From NCBI RefSeq assembly GCF_004765795.1, contig NZ_SBIV01000013.1, positions 1-42,709 on the forward strand: a stretch of 42,709 bases of DNA, given 5' to 3'. Below, one piece after another: positions 1-42,709 of the stretch (within the stretch, counting starts at the first letter, position 1; each line of letters starts with the position of its first letter). The translations under genes and the position numbers were made by a program. The notes under the pieces were generated by a model, which saw only the letters and a program-made list of their open reading frames with translations, did no database searches and had not been told where the DNA came from. Source of the stretch: Halorussus marinus (GTDB lineage Archaea; Halobacteriota; Halobacteria; Halobacteriales; Haladaptataceae).

Positions 1-22
1 ACGAACGTTACTGAGTGATACC

Positions 23-1906
23 ATGGCAGACCGAGTTATCTTCCAGAACGACGACGCACTGAGTGAACAGAATCTCTCCCAGCAGCGAGCTCGGGAGAAC
101 AGCACCGACTACGTCGAGCGCGGCCTCGACGTCACTGCGGACTGGGCGGCGGGCGAGGTCGACGTCGCCGCCGGCCACGCCGTCGTGAAGGACGGGGTGA
201 ACGCCTACGACGTCTTCCCCGACGCCCGCGCCAACGTGGCGCTCGCGGACGGGTCGGGCGTGAACTACGTCTGGCTGGTGGTCGATCCGAGCCAGCAGGA
301 CGACGTCTCGATCACGGTCAACACGACTGGGTCGGCGCCGTCGTCGGCGTCGGTGCTGGTCGCGGAGGTCGACGCCGGCGCGGAGGCGGTGGTGGCGAAG
401 AATCAGGCACCGGATGCGACGTTCCGGTCTGCCGAGGCTCAGTCGTTTAGTACAGACGAACTATCTGACGTTGCACGGTTCATCGAAGCTGGCACATCCC
501 TCAGCGACATCAACGACGAACTCACCCAACCCGGAACTGTCGTTTTCGAGGCGGGTAATCACTTCGTCCCTGACTGGATCGAGATCGGAACCAGCGACAT
601 TACCATCATCGTCGAAGAAGGCGCTCACATCAAGTTCGAAGACTCCGCATCCCCAACGCTCTACTCCGACACCCAGAACACGGACCATACGTTCCTGCTC
701 TACTCGGACGGCTACGATAACGTCACCATCATCAACCGAGGGATTATCGAAGGAAATTCGACAAACCATCCGTCGCCTCAAGCAGTGACGTTCTTCGGCG
801 GCGGCCACCCGACCTATCTCCAAGAAGGCGGCGACCTCCGAGACGCAAATGCTGGCGTGCTGTTCGTGGATAACGAGAGTCCGTTCTCTCTCGGAGCATC
901 CTCGACAACACTCGATGACAACGGCGCGACTATCATCGCGGAGGGACTTCGAGGCGGCCGACTCATCGGCACGCACGGCGCGAACGGCCAAGAAGCAGTG
1001 GACCTCAACGCGAGATGCACTGACGTATATCTCGCGGGCACAACCGGCCGCAACCTCAACGACTCGCTCATCGACCTGAACGAAGCCCCGCGGACAGAAA
1101 TCGAGGGCGTGATTGCGCTCGGGGACGCAACCGTCGCAAAACACCTCAACGTCTCAGGTGGGAGTGGAAATCGGTATACCTCGCGCTCGGCAATCGGCAA
1201 CAGCAACGACATCACAGCAACAGGACTCGCCGGGAAAGTGAGCGGCCGTGGAATAGACAAATCGGGGAGCGACCCAATCCAGAATCTCACCGTCGAAGGT
1301 CGCATTACAAGCACAGGCGGGAACGCCGTCGGTCTGTTCGGAGCAGAAAACCAGTTTGATGGGTTAACGCTCCGCGGAACGTTCGAGACAGAAGCAGAAA
1401 ACCCGGCTGTGAACCTCGGCTTCGACGCTCAACAGGTTGGCCTCACACTCGACGCAGAGGCGATTTCAGCAGGCGACGGCTTCCACATCACGGACTGGGC
1501 GATTATCAGAGGGTCTGTCCGTGCTGATAACTGCGGCGGCGACGGCGTGGTTATCGAGGAGAACGCGGCGAACGCCGACAACAACACGCTGTTCGTGTCC
1601 ACGGTTGGGAACGACGGCGACGGCGTGGTCGTGACCGGTTCCGTCAACCAGACCAGTCTCTTCGGGGTCGCTCACGCCAATACGAACGACCTGAATATCG
1701 GCGCGAGCGCAACCGATATCGAATGGTGGGGGTGGCATGATTCGCTCAACTACGGCGGCACAAGAACGCTCATTAACGGTATCGGGCGGAACGATGGCGA
1801 CCCATCGAGTTCCGGCGAGTGGAACGGGTCGGGCCGGGAGGGCGTCAAAGTGTTCGACACGACCGGAAGCTCGAAATACTGGTATGTGAATGGGAACTGG
1901 GTCTGA
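23..1906 (+). CDS. Tail fibre/spike receptor-binding protein with probable beta-helix domain
   Basis: 627 aa; N-terminal anchor-like ~135 aa followed by G/N/D-rich beta-strand repeats; follows the tail module in circular order. Confidence 0.75.
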   Translation: MADRVIFQNDDALSEQNLSQQRARENSTDYVERGLDVTADWAAGEVDVAAGHAVVKDGVNAYDVFPDARANVALADGSGVNYVWLVVDPSQQDDVSITVNTTGSAPSSASVLVAEVDAGAEAVVAKNQAPDATFRSAEAQSFSTDELSDVARFIEAGTSLSDINDELTQPGTVVFEAGNHFVPDWIEIGTSDITIIVEEGAHIKFEDSASPTLYSDTQNTDHTFLLYSDGYDNVTIINRGIIEGNSTNHPSPQAVTFFGGGHPTYLQEGGDLRDANAGVLFVDNESPFSLGASSTTLDDNGATIIAEGLRGGRLIGTHGANGQEAVDLNARCTDVYLAGTTGRNLNDSLIDLNEAPRTEIEGVIALGDATVAKHLNVSGGSGNRYTSRSAIGNSNDITATGLAGKVSGRGIDKSGSDPIQNLTVEGRITSTGGNAVGLFGAENQFDGLTLRGTFETEAENPAVNLGFDAQQVGLTLDAEAISAGDGFHITDWAIIRGSVRADNCGGDGVVIEENAANADNNTLFVSTVGNDGDGVVVTGSVNQTSLFGVAHANTNDLNIGASATDIEWWGWHDSLNYGGTRTLINGIGRNDGDPSSSGEWNGSGREGVKVFDTTGSSKYWYVNGNWV

Positions 1907-1978
1907 TAGACCCGGCGCTCTACGTACCGCGGCGTTCAGACGGCACGTCCACGAAAGAAAATCCGGACCGGGGCGCGT

Positions 1979-2893
1979 TCAGCGCGTGTTCGCTTGCTGC
2001 AATTGCCGCTGGGTATTCTCCGGGGATGCCGCGACATAGTTCCGAGCGGTCGACAAATCAGCCCACCCGAACATCGACTGCAAAGCGAGCGACTCGATCC
2101 CGCGCGCCGCCAGGTGCGTGGCGGCGGTCGCCCTGAGACCGTGCGGGTGAGTGGTGTCGGTGTCGAGTTCGCGGGCCTCTGCGAGTGCCTCAGTCACCCG
2201 ACGGTTGACAGCTTGCCGGGATCGCTGCCAGCCGTTGAGCCGGTCGAAGAACCGTTCGACGTAGATTTCAGCGCGCGGGTTGTGGTCGAACGGCACTTGG
2301 CGTTCGGCGGTCTCGGTTTTCGCAGTCCACATCTCGCGTTCGGCCTCGGCCTGCGAGACGGAGTGCTCCTCGCGATAGTCGCGGGCCGCCGCGTTGAGCG
2401 AATCCAAGATGCTGCTGGCGTCGTCGGCGGTGGCGGCCGTTTCGAGCAGCTGGCGTAGCTGTCGTTCCAGCACGTCGCTGTCGAGCGTGCCGTTGACGTG
2501 CGCGACGTGTGTGGCCTGCATCTGGCTGCGGACGGTGCCGGAGAGCTGGTGGCCGTGTTCGCCCCGTAATACTTCAAGCCGGGCTTCGGCGAGCGATAGC
2601 GTGTTGTATTCGGCGCGCTGCTCGCTCTGGCTGCGACAGTAGCCACAGATACCCCCGTCTCGGCCTTTCTCGCAGGGCTCGTGATATGGGATGCAAATCC
2701 GGCGGCGTCGCCAATCCACCCACTCGCTTGTCATGTGCGCGATTTCGCCCGGCCGAAGTCCGAGCCGGCCGCCGACGAACGCAACGAAGAGGGCTTCGAG
2801 TGACCGGAGATCGTCGTCGATACGGCGCGCGCCCTCGACGAGGAGTTCGTACTCGCGATCGTTGAGCGCACGCTTACGACTGTGTTCGGTCAT
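1979..2893 (-). CDS. int: Tyrosine recombinase (integrase/resolvase) with Cys-rich insert
   Basis: GLRPGE (Arg), AKT (Lys), PHGLR (HxxR), FGW, RNY (Tyr); CEKGRDGGICGYC insert. Confidence 0.92.
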   Translation of the reverse strand: MTEHSRKRALNDREYELLVEGARRIDDDLRSLEALFVAFVGGRLGLRPGEIAHMTSEWVDWRRRRICIPYHEPCEKGRDGGICGYCRSQSEQRAEYNTLSLAEARLEVLRGEHGHQLSGTVRSQMQATHVAHVNGTLDSDVLERQLRQLLETAATADDASSILDSLNAAARDYREEHSVSQAEAEREMWTAKTETAERQVPFDHNPRAEIYVERFFDRLNGWQRSRQAVNRRVTEALAEARELDTDTTHPHGLRATAATHLAARGIESLALQSMFGWADLSTARNYVAASPENTQRQLQQANTR

Positions 2894-2978
2894 CGGCGAC
2901 CTCCCGCGTGGGTGGAGGGCTGGTGGAGAGCGATACGGCTGGCGTTACGCCTTTGTAGGCGCGGGGCGAATTCGAGCA

Positions 2979-3026
2979 TGCTTCTTGGGCTCTCAAGAAG
3001 CACGGGATCCGGTGCTGCTACACCGG
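2979..3026 (-). promoter_or_regulatory. Two tandem stem-loops upstream of the recombinase gene
   Basis: TGCTTCTTG/CAAGAAGCA (2979-3002) and CCGGTG/CACCGG (3009-3026). Confidence 0.5.
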
Positions 3027-3139
3027 GTCTTTCTGCGAAGACATTCCCGTACTCCTTACTGATTAGACATGATTCCGAATAGTTAATTCTTTGCCAATAT
3101 ATACTGGTTCGAACACCCCGGGATTCGGTGGATCTCGGG

Positions 3140-3183
3140 CTTAACCAACACTGGGGCCGGTCGGCGTCCGAGTGTTGGTTAAG
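3140..3183. repeat. 13-bp perfect inverted repeat (core TTAACCAACA-N22-TGTTGGTTAA), copy 1
   Basis: CTTAACCAACACT 3140-3152 and AGTGTTGGTTAAG 3171-3183. Confidence 0.9.
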
Positions 3184-3303
3184 ACTCGGAATAGTCAAGA
3201 TGTCGGCCCGTGTAGGCGAATAATCTTTCCTATCTCTCCAAATAGAACCTCATCAAGACCGCCAGACAGCGACGCATCGGAACTGTAATCTCTCTCGACA
3301 GGA

Positions 3304-3777
3304 CTATTCGTCGGTCTCGAATTCTTCGACGAGGTCCTGGATCTCCTCGCGGTCCATCTCCTCGACCGCTTCGAGCCCGCTCTGAACGACCAGCGGATAC
3401 CAGTGCATCAGCTTCTCCAGCGGATCCGCGCCGTCGCGGCGCAGCTGGACGTTCGTCTCATCGAGCACAATCTCCAGTTCATCCTCGAGCCGCTCGGGCA
3501 GATGGATCTGTTTCGGACTCCAGTTCTCCCGCTGCTTGACGTTGTTCGCAGAGTGAATTTGTGCGGACTTGGGGAGCTTCTGGTGCCACTCTTCAAACCC
3601 AGGCGCGCCGGCGTGAATCTTCCCATGGCAAGACGGACAGACCGGCACCAAGTTCTCAAGCATGTTATTCGTCCGGTCGCCATCAATGTGGTGGGCGAGG
3701 ACATCCTCGCCACCGCCACAGATGATACATTTCTCTCCCTTTGCATCGAGGCATGCCTGACGATAGTTTTCAACCAT
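3304..3777 (-). CDS. HNH endonuclease domain fused to a ParA-partner-like C-terminal domain
   Basis: CIICG..HHIDGDRTNN..NLVPVCPSCHGKIH; C-terminal half aligns with the 3770-4225 product. Confidence 0.85.
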   Translation of the reverse strand: MVENYRQACLDAKGEKCIICGGGEDVLAHHIDGDRTNNMLENLVPVCPSCHGKIHAGAPGFEEWHQKLPKSAQIHSANNVKQRENWSPKQIHLPERLEDELEIVLDETNVQLRRDGADPLEKLMHWYPLVVQSGLEAVEEMDREEIQDLVEEFETDE

Positions 3778-4225
3778 CGTCCAGTAACTCCATGCGCGTC
3801 ATGCGCTCAATGCGTTCATCGAGTTCCTCGCCCTCCATGTCCACCATGCGCTCCATGCCCAACAAGACAACGAGAGTCTTGAAGTGTCGGTCTTTCTTGT
3901 AATCGCCATCCGCGACGTAGTTGAGCCGCGACCACTCATCGTTCATGGGGTCTACGAGCTCGTCGGGGAGATAGAACGAGACGCCATTCCATTCCTGCTT
4001 GACGTTCTCAACGTTCCATGCGCTCCCCGCGGGCAAGCCGTTCTCCTCGTTCTCCTCGCTCCCGTCGCGGTTTTCGTTCTGGTCGTTCATGTCGCGCATG
4101 TCGCGGTCTGAACGCATGTCGGTCTCTTCCCGCTGGTCGTTCCTCTCGGACTGTTCGTCGACGCCGTCGTCCTCGTCCTCGAAGCGCTTCGCTAGCCGAT
4201 CCTGGACGTCGTCTCCATTAGGCAT
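3770..4225 (-). CDS. Putative ParA partner (centromere-binding adaptor)
   Basis: Directly downstream of and overlapping parA; acidic disordered N-terminus and folded C-terminal domain; start moved to ATG 4225. Confidence 0.6.
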   Translation of the reverse strand: MPNGDDVQDRLAKRFEDEDDGVDEQSERNDQREETDMRSDRDMRDMNDQNENRDGSEENEENGLPAGSAWNVENVKQEWNGVSFYLPDELVDPMNDEWSRLNYVADGDYKKDRHFKTLVVLLGMERMVDMEGEELDERIERMTRMELLDDG

Positions 4226-5003
4226 GGCTGGCCACCTCCTCGGCAACCGCGAGGTAGACGTCCGTCATGTCGGTGTCCTCGGCGTCCTCTCCGAAGATAG
4301 ACCCGCCCTGTTTGATCGAGCGCGCGATCGCGACGCGGTGAGCGATCTCGAATACGGGGCATCGGCCGCCGAACGTGTCTTCGAACCAGTCGAGCATCCG
4401 CTGTTGCTCGTTGTCAAGCGGGTAGTTGACGTCGGAGACGAGGATGCCGCGCTCCTTGATCTGGGTGTCGTAGCGTTGTTCGAGGGTTTCGATCTGGTTG
4501 AGGAGATGCTCGAGTGCGAGCTGCATCATCTCGTCTGTCTCGACTGGGACGAGAATGCCCTCGCAGGCCAGGAGGACGTTGTCGTTGATCGGGCCGAGCG
4601 ATGGGGGCGCGTCGACGACTGCGATGTCCCAGTCGTCGATACCGCCGTGGTCGAAGAGGAGGCTGAGGCGTTCGCGGGGCTTCCAGCCGGCAGCGATGAG
4701 CTCCTGCTCGGCGCGAAACATGTCGACGTGTGCTGGGAGGATGTCGAATTCGGGGTGGCTGACGGCGAGGTCGCGGCCGATGTCGTAGTCGCGGGGTTCT
4801 TTGAGTGCTTCGAAGAGGCTGTCGGCGTTGGTGGTGTAGGCGTTGTTGTGTCCGAGGCGGTTCGTGAGGTAGCCTTGGGGGTCGGCGTCGACGGCGATCA
4901 CGTCGTGGCCGAGTTCGGCGAGTGCGCCGGCGACGTTGATGGTGTTTGTGGTCTTTGCGACTCCGCCTTTCTGGTTGGTGATTCCGATACGCATGTCGTT
5001 CAT
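4218..5003 (-). CDS. parA: ParA/Soj family partition ATPase
   Basis: NQKGGVAKTT deviant Walker A, VDADPQG, VVDAPPSLG. Confidence 0.95.
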   Translation of the reverse strand: MNDMRIGITNQKGGVAKTTNTINVAGALAELGHDVIAVDADPQGYLTNRLGHNNAYTTNADSLFEALKEPRDYDIGRDLAVSHPEFDILPAHVDMFRAEQELIAAGWKPRERLSLLFDHGGIDDWDIAVVDAPPSLGPINDNVLLACEGILVPVETDEMMQLALEHLLNQIETLEQRYDTQIKERGILVSDVNYPLDNEQQRMLDWFEDTFGGRCPVFEIAHRVAIARSIKQGGSIFGEDAEDTDMTDVYLAVAEEVASHA

Positions 5004-5152
5004 GTCGCTCTATGCGCGGGATGCGTGATAAAGATGCGTCAGACGTTCGAGGGGTAGACGCAGCACTATCGAAGTGTTCGCGACAGTTCCGTATAGCGTA
5101 TAGTGCGATAGAAACTGGCGATCATCGCCCCCCGGCTAGGTAGCACGGCGTG

Positions 5153-5374
5153 CTACTCATCCGACAGCCAAACATGCTCGGCGTCGCGCTCCAGCCGACC
5201 CGCCTCGACCGCGTCATCAAGCGCCCGCCGGACCTGGTGCTCGTCCTCGCTGCCGTTGCCGGCGAGGATCATCACGACCTTGTGCGCGGGGATCCGGTCG
5301 GGCTGGGTGGGGCTGATCTGGTAGTAGACAGTACGGACGACACGGTCGACGATGTCGTAGTCTTCGCGAGGCAT
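5153..5374 (-). CDS. Small winged-helix-like protein
   Basis: 73 aa; VRRALDDAVEAGRLER recognition-helix/wing pattern. Confidence 0.5.
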   Translation of the reverse strand: MPREDYDIVDRVVRTVYYQISPTQPDRIPAHKVVMILAGNGSEDEHQVRRALDDAVEAGRLERDAEHVWLSDE

Positions 5375-5418
5375 AGCTCGGGGTTGGGACTACAGTGTCT
5401 TAGTCGGTCGCGTCCGAG

Positions 5419-5778
5419 TCACGCATGACCGACCACCACCTGGCGCTCCTCGTCGCCAACATACTCATCAAACCCGTACAGCCGATGGGAATGACAGCGA
5501 ATGCACTTGTCCAGATCCCCGCCGAGATCAGCATAACAACAGCTCTCATCACGCCAGTACCGCCATTCCGAGGCGTTCTGGACCGCGGGACAGCGCGGGG
5601 TCTCGTGGTACGTCCGCGACGGCGTCACCACTCGGAGCGGGCCGCCGCCCTGCCAGCGTTCCCGCCGCCCCCAACACTCCCGGCAGAGGCCATCATGGTC
5701 GGAGACCTCGCCCGCTAGTCCACAGCCGAGACAAAGCGGGACGTCCCCCACTGACTCGGCCTCAACTCGGTCAGTCAC
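5419..5778 (-). CDS. Cys-rich Zn-binding protein (CxxC-CxxC plus YHxxxxC...CxxC domain)
   Basis: CLGC, CREC, YHETPRC, CIRC; coupled to upstream gene. Confidence 0.7.
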   Translation of the reverse strand: MTDRVEAESVGDVPLCLGCGLAGEVSDHDGLCRECWGRRERWQGGGPLRVVTPSRTYHETPRCPAVQNASEWRYWRDESCCYADLGGDLDKCIRCHSHRLYGFDEYVGDEERQVVVGHA

Positions 5779-5953
5779 CGGACACCACCTCCTCGTCGCT
5801 CATGTCCTCAAGGGCGGCCGCGAACGCGTCGTACCGATACGCCTTTGAGCCACAAGTCTGGCAATTGATGACTTCCGTATAGCTGGGGCCGCGCCACTCG
5901 TAGCGGACGCCGGCGAACCGACCGCAGTTCCCGCACCGCGGTCGGTCAGTCAT
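5771..5953 (-). CDS. Zn-ribbon micro-protein
   Basis: CGNCG...CQTCG; overlapping stop/start junctions. Confidence 0.7.
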   Translation of the reverse strand: MTDRPRCGNCGRFAGVRYEWRGPSYTEVINCQTCGSKAYRYDAFAAALEDMSDEEVVSGD

Positions 5954-6077
5954 CGCGCGTCCTCCTGGTCTGCTTAGACACTGCGAGAACGTCCCCGCAG
6001 CGGGAACAGTATTTGTCTAACCCACGGTGCCGGAGGTCGTGCGACTCGTGGCCGAGCAGTCTACATTTCCAACTCAT
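5946..6077 (-). CDS. 43-aa Zn-binding micro-protein (CRLLGH...CSRCG), absent from the ORF track
   Basis: Manual translation MSWKCRLLGHESHDLRHRGLDKYCSRCGDVLAVSKQTRRTRDD; overlaps both neighbours. Confidence 0.65.
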   Translation of the reverse strand: MSWKCRLLGHESHDLRHRGLDKYCSRCGDVLAVSKQTRRTRDD

Positions 6078-6253
6078 TGTTCGGTCTTCTCGGACACGTC
6101 TTTCCGAGCGCAGTCGTGACTACAGTAGTACTCGCCGGTCTTATTCGCTCGAATATCGTCGCCATTGAGTTCTTTGCCGCACCGTCCACAGATTTGCTCA
6201 CCGTCTCGGTAGCGACGCGTCCAAGGGCCATCGTCTTCGACTCGATCAGTCAC
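6074..6253 (-). CDS. Zn-finger micro-protein (CxxC...YCSxxC)
   Basis: CGRCG...YYCSHDC; GTG start at 6253 after GGAGG. Confidence 0.7.
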   Translation of the reverse strand: MTDRVEDDGPWTRRYRDGEQICGRCGKELNGDDIRANKTGEYYCSHDCARKDVSEKTEQ

Positions 6254-6683
6254 CGGACGCCACCTCCTGCGTGTCCTCGAGGCGGTCGTCGTCCACGCCA
6301 TAGATGCGCACGTCTACGTCGTCCAGCGCAATTCGGCGGGTGTCTATGTAGTCCTCGTAGGGCTGCATTGGGTCGACCTCTCGAACGAACGCGCCGCGCT
6401 CGGTATTCTCGGCAGGGACGACGATCTCGTAGTTCCAGTTATCCGAGCGGCCGCCTGCCCGCAGCTCCATGCTGCCGCTGACGTGCTCGTCTATGGTGTG
6501 TGGCCTGCCGAGGACTTCGACAACGCCGCGGTCGTCGCCTGCGTGGAGTTCGATGCCGCCCTGGATATCGGCCATCACCGGCAGCCGTTCGCGGAGTGGA
6601 GCGTCGATGTCGTAGTCCTCGTGGATGTCTGTACTAGCTTCGTCTTCCGTATCCTGCTCCGTAGCGTCTGTTGGCTCAGGCAT
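6246..6683 (-). CDS. Hypothetical acidic protein
   Basis: Acidic ORF coupled to both neighbours; start moved to ATG 6683. Confidence 0.7.
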   Translation of the reverse strand: MPEPTDATEQDTEDEASTDIHEDYDIDAPLRERLPVMADIQGGIELHAGDDRGVVEVLGRPHTIDEHVSGSMELRAGGRSDNWNYEIVVPAENTERGAFVREVDPMQPYEDYIDTRRIALDDVDVRIYGVDDDRLEDTQEVASGD

Positions 6684-8391
6684 CGGCGCCCTCCAAGACG
6701 CTCTCAATTTCAAGGACGATCGCCTCCACGTCGTCCTCAGCCACGGCGTCGTTCCCGTCGAACCAGTCCCGAACCGCCTCCGGGAGCGCGTAGCGGTACT
6801 CGCCGCGCTGCACCTGTTCGACGAGGTCCTTCTGCTGGAGCGTCTTCATCTTCTTGCGTTTTTGACTACTCTTTCGAGACCCTCCGGCTGCCCAGTACGC
6901 GTCTTCGACGCTTCCAGGGCCGTTGTACTTGAACCACTGGAGCATGTCGGCTTCGTACTCGTCGAGGTCGGCGAGCTCGTTCTGCATCCGTGAGATGTAT
7001 CGGTCCACCGACGGATGTTCCAGGACGTCTGGGTCTGGTGCGGACTGCTCGCTTTCGAGTTCCTCAATGCGCTCGCGAGCGGTCTCTAACTTCCGCTTGA
7101 GCGCATCGTTGTCGCTCGTTCCGACGCCGAATTCGTCGGCAAGCACGTCCACCGCCTCCACTGCGCGCTCGCTAATCTCCGGCCGGCTTTCCAGCTCGTC
7201 GCGCAACGCCTCCACCTGTTCGCGGTATTCCTCGTTCTCGTCTCGGACGTCCTCCAGTTCGCTCTCGAGCTCTCGAATCCGCTCGTTCTTCTCCTGCTTG
7301 ATCTCCGCAACCTCAGCCTGAATCGTCTCGGTGCTCTCGCTGCTCCCGCCGGTGGACGTCATGGCCTCGGTGAACTGCTCGGCCATCTGCTGCATGTCGC
7401 GCGCCTGGTCGAGTTCCTCCTCTAACTCAGCCTTCTCGGCTTGCAGCTCGTCGACGCGGTCTTCGAGCTGGCTGATCCGGTCCTGGCGGCGGTCTTCGCG
7501 CTGGCTGATCTCTTCGAGTTCATCGACGAGATCGCCGGACACGCTCTTCAGTTCCGGGCGCTCGAAGTCGTCGAGGCCGGGTGTCGCGCCGGCATCGAAC
7601 GTCTGCTTGCGCTGCCACTGCACGCGCTCGATGTCAGTCTCCCAGTCCGCCATCACGAACGCCTCGCCGTCCGCGAGGTCGGGGACGTCGTCAGCGATGT
7701 CGTTGCCGAGGACTCGTCGGACGGTCTTGAGGTCGTTCTCCCAGGTGAGGCGATGCCAGACGAGCCAGTCGGCCTGCGTGATGAAGTCCTTCTTGACGTC
7801 CGCGGGGCGCTGGCTGATCCCGACCATGCCGAGGCCGTGTTTCCGGCCGCGCTTCCCAATCTTCACGAGCATCTGGCCCGTCTCGTCCAGCCCACCGCTC
7901 TGTGGGATGTACTCGTGGACTTCCTCCACGAGCATCAGGAACGGCTTCTTGAGCTTCTTCTCCTTGGCGAACAGCTGGTGTGCGGTGTCCCGGATCAGGT
8001 CGCTCGCGTCGCTCTCGTTGAGGTACCCGGAGACGTCGAGGATGATCGGGACGTTCTCTTCGAGGGCGAGCGAGGCGAGTTTCTCGGCGTGCTCGGGTCC
8101 GACCTGGAGGTCGCACTCTTCGTCGGCGCCGACATGCAGCATTTCGTACTCCTCCTTGAGGCCGTAGTACTCGCCGTCGGTGTCGACGACGAGCAGCGGA
8201 TAGCCGTCATCGAGGAGTTGTTCCGCAACGACGCTCGCACTGTTGGATTTTCCGCTGCCGCTCTTGCCGGTGATGAACCCGCGGCCGGTGAGGACGTCGA
8301 CGACGGGAAGCGTGAAGCCATCCTCGCCGACGGTGATAGTTTCAGTGCTGTTCATCTCAGTATCCGGGTTGTTTGTGGCTGTTTCACTCAT
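6676..8391 (-). CDS. HerA/DUF87-like P-loop ATPase with coiled coil and C-terminal wHTH-like domain
   Basis: ITGKSGSGKS Walker A, VVDTDGEY, LVEEVHEY Walker B, GRKHGLG, ISQRPA; long heptad region. Confidence 0.88.
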   Translation of the reverse strand: MSETATNNPDTEMNSTETITVGEDGFTLPVVDVLTGRGFITGKSGSGKSNSASVVAEQLLDDGYPLLVVDTDGEYYGLKEEYEMLHVGADEECDLQVGPEHAEKLASLALEENVPIILDVSGYLNESDASDLIRDTAHQLFAKEKKLKKPFLMLVEEVHEYIPQSGGLDETGQMLVKIGKRGRKHGLGMVGISQRPADVKKDFITQADWLVWHRLTWENDLKTVRRVLGNDIADDVPDLADGEAFVMADWETDIERVQWQRKQTFDAGATPGLDDFERPELKSVSGDLVDELEEISQREDRRQDRISQLEDRVDELQAEKAELEEELDQARDMQQMAEQFTEAMTSTGGSSESTETIQAEVAEIKQEKNERIRELESELEDVRDENEEYREQVEALRDELESRPEISERAVEAVDVLADEFGVGTSDNDALKRKLETARERIEELESEQSAPDPDVLEHPSVDRYISRMQNELADLDEYEADMLQWFKYNGPGSVEDAYWAAGGSRKSSQKRKKMKTLQQKDLVEQVQRGEYRYALPEAVRDWFDGNDAVAEDDVEAIVLEIESVLEGADA

Positions 8392-8929
8392 CGCTTCCTC
8401 CGTACTTCTGATAGAGGTGGTCGCCATGCTGCTTCCCGACATGACGACGTGCTTTCTCCAGCCGGCTGAACGGCGACGTGCTACAATACTGGCAGTACCA
8501 CTCAGTACGCTGGCCGATCAGGCGATCGTGCAGCTCCGTGTACTCCTCGCTCGACCACGTATCTGGCGGGCCGTCGGGAGCGTCGTAGTTGAACGACTCG
8601 TTGTGTTCCTCCCATTCTTCTTGAGGTGCCTGCTCTCCCGAGCCGTCGTCGTCGTTCAGTCCCTCCTGGAGAGCGGTGATCGCGTCGTCGAGCTCCGCGG
8701 CGTTCTCCCGAGAGGCGTCTTTGTCGAAGCCGTACTGGCGGCCGTTCATGATGTCTTCAGCGAGCGAGACGGCGGCGTCTTCGAGGGCTTCGGCGTGACT
8801 GCGGTCGAGCTCGTCGACGAGGTCGTCGATGGACTGGCGGAGGCCGGTGTCGAACCGGTTGTTCCGCTCGCGCTCGCCCGGCGGTGTGCGGTCCCAGCCC
8901 GACGGCCAATCGATATCGGTCTCAGGCAT
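8384..8929 (-). CDS. Chimeric protein: WPxGWxRT-type N-terminal fragment fused to an acidic region and a C2H2 Zn finger
   Basis: IDWPSGWDRTPPGER; C-terminal CQYC...H...H. Confidence 0.6.
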   Translation of the reverse strand: MPETDIDWPSGWDRTPPGERERNNRFDTGLRQSIDDLVDELDRSHAEALEDAAVSLAEDIMNGRQYGFDKDASRENAAELDDAITALQEGLNDDDGSGEQAPQEEWEEHNESFNYDAPDGPPDTWSSEEYTELHDRLIGQRTEWYCQYCSTSPFSRLEKARRHVGKQHGDHLYQKYGGSDE

Positions 8930-9572
8930 CAGTATCCGCTCCTTTGTGTGCGTCCCGTGGCGAACGATGCCCCCACCGAACCTCAACTGGCCGATGAACC
9001 TTGGCGTGTTCCTCGTTGGACATTATCTCTAAGTTCTCGGGGCGGTTGTCCCAGGGGATTCCGTTCCTGTGATGCACGATCTTCCCGTTGAGGGCTTCGA
9101 ATCCTTGTTCAGCGACAACAACGAGCCGGTGGATTCGCACCTCCCGGGTTGATCCAGAAATAGTTGTCTCAACTACTTCGTACCCGCTTTTTGTAATTCG
9201 GTGACCGGGTGGATTCCTCCTGCGGACCCGCCGAGACTCTTCGTACTTGCCCCGCGTCTCAATCTCATGCTTATGAATCCACTCGTGGGCAGTCGCATAC
9301 CCACATTCTAACTCGTCTGCGAGTTCGGGGATTGTGAGCTGCTGGTTGTGATACAGCTCTCGGACCAGTTCCTCGTCACGCCACGGCCGATCTTTGTTGA
9401 TTGTTTCTTTCTTTTTAATACCGTGTTCGTCTAGCCATTTCTGAACAGTTGTATCCGATGCTCCAAGCTCCTCCGCGATCTCCGCTGTGTTTAGCCCTTG
9501 CTCTACGAACAGGTTGCGTAGAATCTGTGGGTTGCGCCACGGAGTGTCGGCGTCTGCGTAGGGGTCAGCCAT
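8922..9572 (-). CDS. HNH (homing-type) endonuclease with two N-terminal HTH repeats
   Basis: PWRNPQILRNLF / PWRDEELVRELY repeats; IHRLV..VHHRNGIPWDNRPENLEIM..EHAKVH; visibly lower GC. Confidence 0.88.
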   Translation of the reverse strand: MADPYADADTPWRNPQILRNLFVEQGLNTAEIAEELGASDTTVQKWLDEHGIKKKETINKDRPWRDEELVRELYHNQQLTIPELADELECGYATAHEWIHKHEIETRGKYEESRRVRRRNPPGHRITKSGYEVVETTISGSTREVRIHRLVVVAEQGFEALNGKIVHHRNGIPWDNRPENLEIMSNEEHAKVHRPVEVRWGHRSPRDAHKGADTDA

Positions 9573-9807
9573 CGTTGTTGGGCACTTCCTCCTCGTTGAG
9601 GGCGTACATGCCATGGCCAAGCGGTTCGACGATGTTGTCCTGTTTGAGCCGTCCGAGTCGTTCGCGAATGTACTGCGCGGAGTAGCCTGCCTGTTCTGCG
9701 ATGAGCGGGGCGTTTGCGCGCCCGTCGCGTAGTACTTCGACGATTGCCCAGTCGGCGTCGCGGAAATCATCAACGTCCATCTGTGGTAGTACTGTACTCA
9801 TCTCCAC
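9565..9807 (-). CDS. Winged-HTH transcription regulator (repressor-like)
   Basis: DWAIVEVLRDGRANAPLIAEQAGYSAQYIRERLGRL...GMYAL; first gene of a divergent operon. Confidence 0.8.
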   Translation of the reverse strand: MEMSTVLPQMDVDDFRDADWAIVEVLRDGRANAPLIAEQAGYSAQYIRERLGRLKQDNIVEPLGHGMYALNEEEVPNNDG

Positions 9808-9979
9808 CTAATAAGTTATCAGCAATGGACAAAAACCTATTGGTGATAACCTACAACCAGTAGGTTTATGGTGTTAGCTCTATTACTATGAATTAGGAAG
9901 CGCGGGACACCGGCCGCAGAAACTGGCCGGGGCGTGTTGCACCACGCCCGACCGTGCTCCACGCCAAGGTGAAGCAACA
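9808..9979. promoter_or_regulatory. AT-rich divergent promoter/operator region with inverted repeats and leader hairpins
   Basis: GTTATCAGCAAT/ATTGGTGATAAC (9815-9850, 11/12); AACCTAC/GTAGGTT (9848-9866); hairpins 9910-9930 and 9930-9949. Confidence 0.7.
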
Positions 9980-10552
9980 ATGAGTTCGAAACCCATCGAC
10001 AAGAACGCATCGACTCCCGCGGGCACACACCAGGACCTGCCCGCGTCCCGAGACGTCTCGGACATGGACAGCGCTGGCGCGATCGTCAACGCGATCGCCG
10101 AGCAGTTCGACGCCGGCGCGACCGCCGTCGCCATCCACGACTACGACGGCCACACGGCACGCATCACCGACGCCGGCGACATCGAGGCGGCCGGCGACGC
10201 GGTCGTGATCTCGGGCGACGACGGCCAGACCGCGACCATCCCCGCGGCGGCGATCGCGACGATCGCGGGCACCGACAACTCGCTCGCCGCGATCCCGCTC
10301 GACGCCGAGCTGACCGTCACCTACCACGCCCAACAGAGCCAGCACGGTACCCAGACGCGGACCGGTCGGGTCTCGGACTGGGTGGCGAAGCGCTCGGGCG
10401 CGGTGTACAAGTTGTCGATCGAGACCGAGGGCGGCGTGACCTATCACGTCTGGACAACGACGGGCTGTGTTGACAAGGGCTCGCGCTGGAGTGAGCGGAA
10501 GGTCGGCCACGATGCCGAGGTCGACATCCACGACTCGGAGGTGACCGCGTGA
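9980..10552 (+). CDS. Hypothetical early protein
   Basis: 190 aa acidic ORF after the divergent promoter. Confidence 0.75.
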   Translation: MSSKPIDKNASTPAGTHQDLPASRDVSDMDSAGAIVNAIAEQFDAGATAVAIHDYDGHTARITDAGDIEAAGDAVVISGDDGQTATIPAAAIATIAGTDNSLAAIPLDAELTVTYHAQQSQHGTQTRTGRVSDWVAKRSGAVYKLSIETEGGVTYHVWTTTGCVDKGSRWSERKVGHDAEVDIHDSEVTA

Positions 10553-10878
10553 TGGCGGCCGTTGAGACCGAGACCACGGCCGACAGCGTCGACGATCGCG
10601 ACCGCCGCGCCGCCGAAGAAGCCATGGCAGTCATGCCGATCGACGAGGACCGCTACCGCGTCTACAGTGGCGCCGACGCAGACTACCTGGTCGACCTGCG
10701 CGATCCCGCGTGCGAGTGCGCCGACTGGCGATATAGAGAGCCGGAGGAGGGGTGCAAGCATGCGCGCCGCGTACTGCAAACGCTCGGCCGGCGGCCGATC
10801 CCGGACGGTGTCCGAGTCGATCCGGCGCTCCGGTACCAGCGCGAGAAACTCGCCGACACCAACGGAGGCAGAGCCTGA
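10549..10878 (+). CDS. SWIM zinc-finger protein
   Basis: YLVDL..ACECADW.....GCKHARRV (CxC-Xn-CxH). Confidence 0.85.
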   Translation: MMAAVETETTADSVDDRDRRAAEEAMAVMPIDEDRYRVYSGADADYLVDLRDPACECADWRYREPEEGCKHARRVLQTLGRRPIPDGVRVDPALRYQREKLADTNGGRA

Positions 10879-11165
10879 TGTCCGTCTACCTCCGCATCGA
10901 CGGCCTCGACGTCGACGACCTCGACCAGGCAGACCCGTCGTTGCTCGAAGATCTCGCCGCACACGTCTTCAACGACATCCGCCGCGATCATCCCAGCCTC
11001 TACGACGACCTCGAGGGCGTGATCCCGGTTCGGAACCCCGAGCACGACCCGCGGCTCGCAAGCTCGCTCGCGGAGTGTCCGGGCTGTGGTCGGGCTGGCC
11101 TGGTCGAGCAGCTTGCCGCCCACGACTGTCCCGGGCTGTCGGCCGGCGGTGATCACGATGACTAG
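10878..11165 (+). CDS. Small Zn-finger protein
   Basis: MSVYLRIDG...CPGCG...HDC; TGATG coupling. Confidence 0.7.
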   Translation: MSVYLRIDGLDVDDLDQADPSLLEDLAAHVFNDIRRDHPSLYDDLEGVIPVRNPEHDPRLASSLAECPGCGRAGLVEQLAAHDCPGLSAGGDHDD

Positions 11166-11475
11166 CGAGGTCGATCGGCGGCGCGCGCTCGTCGACTTCC
11201 TCGACCGCCACCCGCTCGTCGACAGCGTCGACTTTTCCCGGGATGGCTACCAGCAGGTGCTGCTCGAGCTCGGTGAGCCCGCCAGCGACGAGAGCGGGCA
11301 GCCAGCGTTCACGGTGACGGTCGACGGCCGCCGGCTAGCGTATTTCGAGTCTGGGAGCGGGCAATGGTATCGCCAGGAGTTCGAGGCAACGCCCGACCGT
11401 GCATGTGGGGATTGGCGGCCGGTCGGTGTCGAACAGATCAGCGAGCCCGACCTGGAGGTGTACGATGCAGTCTGA
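11158..11475 (+). CDS. Hypothetical protein
   Basis: MTSEVDRRR...; coupled acidic ORF. Confidence 0.65.
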   Translation: MTSEVDRRRALVDFLDRHPLVDSVDFSRDGYQQVLLELGEPASDESGQPAFTVTVDGRRLAYFESGSGQWYRQEFEATPDRACGDWRPVGVEQISEPDLEVYDAV

Positions 11476-11695
11476 GACGGTCGGCCAGCTGCGCGAGCTC
11501 GCCGCCGGCGACTCGCGGGCCGCGTTCAAGTCTGCGGCCATGGCGTGTGGCCTGTCGGAGTCAGAGGCCGAGCTCGTCTGGCGCCACGACGGCCAGCCTG
11601 GCGAGGTCGTGGCGGACGTCCGCGACGCGGGGATGGAGATCCGCAGCGAGGATGGGTGGCTGACGTCGAGCGTGTCAGTGGAGGTCGAGCGATGA
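11465..11695 (+). CDS. Hypothetical protein
   Basis: MQSETVGQ...; GGAGGT upstream. Confidence 0.6.
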   Translation: MQSETVGQLRELAAGDSRAAFKSAAMACGLSESEAELVWRHDGQPGEVVADVRDAGMEIRSEDGWLTSSVSVEVER

Positions 11696-11928
11696 GGTCA
11701 TTCTCGGATCCCGATACGCATTTCGCGATTGTGCGGAGTGAGACGCCAGTCACGGAGGACGGCTACAAGGTCGGGGAACCCAAGCGCTTAGAGTGCGAGG
11801 AATGTGGTGCAGGCGTGCTGTTAACTGAAGAGCCAACTCCCGGTATCGACGAACTCCAACACCAGCCGACGTGCAGCCAGCGGTTCGTGAAATCGCGCTG
11901 GTGGCAGACGACTGCGGACGGCGAGTAG
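11692..11928 (+). CDS. Small Zn-finger protein (CxxC...HxxxC)
   Basis: MRSFSDPD...CEECG...HQPTC. Confidence 0.7.
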   Translation: MRSFSDPDTHFAIVRSETPVTEDGYKVGEPKRLECEECGAGVLLTEEPTPGIDELQHQPTCSQRFVKSRWWQTTADGE

Positions 11929-11951
11929 TCGAGCCGAGATTTTCCCACGAG

Positions 11952-11993
11952 TTAACCAACAACACTGGTTGACATCGTGCAGGTGTTGGTTAA
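11952..11993. repeat. TTAACCAACA-N22-TGTTGGTTAA inverted repeat, copy 2
   Basis: 11952-11961 and 11984-11993; arms and spacer length identical to copy 1. Confidence 0.9.
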
Positions 11994-12024
11994 GAGAGAT
12001 AGAGCCTCGTGAAGCAGGACGACA

Positions 12025-12216
12025 TCATTCAGCTGTCGCTGTCGCTGTGTCGATCGAGATATTCCTGTTTCCCTCGATGTACTCCTCGACAAGGTCCCGA
12101 AGGACTTGGCTCCGTGATGCATCCATCGGAATATCACCCTCGAGTTTTTTATGCGTGATAATAGTGTCAAGTTCTTCTAATTTCTCGTCTGCGATACTGA
12201 AACTTGGGTTTGCCAT
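12025..12216 (-). CDS. Ribbon-helix-helix (CopG/Arc-like) regulator A
   Basis: NPSFSIADEKLEELD...SRSQVLRDLVEEY. Confidence 0.85.
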   Translation of the reverse strand: MANPSFSIADEKLEELDTIITHKKLEGDIPMDASRSQVLRDLVEEYIEGNRNISIDTATATAE

Positions 12217-12311
12217 ACTATTAGTTTAGCAGGTTAGCACTATAAAGGGTGCCCCATAGAGTCCCTGAGTAGAGAAAGGACTAAGTTACTGCCTTAGCAA
12301 GATAGCAGTAG
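12217..12311. promoter_or_regulatory. Back-to-back leaderless promoters with TTAGCA tandem operator boxes
   Basis: TATAAA at 12241-12246 (TTTATA on minus strand); TTAGCAGGTTAGCA 12226-12239 and TTAGCAAGATAGCA 12294-12307. Confidence 0.7.
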
Positions 12312-12497
12312 ATGGGAAATCCAAGCATCGAGATGCCGGATGAAATGGAGGCCGAAGTCGACAACCGTCGGCACAGTAACACGTCCCGAAGCCAGTGGGT
12401 TCGCGAAGCAATCCAGGCACGGCTTGATGCCGAAGACGCTGGCGAGTGGACAACGCCGGATGTCGACTACGGTACAGCTGACGCCGCAGACGCGTGA
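12312..12497 (+). CDS. Ribbon-helix-helix regulator B
   Basis: NPSIEMPDEMEAEVD...SRSQWVREAIQARL. Confidence 0.85.
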   Translation: MGNPSIEMPDEMEAEVDNRRHSNTSRSQWVREAIQARLDAEDAGEWTTPDVDYGTADAADA

Positions 12498-12744
12498 TGA
12501 GGGCTAGGGCATAGGCTCACGAACAAGACAGGTCCGGCCTGCCCCCACAGGCCGGGATCGACAACACACCGATGGTACGCACGTTCACTTTCACCCCCAC
12601 GGCTTATTGTTCCGGTGTCGTTACCCGGCAGTACGCGCGGGTTACACCCGAGAAACCAGCAGTTTCCAGTCACCACAGGAATACTTTCACTTTCACGGTG
12701 GCATCAGGTGACCGTTTATACCACACCCATTGTAGGCGGAACAG

Positions 12745-13002
12745 ATTCCAGGCGACGACCCCTACAGGATCACGACCAAAACCAAGAAATGGCGGTACGC
12801 ATGCCCAACCCCGCGCGAACACACCAACTGGTTCCCGATCAACGGCCACTTCCGATGCCGTGGCTGCGCCGAACTCCGCGCCGCCGGCAAATCATCCGTC
12901 GAACCCGAATACGACGTGCTCCGCGATAAGAAGACTGGCGAGCTCGTCGAGCGCGACGCGTTCACGATCGAAGTCGGCAGCCAGAATCCCGCGCGCGCAT
13001 AA
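12745..13002 (+). pseudogene. 85-codon Zn-binding ORF lacking a canonical start (ATT); start-loss pseudogene or non-AUG gene
   Basis: IPGDDPYRITTKTKKWRYACPTPREHTNWFPINGHFRCRGCAE...EYDVLRDKKTGELVERD; TTTATA at 12715-12720; in-frame TAG at 12733. Confidence 0.6.
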
Positions 13003-13215
13003 CCAGGTGGCCGCGACCAGTGCCGGACACGCCCGCCCCATCCAAAGTCTGGGCGCGTCCGGCCCATGCCATGTCGCGGTCCCGAGACGCACCGGACCCG
13101 GCCGCAGTGGCCGCGAACCAACCCAGCACGCCACGAGACACATGAGCCAACACACCCACCCCACTAAAACGAACCGCCACACCACCACCCCAGCCACCGA
13201 GGACGGTGGTTCAGC

Positions 13216-13965
13216 ATGACGACCGCGATCGTCTCGGTCGACACCATCCAGGAGTTTATCGATCCCGTCAGCGCGCTCGTCGACGAGTGCAAACTCCACT
13301 GGACGCCGGACGGGTTCGAGATTCGTGCGGTCGACCCTGCGAACGTCGCGATGACCCACACCCGGCTCAGCCGGGACGCGTTCGAGTCCTACACTGACGC
13401 CGACGCCACGCTCGGAATCCCCATCGACGACCTTGAGGACGTCCTCAAGTTCGCCGGCTCGAACGAACTGCTCCACATCGACTACGTCGAACGCCAGCAG
13501 ACGCTCGACCTCCAGGCGGGCGGGCTCAACTACGACCTCGGCCTGATCGACCCCGGCGCGATCCGCCAGGAGCCCGAGATCCCCGAACTCGACCTGCCCG
13601 GCGAGTTCGTTCTCGAAGGCGAACAGCTCTCGAAGTACGCTGACGCCGCCGACATGGTCGACGACAAAATCACGCTCGGATTCGACCTCGACAGCGAGAC
13701 GCTGTACGCGGACGGTATCGGCGACACCAACAGCGCGCGATACGCAATCCCGGGCGACGACCTTATCATGGGATCGTGTCCCGAAGAGGTCGCGTCGATG
13801 TACAGTCTCGACTACCTGTCGGACATGGTCGGCGTGATCGACGACGACGCCGAAGTCCGCCTCGAGCTCGGCTCCGACTATCCGTGCCTGTTCGCATTCG
13901 ACATCGTCGAAGGCCACGGGAACGTGCGCTACCAGCTGGCGCCTCGGATCGCAACGGAGGACTAG
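13216..13965 (+). CDS. pcn: PCNA DNA sliding clamp
   Basis: 249 aa; ALVDECKL, IRAVDPANVAM, DAFESY, SMYSLDYL, YQLAPRI. Confidence 0.95.
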   Translation: MTTAIVSVDTIQEFIDPVSALVDECKLHWTPDGFEIRAVDPANVAMTHTRLSRDAFESYTDADATLGIPIDDLEDVLKFAGSNELLHIDYVERQQTLDLQAGGLNYDLGLIDPGAIRQEPEIPELDLPGEFVLEGEQLSKYADAADMVDDKITLGFDLDSETLYADGIGDTNSARYAIPGDDLIMGSCPEEVASMYSLDYLSDMVGVIDDDAEVRLELGSDYPCLFAFDIVEGHGNVRYQLAPRIATED

Positions 13966-13967
13966 CG

Positions 13968-14273
13968 ATGCAAGGCACTACCGATCCCGACGAGAAGCCT
14001 GCAGACCTCCTCGACGGCGTGCAGATCGCGGAAACCGAGACCGGCGATCGATACCGCATCCACGTCGGTGACGACGGTCTGCTCTCGCTCAGCCACATCA
14101 CGCTCGACGGAGCGGACCCAGAGCAGGTGACGCCGGCTGAACTTGACCACGACCTCAAGTACGGCACCTACTACGTGCCTGAGTACTCGCCGGCGGGCGA
14201 CGTCCACGAGGCCGTCGAGATGCTCGCCGGCCAGGACAACAGCGTCACGCCGGGAGGTGTCGTCGATGACTGA
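13968..14273 (+). CDS. Hypothetical protein
   Basis: MQGTTDPDEK...; GGAGG upstream. Confidence 0.65.
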   Translation: MQGTTDPDEKPADLLDGVQIAETETGDRYRIHVGDDGLLSLSHITLDGADPEQVTPAELDHDLKYGTYYVPEYSPAGDVHEAVEMLAGQDNSVTPGGVVDD

Positions 14274-14409
14274 GAGCACCGAGGAGTTCCGCGAGGAGCT
14301 CCAACGGGTCATCCGCCGGCACGACCCGGATCCCGAGCAGCTCCGCGATGCGGCCGGCGACTTCGAGGAGATCGCCGATCGCTTCGAAGAAATCGGGGAG
14401 GTGCTCTAG
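14266..14409 (+). CDS. Small acidic helical protein
   Basis: MTESTEEFREELQRVI...; GGAGGT upstream. Confidence 0.6.
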   Translation: MTESTEEFREELQRVIRRHDPDPEQLRDAAGDFEEIADRFEEIGEVL

Positions 14410-14411
14410 CG

Positions 14412-15842
14412 ATGACTCAGCCGATCGACGACATCCTCGAAGAGCTCGCTGACCAGTCCAGTCCCTGCCAGCGCGTCCGCCGCCACCACCTGGGCCGGAC
14501 GGTCGCCGTACTCCCGAGCGACTTCCACCGCGCGCTCCGCGCCGACGACCGCGTGGTCGTCCGCCTCGTCACCGACGGCGACGTGATCGACTGCCGGACC
14601 CACCCGAGCGGCGACGGCGTGCTGTTCGCCGCCGACACGATCGACGCCGCGACCGCAACCCGAACTCGGTTCCTCACCGACCTCTCGGACGCAGACCAAG
14701 TCAAGCTCGTCCACGTCGACGACAGCCAGTTCGAGACCGAGCCCGACGAGACGGACGATCGCGAGATCCGGACCGACGGCGGGCAGCCCGCGGACAGTGC
14801 TGACCGCTGCGGGTACTGTGACACCGACGGATTGGTGTACGAACTCCAGAGCGACCGGGGGCAGGTGACGCGATGTATCGAGTGCCTCGCAATCGAACAG
14901 ATCCAACAACAACTGTCGTTGCCGTTCGACGTGTGGGTTGACCGCGACGACATCGAACCGCCCGAGAACCCGGACGCGCCCGACTTCGAGCCGTTTGACC
15001 CGACCGAACACGACTACAAGACCGCTCGTGCGTGGGCGAGAATCCTCGCGCGGCTGAAAGATGACGACCCGATCATAAAACGCGACCCCGAGGCGGTCGG
15101 GACGGTCTTCGAGGACACGCGGGAGTTCCTCACCAACGTCATGGGGTCGGACGCGCACAAGCGACCGTCAGAACTCCGGTCTCAAAGCGGGGATACTGAC
15201 CGCGAGGTACGCACCGACGGCGGTCAGGTCGAACGCCCCGAGCAGTGTCCGGACTGCGGCGCCGACATGCGCTGCACCCACGACCACCAGACCGACATCT
15301 CCGGTGGCGAAACCTGGACGTGTCCCGAGTGTGGCGCCGAGGAGATCGTCACGTTCGACGGCGGCACTACCTCCACGGGCCCGGACGGCGCCGCCCGGCT
15401 GCCGCGGTCGCTCACCCAGGCCGGCACGATCCGGTTCGAGACGAAGCGCGACTGGAACGCGATCCAGCCGCCGATCAAGCGCTCCAGCCTCGGCTACAAA
15501 GAGCCCGACGTGCTCGCGATCGAGCCCGTCGTCAACGCCGACCAGGATGATCCGATCGAGTGCGAGCACCACTGGCAGGACGACGACTTCCAGTACCACA
15601 CCTGCAGCCGGCCCGCCGACGTCCGTGTTGTCCGCAACCGCGGTGTCCAGTACGACGAGAATCTCGATCCAGCCGGGCCGACCGGGATCTACAGCGACAC
15701 CTACTGCCTGCAGTGTGTCCGGCAGGCGCTCCACGCGTGGGTCGACGACCAGGTCGACCGGATCGCGGAAGGCGTCACCGAGAAACGCGCTGCGAGCAGC
15801 GCCCGTGACGACGTCGACGGCAACGGAGGTGACTCTCAGTGA
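14412..15842 (+). CDS. Mosaic multi-module protein with several Zn fingers separated by TDGG linkers
   Basis: DREIRTDGGQ, DREVRTDGGQ, TFDGG linkers; CGYC/CIEC, CPDC/CPEC, CLQC. Confidence 0.7.
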   Translation: MTQPIDDILEELADQSSPCQRVRRHHLGRTVAVLPSDFHRALRADDRVVVRLVTDGDVIDCRTHPSGDGVLFAADTIDAATATRTRFLTDLSDADQVKLVHVDDSQFETEPDETDDREIRTDGGQPADSADRCGYCDTDGLVYELQSDRGQVTRCIECLAIEQIQQQLSLPFDVWVDRDDIEPPENPDAPDFEPFDPTEHDYKTARAWARILARLKDDDPIIKRDPEAVGTVFEDTREFLTNVMGSDAHKRPSELRSQSGDTDREVRTDGGQVERPEQCPDCGADMRCTHDHQTDISGGETWTCPECGAEEIVTFDGGTTSTGPDGAARLPRSLTQAGTIRFETKRDWNAIQPPIKRSSLGYKEPDVLAIEPVVNADQDDPIECEHHWQDDDFQYHTCSRPADVRVVRNRGVQYDENLDPAGPTGIYSDTYCLQCVRQALHAWVDDQVDRIAEGVTEKRAASSARDDVDGNGGDSQ

Positions 15843-16249
15843 GCATCGCCCGAGCCGTTCGCGGCCTCTACCAGCGCCTCGCTAGCGACGACTCGCCGGA
15901 CAGCACCATTCCCGCCTCGACCGAGCAAGTTCTGTTCCTGCTCAAAAACAAACGCCGACGACTCGTCGTCCAGGAGCTCGCCGAAACCGAGAGCCCGATC
16001 AGGCTCCGCAACCTCACCGCGCGCGTCACCGCCCGCCAGCACGACGGCGACTACTCGACCGACCAGCGGAAGGCCGTTTACTGCGCGCTCTACCAATCCC
16101 ATCTCCCCAAGCTCGACGACGCCGGACTCGTCGACTTCAACTCGGAGCGCGGCACCGTCAGCTACACCCACGACGTGATCGCTGACATCGCCACCCTCCT
16201 CGCCCGGATCGAGAACGCCACCGCCGACCGCACGGGAGGTGACGACTGA
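15839..16249 (+). CDS. Haloarchaeal winged-HTH protein
   Basis: LLKNKRRRLVV...VYCALYQSHLPKLDDAGLVDFN. Confidence 0.85.
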   Translation: MSIARAVRGLYQRLASDDSPDSTIPASTEQVLFLLKNKRRRLVVQELAETESPIRLRNLTARVTARQHDGDYSTDQRKAVYCALYQSHLPKLDDAGLVDFNSERGTVSYTHDVIADIATLLARIENATADRTGGDD

Positions 16250-16638
16250 TGGGCGAGACGAAGTACGGCCACCTCCTCGAAGACCACGACTGGGACGACG
16301 ACGAAGAGGACGACGTCGACGAAGAGCCCGAACCGCGTGCCCAGCTCCAGCACCAGACGGTCAAAGTCCTCTGGCGGACCGACCCCCGCGATCTCGAGTA
16401 TCGCGCGCTCATCAGCCACGGCAGCCACGACTGGGAGCCGATCTGCACCCACGTCGACCGCGCCCACCGGATCGAGGGCTCGAACCAGTTCGACCCAATG
16501 GGCTCGCGCAGCTGGACTGAGATCCCGCGCCGGGTCCAGGAGCGCATCGTCGACGTCGTCGCTGGCGTTGACGCGGTCGAGGAGCTCGACCCCGAGCACG
16601 AGATCGGGTTCAGCCGCGACGGAGGTGACGGCGCTTGA
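16249..16638 (+). CDS. Hypothetical protein
   Basis: 129 aa acidic; TGATG coupling. Confidence 0.7.
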   Translation: MGETKYGHLLEDHDWDDDEEDDVDEEPEPRAQLQHQTVKVLWRTDPRDLEYRALISHGSHDWEPICTHVDRAHRIEGSNQFDPMGSRSWTEIPRRVQERIVDVVAGVDAVEELDPEHEIGFSRDGGDGA

Positions 16639-16639
16639 T

Positions 16640-17017
16640 GGCAGACGTGCGTCAGACGCTGCCGGAAACTAGGTGCGGTTTTAAGTGTAGTGACTACGAC
16701 AGTCACAGCAAGAACGCACACAGCACGGTAAGTCCACTACACCAGTGGCTCACCATCTGTAGGAGCGGTAGTGGAACACCTTCTCCTACATTTCGAGTCG
16801 GCATAAGTTTACCGCCTAGAGATAGCTGCGGCGCTCTCCAGCGCTCTCACTCTCACAGGCGGGAACTCGGCCATCACGCCACCACCACTAAGACAGCCAT
16901 GAGTCCGTACACCCTCTCGGCGCGGTTGCTCGCCCAGCTGGCGAGCCACTGCTCTCCCCTTAAAAAGCAATCTCTCATTTCTCGGAGAGATACAGACGCA
17001 CAACCGGGGTGGATAGC
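16640..17017 (+). promoter_or_regulatory. Lower-GC region upstream of rep: promoter, leader hairpin, possible origin/copy-control region
   Basis: TTTTAAG at ~16679; TGTAGGAG/CTCCTACA IR 16758-16790; short ORF 16899-17021 whose stop overlaps the rep start. Confidence 0.45.
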
Positions 17018-20000
17018 GTGACGTACCAGATCGTCGGCTGTTCGAACTGCACGGGCTACTGGATCACGGAGAACCTCCGCGAGCAGGCCACCACCGAATG
17101 CCCTCTCTGTTTCCAGCAGCACGACACCGCGAAACTCAACGTCCGCTTCCAGCACGACAACTTCGAAACCGCGGCCGAAATCCGGTCGAAAATCGTCGCC
17201 CAACACGCCGGCGAACTCGACGCGCACGAGAACTGCGACGACTACGGCATCCAAGCCGACCGCGTCGACGAACTCCATCGCGACCGCGAGCGGCGGTTCG
17301 CGGACGAAGCCGAGCAGGCATTCAGCGAGTACGACGAGCTGCTCGCCGACGAGGTTGAGACGTCCTTCGAACGCTGGCGGGCCCAGCACGACTATCTCGA
17401 AGCCGAAGCCTGGGATGCGCTCTCCGACCAGCACACCCGGTTCGCGGACGAAGCCAAGGAGGCGTTCCGCGACCAGGATACTCGGCTCGGTGACCGTGTC
17501 GATCTCGACCGCGACTACAGTACGGTCGACCATGACGACCCGGAGACGCTCGGCACCACCGGCGGCCTCTCGTTCACCGAACAGGGACGGTTCGCCGACG
17601 CAACCACCACGCTCGAAGTACCCGTCTCGGAACTAGCGGCCACCATCGTCGACCAGCTCCGCGACACCCTCGTCGACGCGATCCGCGAGCTCGCCGACGG
17701 CCGGAGCGCGCTTGAACTGCAGGCGCTCCTCGACGACGCAGGCGTCACAGCCAGCCAGCACGATGCTGATCTGCTCGGACTTGCTGATCGCATCGCCCGC
17801 GGCAGCAAACAAGCCGCCCTCGACTTCTACGGGCAACTTGCCCAGACTGCTGGTCGAGCGACAACCGAGGACACTACCCTTGCACCACAGCTGCTCGCGC
17901 TCGTCGACACGACGCCGACCATCAAAGTTGATCTCACCAGCGCGTTCTGGGATCGGCGCCGCAGCCAGCGCGAAGACATCTGCGAGTACCTGGCTGCGCT
18001 CGCCCGCGGATGCGACGTCCGGATTATCGGCTCGCCGCTTGACCAGCACGACCTCTACGACGACCATCGTTCGGACCTCCCCGTTAGTCGCGACGACATC
18101 ACACCCTCGCGGGAGAGCCGCGACGACCGCGTCGAAGCAGCGAAAGCCAGCCTCGACCGGGACGGTCGCGAGATCGCCATCCTGCGTGCGCTCGCCGGTG
18201 AGGATAGCCAGACGCTCCCCTACGGGACGCTGTACGCGCAGTACGCCGTCCAAAACTCGCGCGTCCGTCAGTGCATCAGTACACTCGCCGACCTCGGAGT
18301 CGTCGACACGTTCGGGCCGAACACCGACCGCCACGTCGAGCTCCTGCCCGCCGGCGAGGACTATCTCAACTGGCTCGACACCGAAACCGCACGACAGCGG
18401 ACGCTTCAGGAGTCCGTTAGCGACCAGTTGCAATCGTCCGACGATAGCCGTGTAACCACGCGCACACACGAGGCCCCCTCCCCGGAGAGCCAACGGCGGC
18501 GGCTGCCCCACCTCCACACCCTGCAGCCGCTGGCCCGCTGGGACGCCACCGCAACTGCTGCCAGCACCCCCGAGAACGGCCTTGCAGTGGTTGACTACCC
18601 GCTCCAAGCACAGGCCGATCGCGGCAGTCCGCGGTGGCACTACGACTACCGCGACGATCGCCTGGTCGTGGGTGCTGAGTTCGACGGCCCGATGCAGTAC
18701 TGGGTGTGTGTCGCCAGAGCGTTAGCCAGCTCGAAGACGTTCACGAACATCCTCAAAGACGGCGACCGGCTCGACGACACCGACGAGTTCGCGCACTTCC
18801 TCACCGAGAACAAGTACGTCCTCCGTGACTCGCGGTGCCTCGGCCACCTCCCCGACAAGGTGGAGGACGGCGGCGACTACGTCGACGAACTCGAGTCGGC
18901 CGAAGAGCACCTCTGTGAGCTGACCAAGCGGCTCCACGAGGGCGACTTCGACGGCAGCGAGGCTGAGTACCGGGGCGTGATCACCCGGGAAGCGCTCGGC
19001 CTCGCCGGGACGATGGTCCACCTTCTAGATCTCGTCGACGTGGAGGTCGTCCGGCAGGTCCGCCTCCCGAGTTCGAACGGCGGCCGGAACGACATTCTCA
19101 CCGACGATCGCCGGGAGACGCTCGTGAAATCGCTCGCGACCGGCGTTGCGATCCAGTCGACGTACAACAACTCGTCGGTGTACCGCCAGCTGTTCGAGAC
19201 ACGGGAGGAGAAGCGGGACGCCGCGATCGTCCCGACGGTCGACTACGACGACCCCTTCGGCGAGTTGATCGGGTCAGTGTGCGTTGTCGGCGATCTCGGC
19301 AGCATGGAGGACGCGCTCGTCGAGGATCTCCGCCAGCGGCTCGGCAGTCCCGGCGAGATCCACGAGGATGCACCGGACATCCGAGTCCGTGTCCCAGTTC
19401 AGTCGACCGAGCAGCTCGGACGGATGGCGTTCGCGACCGCCGTCGAACGGCTGTGTACAGCGAAGAATCTCAAGCCGACCCGAGAGGCAGTGTCGGTCCT
19501 CAGGTTGTTCTCCGCGACGCCGTTCGACGCGGCCGCCGCAGTCTGCGGACTCTCAACTGAGGACCGCCGGCGCGACATCCGGCTCGACGAGGTCCGGACT
19601 GGGCTGGCTCGGGTCTCGGAGGCTCGCGTCATGCCGTGGCTGTCATCGGGGGTCCGCGATCTGGTCGCGGTGCTGCTCGAAGCCCGCGAACCGGTGTCGG
19701 TTGCGGAGCTCTGCGAGCGCGCCGATATCGCGACGTCGACGTGGCACCGGAACAAGGACGTCCTCGAGGTGCTGGACATCATCCGCGACACTACCGGGGG
19801 CGTTCGGCTAGCACTCCCGTTCAAGAACGCCGACGAGTACGACATCCGGCCGTGGTACACCCGCCGCGACGAGGATCGCGACGACTACCGGGAGGCCAGC
19901 CTCTCCGGTGTCATCCTCGACCTCCTAGATGAGCTTGCACCGCCTCGGGAGGTGATCGAACGCGTTAGTGAGGCGGTGCGAGACGACAGCGTGGAGCGGC

Positions 20001-20170
20001 TTCGAGACGAGTGGGCGGTGCTCGAGGGCTGGCTGGCTGTCCTCCAGGGCGTGACGGCCGACCACCGTCACACCGAGACAGGGGAAACAGAGGAACTGGT
20101 GGTGTTCGGTCGGCGGCCCGAGCAGGCGAGTCTCCAGGAGGCCTCGGCCCAGAGGGGTGTTGGTGCGTGA
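17018..20170 (+). CDS. Large plasmid-type replication initiator (RepH-like) with N-terminal Zn-ribbon
   Basis: ~1050 aa; YQIVGCSNC...CPLC; internal and C-terminal wHTH-like segments; size and context recall haloarchaeal RepH; GTG 17018 after GGGGTGG. Confidence 0.7.
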   Translation: MTYQIVGCSNCTGYWITENLREQATTECPLCFQQHDTAKLNVRFQHDNFETAAEIRSKIVAQHAGELDAHENCDDYGIQADRVDELHRDRERRFADEAEQAFSEYDELLADEVETSFERWRAQHDYLEAEAWDALSDQHTRFADEAKEAFRDQDTRLGDRVDLDRDYSTVDHDDPETLGTTGGLSFTEQGRFADATTTLEVPVSELAATIVDQLRDTLVDAIRELADGRSALELQALLDDAGVTASQHDADLLGLADRIARGSKQAALDFYGQLAQTAGRATTEDTTLAPQLLALVDTTPTIKVDLTSAFWDRRRSQREDICEYLAALARGCDVRIIGSPLDQHDLYDDHRSDLPVSRDDITPSRESRDDRVEAAKASLDRDGREIAILRALAGEDSQTLPYGTLYAQYAVQNSRVRQCISTLADLGVVDTFGPNTDRHVELLPAGEDYLNWLDTETARQRTLQESVSDQLQSSDDSRVTTRTHEAPSPESQRRRLPHLHTLQPLARWDATATAASTPENGLAVVDYPLQAQADRGSPRWHYDYRDDRLVVGAEFDGPMQYWVCVARALASSKTFTNILKDGDRLDDTDEFAHFLTENKYVLRDSRCLGHLPDKVEDGGDYVDELESAEEHLCELTKRLHEGDFDGSEAEYRGVITREALGLAGTMVHLLDLVDVEVVRQVRLPSSNGGRNDILTDDRRETLVKSLATGVAIQSTYNNSSVYRQLFETREEKRDAAIVPTVDYDDPFGELIGSVCVVGDLGSMEDALVEDLRQRLGSPGEIHEDAPDIRVRVPVQSTEQLGRMAFATAVERLCTAKNLKPTREAVSVLRLFSATPFDAAAAVCGLSTEDRRRDIRLDEVRTGLARVSEARVMPWLSSGVRDLVAVLLEAREPVSVAELCERADIATSTWHRNKDVLEVLDIIRDTTGGVRLALPFKNADEYDIRPWYTRRDEDRDDYREASLSGVILDLLDELAPPREVIERVSEAVRDDSVERLRDEWAVLEGWLAVLQGVTADHRHTETGETEELVVFGRRPEQASLQEASAQRGVGA

Positions 20171-20472
20171 CCGACTCCGACGAGGAGACGGTGTACGTGG
20201 TGTCTCGGAGTGGAAACGGCGGCCGGAACCACGTCCATACGGATCCGGACTGCCAGTACCTCGAGCGCGCGAAGAACGTGTTCGAGAAACCCCGGAGCGT
20301 GGTCGACATCGACCGGCTCTGTCAAGTCTGCTCGGGCGAGCACTCACCGGAGAACGAGGGCCCGAGCGGAGACCCGAACGAGACGCGGAAGCTGTTGTCG
20401 TCGACGGCGCCGGAGGAGATCGGGCTGTCGGCGATCGGCGAGCGAGACGGCCTGGGCGGTGATCAGGTGTGA
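20167..20472 (+). CDS. Zn-binding protein (HxxxxC...CxxC)
   Basis: TVYVVS...HVHTDPDCQYL...CQVC; GTG start overlapping the rep stop. Confidence 0.7.
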   Translation: MTDSDEETVYVVSRSGNGGRNHVHTDPDCQYLERAKNVFEKPRSVVDIDRLCQVCSGEHSPENEGPSGDPNETRKLLSSTAPEEIGLSAIGERDGLGGDQV

Positions 20473-20705
20473 CGTCGTGCGACGAGTGTGGCGTTGGTTC
20501 GATGGGCGCGTATATCCGCGAGTACGAGGACGGCCGCGATCTCTGTGCGGGCTGCTGGCCGGCTGGCGAGTGCGAGCGCTGCGGGACCGAAACAACCGAG
20601 ACCACGCTTTCAGGCGAGTACCGCTGTCGGCGGTGTCAGGAAACGATCCGTGGTCGGGATTCGACACGCCCTGCTGACCAGGCGGGCCTCGGGGAGTGGT
20701 CGTGA
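20469..20705 (+). CDS. Double Zn-ribbon micro-protein with C-terminal QxxLxxW
   Basis: CDEC, CAGC, CERC, CRRC; QAGLGEW. Confidence 0.75.
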   Translation: MTSCDECGVGSMGAYIREYEDGRDLCAGCWPAGECERCGTETTETTLSGEYRCRRCQETIRGRDSTRPADQAGLGEWS

Positions 20706-20950
20706 TGACTGACGAGACTGTGTACGTGTCGCGGCGACGCTACACGAACCGAAGCGTCTACCACACCGACAAAGACTGTCCGCAGCTCCAGTGTTCGGAG
20801 AGCGTTCGCGCGGTCTCCCGGCGCGTCCTCCATATGGATATGCGCGAATGCCAGTACTGCGCGGACGTTCAACCGACACCTGGCGGGAGTGGGAGCGGGC
20901 ACTACCAGAGTCTCATTCAGGCGGCCGACGAGGACGGTGGTCAGGCGTGA
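20705..20950 (+). CDS. Zn-binding protein, paralog of 20167-20472
   Basis: ETVYVS...YHTDKDCPQL...CQYC. Confidence 0.7.
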   Translation: MTDETVYVSRRRYTNRSVYHTDKDCPQLQCSESVRAVSRRVLHMDMRECQYCADVQPTPGGSGSGHYQSLIQAADEDGGQA

Positions 20951-21102
20951 CCCAGCACCTACGCGGCCGGACTCGGACGTGCCCGCACTGCGGCCGGGAG
21001 ATCTCCCGCTACCCACTGACGAACTACCCGATGCACGTCTCGATGCAGTGTCCGGAGCGTCCCGACCGCGAGCAGGCCGGCCTCGAGAGGTGGTCCGCAT
21101 GA
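20947..21102 (+). CDS. Zn-finger micro-protein with C-terminal QxxLxxW
   Basis: CPHCG...HVSMQC...QAGLERW. Confidence 0.65.
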   Translation: MTQHLRGRTRTCPHCGREISRYPLTNYPMHVSMQCPERPDREQAGLERWSA

Positions 21103-21596
21103 ACTATCGATCCCCGGAGGAAGACGAGGAGATTCCGCACATCGACCGAGCAGTTGACCAGCTCGGGTTCGACCCGCGGCGGTTCTTCGACGAGCCGCTG
21201 CTCGCCGGCGACGACACGGCGATGGATCCGGTTGAGCGGATGCGTGGCATCATCCGCGGCCTCGACGACAAGCAGTCCGTCGCCAGCCTGCTGTCGGTCG
21301 AGAAGACCCTCGAGCGTGGGCCCCGTGACGAGGTCATCGAGATGCTGCAGGACCGGATGGCGTTCCTCCGCGAGCACGGAGAGCGCCCCGACAACCTGCG
21401 GACCGAGTGGCCCCACGAACTCCCCGAGCGCTACCAGCCCCACGATCGCGACCGCCGGCAGGCCGACGTCTACTGGGTTGACGAAGACGAGGGCGAGCGG
21501 CGGCCGTGGTCACAGCGCCCGACGAGTCCGACGGTCGGCCGGTCGTTCGACGATGTCCAAACCGAGGTTGCGACCGACGGAGGTGACTCGCGGTGA
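21099..21596 (+). CDS. Hypothetical protein
   Basis: MNYRSPEED...ATDGG; coupled. Confidence 0.7.
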   Translation: MNYRSPEEDEEIPHIDRAVDQLGFDPRRFFDEPLLAGDDTAMDPVERMRGIIRGLDDKQSVASLLSVEKTLERGPRDEVIEMLQDRMAFLREHGERPDNLRTEWPHELPERYQPHDRDRRQADVYWVDEDEGERRPWSQRPTSPTVGRSFDDVQTEVATDGGDSR

Positions 21597-21880
21597 ACAT
21601 CCTGGCTCAGGATCACGAGCTCCTCGAGGCGGTCCGCATGCTCTACGCGGCGGGCGAGACCGATCTCGCAGCTGGCGGCGTACACCCTGAGTCGATCGGC
21701 GAAGAGCTCGGCATTGACATGAAGACGGCGACCCATCGTTGCCGGGAGCTAGCCGACGAAGGCCGACTCGTTCGCCAGGATGGGTTGAATCCGGAGACGC
21801 TGCAGTCTCGGATCAGCTACGCGCCCGTCGACAAAGACGAGTCGAACACTGAACGGCCCCAGCGGAGTGGAGCTACATGA
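21593..21880 (+). CDS. wHTH protein (tandem paralog 1)
   Basis: GGVHPESIGEELGID...RCRELADEGRLVR. Confidence 0.75.
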   Translation: MNILAQDHELLEAVRMLYAAGETDLAAGGVHPESIGEELGIDMKTATHRCRELADEGRLVRQDGLNPETLQSRISYAPVDKDESNTERPQRSGAT

Positions 21881-22170
21881 CCGAGCAGAACGCGTGGGGT
21901 GGGCCGACCGACGAGGCGATCGTCGACGCAGTCCGTGACCGCTGCCGGGAGGGTCGGACAGACTTGCTCGAGGGCGGCGTGCCAAGCGAGGTGCTCGCGG
22001 ACGAGTTCGGGATGGACCAGCACGCGATGCAGGATCGTCTCCAGACGCTGGTCCAGACTGGCCGTCTGGTCCGCGTTCGTGGAGCGGCCCCCGATACGTA
22101 TCGTCCCCGGCCGAGCTATCGACCACCAGATGAGCCGGTTGATTCCGATGGGGGTTCCGAACGATTATGA
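21877..22170 (+). CDS. wHTH protein (tandem paralog 2)
   Basis: GGVPSEVLADEFGMD...RLQTLVQTGRLVR. Confidence 0.75.
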   Translation: MTEQNAWGGPTDEAIVDAVRDRCREGRTDLLEGGVPSEVLADEFGMDQHAMQDRLQTLVQTGRLVRVRGAAPDTYRPRPSYRPPDEPVDSDGGSERL

Positions 22171-22295
22171 CGGTAGAACTACGAGAACAAACCGAGAACA
22201 CGCCCCGGTCCAATCTGCACACTATCCACGTCACTGCGGAGGGGTACAGCAGATTTGAATTTCCCGATAGAATCGGGAATCGCATGATTCTCACT

Positions 22296-22859
22296 ATGAG
22301 ACACTCAAATTACCCATCCGATTGGCAGAAGCGACGAGCAAGGGTATTCAAACGAGACGGCTACGAGTGCCAGAACTGCGAGTATCAAGCACCCACAGAC
22401 TCTAATTCTCCATCGGGACTTCACGCCCACCACCAAACGAAGATCAGCGAGGGTGGAGGTCACGGGGTCGACAATCTAATCACGCTCTGTCAGGAGTGTC
22501 ATATCGAGGTTCATTCGAACAGAGGCGTCGATGAGGTCCCACCGCCTGAACTCCATGAGTGTACGTACGACGGCTGCGATGAAGTCCGCGGCAAATGGGC
22601 GCTTCAGAATGGAGGCTACTGCACTGCACAGTGTGAGTACCGAGATAAAGCAGAAGCTGTCCTTGACGCTCTCCAAACTGAGGAGACCTTCTGTTCAAGT
22701 TGTTTCGCAAACTGGCCACCTGACCACGAGGTCTGCCCCCAGTGCGGGAACTGGGCTCCAGACGAGGATGCAGCGTTCCAGGATGGTGATTTTGACATCC
22801 ACAATCTTGTTGCACACGTCATCTGGCAAGTCGACTTCCTCGACTTAGAGCGAGACTGA
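22296..22859 (+). CDS. HNH endonuclease fused to a Cys-rich domain paralogous to the downstream gene
   Basis: WQKRRARVFKRDGYECQNC..LHAHH....GG.H..DNLITLCQECHIEVH; upstream in-frame ATG at 22167 also possible. Confidence 0.85.
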   Translation: MRHSNYPSDWQKRRARVFKRDGYECQNCEYQAPTDSNSPSGLHAHHQTKISEGGGHGVDNLITLCQECHIEVHSNRGVDEVPPPELHECTYDGCDEVRGKWALQNGGYCTAQCEYRDKAEAVLDALQTEETFCSSCFANWPPDHEVCPQCGNWAPDEDAAFQDGDFDIHNLVAHVIWQVDFLDLERD

Positions 22860-22931
22860 CGAATACCCGAGTCCGCTCTCCGACAACTCTCCGCCAGTAC
22901 GAAAGACGCCCTACGGTCCAATACAGTGACA

Positions 22932-23513
22932 ATGTCAACCGAAACACAGAGCCCCACGACTGTCGAGTGTAAGCATCCAGAGTGCTCCGAGATTGGGAAC
23001 CATTGGGAGTTCCGACACGGTAGCTACTGTAGTACGGACTGCGAGCTCCGACACGAGGGCCGCCAAGTACTCCGGAAGCTCATGTACGACCACTGCCGGT
23101 GCTTCACCTGCTTCCGCGAGCTGAAGACCGTCAACCCGCCGAAGCCCGACTTCGAGTTCACCGAGGACGGTCACGGCTGGACGCTCGACGAGAACGGCGA
23201 CCCGACGCTCCAGTACTACAGTCAGGAGGTAACGCGGAGCGCAGCCACCGGCTTCCAGTTCCTCACCGAGAACGCCGGCAAAGGCGAGAAGCAACGTGGC
23301 GACACGGTGATCACGGGCACGATCTGCTCGAAGTGCGGGAACACCGACCACGCTCATCACGATCCCGTGCTCGCCGGCCGCCAAGCGATCGGCCGGCTCG
23401 CCGCCCTGCTCGACGGTGACGACGACGTCGTGTTCGACGCCGAAGTCCTGCACCGAGTCTACCAGCGTCGCGACGATCTCCTCCTCGCGGTCGGCCTCGC
23501 GCTCCACGACTAA
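22932..23513 (+). CDS. Cys-rich multi-Zn-finger protein
   Basis: ECKHPEC..W..GSYCSTDCE..CFTCF..CSKCGN. Confidence 0.75.
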   Translation: MSTETQSPTTVECKHPECSEIGNHWEFRHGSYCSTDCELRHEGRQVLRKLMYDHCRCFTCFRELKTVNPPKPDFEFTEDGHGWTLDENGDPTLQYYSQEVTRSAATGFQFLTENAGKGEKQRGDTVITGTICSKCGNTDHAHHDPVLAGRQAIGRLAALLDGDDDVVFDAEVLHRVYQRRDDLLLAVGLALHD

Positions 23514-23523
23514 CCCCACAGCC

Positions 23524-23919
23524 ATGTCCACCGACACGTCTGCTCCCAGCCAGATAGCGGAGACCGTGCCCCGAGACCCGAGCGCGTTCCGGCCGAGCAA
23601 ACACTTCGCATCAAAGGTCAAAGACCTCGGCACCGACCGGAACCGCCACCTCGACGGCGAGATCATCAACGGCTGCATCGAGCACGGCAGCCGCCGGAAA
23701 GTCGACTCGGGAGTCTACCACTTGCGGGAGACGTTCGGCGGGGCGACCTACCGGCTCGTCGTCGACGTCGACGACCGCGAGGTCGTCACGGGCTACCCGA
23801 TCTCGATCAACACTGACGCCGCAAAGCGGTCCGGCCGCTGGTCGACCGACCAGATCGAAGATATCCGGCACTTCATCAAGACGGATCCGCGACCCGACCG
23901 CGACTACTCGGACTCCTGA
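23524..23919 (+). CDS. Putative RelE/BrnT-fold (DUF4258-like) protein
   Basis: PSKHF....IINGCIEHG....YRLVVD...VVTGYP pattern. Confidence 0.5.
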   Translation: MSTDTSAPSQIAETVPRDPSAFRPSKHFASKVKDLGTDRNRHLDGEIINGCIEHGSRRKVDSGVYHLRETFGGATYRLVVDVDDREVVTGYPISINTDAAKRSGRWSTDQIEDIRHFIKTDPRPDRDYSDS

Positions 23920-24175
23920 TGACGTGGAGGCCCGAACTCCAGATGCCTCTGGCCGCGGCGCGTCCCGCGTCTCGGTCTCCATCGAGGGCAACTGTACTTT
24001 CCATACCGAAGACCATGCCCAGCCAGCGCCAGCCCCCGATCGAGCTTGCCGTCGGCGCACCACTCCAGGTCCGCCACCGGAACGGTGAGACGATCGTCGG
24101 CATCCGCACCCGTGACGGCTGGCGGGAATTGAAACGGTTCTGATACACACTCGAGTCACCTGACAGCATCCACCT

Positions 24176-24481
24176 ATGAGCACGAAGAGTCCGGACACCC
24201 CCGTCTGGTTCTGCCCGCGGGAAGTCACCGAACACAACCAGCAACTCGCACGCATCGCACACATGGACATCCGCAAGCTCAAGGCCCTCAAGGCCCTCGT
24301 CGTCAGCCTCGCCATCCTCGTCACCGCTCTCGTCGGCATCGAATCCGGGGGTGATCCGACGACCATCTCCTGGCTGGGCTTGGCAGGCCTACTTCTCGTC
24401 AACGGCATCGAGGTCGGCGAACTGCTCGCCGTCCTCGCCGCCGCCCGCGAAGAAACCACCGACGGAGATTCCGAATCATGA
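24176..24481 (+). CDS. Small two-TM membrane protein (holin-like)
   Basis: ALVVSLAILVTALVGI and ISWLGLAGLLLVNGI hydrophobic segments. Confidence 0.55.
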   Translation: MSTKSPDTPVWFCPREVTEHNQQLARIAHMDIRKLKALKALVVSLAILVTALVGIESGGDPTTISWLGLAGLLLVNGIEVGELLAVLAAAREETTDGDSES

Positions 24482-25026
24482 CCATCGACCAACTCCTCAA
24501 GCTCGCCAACAGCCAGCTCGTCCAAGCGCTCGTCGCACTCATCATCGGCGGCGCCGGCACCGTCCATCGCTACCAGAAGACCGGCCGGATCCCGCTCTCG
24601 ACACTCCCCTGGCGAGCCCTCCGACGCACGCTCTACGCCGTCCGCCGGCGCTGGTTCACTGTCGAACGGCCCAGCGGCGACCCCACGATCGTCGACGAAA
24701 GCCTCGACGACGTCCGCGACGCGCTCGCCGCAGCCTCCTACAACCCCGGCTGGCCCCTCTCGTATCACTACTATGGAGAAGATCTAAACGCACGTCGTTA
24801 CTTCAGAGATCCGACACGGCCACATCCGCACCGCCAGATCCACATCCGCGGGTTCGAGACCGCCGACGGCGTCGAACTCATCGCCCACGAGGAGCCCGCG
24901 CCCGAGCACCACCCGCGCGCGCACCTGAAGGAGGTCGACATGCACGACTCAACCCAGTGGCTCGCCGACGTCTGGGACGCGAAGAACCTCGACCCCCGCG
25001 GCTTCGAGCGGATCACCCCGGAGTGA
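24478..25026 (+). CDS. Membrane-anchored His-rich protein
   Basis: N-terminal TM LVQALVALIIGGAG; HPHRQIHIRGF, AHEE, HHPRAH. Confidence 0.65.
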   Translation: MTIDQLLKLANSQLVQALVALIIGGAGTVHRYQKTGRIPLSTLPWRALRRTLYAVRRRWFTVERPSGDPTIVDESLDDVRDALAAASYNPGWPLSYHYYGEDLNARRYFRDPTRPHPHRQIHIRGFETADGVELIAHEEPAPEHHPRAHLKEVDMHDSTQWLADVWDAKNLDPRGFERITPE

Positions 25027-25029
25027 CCG

Positions 25030-25146
25030 ATGGGCTGGACCTGTACGGACTGCGGCCGCACGTTCGCGTTCGACCCCTGCGAACGTGAGCGAACTGCCGA
25101 AGACGGGCCTACGTGTCTCGACTGTCTGAACCCCGCCGGGAAGTAA
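25030..25146 (+). CDS. 38-aa Zn-ribbon micro-protein
   Basis: MGWTCTDCGRTFAFDPCERERTAEDGPTCLDCLNPAGK (manual translation). Confidence 0.6.
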   Translation: MGWTCTDCGRTFAFDPCERERTAEDGPTCLDCLNPAGK

Positions 25147-25149
25147 CCA

Positions 25150-25203
25150 GCCCTATTTAAAGTATAAGTCAACCCCTGAACGCTACAGAACGCTTTCCCC
25201 ATC
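25150..25203 (+). promoter_or_regulatory. Putative late promoter of the packaging/morphogenesis operon
   Basis: AT island TATTTAAAGTATAAG before terS; GAACGCT occurs twice. Confidence 0.55.
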
Positions 25204-25914
25204 ATGTCCACCCGAGAACGACGAGTCACACTCGCCCTGAAGTGGCACTACCTCGACAACCTCAGCGTCGAGGAGATCCAGGACCGCTTCGAGGACGAAG
25301 GCGTCGGCTCGTACGCCAAGTCGACCATCCGCGGCTACCTCAACGAAGAGCCGAAAGAGGAGGTCATCGAGCAGATCGAGCAGAAGCACGCGGACGTCCG
25401 CCTCCAGATAGCAGAACGCGAAGAGCGGCTCTACCAGCGAGCGCGGAACGCTGAATCTCAGGCGGTCGAGGACCAACCGATCGTTCGGGTGGTTCCGAAG
25501 ACGGAGACCGTCTCGAACGACCGAGAGACGCCGATGTCGTGGCCGGCCTGGGAGATCGTCGAGCCGGGCGACGATGACTGGCCGGAGTGGGCGACCGAGC
25601 GCGACGTCATCATCCGGTTCGTCGACAACGAGCAGACCCGAGTGCTACCGGGCGAGGAGTATCCGCTGCGGGCGATCGACGGCAGTCCGAAGTACACGAA
25701 GGAGCTCGCTGGCCTCGAGCGCGACCAGCCCGACCTGAAGGGGCAGGCGATGGCGCGCCAGGAACAGTCCTCGCATCTGGAGGCGAAGGGTGAGGCACTC
25801 GGCATCTACTCGACGGACATCAACATGCAAGTCGACGGCGACGTCGACCACTCGGTCGAGCTCGACGCTGAGACTGCTGCGGCGATCCGGGAGGCGACAC
25901 TCGACGATGAGTAG
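25204..25914 (+). CDS. terS: Terminase small subunit (putative)
   Basis: N-terminal HTH (LSVEEIQ...AKSTIRGYL); overlaps terL start. Confidence 0.7.
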   Translation: MSTRERRVTLALKWHYLDNLSVEEIQDRFEDEGVGSYAKSTIRGYLNEEPKEEVIEQIEQKHADVRLQIAEREERLYQRARNAESQAVEDQPIVRVVPKTETVSNDRETPMSWPAWEIVEPGDDDWPEWATERDVIIRFVDNEQTRVLPGEEYPLRAIDGSPKYTKELAGLERDQPDLKGQAMARQEQSSHLEAKGEALGIYSTDINMQVDGDVDHSVELDAETAAAIREATLDDE

Positions 25915-27487
25915 TACACAGACCCCGTCGACCGGCGAGACCGAGGAGGTCGAGCTATCCCGTACCCAGATCCGGGCAGCGTACAACCCATTCGAACACG
26001 GGTGCTGGCTCGACTTCGCGAATAAGCTCACCCAGGGCTACATGGCCGCCGAACACGACGACTGGAGCCCGCTCGGCGACCACCACGACCAGTGGCTCCG
26101 ACACCTCGCCGGCGAGGCGGACGTCGACAGCGACCTCGCACTGCTCTGCCACCGAGATGGCCTTAAGACGACCATCATCACGGCATTCGCGGTTGCCTGT
26201 CTCGAGTACCTAGACGGCTACCGCGTGATCTGGGCGATGAACACCCAGGACCAGGCCTACGAGAAGGCCGACCGCGAACTCAACAAGTTCATCGAGCGCA
26301 ACCCGTGGCTACTCAACCTCAACAAACCCCGGAAGACCGACTCGAAGAAGACCAAGGAGTTCGCGAACGGCTCCAGCCTGACGACCGGCTGGCTGAAGGG
26401 CGCGATCGAGGGCGCGCGTGCGCACCTGCTCATCCTCGACGACATTATCAAGGAACTCGGCGACGGCTCGACCGAGAGCGTCCTCAACTGGGTCGACGGC
26501 GTCGCCCAGCCGATGGTCAAAGACGACGGCCGGACGGTGCTCGTGGGGACGCGGAAGCGCCCCGACGATATCTACAACCACTACCGCGACTACGGGGGGT
26601 ACGCGCTCCGGGAGTTCCCCGCAATCCTCGACACCTGGGACCAAGAGTTCGGCGAGGATGACGACTGGCAGACCCGGCGCCCCGACCCCGAGTTCTACAC
26701 CGAGGTCGAGAACCCGTGGGGCGGGGGAACGCTCCAGTTGCTCTGGCCGGAGGCCCGCGGACCGGACTGGCTCGCAGACAAGCGCTCGAAGATGGCCGAC
26801 CATCTGTTCTGGCGCGAGTACACCCTGACTATCCGCGGCGCTTCGGGGAACCTCATCAGCGCCGACGACGTCAACCGGCGCGTCGAGGATGGCGGCTGCA
26901 GCATCCGTGGGGCCTCCCCACCCTCGAAGTATCGTGCTGGCGCGAACGAAGCGATCGTTGTCGCCCACGACCCCGCCCAGTCGCCTACCGGCGACGACGC
27001 GGCGTTCGTCGTGTTCCGCGCCAGAGCCGATGGGGCGCGCACCCTCCTTGACGCCCGCGCGGATCAGGGCCTGCAGCCCAGCCAGATCAAGGCTCAACTC
27101 GCGGAGTACGACCGGCGGTACGACCCGGCGCTGATCGTGATCGAGGACAACGGCATGCAGCAGTACGTGGTCAACGACGCGATCGAGTTCAGTCCCCAGC
27201 TGGCAGGGAAGGTCACGGGAATTTCGACGTCCGGCCAAAAGCACTCCTGGGAGAACGGCATCCCTCGGCTTCGGACGCTCGTTGAGAACGGCGCCATCCA
27301 GTTCTACCGCGGGCACCAGGCCAGCGAGGAGTTCGTTCAGGCTGCGATGAGCCTCGAACTGCAGGACGGCAAGCTGCAGGGGCACACACCAGACCTGATC
27401 GCAGCGTGGTACATGGCTGAGCAAGGGATGCGCCGGCTGGCCTTCGACGCCGGCGATGAAGAGGACTCTGGGGTGAACTACTTATGA
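25907..27487 (+). CDS. terL: Terminase large subunit
   Basis: HRDGLKTT Walker A variant, LLILDD Walker B, VGTR coupling motif, AHDPA and IEDNG and HTPD nuclease motifs; start moved to ATG 25907. Confidence 0.92.
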   Translation: MSSTQTPSTGETEEVELSRTQIRAAYNPFEHGCWLDFANKLTQGYMAAEHDDWSPLGDHHDQWLRHLAGEADVDSDLALLCHRDGLKTTIITAFAVACLEYLDGYRVIWAMNTQDQAYEKADRELNKFIERNPWLLNLNKPRKTDSKKTKEFANGSSLTTGWLKGAIEGARAHLLILDDIIKELGDGSTESVLNWVDGVAQPMVKDDGRTVLVGTRKRPDDIYNHYRDYGGYALREFPAILDTWDQEFGEDDDWQTRRPDPEFYTEVENPWGGGTLQLLWPEARGPDWLADKRSKMADHLFWREYTLTIRGASGNLISADDVNRRVEDGGCSIRGASPPSKYRAGANEAIVVAHDPAQSPTGDDAAFVVFRARADGARTLLDARADQGLQPSQIKAQLAEYDRRYDPALIVIEDNGMQQYVVNDAIEFSPQLAGKVTGISTSGQKHSWENGIPRLRTLVENGAIQFYRGHQASEEFVQAAMSLELQDGKLQGHTPDLIAAWYMAEQGMRRLAFDAGDEEDSGVNYL

Positions 27488-29457
27488 GTGAGACAGACGC
27501 AGACGACGAGTCAGACGTAAAGATCCATGTCGACGGGATGGGCGGCGGCGCCGATCTCTCGAAGGCCGAGACGACTACGCAGCTGGCCGAGCGCCGCATT
27601 CGCTCGCTCGGCGTCGGCGTCAAGCCACCTTACAACCCCGACCGGCTCGCGAGCTTCCTCGAGCTCAACGAGACGCTGGCCACAGGCATCCGAAAGAAAG
27701 CCCGCTACGAAGTCGGGCTCGGATTCGACATTGTCCCCCATCCCTACATCGATGCCGAGGACGCCGACGAGGACGAACGCGAGGTCGTCCAGTGGTTCTG
27801 GCGGGGCCCCGACTCGCGATGGCAGACGTCCGCCGACCGGCCGGCCGAACCCGCAACGCCCGAGGAAGTGAAAGAGCTCGTCCGCCAGGACTACCACCTC
27901 GTCGGCTGGTGCTGCTTCGAAGTCCTCGTCAACGCCGAGGGCAAGCCGGTCGGCCTGGCGCACGTCCCCGCGAACACAGTCCGCGTCCGCCGTCCCCAGG
28001 AGTCGATCAGCCACACCCAGCCCCAGCACCCCGAAGAGGGCCGATTCGTTGACGGCGACGTCGCCGAGTTCGCGTCCCGAGGCTACGTCCAGATCAGGAA
28101 CGGCCGGCGGCGGTACTTCGGCGAATTCGGCGACCGCTACCGGGGACTGGAGCCCCAAATCCAGACCACCGGCGACGGCCCGCCGACAGTCACGTACACG
28201 GAGGCTGACGACGATGAGGAACCCATCTTCGTCGACCGCGAGACGGGCGACGTCGCCGTCGGGAGCGCGGAAGCGCTCGATAATGCGCCGGCGAACGAGC
28301 TGATCTTCATCAAGAACCCCAACCCGCTGGAGGACGACTACGGCGTTCCGGACTGGGTGTCGGCGATGCGGACGATCAGCGCGGACGAGGCGGCGAAAGA
28401 CTACAACCGCCAGTTCTTCCAGAACGACACGATCCCGCGGCTGGTCGTCAAGGTCACCGGCGGCGAGCTGAAAGAGGAATCGAAGCGCGACCTCCGCCAG
28501 ATGCTCAACGGGCTTCGCGAAGAGTCCCATCGCGCAGTCACGCTGGAGGTTGAGAAGTTCAAGACCCAGAACGATCTCGGCGACGAGGAGCTCGAGATCG
28601 AGATCGAGCCGCTCGGCCAGGGCATCAGCGAGGAGATGGATTTCCGGCAGTTCCGCGAGAAGAACGAGCACGAGATCGCGAAAGTGCTGGAGATGCCGCC
28701 CATCAAGATCGGCGTCACCGATTCCGCGAACCGGTCGAACTCCGACCAGCAGGACCGGGACTTCGCGCTCGAGGTGATCCAGCCCGAGCAGAACAAACTG
28801 GAGGCCCGCCTCTACAAGACACTCCATCAGACGGCGTTCGGAGTCTCGGACTGGACGATCGACTACGAGCTCCGCGGCGCCGACCAGCCCAAGGAGGATG
28901 CGCAGCTGGCCGAGCAGCGCGTCCGCGCCATGCGGCTGGCCGGCGTCGGTACCGTCGACGAGGCCCGCGAGGAACTCGGCCTCGACCCGCTCGGCGACCC
29001 CTACGGGAGCATGACGCTCCAGGAGTTCGAAGAGGAGTTCGGCGGCAACCCGGCCGGCGAGGGCGAGACGGAGGCCGTTCACGAGCCGCCGGCGGAGTAC
29101 AAGATCGGCGAGCGCGAGTGGGATGCGGTCAAGAGCAACCTCGTCGCCAAGGACGCGGTCGAGCAGACGCAGTTCAGTAGTTCGAATCTCGACGAGGGGC
29201 TCTACGACTACGACGCCCAGGAGCTCTACCTGTCGTTCCTCCGGGAGGATGGGCAGTCCTCGCTGTACGCCTACGTCGACGTCCCGCCCTCGGAGTGGGC
29301 GGCGCTGACCAGCGCTGGCTCGGCAGGCGGCTACCACTATGACTCGATCCGGCTAGAGTATCCCTACTTAGAGATCACGAACTTCCACGACCGGCTTCCC
29401 GAGGGCCCGACGCCGGACCCTGGGGAAGTCCCCGACGACGTCCCGAGCGACATCTGA
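27484..29457 (+). CDS. Portal protein with C-terminal KTSC-like domain
   Basis: Follows terL; LAHVPANTVR, YGVPD, FFQNDTIP, IAKVLEMPP, TVDEAREELGLDP; tail SSSNL..GLYD...LYLSF..YAYVDVP..W..L..A.S.G.Y. Confidence 0.92.
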   Translation: MSETDADDESDVKIHVDGMGGGADLSKAETTTQLAERRIRSLGVGVKPPYNPDRLASFLELNETLATGIRKKARYEVGLGFDIVPHPYIDAEDADEDEREVVQWFWRGPDSRWQTSADRPAEPATPEEVKELVRQDYHLVGWCCFEVLVNAEGKPVGLAHVPANTVRVRRPQESISHTQPQHPEEGRFVDGDVAEFASRGYVQIRNGRRRYFGEFGDRYRGLEPQIQTTGDGPPTVTYTEADDDEEPIFVDRETGDVAVGSAEALDNAPANELIFIKNPNPLEDDYGVPDWVSAMRTISADEAAKDYNRQFFQNDTIPRLVVKVTGGELKEESKRDLRQMLNGLREESHRAVTLEVEKFKTQNDLGDEELEIEIEPLGQGISEEMDFRQFREKNEHEIAKVLEMPPIKIGVTDSANRSNSDQQDRDFALEVIQPEQNKLEARLYKTLHQTAFGVSDWTIDYELRGADQPKEDAQLAEQRVRAMRLAGVGTVDEAREELGLDPLGDPYGSMTLQEFEEEFGGNPAGEGETEAVHEPPAEYKIGEREWDAVKSNLVAKDAVEQTQFSSSNLDEGLYDYDAQELYLSFLREDGQSSLYAYVDVPPSEWAALTSAGSAGGYHYDSIRLEYPYLEITNFHDRLPEGPTPDPGEVPDDVPSDI

Positions 29458-29534
29458 CGACGACCGCCGATGACCCAGGGAGCGCCCGACTCCCCTGTGC
29501 GAGGCACGACCGGGGCACGGAGTTCTACGAGACC

Positions 29535-29657
29535 ATGAGCAACAACGACAGCAAGCGCGGCAAGAAGCGTGGCGTCCTCGGCACCGGTCGTGCCCAGAAG
29601 CTCGACAAGACCACGGACGCCGACGCCGACGCCGCCGACGATGATGACGAGGACTGA
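29535..29657 (+). CDS. 40-aa basic/acidic bipartite peptide
   Basis: MSNNDSKRGKKRGVLGTGRAQKLDKTTDADADAADDDDED (manual translation). Confidence 0.55.
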   Translation: MSNNDSKRGKKRGVLGTGRAQKLDKTTDADADAADDDDED

Positions 29658-29660
29658 CAC

Positions 29661-29828
29661 ATGCCACTGTGCACCAAGTGCAAGGCCGAGGCCGAGGTAA
29701 CCCACCGGGGACCATCTACGCCAGGATGGATCCGGTGGCTTCTATCGGCATGGCCTGGGCCGCGGTCCAGAGGCGGACAAGCCGAGCAGTGCGACGAGTG
29801 TTCGCGCTGCCGGCCAGCGGAGGTCTGA
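29661..29828 (+). CDS. 55-aa CxxC micro-protein
   Basis: MPLCTKC...CDECSRC (manual translation); fills the gap to the protease gene. Confidence 0.45.
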   Translation: MPLCTKCKAEAEVTHRGPSTPGWIRWLLSAWPGPRSRGGQAEQCDECSRCRPAEV

Positions 29829-29831
29829 CAC

Positions 29832-31265
29832 ATGCCTCCGGTAACGAAAGCAGGCGGCGAGCAGTTCCGCAAGGACGTCGAGTTCGTCACGAAGGACGAC
29901 GACGATCAGATCGCGTCCGGCATCGTGATGGTGCCAGACAAAGCCGACCTCCAAAACGACTTCGCCCGCGAGGAAACGATCCGCGGGTTCGCCGACCAGT
30001 TCGAGACGTTCGAGGAAGCCGGCGAAGCCGGCGGCGGCATCATGCACGCCGTCTTCCCCGACGACTGGATGGACCTCGAGCGTAACGAGGTTCTCGACGA
30101 CGCCGAGGAGATTGGCGGCGAGGAAGTGCCTGCGGGAGCGTGGATCCAGGACTGGCAGATCAACAACGACCAGCTCTGGGACCTCGTCAAGGACGACATT
30201 CTCGCCGGGTACAGCATCGGCGCCCGAGACGTCTCCTGGAACGGCCCCTACGAACAGGACGAGGTCGACGATGTCGAGGTCCCCGAAGAACTCGGCGACG
30301 AACTCGTCTGGGAGCTCGCCGACGGCCTCATCCGCGAGGTGTCCACCGTCGACATCCCGGCCGTGCCGGACGCCCAGATTCTCGACACGAAGGCCGCTGC
30401 GGAGAAGCGACTCGGCGACTACCTCGGCGACCCGAACGGCTTCGTCGAGGAAGCGCTCGAGCGCGGCCACAGCGAGGAGGAAGCCGAACAGCTGTGGGAT
30501 GTCCTCTCCACGGCGGCCGAGGTGGAGGGCGCTGGTGCTCCGGGTGAGAAGTCCGTCTTCGAGCGCCTCGGAAAGGCCGTTTTCGAGGCGCTCCCCGGAC
30601 GCGGCGAGTCCACTGGGACGGCGTCCCGGGGCGCGGAGGCCCCCTACGAAGGCGCCGAAAGCGGGTGCTGGGAAATCGCAGTCGAGGACGGTACCGAAGG
30701 GTACCAGCACTCGGAGACTGGTGAGTTCGTCCCCGTCGACGAGGCGGACGCGGACATCATGGCTGACATCAACGAAGCCGAATCGGACGCGAAGGACGCT
30801 ACCGGCAGCGACACGCCGGGCGACGATGGCGGCAGTGACGGCGACGTCGACGCCGCCAGCGACACCGACAACATGAGCAACGACAACCCCGACGACGGCG
30901 GCTCCGATGCGAAGGAGCTCGCCGAGAAGAACGCAGAACAGATCAGCGAACTGACCGCGGCGGTCGAAGATCTCACCGAGTCCCTCACGGGCCCCGAGGC
31001 GAAGACCGCGGAGATCGAGATCGGCGGCGAGACCTACGAGGTCCAGGAGGACGCCGCGAAGGCAGCGCTCGGCGTCGACGAGGAGACGAGCGTCGCCGAC
31101 GCGATCGAGCAGCTGAATAGCCAGGTCGAGCGGGCGAATAACCGCATCGACGCGATCAACCGCCAGAGCGGCGCCAGTGGGCAGGTCGACCCCGCGGCCG
31201 CGAAGAACGAGAACGAAGGGGACGGCGAGGGCAGTCTCGACGGCCTCGGGAAGGCGCTGTCCTAA
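29832..31265 (+). CDS. Prohead protease (XkdF-like) fused to acidic coiled-coil scaffold
   Basis: GIVMVPD..DLQND, MH, GAWI, GYSIG, EVSTVDIPAVPDA; lies between portal and capsid. Confidence 0.85.
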   Translation: MPPVTKAGGEQFRKDVEFVTKDDDDQIASGIVMVPDKADLQNDFAREETIRGFADQFETFEEAGEAGGGIMHAVFPDDWMDLERNEVLDDAEEIGGEEVPAGAWIQDWQINNDQLWDLVKDDILAGYSIGARDVSWNGPYEQDEVDDVEVPEELGDELVWELADGLIREVSTVDIPAVPDAQILDTKAAAEKRLGDYLGDPNGFVEEALERGHSEEEAEQLWDVLSTAAEVEGAGAPGEKSVFERLGKAVFEALPGRGESTGTASRGAEAPYEGAESGCWEIAVEDGTEGYQHSETGEFVPVDEADADIMADINEAESDAKDATGSDTPGDDGGSDGDVDAASDTDNMSNDNPDDGGSDAKELAEKNAEQISELTAAVEDLTESLTGPEAKTAEIEIGGETYEVQEDAAKAALGVDEETSVADAIEQLNSQVERANNRIDAINRQSGASGQVDPAAAKNENEGDGEGSLDGLGKALS

Positions 31266-31277
31266 GAGGACTTCAAC

Positions 31278-32360
31278 ATGAGCACGAACACCATCAACAC
31301 GGTTAGGCGGCAGAACGAACTGGCAGGCACCGCGCAGAAGGACATCGGCCTCGCCGAGCTCGACGGCTTCCAGCTCCCGGTCGACGTCACCGAGGAGATG
31401 CTGGATCGGATGCAGAAGGGCGTCCAAGTCCTCGGCATGGCCGACACGATGACGCTTCCCCGGCTGGAGATGGACGTCCCGCAGTTCGGCGTCCCGCGAC
31501 TCTCCGGCCACACGCGCGACGAGGAAGGCAGCCGCACCCAGAACTCCGAGGCGGAGTCTGGCAAGGTGCAGTTCAACGCGACGGACAAGCAGTACTACAT
31601 CCTCGTCGAGCCCAAGCGCGACGCGCTCAAGAACACCCACTACGGGCCCGACCAGTTCGGCCAGTATATCATCGACCAGTTCATCGAACGCTACGGGAAC
31701 GACCTCGGGCTGATCGGGCTGCGCGCCGGCGCCTCCAGTGGGAACCTCCAGTCGCTCGGCGGCGCTGCGGAACTCGACAACACGTGGACGGGCTGGATCG
31801 CGCGCGCCGAAGGCGACACCCAGTCCGTCGACGACCAGGGCGACTCCACGCGCATCGGTCTCGAGGACACCAGCACTGCGGACGCAGGGTCGATGCCGAC
31901 GATCGCGAACACGGACGGCTCGGGCAACCCGCAGCCCATCGACACGAGTCTCTTCGACCAGACCATCACGACGCTCGACTCCCGGTACCGGGATGGCGAC
32001 GGCGTCGACCCGGTGCTGATGACGAGCCCGAATCAGGTGCAGCGGTACGCGATGGCGCTCACCGAACGCGAAGATCCGCTCGGCAGTGCGGTCATCATGG
32101 GCGACAGCGACATCACGCCGTTCTCCTACGACCTCATCGGCGTGAACGGCTGGCCGGACGAGTACATGATGTTCACCGACCCGAACAACTTCGCGTTCGG
32201 GCTGTACGAGGAGATGGAGCTCGACCAGACGCGCGACACGGACACCACGTACGAGCAGCGCCTTCACTCCCGCAACTGGCTGGAGGGACAGTTCGACTTC
32301 CAGATCAAGGAGATGCAGGCCGGCGTGCTCGTGACCGACCTGCAGTCCCCGACGGCCTAA
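31278..32360 (+). CDS. Major capsid protein (HK97-fold)
   Basis: 360 aa after the protease; position and pattern (FTDPNNFAFG, DFQI). Confidence 0.88.
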   Translation: MSTNTINTVRRQNELAGTAQKDIGLAELDGFQLPVDVTEEMLDRMQKGVQVLGMADTMTLPRLEMDVPQFGVPRLSGHTRDEEGSRTQNSEAESGKVQFNATDKQYYILVEPKRDALKNTHYGPDQFGQYIIDQFIERYGNDLGLIGLRAGASSGNLQSLGGAAELDNTWTGWIARAEGDTQSVDDQGDSTRIGLEDTSTADAGSMPTIANTDGSGNPQPIDTSLFDQTITTLDSRYRDGDGVDPVLMTSPNQVQRYAMALTEREDPLGSAVIMGDSDITPFSYDLIGVNGWPDEYMMFTDPNNFAFGLYEEMELDQTRDTDTTYEQRLHSRNWLEGQFDFQIKEMQAGVLVTDLQSPTA

Positions 32361-32370
32361 GTGGTGACTC

Positions 32371-32745
32371 ATGAGTGAGACCACCAACGCGGCGATCCGC
32401 GACCGCTACGAGCGCGGGCTTGCGCTCACCGACGGCGCTCGCGGGAACGTCGCGACCGACAGCCCGGCGAACGGCGCCGACACAGTCGTCGCCGGGGATG
32501 CCGACGTCCACGTCGTCACCGCCGACGGCACGAACACGGTCGACCTCTCCGGTGCTGCTGAGGAAGGCCGCCAAGTCACTGTCGTCCACAACGGCGGCGC
32601 GTCGACGCCGACGCTGTCGTTCGCCGACGCGGACTTCGTCGGGACCGGCCCGGCGAACATGACCGCGGCGGGCGCGACGGCAACCGTCCTGAACATCGAT
32701 GGCTCGGCGTCCGGCTGGATCGTCGTTGCAACGGGGAGTGCCTGA
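32371..32745 (+). CDS. Putative capsid decoration protein
   Basis: Small beta-rich A/G/T protein right after the capsid gene. Confidence 0.5.
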   Translation: MSETTNAAIRDRYERGLALTDGARGNVATDSPANGADTVVAGDADVHVVTADGTNTVDLSGAAEEGRQVTVVHNGGASTPTLSFADADFVGTGPANMTAAGATATVLNIDGSASGWIVVATGSA

Positions 32746-32747
32746 TC

Positions 32748-33131
32748 ATGCCGGTCGCTGAGAAGACCACCGGCGGTGAGGTCTACCTCCGCGGGATCGA
32801 CCGACGCGTTTCAACCGGTGACCGCGTCGACGTCTCTGAGGAGTTCGCTACCTACCTGATCGAGGAGCGCAACGACTTCCGCATCGTCGACGTGCAGGAC
32901 GCCGAGTTCCGCGAGATCGACGACGCTGACACCGACACTGCCGAAGAGGACAGCGACGGCGAGGCGGGCTTCGACGCCGCGGCGTTCGTCGACCGCACGC
33001 CGATGGACGACGTCGTCGAGGAGATCGAGGCCGGCGAGGTCGACGAGCATCTTGACGCCGTCCAGGAGGCGGCCGAGCGTGTCGGCGTGGAGGACGCTGT
33101 TGGCCAGCGCCGCGCAGAACTGGAGGACTAA
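32748..33131 (+). CDS. Hypothetical head-region protein
   Basis: 127 aa acidic ORF in the operon. Confidence 0.6.
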   Translation: MPVAEKTTGGEVYLRGIDRRVSTGDRVDVSEEFATYLIEERNDFRIVDVQDAEFREIDDADTDTAEEDSDGEAGFDAAAFVDRTPMDDVVEEIEAGEVDEHLDAVQEAAERVGVEDAVGQRRAELED

Positions 33132-33134
33132 CCC

Positions 33135-33443
33135 ATGCCTCCCTGGCATGACAGCACCGTCATCGCTGACTCGGCGACCTTCAACGCCGGCGAGACGAAG
33201 ACCGCGTCGGTCGAGCAGTACCACACGCCGGCCGTCTGCGTCGCCATCGAGAACCTCGAAGGGAACGCCGACGACACAGTCACCATCGAGATCGTCGGCG
33301 ACGCCGGCACCTACGAGGTCGACAGTCGGACGCTCTCAGAGACAGGCGGCTACGTCGTCGACGTCCCGCAGGCGGAGTCGGTCCAGGTGACCAGCGCGAA
33401 CGGGACGACGATCAGCGCGGAAGCACGGAACAACCCGAGGTAA
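33135..33443 (+). CDS. Small beta-sandwich virion protein
   Basis: 102 aa beta-rich ORF in the operon. Confidence 0.55.
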   Translation: MPPWHDSTVIADSATFNAGETKTASVEQYHTPAVCVAIENLEGNADDTVTIEIVGDAGTYEVDSRTLSETGGYVVDVPQAESVQVTSANGTTISAEARNNPR

Positions 33444-33446
33444 AGG

Positions 33447-34295
33447 ATGGCATCCGGCTACTGCACGCTTGAAGACCTCCGCAGGGCGCTCCAGAAAGCG
33501 GAGCTGCCGGGCGACATCAGCTCGGATAAACAGCTCGCCGTCGACGCGATCGCGGCCCAGACCGAGCCGCTCGAAAAGCGGCTGTCCCGCCACTGGTACG
33601 AGCCCGGCGGGATCAGCGAGGCCTCGGCGATCGACATCCCGACAGGGCCGAACACGCGCGACGACGAACACGACATCCCGACCCACGGCGGGATGGTCCA
33701 CGGCGCTGCCGAGCGCGAGCGACACCGGTACCACGCGAACAGCGATGCGCTGCTCGAGGCCGGGCCCAGGCATGAGCGTCGCCGCCGAGATAACGACGTT
33801 CCAAAACAGAAGATCAAGATCACGACTGGCCCGGAGCACGCGCTCGACCCGCCCATCGACGAGAGCGTGCCGGCGTACACTCGGCTCCGCCTCAACCGGA
33901 AGGACGTCGAGGCGGTGAACCAGCTCATGGTCGTGAACGCCGACGGCGGCTATGACGACTGGACCGCGGAGAAAGACGGCGGTGTCGGTAACCAGCATCG
34001 CGGCGACGATTACTGGGTCCGCGTGAACAACGGCGGTGTCAGCGAGCTCTACCTGGACGTCCACTCGATGGACGATGACTTGGCGTCGCTGTCGAACGCG
34101 GTGTACGTCGACATCGATTACGGCCATGAGGGCATCCCGCGGAACGTCCGGCGGGCGGTTGCGCTTCGTGCGGCGTCAGAGTTCGTGGAGGAGGCTGCGA
34201 TGCAGATCCCGGACAACGCGAAGGTGTACAACGTCGAGTCGCTGGCTGAGAAGTTCGAGCGGAAGGCCGACGAGCTCCTGGAGGTCTACCAGTGA
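33447..34295 (+). CDS. Head-tail adaptor (gp6/gp15-like)
   Basis: N-terminal YCTLEDLR; C-terminal YGHEGIPRNVRRAV. Confidence 0.75.
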   Translation: MASGYCTLEDLRRALQKAELPGDISSDKQLAVDAIAAQTEPLEKRLSRHWYEPGGISEASAIDIPTGPNTRDDEHDIPTHGGMVHGAAERERHRYHANSDALLEAGPRHERRRRDNDVPKQKIKITTGPEHALDPPIDESVPAYTRLRLNRKDVEAVNQLMVVNADGGYDDWTAEKDGGVGNQHRGDDYWVRVNNGGVSELYLDVHSMDDDLASLSNAVYVDIDYGHEGIPRNVRRAVALRAASEFVEEAAMQIPDNAKVYNVESLAEKFERKADELLEVYQ

Positions 34296-34486
34296 CTCTT
34301 CCTGACGACTACGCGGAGCGGTGCCGTGAGCTCGATGCATTCATTCGGTGCCCAGAATGTGGCTCGACGAACGCCACGTTGGAGGTTGACGAAGGCAACG
34401 ATATGGAGGACCGGACGGACTTGCGAGCAGTCTGCACCGAGTGTGACCATCACTCGCCGTGGGTCTATGGACGAGGTGGCCGATGA
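34292..34486 (+). CDS. Zn-ribbon micro-protein
   Basis: CPECGS...CTECDH. Confidence 0.65.
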   Translation: MTLPDDYAERCRELDAFIRCPECGSTNATLEVDEGNDMEDRTDLRAVCTECDHHSPWVYGRGGR

Positions 34487-34905
34487 ACCTCGACAGCAGC
34501 TTCGAAGACGATCTCAGAGCCGCGATCCTCGACGACGTGGAGCAGCAGTTCCGCGACGAGATCGGGCCCGAACTGATCGACGTCGCCCGCAGCAACTGGG
34601 AGGCGTACGCCAGTCGGAACGACTACGACATCAGCCACATCTGGGAGGACGCTGATCTCGTGATCGAGCGCGACGACAGCAGTGTGTCGGTCCGAATCGA
34701 GTGGCCGGAGCTGACAGCACTGTTCGAGTTTGGTGTCAGCCCGCACACGATCGAGGGGAATCCACTCCTCCATTTTTATTGGGACGAGATCGACCAGTGG
34801 GTTACGACCGAGTCGGTCGAGTGGGGGAGTGAGACGGGTGGAATCCCCGAATCACGGGCGATCCGTGACGCCATGAACGAGCTTCGGCGGGTGCTACAAG
34901 CATAA
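34483..34905 (+). CDS. Neck/tail-completion protein (HK97 gp10-like)
   Basis: FEFGVSPHTI...IPESRAIRDA; position; ATG 34483. Confidence 0.7.
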   Translation: MNLDSSFEDDLRAAILDDVEQQFRDEIGPELIDVARSNWEAYASRNDYDISHIWEDADLVIERDDSSVSVRIEWPELTALFEFGVSPHTIEGNPLLHFYWDEIDQWVTTESVEWGSETGGIPESRAIRDAMNELRRVLQA

Positions 34906-35009
34906 TGGTTGCCACCGAGATCACACTCTGCGAGGAGCACGAAACAGCCGGGTGTGGCTGTATCAACGCCGAACGATACGAACTCGTGTTCGGAGGCGGT
35001 TGGTCGTGA
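34905..35009 (+). CDS. 34-aa Cys/His micro-protein
   Basis: MVATEITLCEEHETAGCGCINAERYELVFGGGWS; TAATG and GTGA coupling. Confidence 0.5.
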   Translation: MVATEITLCEEHETAGCGCINAERYELVFGGGWS

Positions 35010-35533
35010 CCGCCACCGTTGTCGAGTGGGTGCTCGACGAGCTCGGCGCAGTCGTCGACGCTCAGCCAGACGCCCATCCGCTCCGGCGTGTCGATCGCGA
35101 CAACTCGCTGCTCTACGACGGCGGCGGCACGTTCGACATGAGCGCGGCCATGGACAAGCGGTCGGACGGCTTCCAGAAGGCGAACTACGTCGGCGCATCA
35201 TTCGCCGACCGAGACCGAGAGTACATCGGATCTGAGCCGAACCTGGACGTCGAGTCGGTTGTCGGAGTCCGGATCGAAGGCTACAGTGGATCGTTCGGCC
35301 ACGTCGATCCGACCGGCCAAGACGGCGTCGTCTTCCACGGCACGGACGAAGCTCTTGTCGAGCAGATTCAGTCGACGCTCTACGATGCGCTCAAGTATCC
35401 CGATGCGGGGCGGACGAACGTTTCGTTCACGCACTTGTCGATCACGAACGAGTCGCCGGCATTGACCGGCTGGCAAGAGTATCACCGCTACGATTTCGAC
35501 GTCGTCTTCGACGGCTACGAGGACTTATCATGA
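35006..35533 (+). CDS. Putative tail terminator
   Basis: Position before tail tube; beta-rich C-terminus; GTG 35006. Confidence 0.55.
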   Translation: MTATVVEWVLDELGAVVDAQPDAHPLRRVDRDNSLLYDGGGTFDMSAAMDKRSDGFQKANYVGASFADRDREYIGSEPNLDVESVVGVRIEGYSGSFGHVDPTGQDGVVFHGTDEALVEQIQSTLYDALKYPDAGRTNVSFTHLSITNESPALTGWQEYHRYDFDVVFDGYEDLS

Positions 35534-35649
35534 CAAACTGCACGCACTGCGGCGAGCCCGTCGCGGGCGGCGAGTGGCATCGGTCGTGCTATCTTGCCGC
35601 CCTCGGCGCACTGCTCGTCCAGACGACTAACGGAGGTATCGCACGATGA
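35530..35649 (+). CDS. 39-aa Zn-finger micro-protein
   Basis: MTNCTHCGEPVAGGEWHRSC...; ATGA coupling at both ends. Confidence 0.55.
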   Translation: MTNCTHCGEPVAGGEWHRSCYLAALGALLVQTTNGGIAR

Positions 35650-35855
35650 ACAAATACGACGAAACTGTCACGCGGCGCCGCTGGTTCCCAGAAGACGCCT
35701 CGTACACGGACGCGATCGCGTCTGTCGAAGACGAACTTCGCGACCGCCACGATATCGAGGAGATCGATTCGGTAGCGGCAGAAACGGTGCTGAGTGGGGA
35801 CTGGCGAGTCACTGTCGTTGGTGTTCTCGAGTCCTCAGAGGAGGATGACGAATGA
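35646..35855 (+). CDS. Hypothetical protein
   Basis: 69 aa; GGAGGT upstream; coupled. Confidence 0.6.
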   Translation: MNKYDETVTRRRWFPEDASYTDAIASVEDELRDRHDIEEIDSVAAETVLSGDWRVTVVGVLESSEEDDE

Positions 35856-36775
35856 CGGGTGCCGGATCAGCCAGCCTTGCGTTCGCGAAGGAGGAGACGT
35901 TCGCGGACACGCTCGTTGACAGCGACACCGATGGCAACCCCGAGTACTACAAGTTCGGGCGGAATCCGACTCTCACCGAGCTCGAACTCGCAAACACGCT
36001 CCAGCGGATGCGGGAAGGCGATAAAGTCGAGTCTGTCGACAGCGTCGCGCAGAATCTCGAAGGTGCGGTGTCGGTTGAAGCGACGGTGAGTGCGGACGTT
36101 CACGCTGACGTCCACGATCTCGTGTTCAACGACGGCGGCACCGGCTTCACGTCAGGACGCGCAGCATCAGGGCGGATCTATGCTGGTGTCGATTACCTTA
36201 CCGGGACGGCTGAGCGAGAGCTGATCGGGTGCATCCCGTTGGAGTACTCGGTATCCTACGAACAGGGTGGCATGGTCACGTACAGTCTCTCGATGGCGTA
36301 CGCTGACGAAAACCTCGCCACCTCGATAACACCCTCGAATATCACGGGCCCGAGCGATGGTGGTGATGTTCCGTTCCACGGGTTCACACTCACCGTCGAC
36401 GGTGCGACTGTCGCAAAGCTCCAGTCCGCGGAGCTATCCATCTCTGACATCGCACGCTACCAGTGGGGCGCCGACCGCAACCCAGTGGATGCAGTTATCG
36501 CAACACCAACGACATCACTTACCGTCGATGCCATCTTCACGGGCCCAGACAGGACAGAGATCGCGTACGGTGCTGCGGACGCAACGAGCCCTCAGGACTC
36601 ACTGACTTCTGTGTCGGGGTCCGCCGATCTTTCCGCCGCTGGTTCGTCCGTCACGACGTACAATCTTCCAAAGCTGAAGCCTGATACCCACTCGTGGAAT
36701 GACCTCATCACCGGTGATGCAGACGCGTCGGAAGACACAGAGTTCCACGTCAACGGTGGGGTCACTGTCGCCTGA
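35852..36775 (+). CDS. Major tail tube protein
   Basis: 307 aa; MTGAGSASLAFAKE start; S/T/G/D-rich beta composition; precedes the chaperone. Confidence 0.8.
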   Translation: MTGAGSASLAFAKEETFADTLVDSDTDGNPEYYKFGRNPTLTELELANTLQRMREGDKVESVDSVAQNLEGAVSVEATVSADVHADVHDLVFNDGGTGFTSGRAASGRIYAGVDYLTGTAERELIGCIPLEYSVSYEQGGMVTYSLSMAYADENLATSITPSNITGPSDGGDVPFHGFTLTVDGATVAKLQSAELSISDIARYQWGADRNPVDAVIATPTTSLTVDAIFTGPDRTEIAYGAADATSPQDSLTSVSGSADLSAAGSSVTTYNLPKLKPDTHSWNDLITGDADASEDTEFHVNGGVTVA

Positions 36776-36777
36776 TC

Positions 36778-37329
36778 ATGCCACTGAAAGAGGAGTACAT
36801 CGACTTCGACGAAGAGATACAGCGCCTCGAGCAGAAACGAGACGCGCTAGCAGAACAAGTCGCGGCCCTCGACGAGGATGTCCCGAAACGCGAGGGACTT
36901 GCTGAGCAAGGCCAAGACATCGACGTCTGCCTCCGTGGCCTCCGCTGGGCGCGAGACGACGCAGCCACCGACGATGGAGTCCCCGTTTGGAGCGACGATG
37001 TCGACGGAGTCACGCTCGCCGGCCTCACTGGTGGCGAGTTCGGGCACGTTGAGGACACTGTTGTCGCTGACGCACTTGATCGCGGAGACACTCGGGTTGG
37101 CGAAGGGCTTACTCGGATCTACTACGTCGCAAAAGCAACTCAGCAGGCTCCGTATGTCGATGGATCGATGAGCTTCACCGATAGCGTTCAGGCAGTTAGC
37201 CAGCTCCCCGTGCCGTTCCTGAAGTGGGCCGACGATCGTGTCGACGAGCTCACGACGATCGGGGGCGACGAGGGAAACTCCTTCGGCGATTTAGTCGCGG
37301 AGAAGCAAGCCAACCAGGACGAGACCTGA
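36778..37329 (+). CDS. Tail assembly chaperone (gpG-like)
   Basis: Between tube and tape measure; slippery heptamer near its end. Confidence 0.75.
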   Translation: MPLKEEYIDFDEEIQRLEQKRDALAEQVAALDEDVPKREGLAEQGQDIDVCLRGLRWARDDAATDDGVPVWSDDVDGVTLAGLTGGEFGHVEDTVVADALDRGDTRVGEGLTRIYYVAKATQQAPYVDGSMSFTDSVQAVSQLPVPFLKWADDRVDELTTIGGDEGNSFGDLVAEKQANQDET

Positions 37330-37463
37330 TCTGGCAGTATGCGCGGTCGGTTCTCATTCACCAGGGTCATGATCCTCGGGAAGTCGACGACTGGGCATGG
37401 CGCGATATCGAGGCATACCTCCGCATTAGAGACATCCTCCAGTTTGGTGTCCAAGGCGATTAG
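37272..37463 (+). CDS. -1 frameshift extension of the tail chaperone (gpGT-like)
   Basis: G GGA AAC at 37272-37278; -1 frame open to TAG 37463 (..LIWQYARSVLIHQGHDPREVDDWAWRDIEAYL..). Confidence 0.8.
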   Translation, partial: GKLLRRFSRGEASQPGRDLIWQYARSVLIHQGHDPREVDDWAWRDIEAYLRIRDILQFGVQGD

Positions 37464-37505
37464 TGCGGAAAGATTCAACACGCCACCGTCGAAACCTGCC
37501 GAGAT

Positions 37506-38081
37506 ATGAACCGGCGCGATGCCCTCACTGGTGCTGCGGCAACCATCTCCCTCGTACTTGCGGGATGTTCTGGTGAGAGCACACCAGGAACGACAACCGA
37601 AGACGATCGGGGATCTCCCGCGTCGACGGAGACTGAAAAGCCGCTTCCAGACGTTGACGTGACGGCGACAGATACCTCAGTCGGCGACGCAGACACACAT
37701 CTCCGGGTCCAGTGGCGAGGCCGCGTCCAACGCGTTCTCGAGCCCACAGGAGAAGCCGCGACAGTCGCTGAAGACGGACACAAGTGGCTGGTAATCCAAG
37801 TATCTGTCAGACACGTCGGCGGAACGGCCTGGGAGACGACACCGGTACCGTTCGTCGTTGACGTTGACGGCCAGCGGTATGAGGTATCGACGTCTCGTGC
37901 CGAGTCCTACTTTGGCTCGAGCACCCTTGAGGAGGAGGACGTGGAGTCGGGATGGCTGGCTTTCCAAATCCCGCGTGAGGCAACGTCCGCGACTATGAAC
38001 TTTGACTCCGAGCTGATCTCAGCGACGGTTTCTGCAGGATTCGAAGAGGATCAGTCGCTTTCATTCGACATCGACCAGTAG
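37506..38081 (+). CDS. Tat-exported lipoprotein (Ig-like/DUF4352-like)
   Basis: MNRRDAL twin-Arg, LAGC lipobox, T/S/E linker. Confidence 0.85.
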   Translation: MNRRDALTGAAATISLVLAGCSGESTPGTTTEDDRGSPASTETEKPLPDVDVTATDTSVGDADTHLRVQWRGRVQRVLEPTGEAATVAEDGHKWLVIQVSVRHVGGTAWETTPVPFVVDVDGQRYEVSTSRAESYFGSSTLEEEDVESGWLAFQIPREATSATMNFDSELISATVSAGFEEDQSLSFDIDQ

Positions 38082-38147
38082 CACTGCCCGGCGCCCTGCC
38101 GTGGCTCTACGACCGGCGCCTGTTCTCGATTTCAGTACCATAAACCC

Positions 38148-39329
38148 ATGACAGAGTTCAGAACCAGCAGTCTCTTAGACGTGTCCGTATCGAACAGGTC
38201 CCTCAAGCAAGCCCGGTCAACTATCCAGAGCGAGCTGGGTGGCGTTTCAATCGACGTCAACGCCTCCTCTGCTCAGTCGTCGAATCGAGTTGGCCGGCTT
38301 TCTGGACGCGAGCGTGCAATGGGCCGCCAACTCCAGACCGAGACGAACACGCTACTGCGAGAGTCACTGGAGACCACCAAGGACATCCTGAAGGAGATCC
38401 GGAAAACCGGTGCGACTGACGGCGGCGGTGGGGGAGGGATGGGCGGCATCATCCCACTCTCGCTAGGATCCGGTGGGTCAGTTCTCTCCGGCGGTATCGC
38501 CGCCAGCAGTCTTGTCACGGGGACAGTCGCTGCATCCGGACTCATCAGTGGCGGTGTTGTCATCGACGAGCTCGTCACTGGAGAGCTCCAACTCTCCGAC
38601 TTCATCACAGGGTCCGTCAGAGCTGGCGATCTCCTCACCGGCGGCCTCTCGCCAAACGATTTTATCAGTGGAACAATCGGCGTTGGCACGCTTATCGCTG
38701 GATCGATCACACTTGCATCCTACGTCTCAGGCTCGATCAGCATCGGCGGGCTTGTAACCGGGACCATCGGTGCTGGCACGATTGTTACAGGAACGATCAC
38801 CGCTGGCGCGCTCATCACGGGAACTCTCGCTGCGGGCGCACTAGTCGCAGGAACCGTGATGATCAGCGACTACGTTGCTGGAAAGATCGCTGCGAGCGAC
38901 CTCGTCGAGGACAACATCAGCAAGGAGTCTTCCGAGGTCGTAAAAGGCGACCCCAACCCAGCATCGAATAAAACCGGTGCAAACGACCAACTCACAAGCC
39001 AACCCAGCCAGGTCAACCCAGCCAGCCCCTGGCACGACATGGCGCCGCCAGACTCCGCACAGGATATCGCGGAAGGCATCGTCAGCACGCCAGACAACCA
39101 GAGCGTTGCGCCCCCGCCGGGCTTCGATAGCTGGCAAGAGTTCAACAACACCGATTTCAACACGGCCTCGTCGAACAACGCGTCTGAGAACCGCGGGGAA
39201 ACAACACTCAACATCACGTCAGAGGCCACAGTCAACGGAACTACCGAACGAGAGGTAGAACGGATCGCTGAGCGAAAAGCCGAGGAGAAAGCAGAAGAAC
39301 TCCGAGACGAGCTGACCGGAGGCCTGTAG
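38148..39329 (+). CDS. Putative tape measure protein (short, 10-aa repeats)
   Basis: Position after the chaperone; G/A/S/T-rich; 13 decamer repeats. Confidence 0.65.
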   Translation: MTEFRTSSLLDVSVSNRSLKQARSTIQSELGGVSIDVNASSAQSSNRVGRLSGRERAMGRQLQTETNTLLRESLETTKDILKEIRKTGATDGGGGGGMGGIIPLSLGSGGSVLSGGIAASSLVTGTVAASGLISGGVVIDELVTGELQLSDFITGSVRAGDLLTGGLSPNDFISGTIGVGTLIAGSITLASYVSGSISIGGLVTGTIGAGTIVTGTITAGALITGTLAAGALVAGTVMISDYVAGKIAASDLVEDNISKESSEVVKGDPNPASNKTGANDQLTSQPSQVNPASPWHDMAPPDSAQDIAEGIVSTPDNQSVAPPPGFDSWQEFNNTDFNTASSNNASENRGETTLNITSEATVNGTTEREVERIAERKAEEKAEELRDELTGGL

Positions 39330-39332
39330 TCG

Positions 39333-39947
39333 ATGACTGTCACGTATGGCGAGGGTGTTCTGACGTTACCGCCCGCCGACGTCGACCAGGACGGCAACGA
39401 CGAGCAGGGCGTGTTCGTGTTCAAGACGAACATCACAATCGCGATGGAGACGCGAACCGGCCGGATCGGGAGTGGGAAGCTCAGTCAGGCGAACGCTGTG
39501 TTCTCGGACTGGGTTGAGGACCAGACCGGCGAAGAGTTCGCGGGGACCGGGAAGCGCCAACAGCTCATGCTCGACCTCGGCGCCGGCGAGCACGTCATCG
39601 AAATCGACTTCCAAGGCTTCGAAGGATCCACTCACCAATGGGGGGATTCTGGCGAGGGGGGCACCGCGTCGGACGCGACAGGCGAGAATGTCAACCGGCA
39701 GATGGAGCTCCTCGACCGCTACCTCCAGGTCTGTGAAATCGACAGCCGACCGGGACATGAAGCTCTGCTGGAGGTCGGGAACTACAGCACGGACGGCTAC
39801 TACGAGCCGCTTACGGTCGCTCCTGAGCAGCCTCGTGTTGAGTTCGACGCAGAAGAACAGTCCAGCACGTTCGACGGCTCGCTGACGTTCGTCGAGATCG
39901 CGTCGCTGTCGAACCCCTACGACGCCGCTTCGCGGAACGAACGATAA
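39333..39947 (+). CDS. Distal tail/tail-tip protein
   Basis: Immediately after the tape measure gene. Confidence 0.55.
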   Translation: MTVTYGEGVLTLPPADVDQDGNDEQGVFVFKTNITIAMETRTGRIGSGKLSQANAVFSDWVEDQTGEEFAGTGKRQQLMLDLGAGEHVIEIDFQGFEGSTHQWGDSGEGGTASDATGENVNRQMELLDRYLQVCEIDSRPGHEALLEVGNYSTDGYYEPLTVAPEQPRVEFDAEEQSSTFDGSLTFVEIASLSNPYDAASRNER

Positions 39948-39950
39948 CCC

Positions 39951-41132
39951 ATGAACCGCACCCTCTACTCACTCGCCATCCCGTCGAACGCACAGACGCT
40001 CACTCAGTCGCAGATCGCCAGGAACGTCGCGACCCACGGTATTCTGAACGAATCAACTGCGGCGGTTGAGTCGCTCAGTCTGGAGCCCGGCCAGCAGCTC
40101 CTCGAAGGACAGTTCCGCGGGAAGTACGCACGACTGATGGCTGAGGAGGTCGAGGAGTTGTTCGACGCGGGGGCCATGGGCTCGGTCGCGTTCTACTCGC
40201 CAGATGGGCAGAGCGGCGAAGATGGGTACTACACGCTCGACAATATCGACCTCCAGCCGGTCGATCCGAACCTCGACGAACTCCGTGATTTTGATGGTGT
40301 GTTGACGAAGGAGGGGACGCGGGAGAACAGCCGTCGATCCGTCCAGACCGCGATCACGCAGGTCGAGAACGACTATGGGAACCGGCAGACGGCCTACGTC
40401 GGCATCCATGCTAACGCCCAAGATGTCTGGTGGCTCGACCAGGAGAGCGGCCAGACTGAAGACGCCACCGTGGTCGACACGCGGACCGCCGAGCACGGCG
40501 ACGTCGACGTGGTCGACGCGCTCGCATCGTCGTACGACAGTCCGACGCTCGTCTTTGATCTGCCCTACGCCCAGGAGGGGAAGGTGGACGTCGTCGTGTG
40601 GGACGATCACGGCCGACCGAAGCTCGACAGCGATGGGATCAACAGCTGGCAGTGGGTGTTCTCGACGAGCCACGAGTACGACGGCGAGGCGATCGCGGAC
40701 AACGGCCTCGTCCGGCTTCGGCTCGGCTCAAGTCTCGCGGTCGAGGAGTGGGACGACGCCGGCGGCGCGTGGTCGGCGGTCGCGCTCGGAACGAGCGACT
40801 GGGAGCTGGACGACTGGAGCCTCACTCGGATCGGGCCGGCCCGAGTCGTCGTCCGGGTTCGGTTCGCGGACGCGATCGCGCCCGCGATCGTCGGTCAAGC
40901 GATTGTCGGCGAATCAACAGTCGGCACCACCTCAACCAACAACTATCAGGACTTCGAACTTGATGCAGTGTTGCATCGCGGCTGGCGACGCCCCCACTGG
41001 GTCGTCCCTGAGAACGAGACACCGCCGACGCCGTCGGGGCTCCAAGACCTGCTCGCCCCGGTCGCGTCTGGGAGCGACTACACCGCAGCCGAAACGCAGG
41101 GGCTCGTCAGCCGCGAGGAGGTGTGGCGCTAA
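39951..41132 (+). CDS. Tail-tip protein
   Basis: 393 aa in the tail module. Confidence 0.55.
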   Translation: MNRTLYSLAIPSNAQTLTQSQIARNVATHGILNESTAAVESLSLEPGQQLLEGQFRGKYARLMAEEVEELFDAGAMGSVAFYSPDGQSGEDGYYTLDNIDLQPVDPNLDELRDFDGVLTKEGTRENSRRSVQTAITQVENDYGNRQTAYVGIHANAQDVWWLDQESGQTEDATVVDTRTAEHGDVDVVDALASSYDSPTLVFDLPYAQEGKVDVVVWDDHGRPKLDSDGINSWQWVFSTSHEYDGEAIADNGLVRLRLGSSLAVEEWDDAGGAWSAVALGTSDWELDDWSLTRIGPARVVVRVRFADAIAPAIVGQAIVGESTVGTTSTNNYQDFELDAVLHRGWRRPHWVVPENETPPTPSGLQDLLAPVASGSDYTAAETQGLVSREEVWR

Positions 41133-42709
41133 TGGCGACGACGGTCGACGACTTCGACGACGGCGACATCGCCGAGTACAGCGGAGACACCAGCGCGTTC
41201 AGCGTCGTATCCAGCCCCGTCCACGCGGGGTCGAACGCGCTCGAAGTCACCGGAGGCGGCGGCTACACCATCCTCTCCACGAGCGGTCTGCCAGCGTATC
41301 CTGCTGCGGGAGACGCGTTCTCATTTCGACTGCGAGTCCAGGACTCAGACACTGGCACGTCGGGGATGTACTTCGGCGTCCAAGACACGAGCCGCTGGTA
41401 TCGGGTGCGGTGGAACGCGGGTGAGCTCCAACTGCAGCGAGACGGCGAGCAGATCGCCGTGCAGTCTGGATCAGTGCCGACCGGCGAGTGGCTCCGGGTG
41501 TTAGTCAGTTGGAGTGCTGACGGCACGATCACGGCCGCCATCGATGACGCGTCCGGTACCAGACACGCCGCGGTCTCGGCGACCGACTCGACCTACACTG
41601 ACGGCGGGATCGGCTGGAGCCATTTCAACGGTGCGAGCTCGGAGACCGTCCGTTTTGACAGCGCGCAGATCGAGCCGGCGCCCGCAGCGCCGTCCAACAT
41701 CTCGGCGAGCAACCCGACCCAGACGTCGGTTGACATCGAGTTCAGCGACAACGCGACGATGGAGACCGGCTTCCGGCTGCTGCGGGCGCGCGAGTATGAC
41801 TCTGGCTGGGGGCCCTATCAGGTAGCCGTGGAGCTCGACGCGGCCCCTGGCACGGGCACGGTCGCGGTCACGGACGACACCGTCTCGCCGGGGATCACGT
41901 ACAAGTACAAGGCTGCGGCGTACAACGCGTCCGGGGCGTCCGAGAGCGGGGAGAGTGGCGTGGTGTCGACACCGAGTTCAGGGCGGCCGCGGACGCGGAC
42001 GACGGCGTCGGGCTGGACTGTCGAGGTCGACCATCCAAGCGGGCGGACACTCCGCCCCAGGCTGCTCGACGATCCCGAAGCAAACCCTCGGGTGAACGAT
42101 CTGCCTCGGATCCGAGTGCCGGTCCCGAAAGACGAGACGTGGGCTTGTGAGGCGTTCGAGGAGGCCGACATGCGGGTGTGGGAGGACGGCCACAAACAGC
42201 CGATCGGGACACTCGTCGACGTCGAGCAGCAGCCCGACCGAACGATCTTGGTCGGCGAGGGCGGCCGCGAGCTCAAACAGCCGGTTGAGGCCGAGTACGA
42301 CATCGAGGACATTCACGTTGCGGTCGGGGACCTCATCGAGGGTAACACGAGCTACGCGGCGGATGTTGACGCGCCCGAGCAGACGTTCCGTCAGGACGTG
42401 CTGCAGAAGTCGATCGACACAGAGACCGACTGGTTGAACGACCTGAACACCGCGATCGCGAGCGACGAGCCGTGGCAGGTGACGAGTGATGGCCGGTTCC
42501 AGCGGAAGCAGACGAGCTGGACGATGGAGGGCGAGACGTTCAGCGGTACCTCGGGGACTGACAGTTTCGAGAACTACTCGCTGGGCGAAGCGCTGTCGCT
42601 CGCGGACCTCATCACGTACGGCCCCTGGTCGTTCACCACCAACCACGACATCCCGGCCGGCGACTGGCGGATCGCACTCCGCTACCGTGTTGAGGGCGAC
42701 ACGGACTTC
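41132..42709 (+). CDS. Large tail protein with lectin-like N-terminal domain and fibronectin type III domain (3'-truncated by window end)
   Basis: Manual translation from ATG 41132 (TAATG) stays open to the end: MATTVDDFDDG...PAAPSNISA...VDIEFSDNATMETGFRLLR...PGITYKYKAAAYNASG. Confidence 0.8.
   Translation, partial: MATTVDDFDDGDIAEYSGDTSAFSVVSSPVHAGSNALEVTGGGGYTILSTSGLPAYPAAGDAFSFRLRVQDSDTGTSGMYFGVQDTSRWYRVRWNAGELQLQRDGEQIAVQSGSVPTGEWLRVLVSWSADGTITAAIDDASGTRHAAVSATDSTYTDGGIGWSHFNGASSETVRFDSAQIEPAPAAPSNISASNPTQTSVDIEFSDNATMETGFRLLRAREYDSGWGPYQVAVELDAAPGTGTVAVTDDTVSPGITYKYKAAAYNASGASESGESGVVSTPSSGRPRTRTTASGWTVEVDHPSGRTLRPRLLDDPEANPRVNDLPRIRVPVPKDETWACEAFEEADMRVWEDGHKQPIGTLVDVEQQPDRTILVGEGGRELKQPVEAEYDIEDIHVAVGDLIEGNTSYAADVDAPEQTFRQDVLQKSIDTETDWLNDLNTAIASDEPWQVTSDGRFQRKQTSWTMEGETFSGTSGTDSFENYSLGEALSLADLITYGPWSFTTNHDIPAGDWRIALRYRVEGDTDF

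Follow-up and report, generated by a model that had tools for sequence, protein, structure and literature searches.

Why does a virus keep, directly beside a small zinc-finger gene, a predicted nuclease whose tail is a relative of that gene's product? The question arises at positions 22296-23513 of the window, by which we mean the whole stretch analysed, a complete contig of 42.7 kb from a haloarchaeal genome which, with its genes for an integrase, ParA, terminase, portal and protease, is a temperate tailed virus. The answer that we consider best, at a probability of roughly one in two, is that such genes are mimic nucleases at the locus they compete for, where the tail would aim the predicted HNH domain at the matching site of a rival. 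The precedent supporting this answer is Odn (Gp88) of phage ICP1, described as a homing-type nuclease with a DNA-binding domain 42% identical to the site-binding protein of a rival (PMC8263062, PMC10448857).

The first gene of the pair (22296..22859, forward strand, 187 aa) is predicted to encode an HNH nuclease joined to a trimmed zinc-finger domain of the ORF89 family. Longer in-frame starts exist at 22284 and 22167; the 16-member alignment of its family places the family start at 22296 (MRHSNYP). The N-terminal part (22296..22520, forward, with approximate limits) passes the Pfam HNH cut-off, residues H49, H50, N64, H73 and H77 are invariant in 16/16 family members, and the predicted domain displays the beta-beta-alpha-metal motif, catalytic His, Asn and metal ligand of a His-Me finger nuclease. 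Its fold matches the HNH protein of phage GVE2 (Z 7.4, rmsd 2.2, 68 residues aligned) and the type IV restriction enzyme EcoKMcrA (Z 8.7, rmsd 4.2, 84 residues aligned). Enzymes of that type (EcoKMcrA, TagI) gave the best nuclease-domain fold matches and share the modular design of nuclease plus reader, but the match is limited to residues 1-87 and the fusion has no modification-reader domain.

The remainder of the fusion, which we call X' (22530..22856, forward), comprises a treble-clef finger, a helix, a compact zinc ribbon and one further helix. The neighbour, X (22932..23513, forward, 193 aa), is a homolog of phiCh1 ORF89 and of PhiH1_445, annotated 'CxxC motif protein', to which it is 59-61% identical. 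The relationship of the HNH tail to X is well supported by pairwise comparison (BLASTP E = 3e-11, with 27/86 residues identical, about 31-32%; Smith-Waterman score 123, reached by 0/5000 shuffles) as well as by alignment of the two families (hhalign probability 98.3%, E = 2.4e-14, 56 columns). Both open reading frames and the cysteine motifs of the preliminary description were found where it had placed them, and its claim of identical spacing stands from the first Cys pair through C-x2-C-F, that is across the treble-clef finger, the helix and the first Cys pair of the zinc ribbon, which the alignment of X' with X spans. For the last pair the claim fails: after the first ribbon pair the HNH tail skips about 60 residues of X and then closes the ribbon, with 10 residues between the two ribbon pairs in the HNH protein (C140..C151) vs 71 in X (C60..C132). 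X' lacks the 60-residue insertion of X as well as its DH and K65 positions.

The tail had also been described as a diverged copy of the neighbour, and here the evidence points the other way. In both trees that we built, one for X and one for the second case discussed below, both based on short alignments with long-branch warnings, the fused domains group apart from their own neighbours; in the 56-column tree, X is sister to the homolog of a close relative (L013) within a close clade (96/90) and the fused domains lie outside it. Moreover, the tail is 66-72% identical to stand-alone proteins elsewhere, compared to the 31-32% that it shares with X. X' is therefore an old paralog of X and not its copy; a recent duplication of the neighbour as the source of the tail was rejected, the DNA alignment being at background level and both trees speaking against it. 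The fusion itself is likewise old and maintained, because its 16 members, which are 32-89% identical to that of the window, keep not only the nuclease residues but also all eight tail cysteines invariant down to 32% identity.

An old fusion may nevertheless be a newcomer at a given locus. In the window, the predicted HNH fusion is a low-GC3 insertion between a conserved leader element and X: its GC3 is 0.57 against 0.71-0.93 in flanking and core genes, and the alignment with L013, a close relative, breaks off at 22262 and picks up again at 22952, with the HNH absent at that exact site. An HNH within 400 bases of X, which is how we defined adjacency, occurs in 1/15 close X loci (14/15 being without) and in 2/41 distinct X loci, five of the loci (L005, L014, L018, L024, L038) having fewer than 400 bases on one side. 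Its GC3 and its absence from 14/15 close loci suggest that the X locus acquired the gene recently, and to be optional, intergenic and absent from the cognate loci of relatives is one mark of a free-standing homing endonuclease. Of the mobility route envisaged in the preliminary description, in which HNH genes capture part of their target locus, the insertion at one exact site thus survives; what was captured is itself an old paralog rather than a fragment of today's target. A perfect 8-bp inverted repeat (22261..22279, forward) closely precedes the HNH start and lies at the 5' border of the insertion; a role in translational or operator control is possible for it because the homing endonuclease genes of phage T4 offer an analogy (PMC2988022). 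The free-standing T4 genes (mob/seg) are reported to be intergenic and optional, with an N-terminal nuclease, a distinct C-terminal region and a hairpin before the start (PMC2988022), and the window HNH resembles them in being intergenic, optional, beside a conserved gene and preceded by a hairpin. It differs in that the T4 targets lie in neighbouring genes, and the parts of that account available to us describe no C-terminal homology to the neighbour's product (PMC2988022).

The second X locus with an adjacent HNH (L035) has it downstream of a distant X. Its HNH carries the C-terminal half of X, so that the two fusions hold different halves, and the two HNH domains are 32% identical. Pairwise, the L035 tail scored 36 against its neighbour, which is not significant, and we count it on a profile test only: among 153 HNH tails, the X profile, built without the neighbour of L035, was matched only by the window fusion (E = 1e-13) and by L035 (E = 6e-4). 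Further relatives of the window fusion were sought with little return. Viral scans gave HNH-only matches, one metagenome scan gave no confirmed relative and another a single HNH-only match, and there were no full-length relatives in 400 + 34 haloarchaeal genomes (overlapping sets). One family member, P0071 (89% identical to the fusion), and one homolog of X, P0049 (80%), both list a 2369-base contig, which hints that the two are adjacent there.

What X does bears directly on what its relative could be aiming at. X is encoded ahead of membrane-protein and terminase genes, and in phiCh1 and phiH1 the 280-bp gap upstream of it contains no HNH. Its structure model is confident (pLDDT 80), its finger weakly matches the FCS and YacG treble-clef fingers (Z 3.7 and 3.0), and comparisons of the structure model and of the family gave no clear fold or named family, which is not proof of a new fold. 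In 12 HNH-less loci printed in our alignment, a conserved leader element stands about 25-100 nt before the start of X; in the window it stands before the HNH instead (22204..22244, forward; inner stem 22214-22219/22235-22240, outer stem 22204-22206/22242-22244), in a single and perfect copy. Our collection has 41 distinct X loci, and every X subfamily among them has a structured leader. That of the close subfamily has a 6-bp stem and a conserved loop, with 96% of cells paired, five two-sided changes and 0/500 shuffles as good, a control that overstates the case since the structure was read off the same related sequences. In distant subfamilies, a 7-bp stem capped by a 5-nt loop closely precedes the start in 19/26 loci (12-29 nt before it in L016, L017, L018, L021, L022, L023, L030, L031, L032, L035 and others), featuring G-C/C-G exchanges, G-U pairs and 132/133 paired cells, the last figure being partly by construction as the search pattern required such a loop and at least 6/7 pairs. 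This distant-type hairpin, which lies at the entry to the late operon, resembles lambda boxB in its 7-bp stem, U-G closing pair and 5-nt loop. Because of the G-U pairs the leader looks like an RNA element, and we infer that X may bind these leader hairpins. An Rfam scan of the window gave no match for the leader element. A separate inverted repeat (22209-22218 with 22249-22258) might offer the leader stem a second pairing partner for its 5' arm, which would give the HNH-bearing allele a possible alternative fold. We also noticed two X-family proteins (L328 1357-1995 and L329 1399-2031) that lack the N-terminal treble clef and lie among tail-tube-like genes; both were considered as possible fusions and set aside, as neither carries an HNH.

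The fusion follows the X leader directly and stands where the late region begins, which invites the thought that it is a domesticated tool with which the virus nicks, at the site of the partner, DNA or a transcript of its own, as a late switch or for replication or packaging. Phage HNH proteins encoded near terminase genes assist packaging, and the GVE2 protein is among the fold matches. Such a tool would hardly be optional, however, as this one is: phiH1, phiCh1 and 39/41 X loci have no adjacent HNH, the virus ChaoS9 has parA and partner genes without an HNH fusion, and the codon use of the window gene is foreign. We regard this explanation as quite improbable.

The window contains a second cassette of the same design (3304-5003). 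On the reverse strand, it is headed by a ParA ATPase (4218..5003; Pfam AAA_31, E = 6e-31), followed by a stand-alone ParA partner with an acidic N-terminus and a DUF8160 domain (3770..4225) and by an HNH joined to a DUF8160 (PF26492) ParA-partner domain of the same family (3304..3777). The preliminary description had paired 3304-4225 as a second instance, a claim that is weak in pairwise comparison (E = 5e-4, 2/5000 shuffles) and holds at the level of families, both products matching phrog_29165 and entering one profile. The parA, partner and HNH-partner cassette is common to phiH1 (PhiH1_265/260/255) and two other loci (L205, L206), and the partner domain is frequent without an HNH on haloarchaeal plasmids and is also present in ChaoS9; a viral scan for the ParA partner gave nothing, and atlas leads for it remained below 0.9. 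From position and pattern, the DUF8160 partner is a candidate ribbon-helix-helix protein with a centromere-binding role. The HNH domains of the window and phiH1 cassettes are 63% identical and their tails differ; partners of different subtypes are joined to HNH domains that are almost identical. In the ParA-partner tree, in which the bootstrap has not settled and branches are long, the fused tails cluster together and with three proteins from elsewhere (P0066-P0068), apart from their own neighbours (95/99). One of these, P0066 (92 aa, on five contigs), opens on the second fusion's linker, has no HNH domain and is a disarmed or split form of that fusion. Downstream of the par cassette, a 16-bp inverted repeat (94%; 3140-3183) is a candidate operator, centromere or terminator.

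How general the design is can be judged from a survey of every HNH in the collected loci and in the window's own genome (223 distinct HNHs), including 131 haloarchaeal ones and 61 from other phages with at least 40 extra residues. The tail matched an adjacent ORF at z of at least 8 in 8/131 haloarchaeal HNHs and in 0/61 non-haloarchaeal phage HNHs, and control ORFs 1-4 kb away gave two matches, both to a second Xer gene. When neighbourhoods were permuted, 8/115 haloarchaeal tails matched their own neighbour against 0.26 expected and a maximum of 3 in 5000 permutations, so that the pattern is indeed enriched elsewhere, as a check attached to the preliminary description had asked; the sample is not random, its 80 regions having been picked from match lists with short frames favoured. 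Two of the eight cases (the window gene and phiH1) were brought in by the finding itself and L280 by a search that started from the second case, and L269 and L272 belong to a single family; this leaves five independent outside cases: L264 and L171 (both winged helix), L175 (a small helical protein), L269/L272 (Xer) and L280 (Orc1 winged helix). The second case in the window, L205, L206, L035 and ChaoS9_305 (z 7.6) fell below the pairwise bar and are uncounted. HNH domains are mostly 22-49% identical across cases, which is consistent with separate fusions, and by sequence the combination of a predicted HNH with a domain of the neighbour's family recurs with six partner families in haloarchaeal genomes and viruses. 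A third HNH gene in the window (8922-9773; helix-turn-helix domains plus HNH_3, GC3 0.63) showed no match to its neighbours (z 1.1).

The survey has another side. The 107/115 haloarchaeal tails that do not match their own neighbour are what one would expect if the pairs were a by-product of local shuffling, in which an HNH fuses with a nearby duplicated small gene, the pair is inherited together and the tail drifts to a new use unconnected with the site of the partner, be it as a general DNA-binding arm or, like that of I-TevI, as an autorepressor. Tandem paralogs without an HNH do stand right upstream of the pair (21593-21880 with 21877-22170, E = 7e-12), many haloarchaeal HNHs have helix-turn-helix or ribbon-helix-helix-like tails and no matching neighbour (L207 and L210, for instance), and the identity of only about 31% between X' and X is suited to drift. 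Drift sits poorly, however, with tail cysteines conserved over 16 sequences, and local fusion with a tail not copied from the gene now next door, in a gene that is recent at the X locus; nor does it account for two separate fusions adjoining X. Taken together, we consider local shuffling somewhat unlikely.

Two further features of the cases, the part that was captured and the source that it resembles, narrow the choice. In multi-domain partners, the captured portion is a DNA-contacting part: L280 captured only the winged helix of Orc1, L171 only an N-terminal winged helix, the ParA-partner fusions the C-terminal domain, and L269 and L272 the Xer catalytic domain with its catalytic Arg and His positions changed. 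L280 (= L209, 1468-2094), where an HNH, a ribbon-helix-helix-like segment and an Orc1-type winged helix are convergent with an orc1/cdc6 gene, comes nearest in its architecture to an origin-directed nuclease; in L272 (2952-3815) and L269 (2969-3823), the HNH-Xer fusion faces an intact Xer gene in convergent orientation, and the locus has two Xer genes. When ten tails were ranked against 34,220 ORFs, the own neighbour headed the list for two (L171, L280), took a rank between two and four for six and was missing from the listed top matches for two, so that 8/10 tails are closer to the copy of another element, by margins that in several instances amount to a few bits. The clearest foreign match is that of the phiH1 tail to the ParA partner of ChaoS9, another virus of Halobacterium salinarum (38%, E = 4e-13; 47 bits vs 35 bits to phiH1's own partner). 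Across the survey, 23 tails match some neighbourhood and 15 of these only foreign ones, which makes adjacency the minority state.

These features also bear on the suggestion that the two genes form a poison and its antidote, the armed copy being toxic as a homo-oligomer or brought in by the domain that both share, and the neighbour, which has no nuclease, binding and restraining it, with addiction or abortive defence as the outcome. The genes are adjacent and mostly co-oriented, and X' keeps the zinc scaffolds of X while losing its conserved polar residues. Ribbon-helix-helix and winged-helix domains commonly dimerise, and the phiH1 cassette follows the start of the constitutive transcript T7, so that the nuclease is probably produced in lysogens, which would have to be protected from it. 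But three cases are convergent and not co-transcribed (L280, L269, L272), Orc1 and Xer serve other essential jobs, 8/10 tails are nearer to foreign copies, and in one locus (L208) the partner next to a DUF8160-like tail shows no match to it. The nuclease/decoy heterodimer proposed earlier found no support, and the DNA-contacting nature of the captured parts (Orc1 and repressor winged helices) and the foreign-like tails count against it as a general rule, though it may yet hold for the pair of X' and X; a complex prediction for X with X' returned a score of 0.00 with controls not folded and counts neither way. Overall, the poison-antidote relationship appears unlikely. A search with PADLOC gave no full-length system match, only HNH-limited ones (19-30 bits for the second HNH of the window) and none for the neighbours.

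We therefore return to the rival-targeting reading and to how it would work. The HNH fusion would be a mobile free-standing gene whose tail is a borrowed address label for HNH-less X loci of rivals. The reading presumes that a partner attaches to nucleic acid at its own gene or close by, an activity established for Orc1, Xer and winged-helix regulators and putative for X and DUF8160, and that the captured domain keeps a related specificity. Once cut, the rival allele could receive a copy of the HNH gene (intronless homing), which would account for the position of that gene beside an unarmed family member, or else the cut could destroy the competitor, as by Odn; the carrier might be spared because the insertion parts the binding from the cutting site, or because its own allele has another specificity. 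This reading is supported by tails that match their own neighbour more often than under permutation, with none among the 61 phage proteins from outside the haloarchaea, by the restriction of X-profile matches to the two HNHs that adjoin X, by the capture of DNA-contacting parts to which foreign copies are usually closer, by near-identical HNH domains with different partner subtypes, and by the insertion signature formed by low GC3, absence in L013 and a hairpin before the start.

Several observations count against it. X' lacks DH, K65 and the whole insertion, and with them possibly the recognition surface; the leader of the window itself is intact, which leaves self-immunity without an explanation; and a comparison with HNH-less alleles gave no sign that the 5' end of X has been recoded into a resistant form. 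Low GC3 at the 5' end of X, which might have marked a co-conversion tract, was dismissed as HNH-less alleles show the same low GC3. An RNA-like leader is a poor fit for a DNA nuclease, adjacent matches are in the minority, several rank margins are a few bits and both trees rest on short alignments, and the genomic context of the fusion family covers 1/16 members.

The comparison with Odn deserves similar care. Like Odn, the fusions join a nuclease domain to a relative of an established or putative site-binding protein, in L280 even one with an origin-binding domain of the initiator type, and chimeras of T5orf172 and RepA_N related to Odn are reported to have swapped specificity domains among homologs (PMC8263062, PMC10448857). 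Unlike Odn, they are archaeal, they have an HNH and not a T5orf172/GIY-YIG nuclease, they draw on six captured families and not on RepA_N alone, and they are predicted nucleases, known from their sequence, whose genes adjoin that of an unarmed relative from the captured family. Pfam and PHROG scans return HNH, phrog_18924 or phrog_29165, not T5orf172 with RepA_N, and by domain content the fusion is thus not an Odn, even if it might act in a similar way. As to the principle behind Odn, homology to the proteins of other elements is present and foreign copies are often the best match, with site binding by X and DUF8160 being putative. Among published accounts, ChaoS9_305 is annotated HNH/MarR beside a helix-turn-helix gene (ChaoS9_310) and ChaoS9_255 as a homolog of PhiH1_255, and the L-region genes of phiH1 (PhiH1_265/260/255), which form the second-case cassette, are annotated singly, the portions consulted carrying no remark on neighbour paralogy or function (PMC6210493, PMC6471424). 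Within the literature searched, which did not extend to subscription papers and supplements, we found no account of an HNH paired with a relative of its neighbour.

On the question of how free-standing homing nucleases gain new targets, Odn is the one worked example that we found of borrowing a rival's binding domain. Here, such borrowing seems to have taken place over and over, each time with another kind of domain, and the donor family next door names the likely target. With phiH1 as a model virus that has one instance and ChaoS9 as a candidate rival on the same host species, the proposal is directly testable. The rule can also be reversed: a gene whose domain was captured by an HNH becomes a candidate site-specific nucleic-acid binder, and together with the leader hairpins this offers a first way of approaching the ORF89 family, whose genes stand at the head of late operons in haloviruses. 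A more speculative joint reading, which we consider doubtful, is that haloarchaeal mobile elements graft HNH domains onto origin-, centromere-, recombination- and operator-binding domains and park them beside the unarmed gene as weapons against rival alleles, the site of the ORF89 family being the RNA hairpin of the late-operon leader and the DNA nuclease being tethered through the nascent transcript.

Further observations concern the surroundings of the pair. The early region that holds the tandem paralogs contains another nuclease-free paralog pair (about 20157-20462 and 20696-20950, E = 7e-5). X is followed by an ORF90-family gene (23524-23919, phrog_14318), as it also is in phiCh1 and phiH1, whose pattern recalls an RNase of the RelE/barnase type, an impression with no database match. 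Further downstream, 27484-29457 encodes a portal protein with a C-terminal KTSC domain (Pfam).
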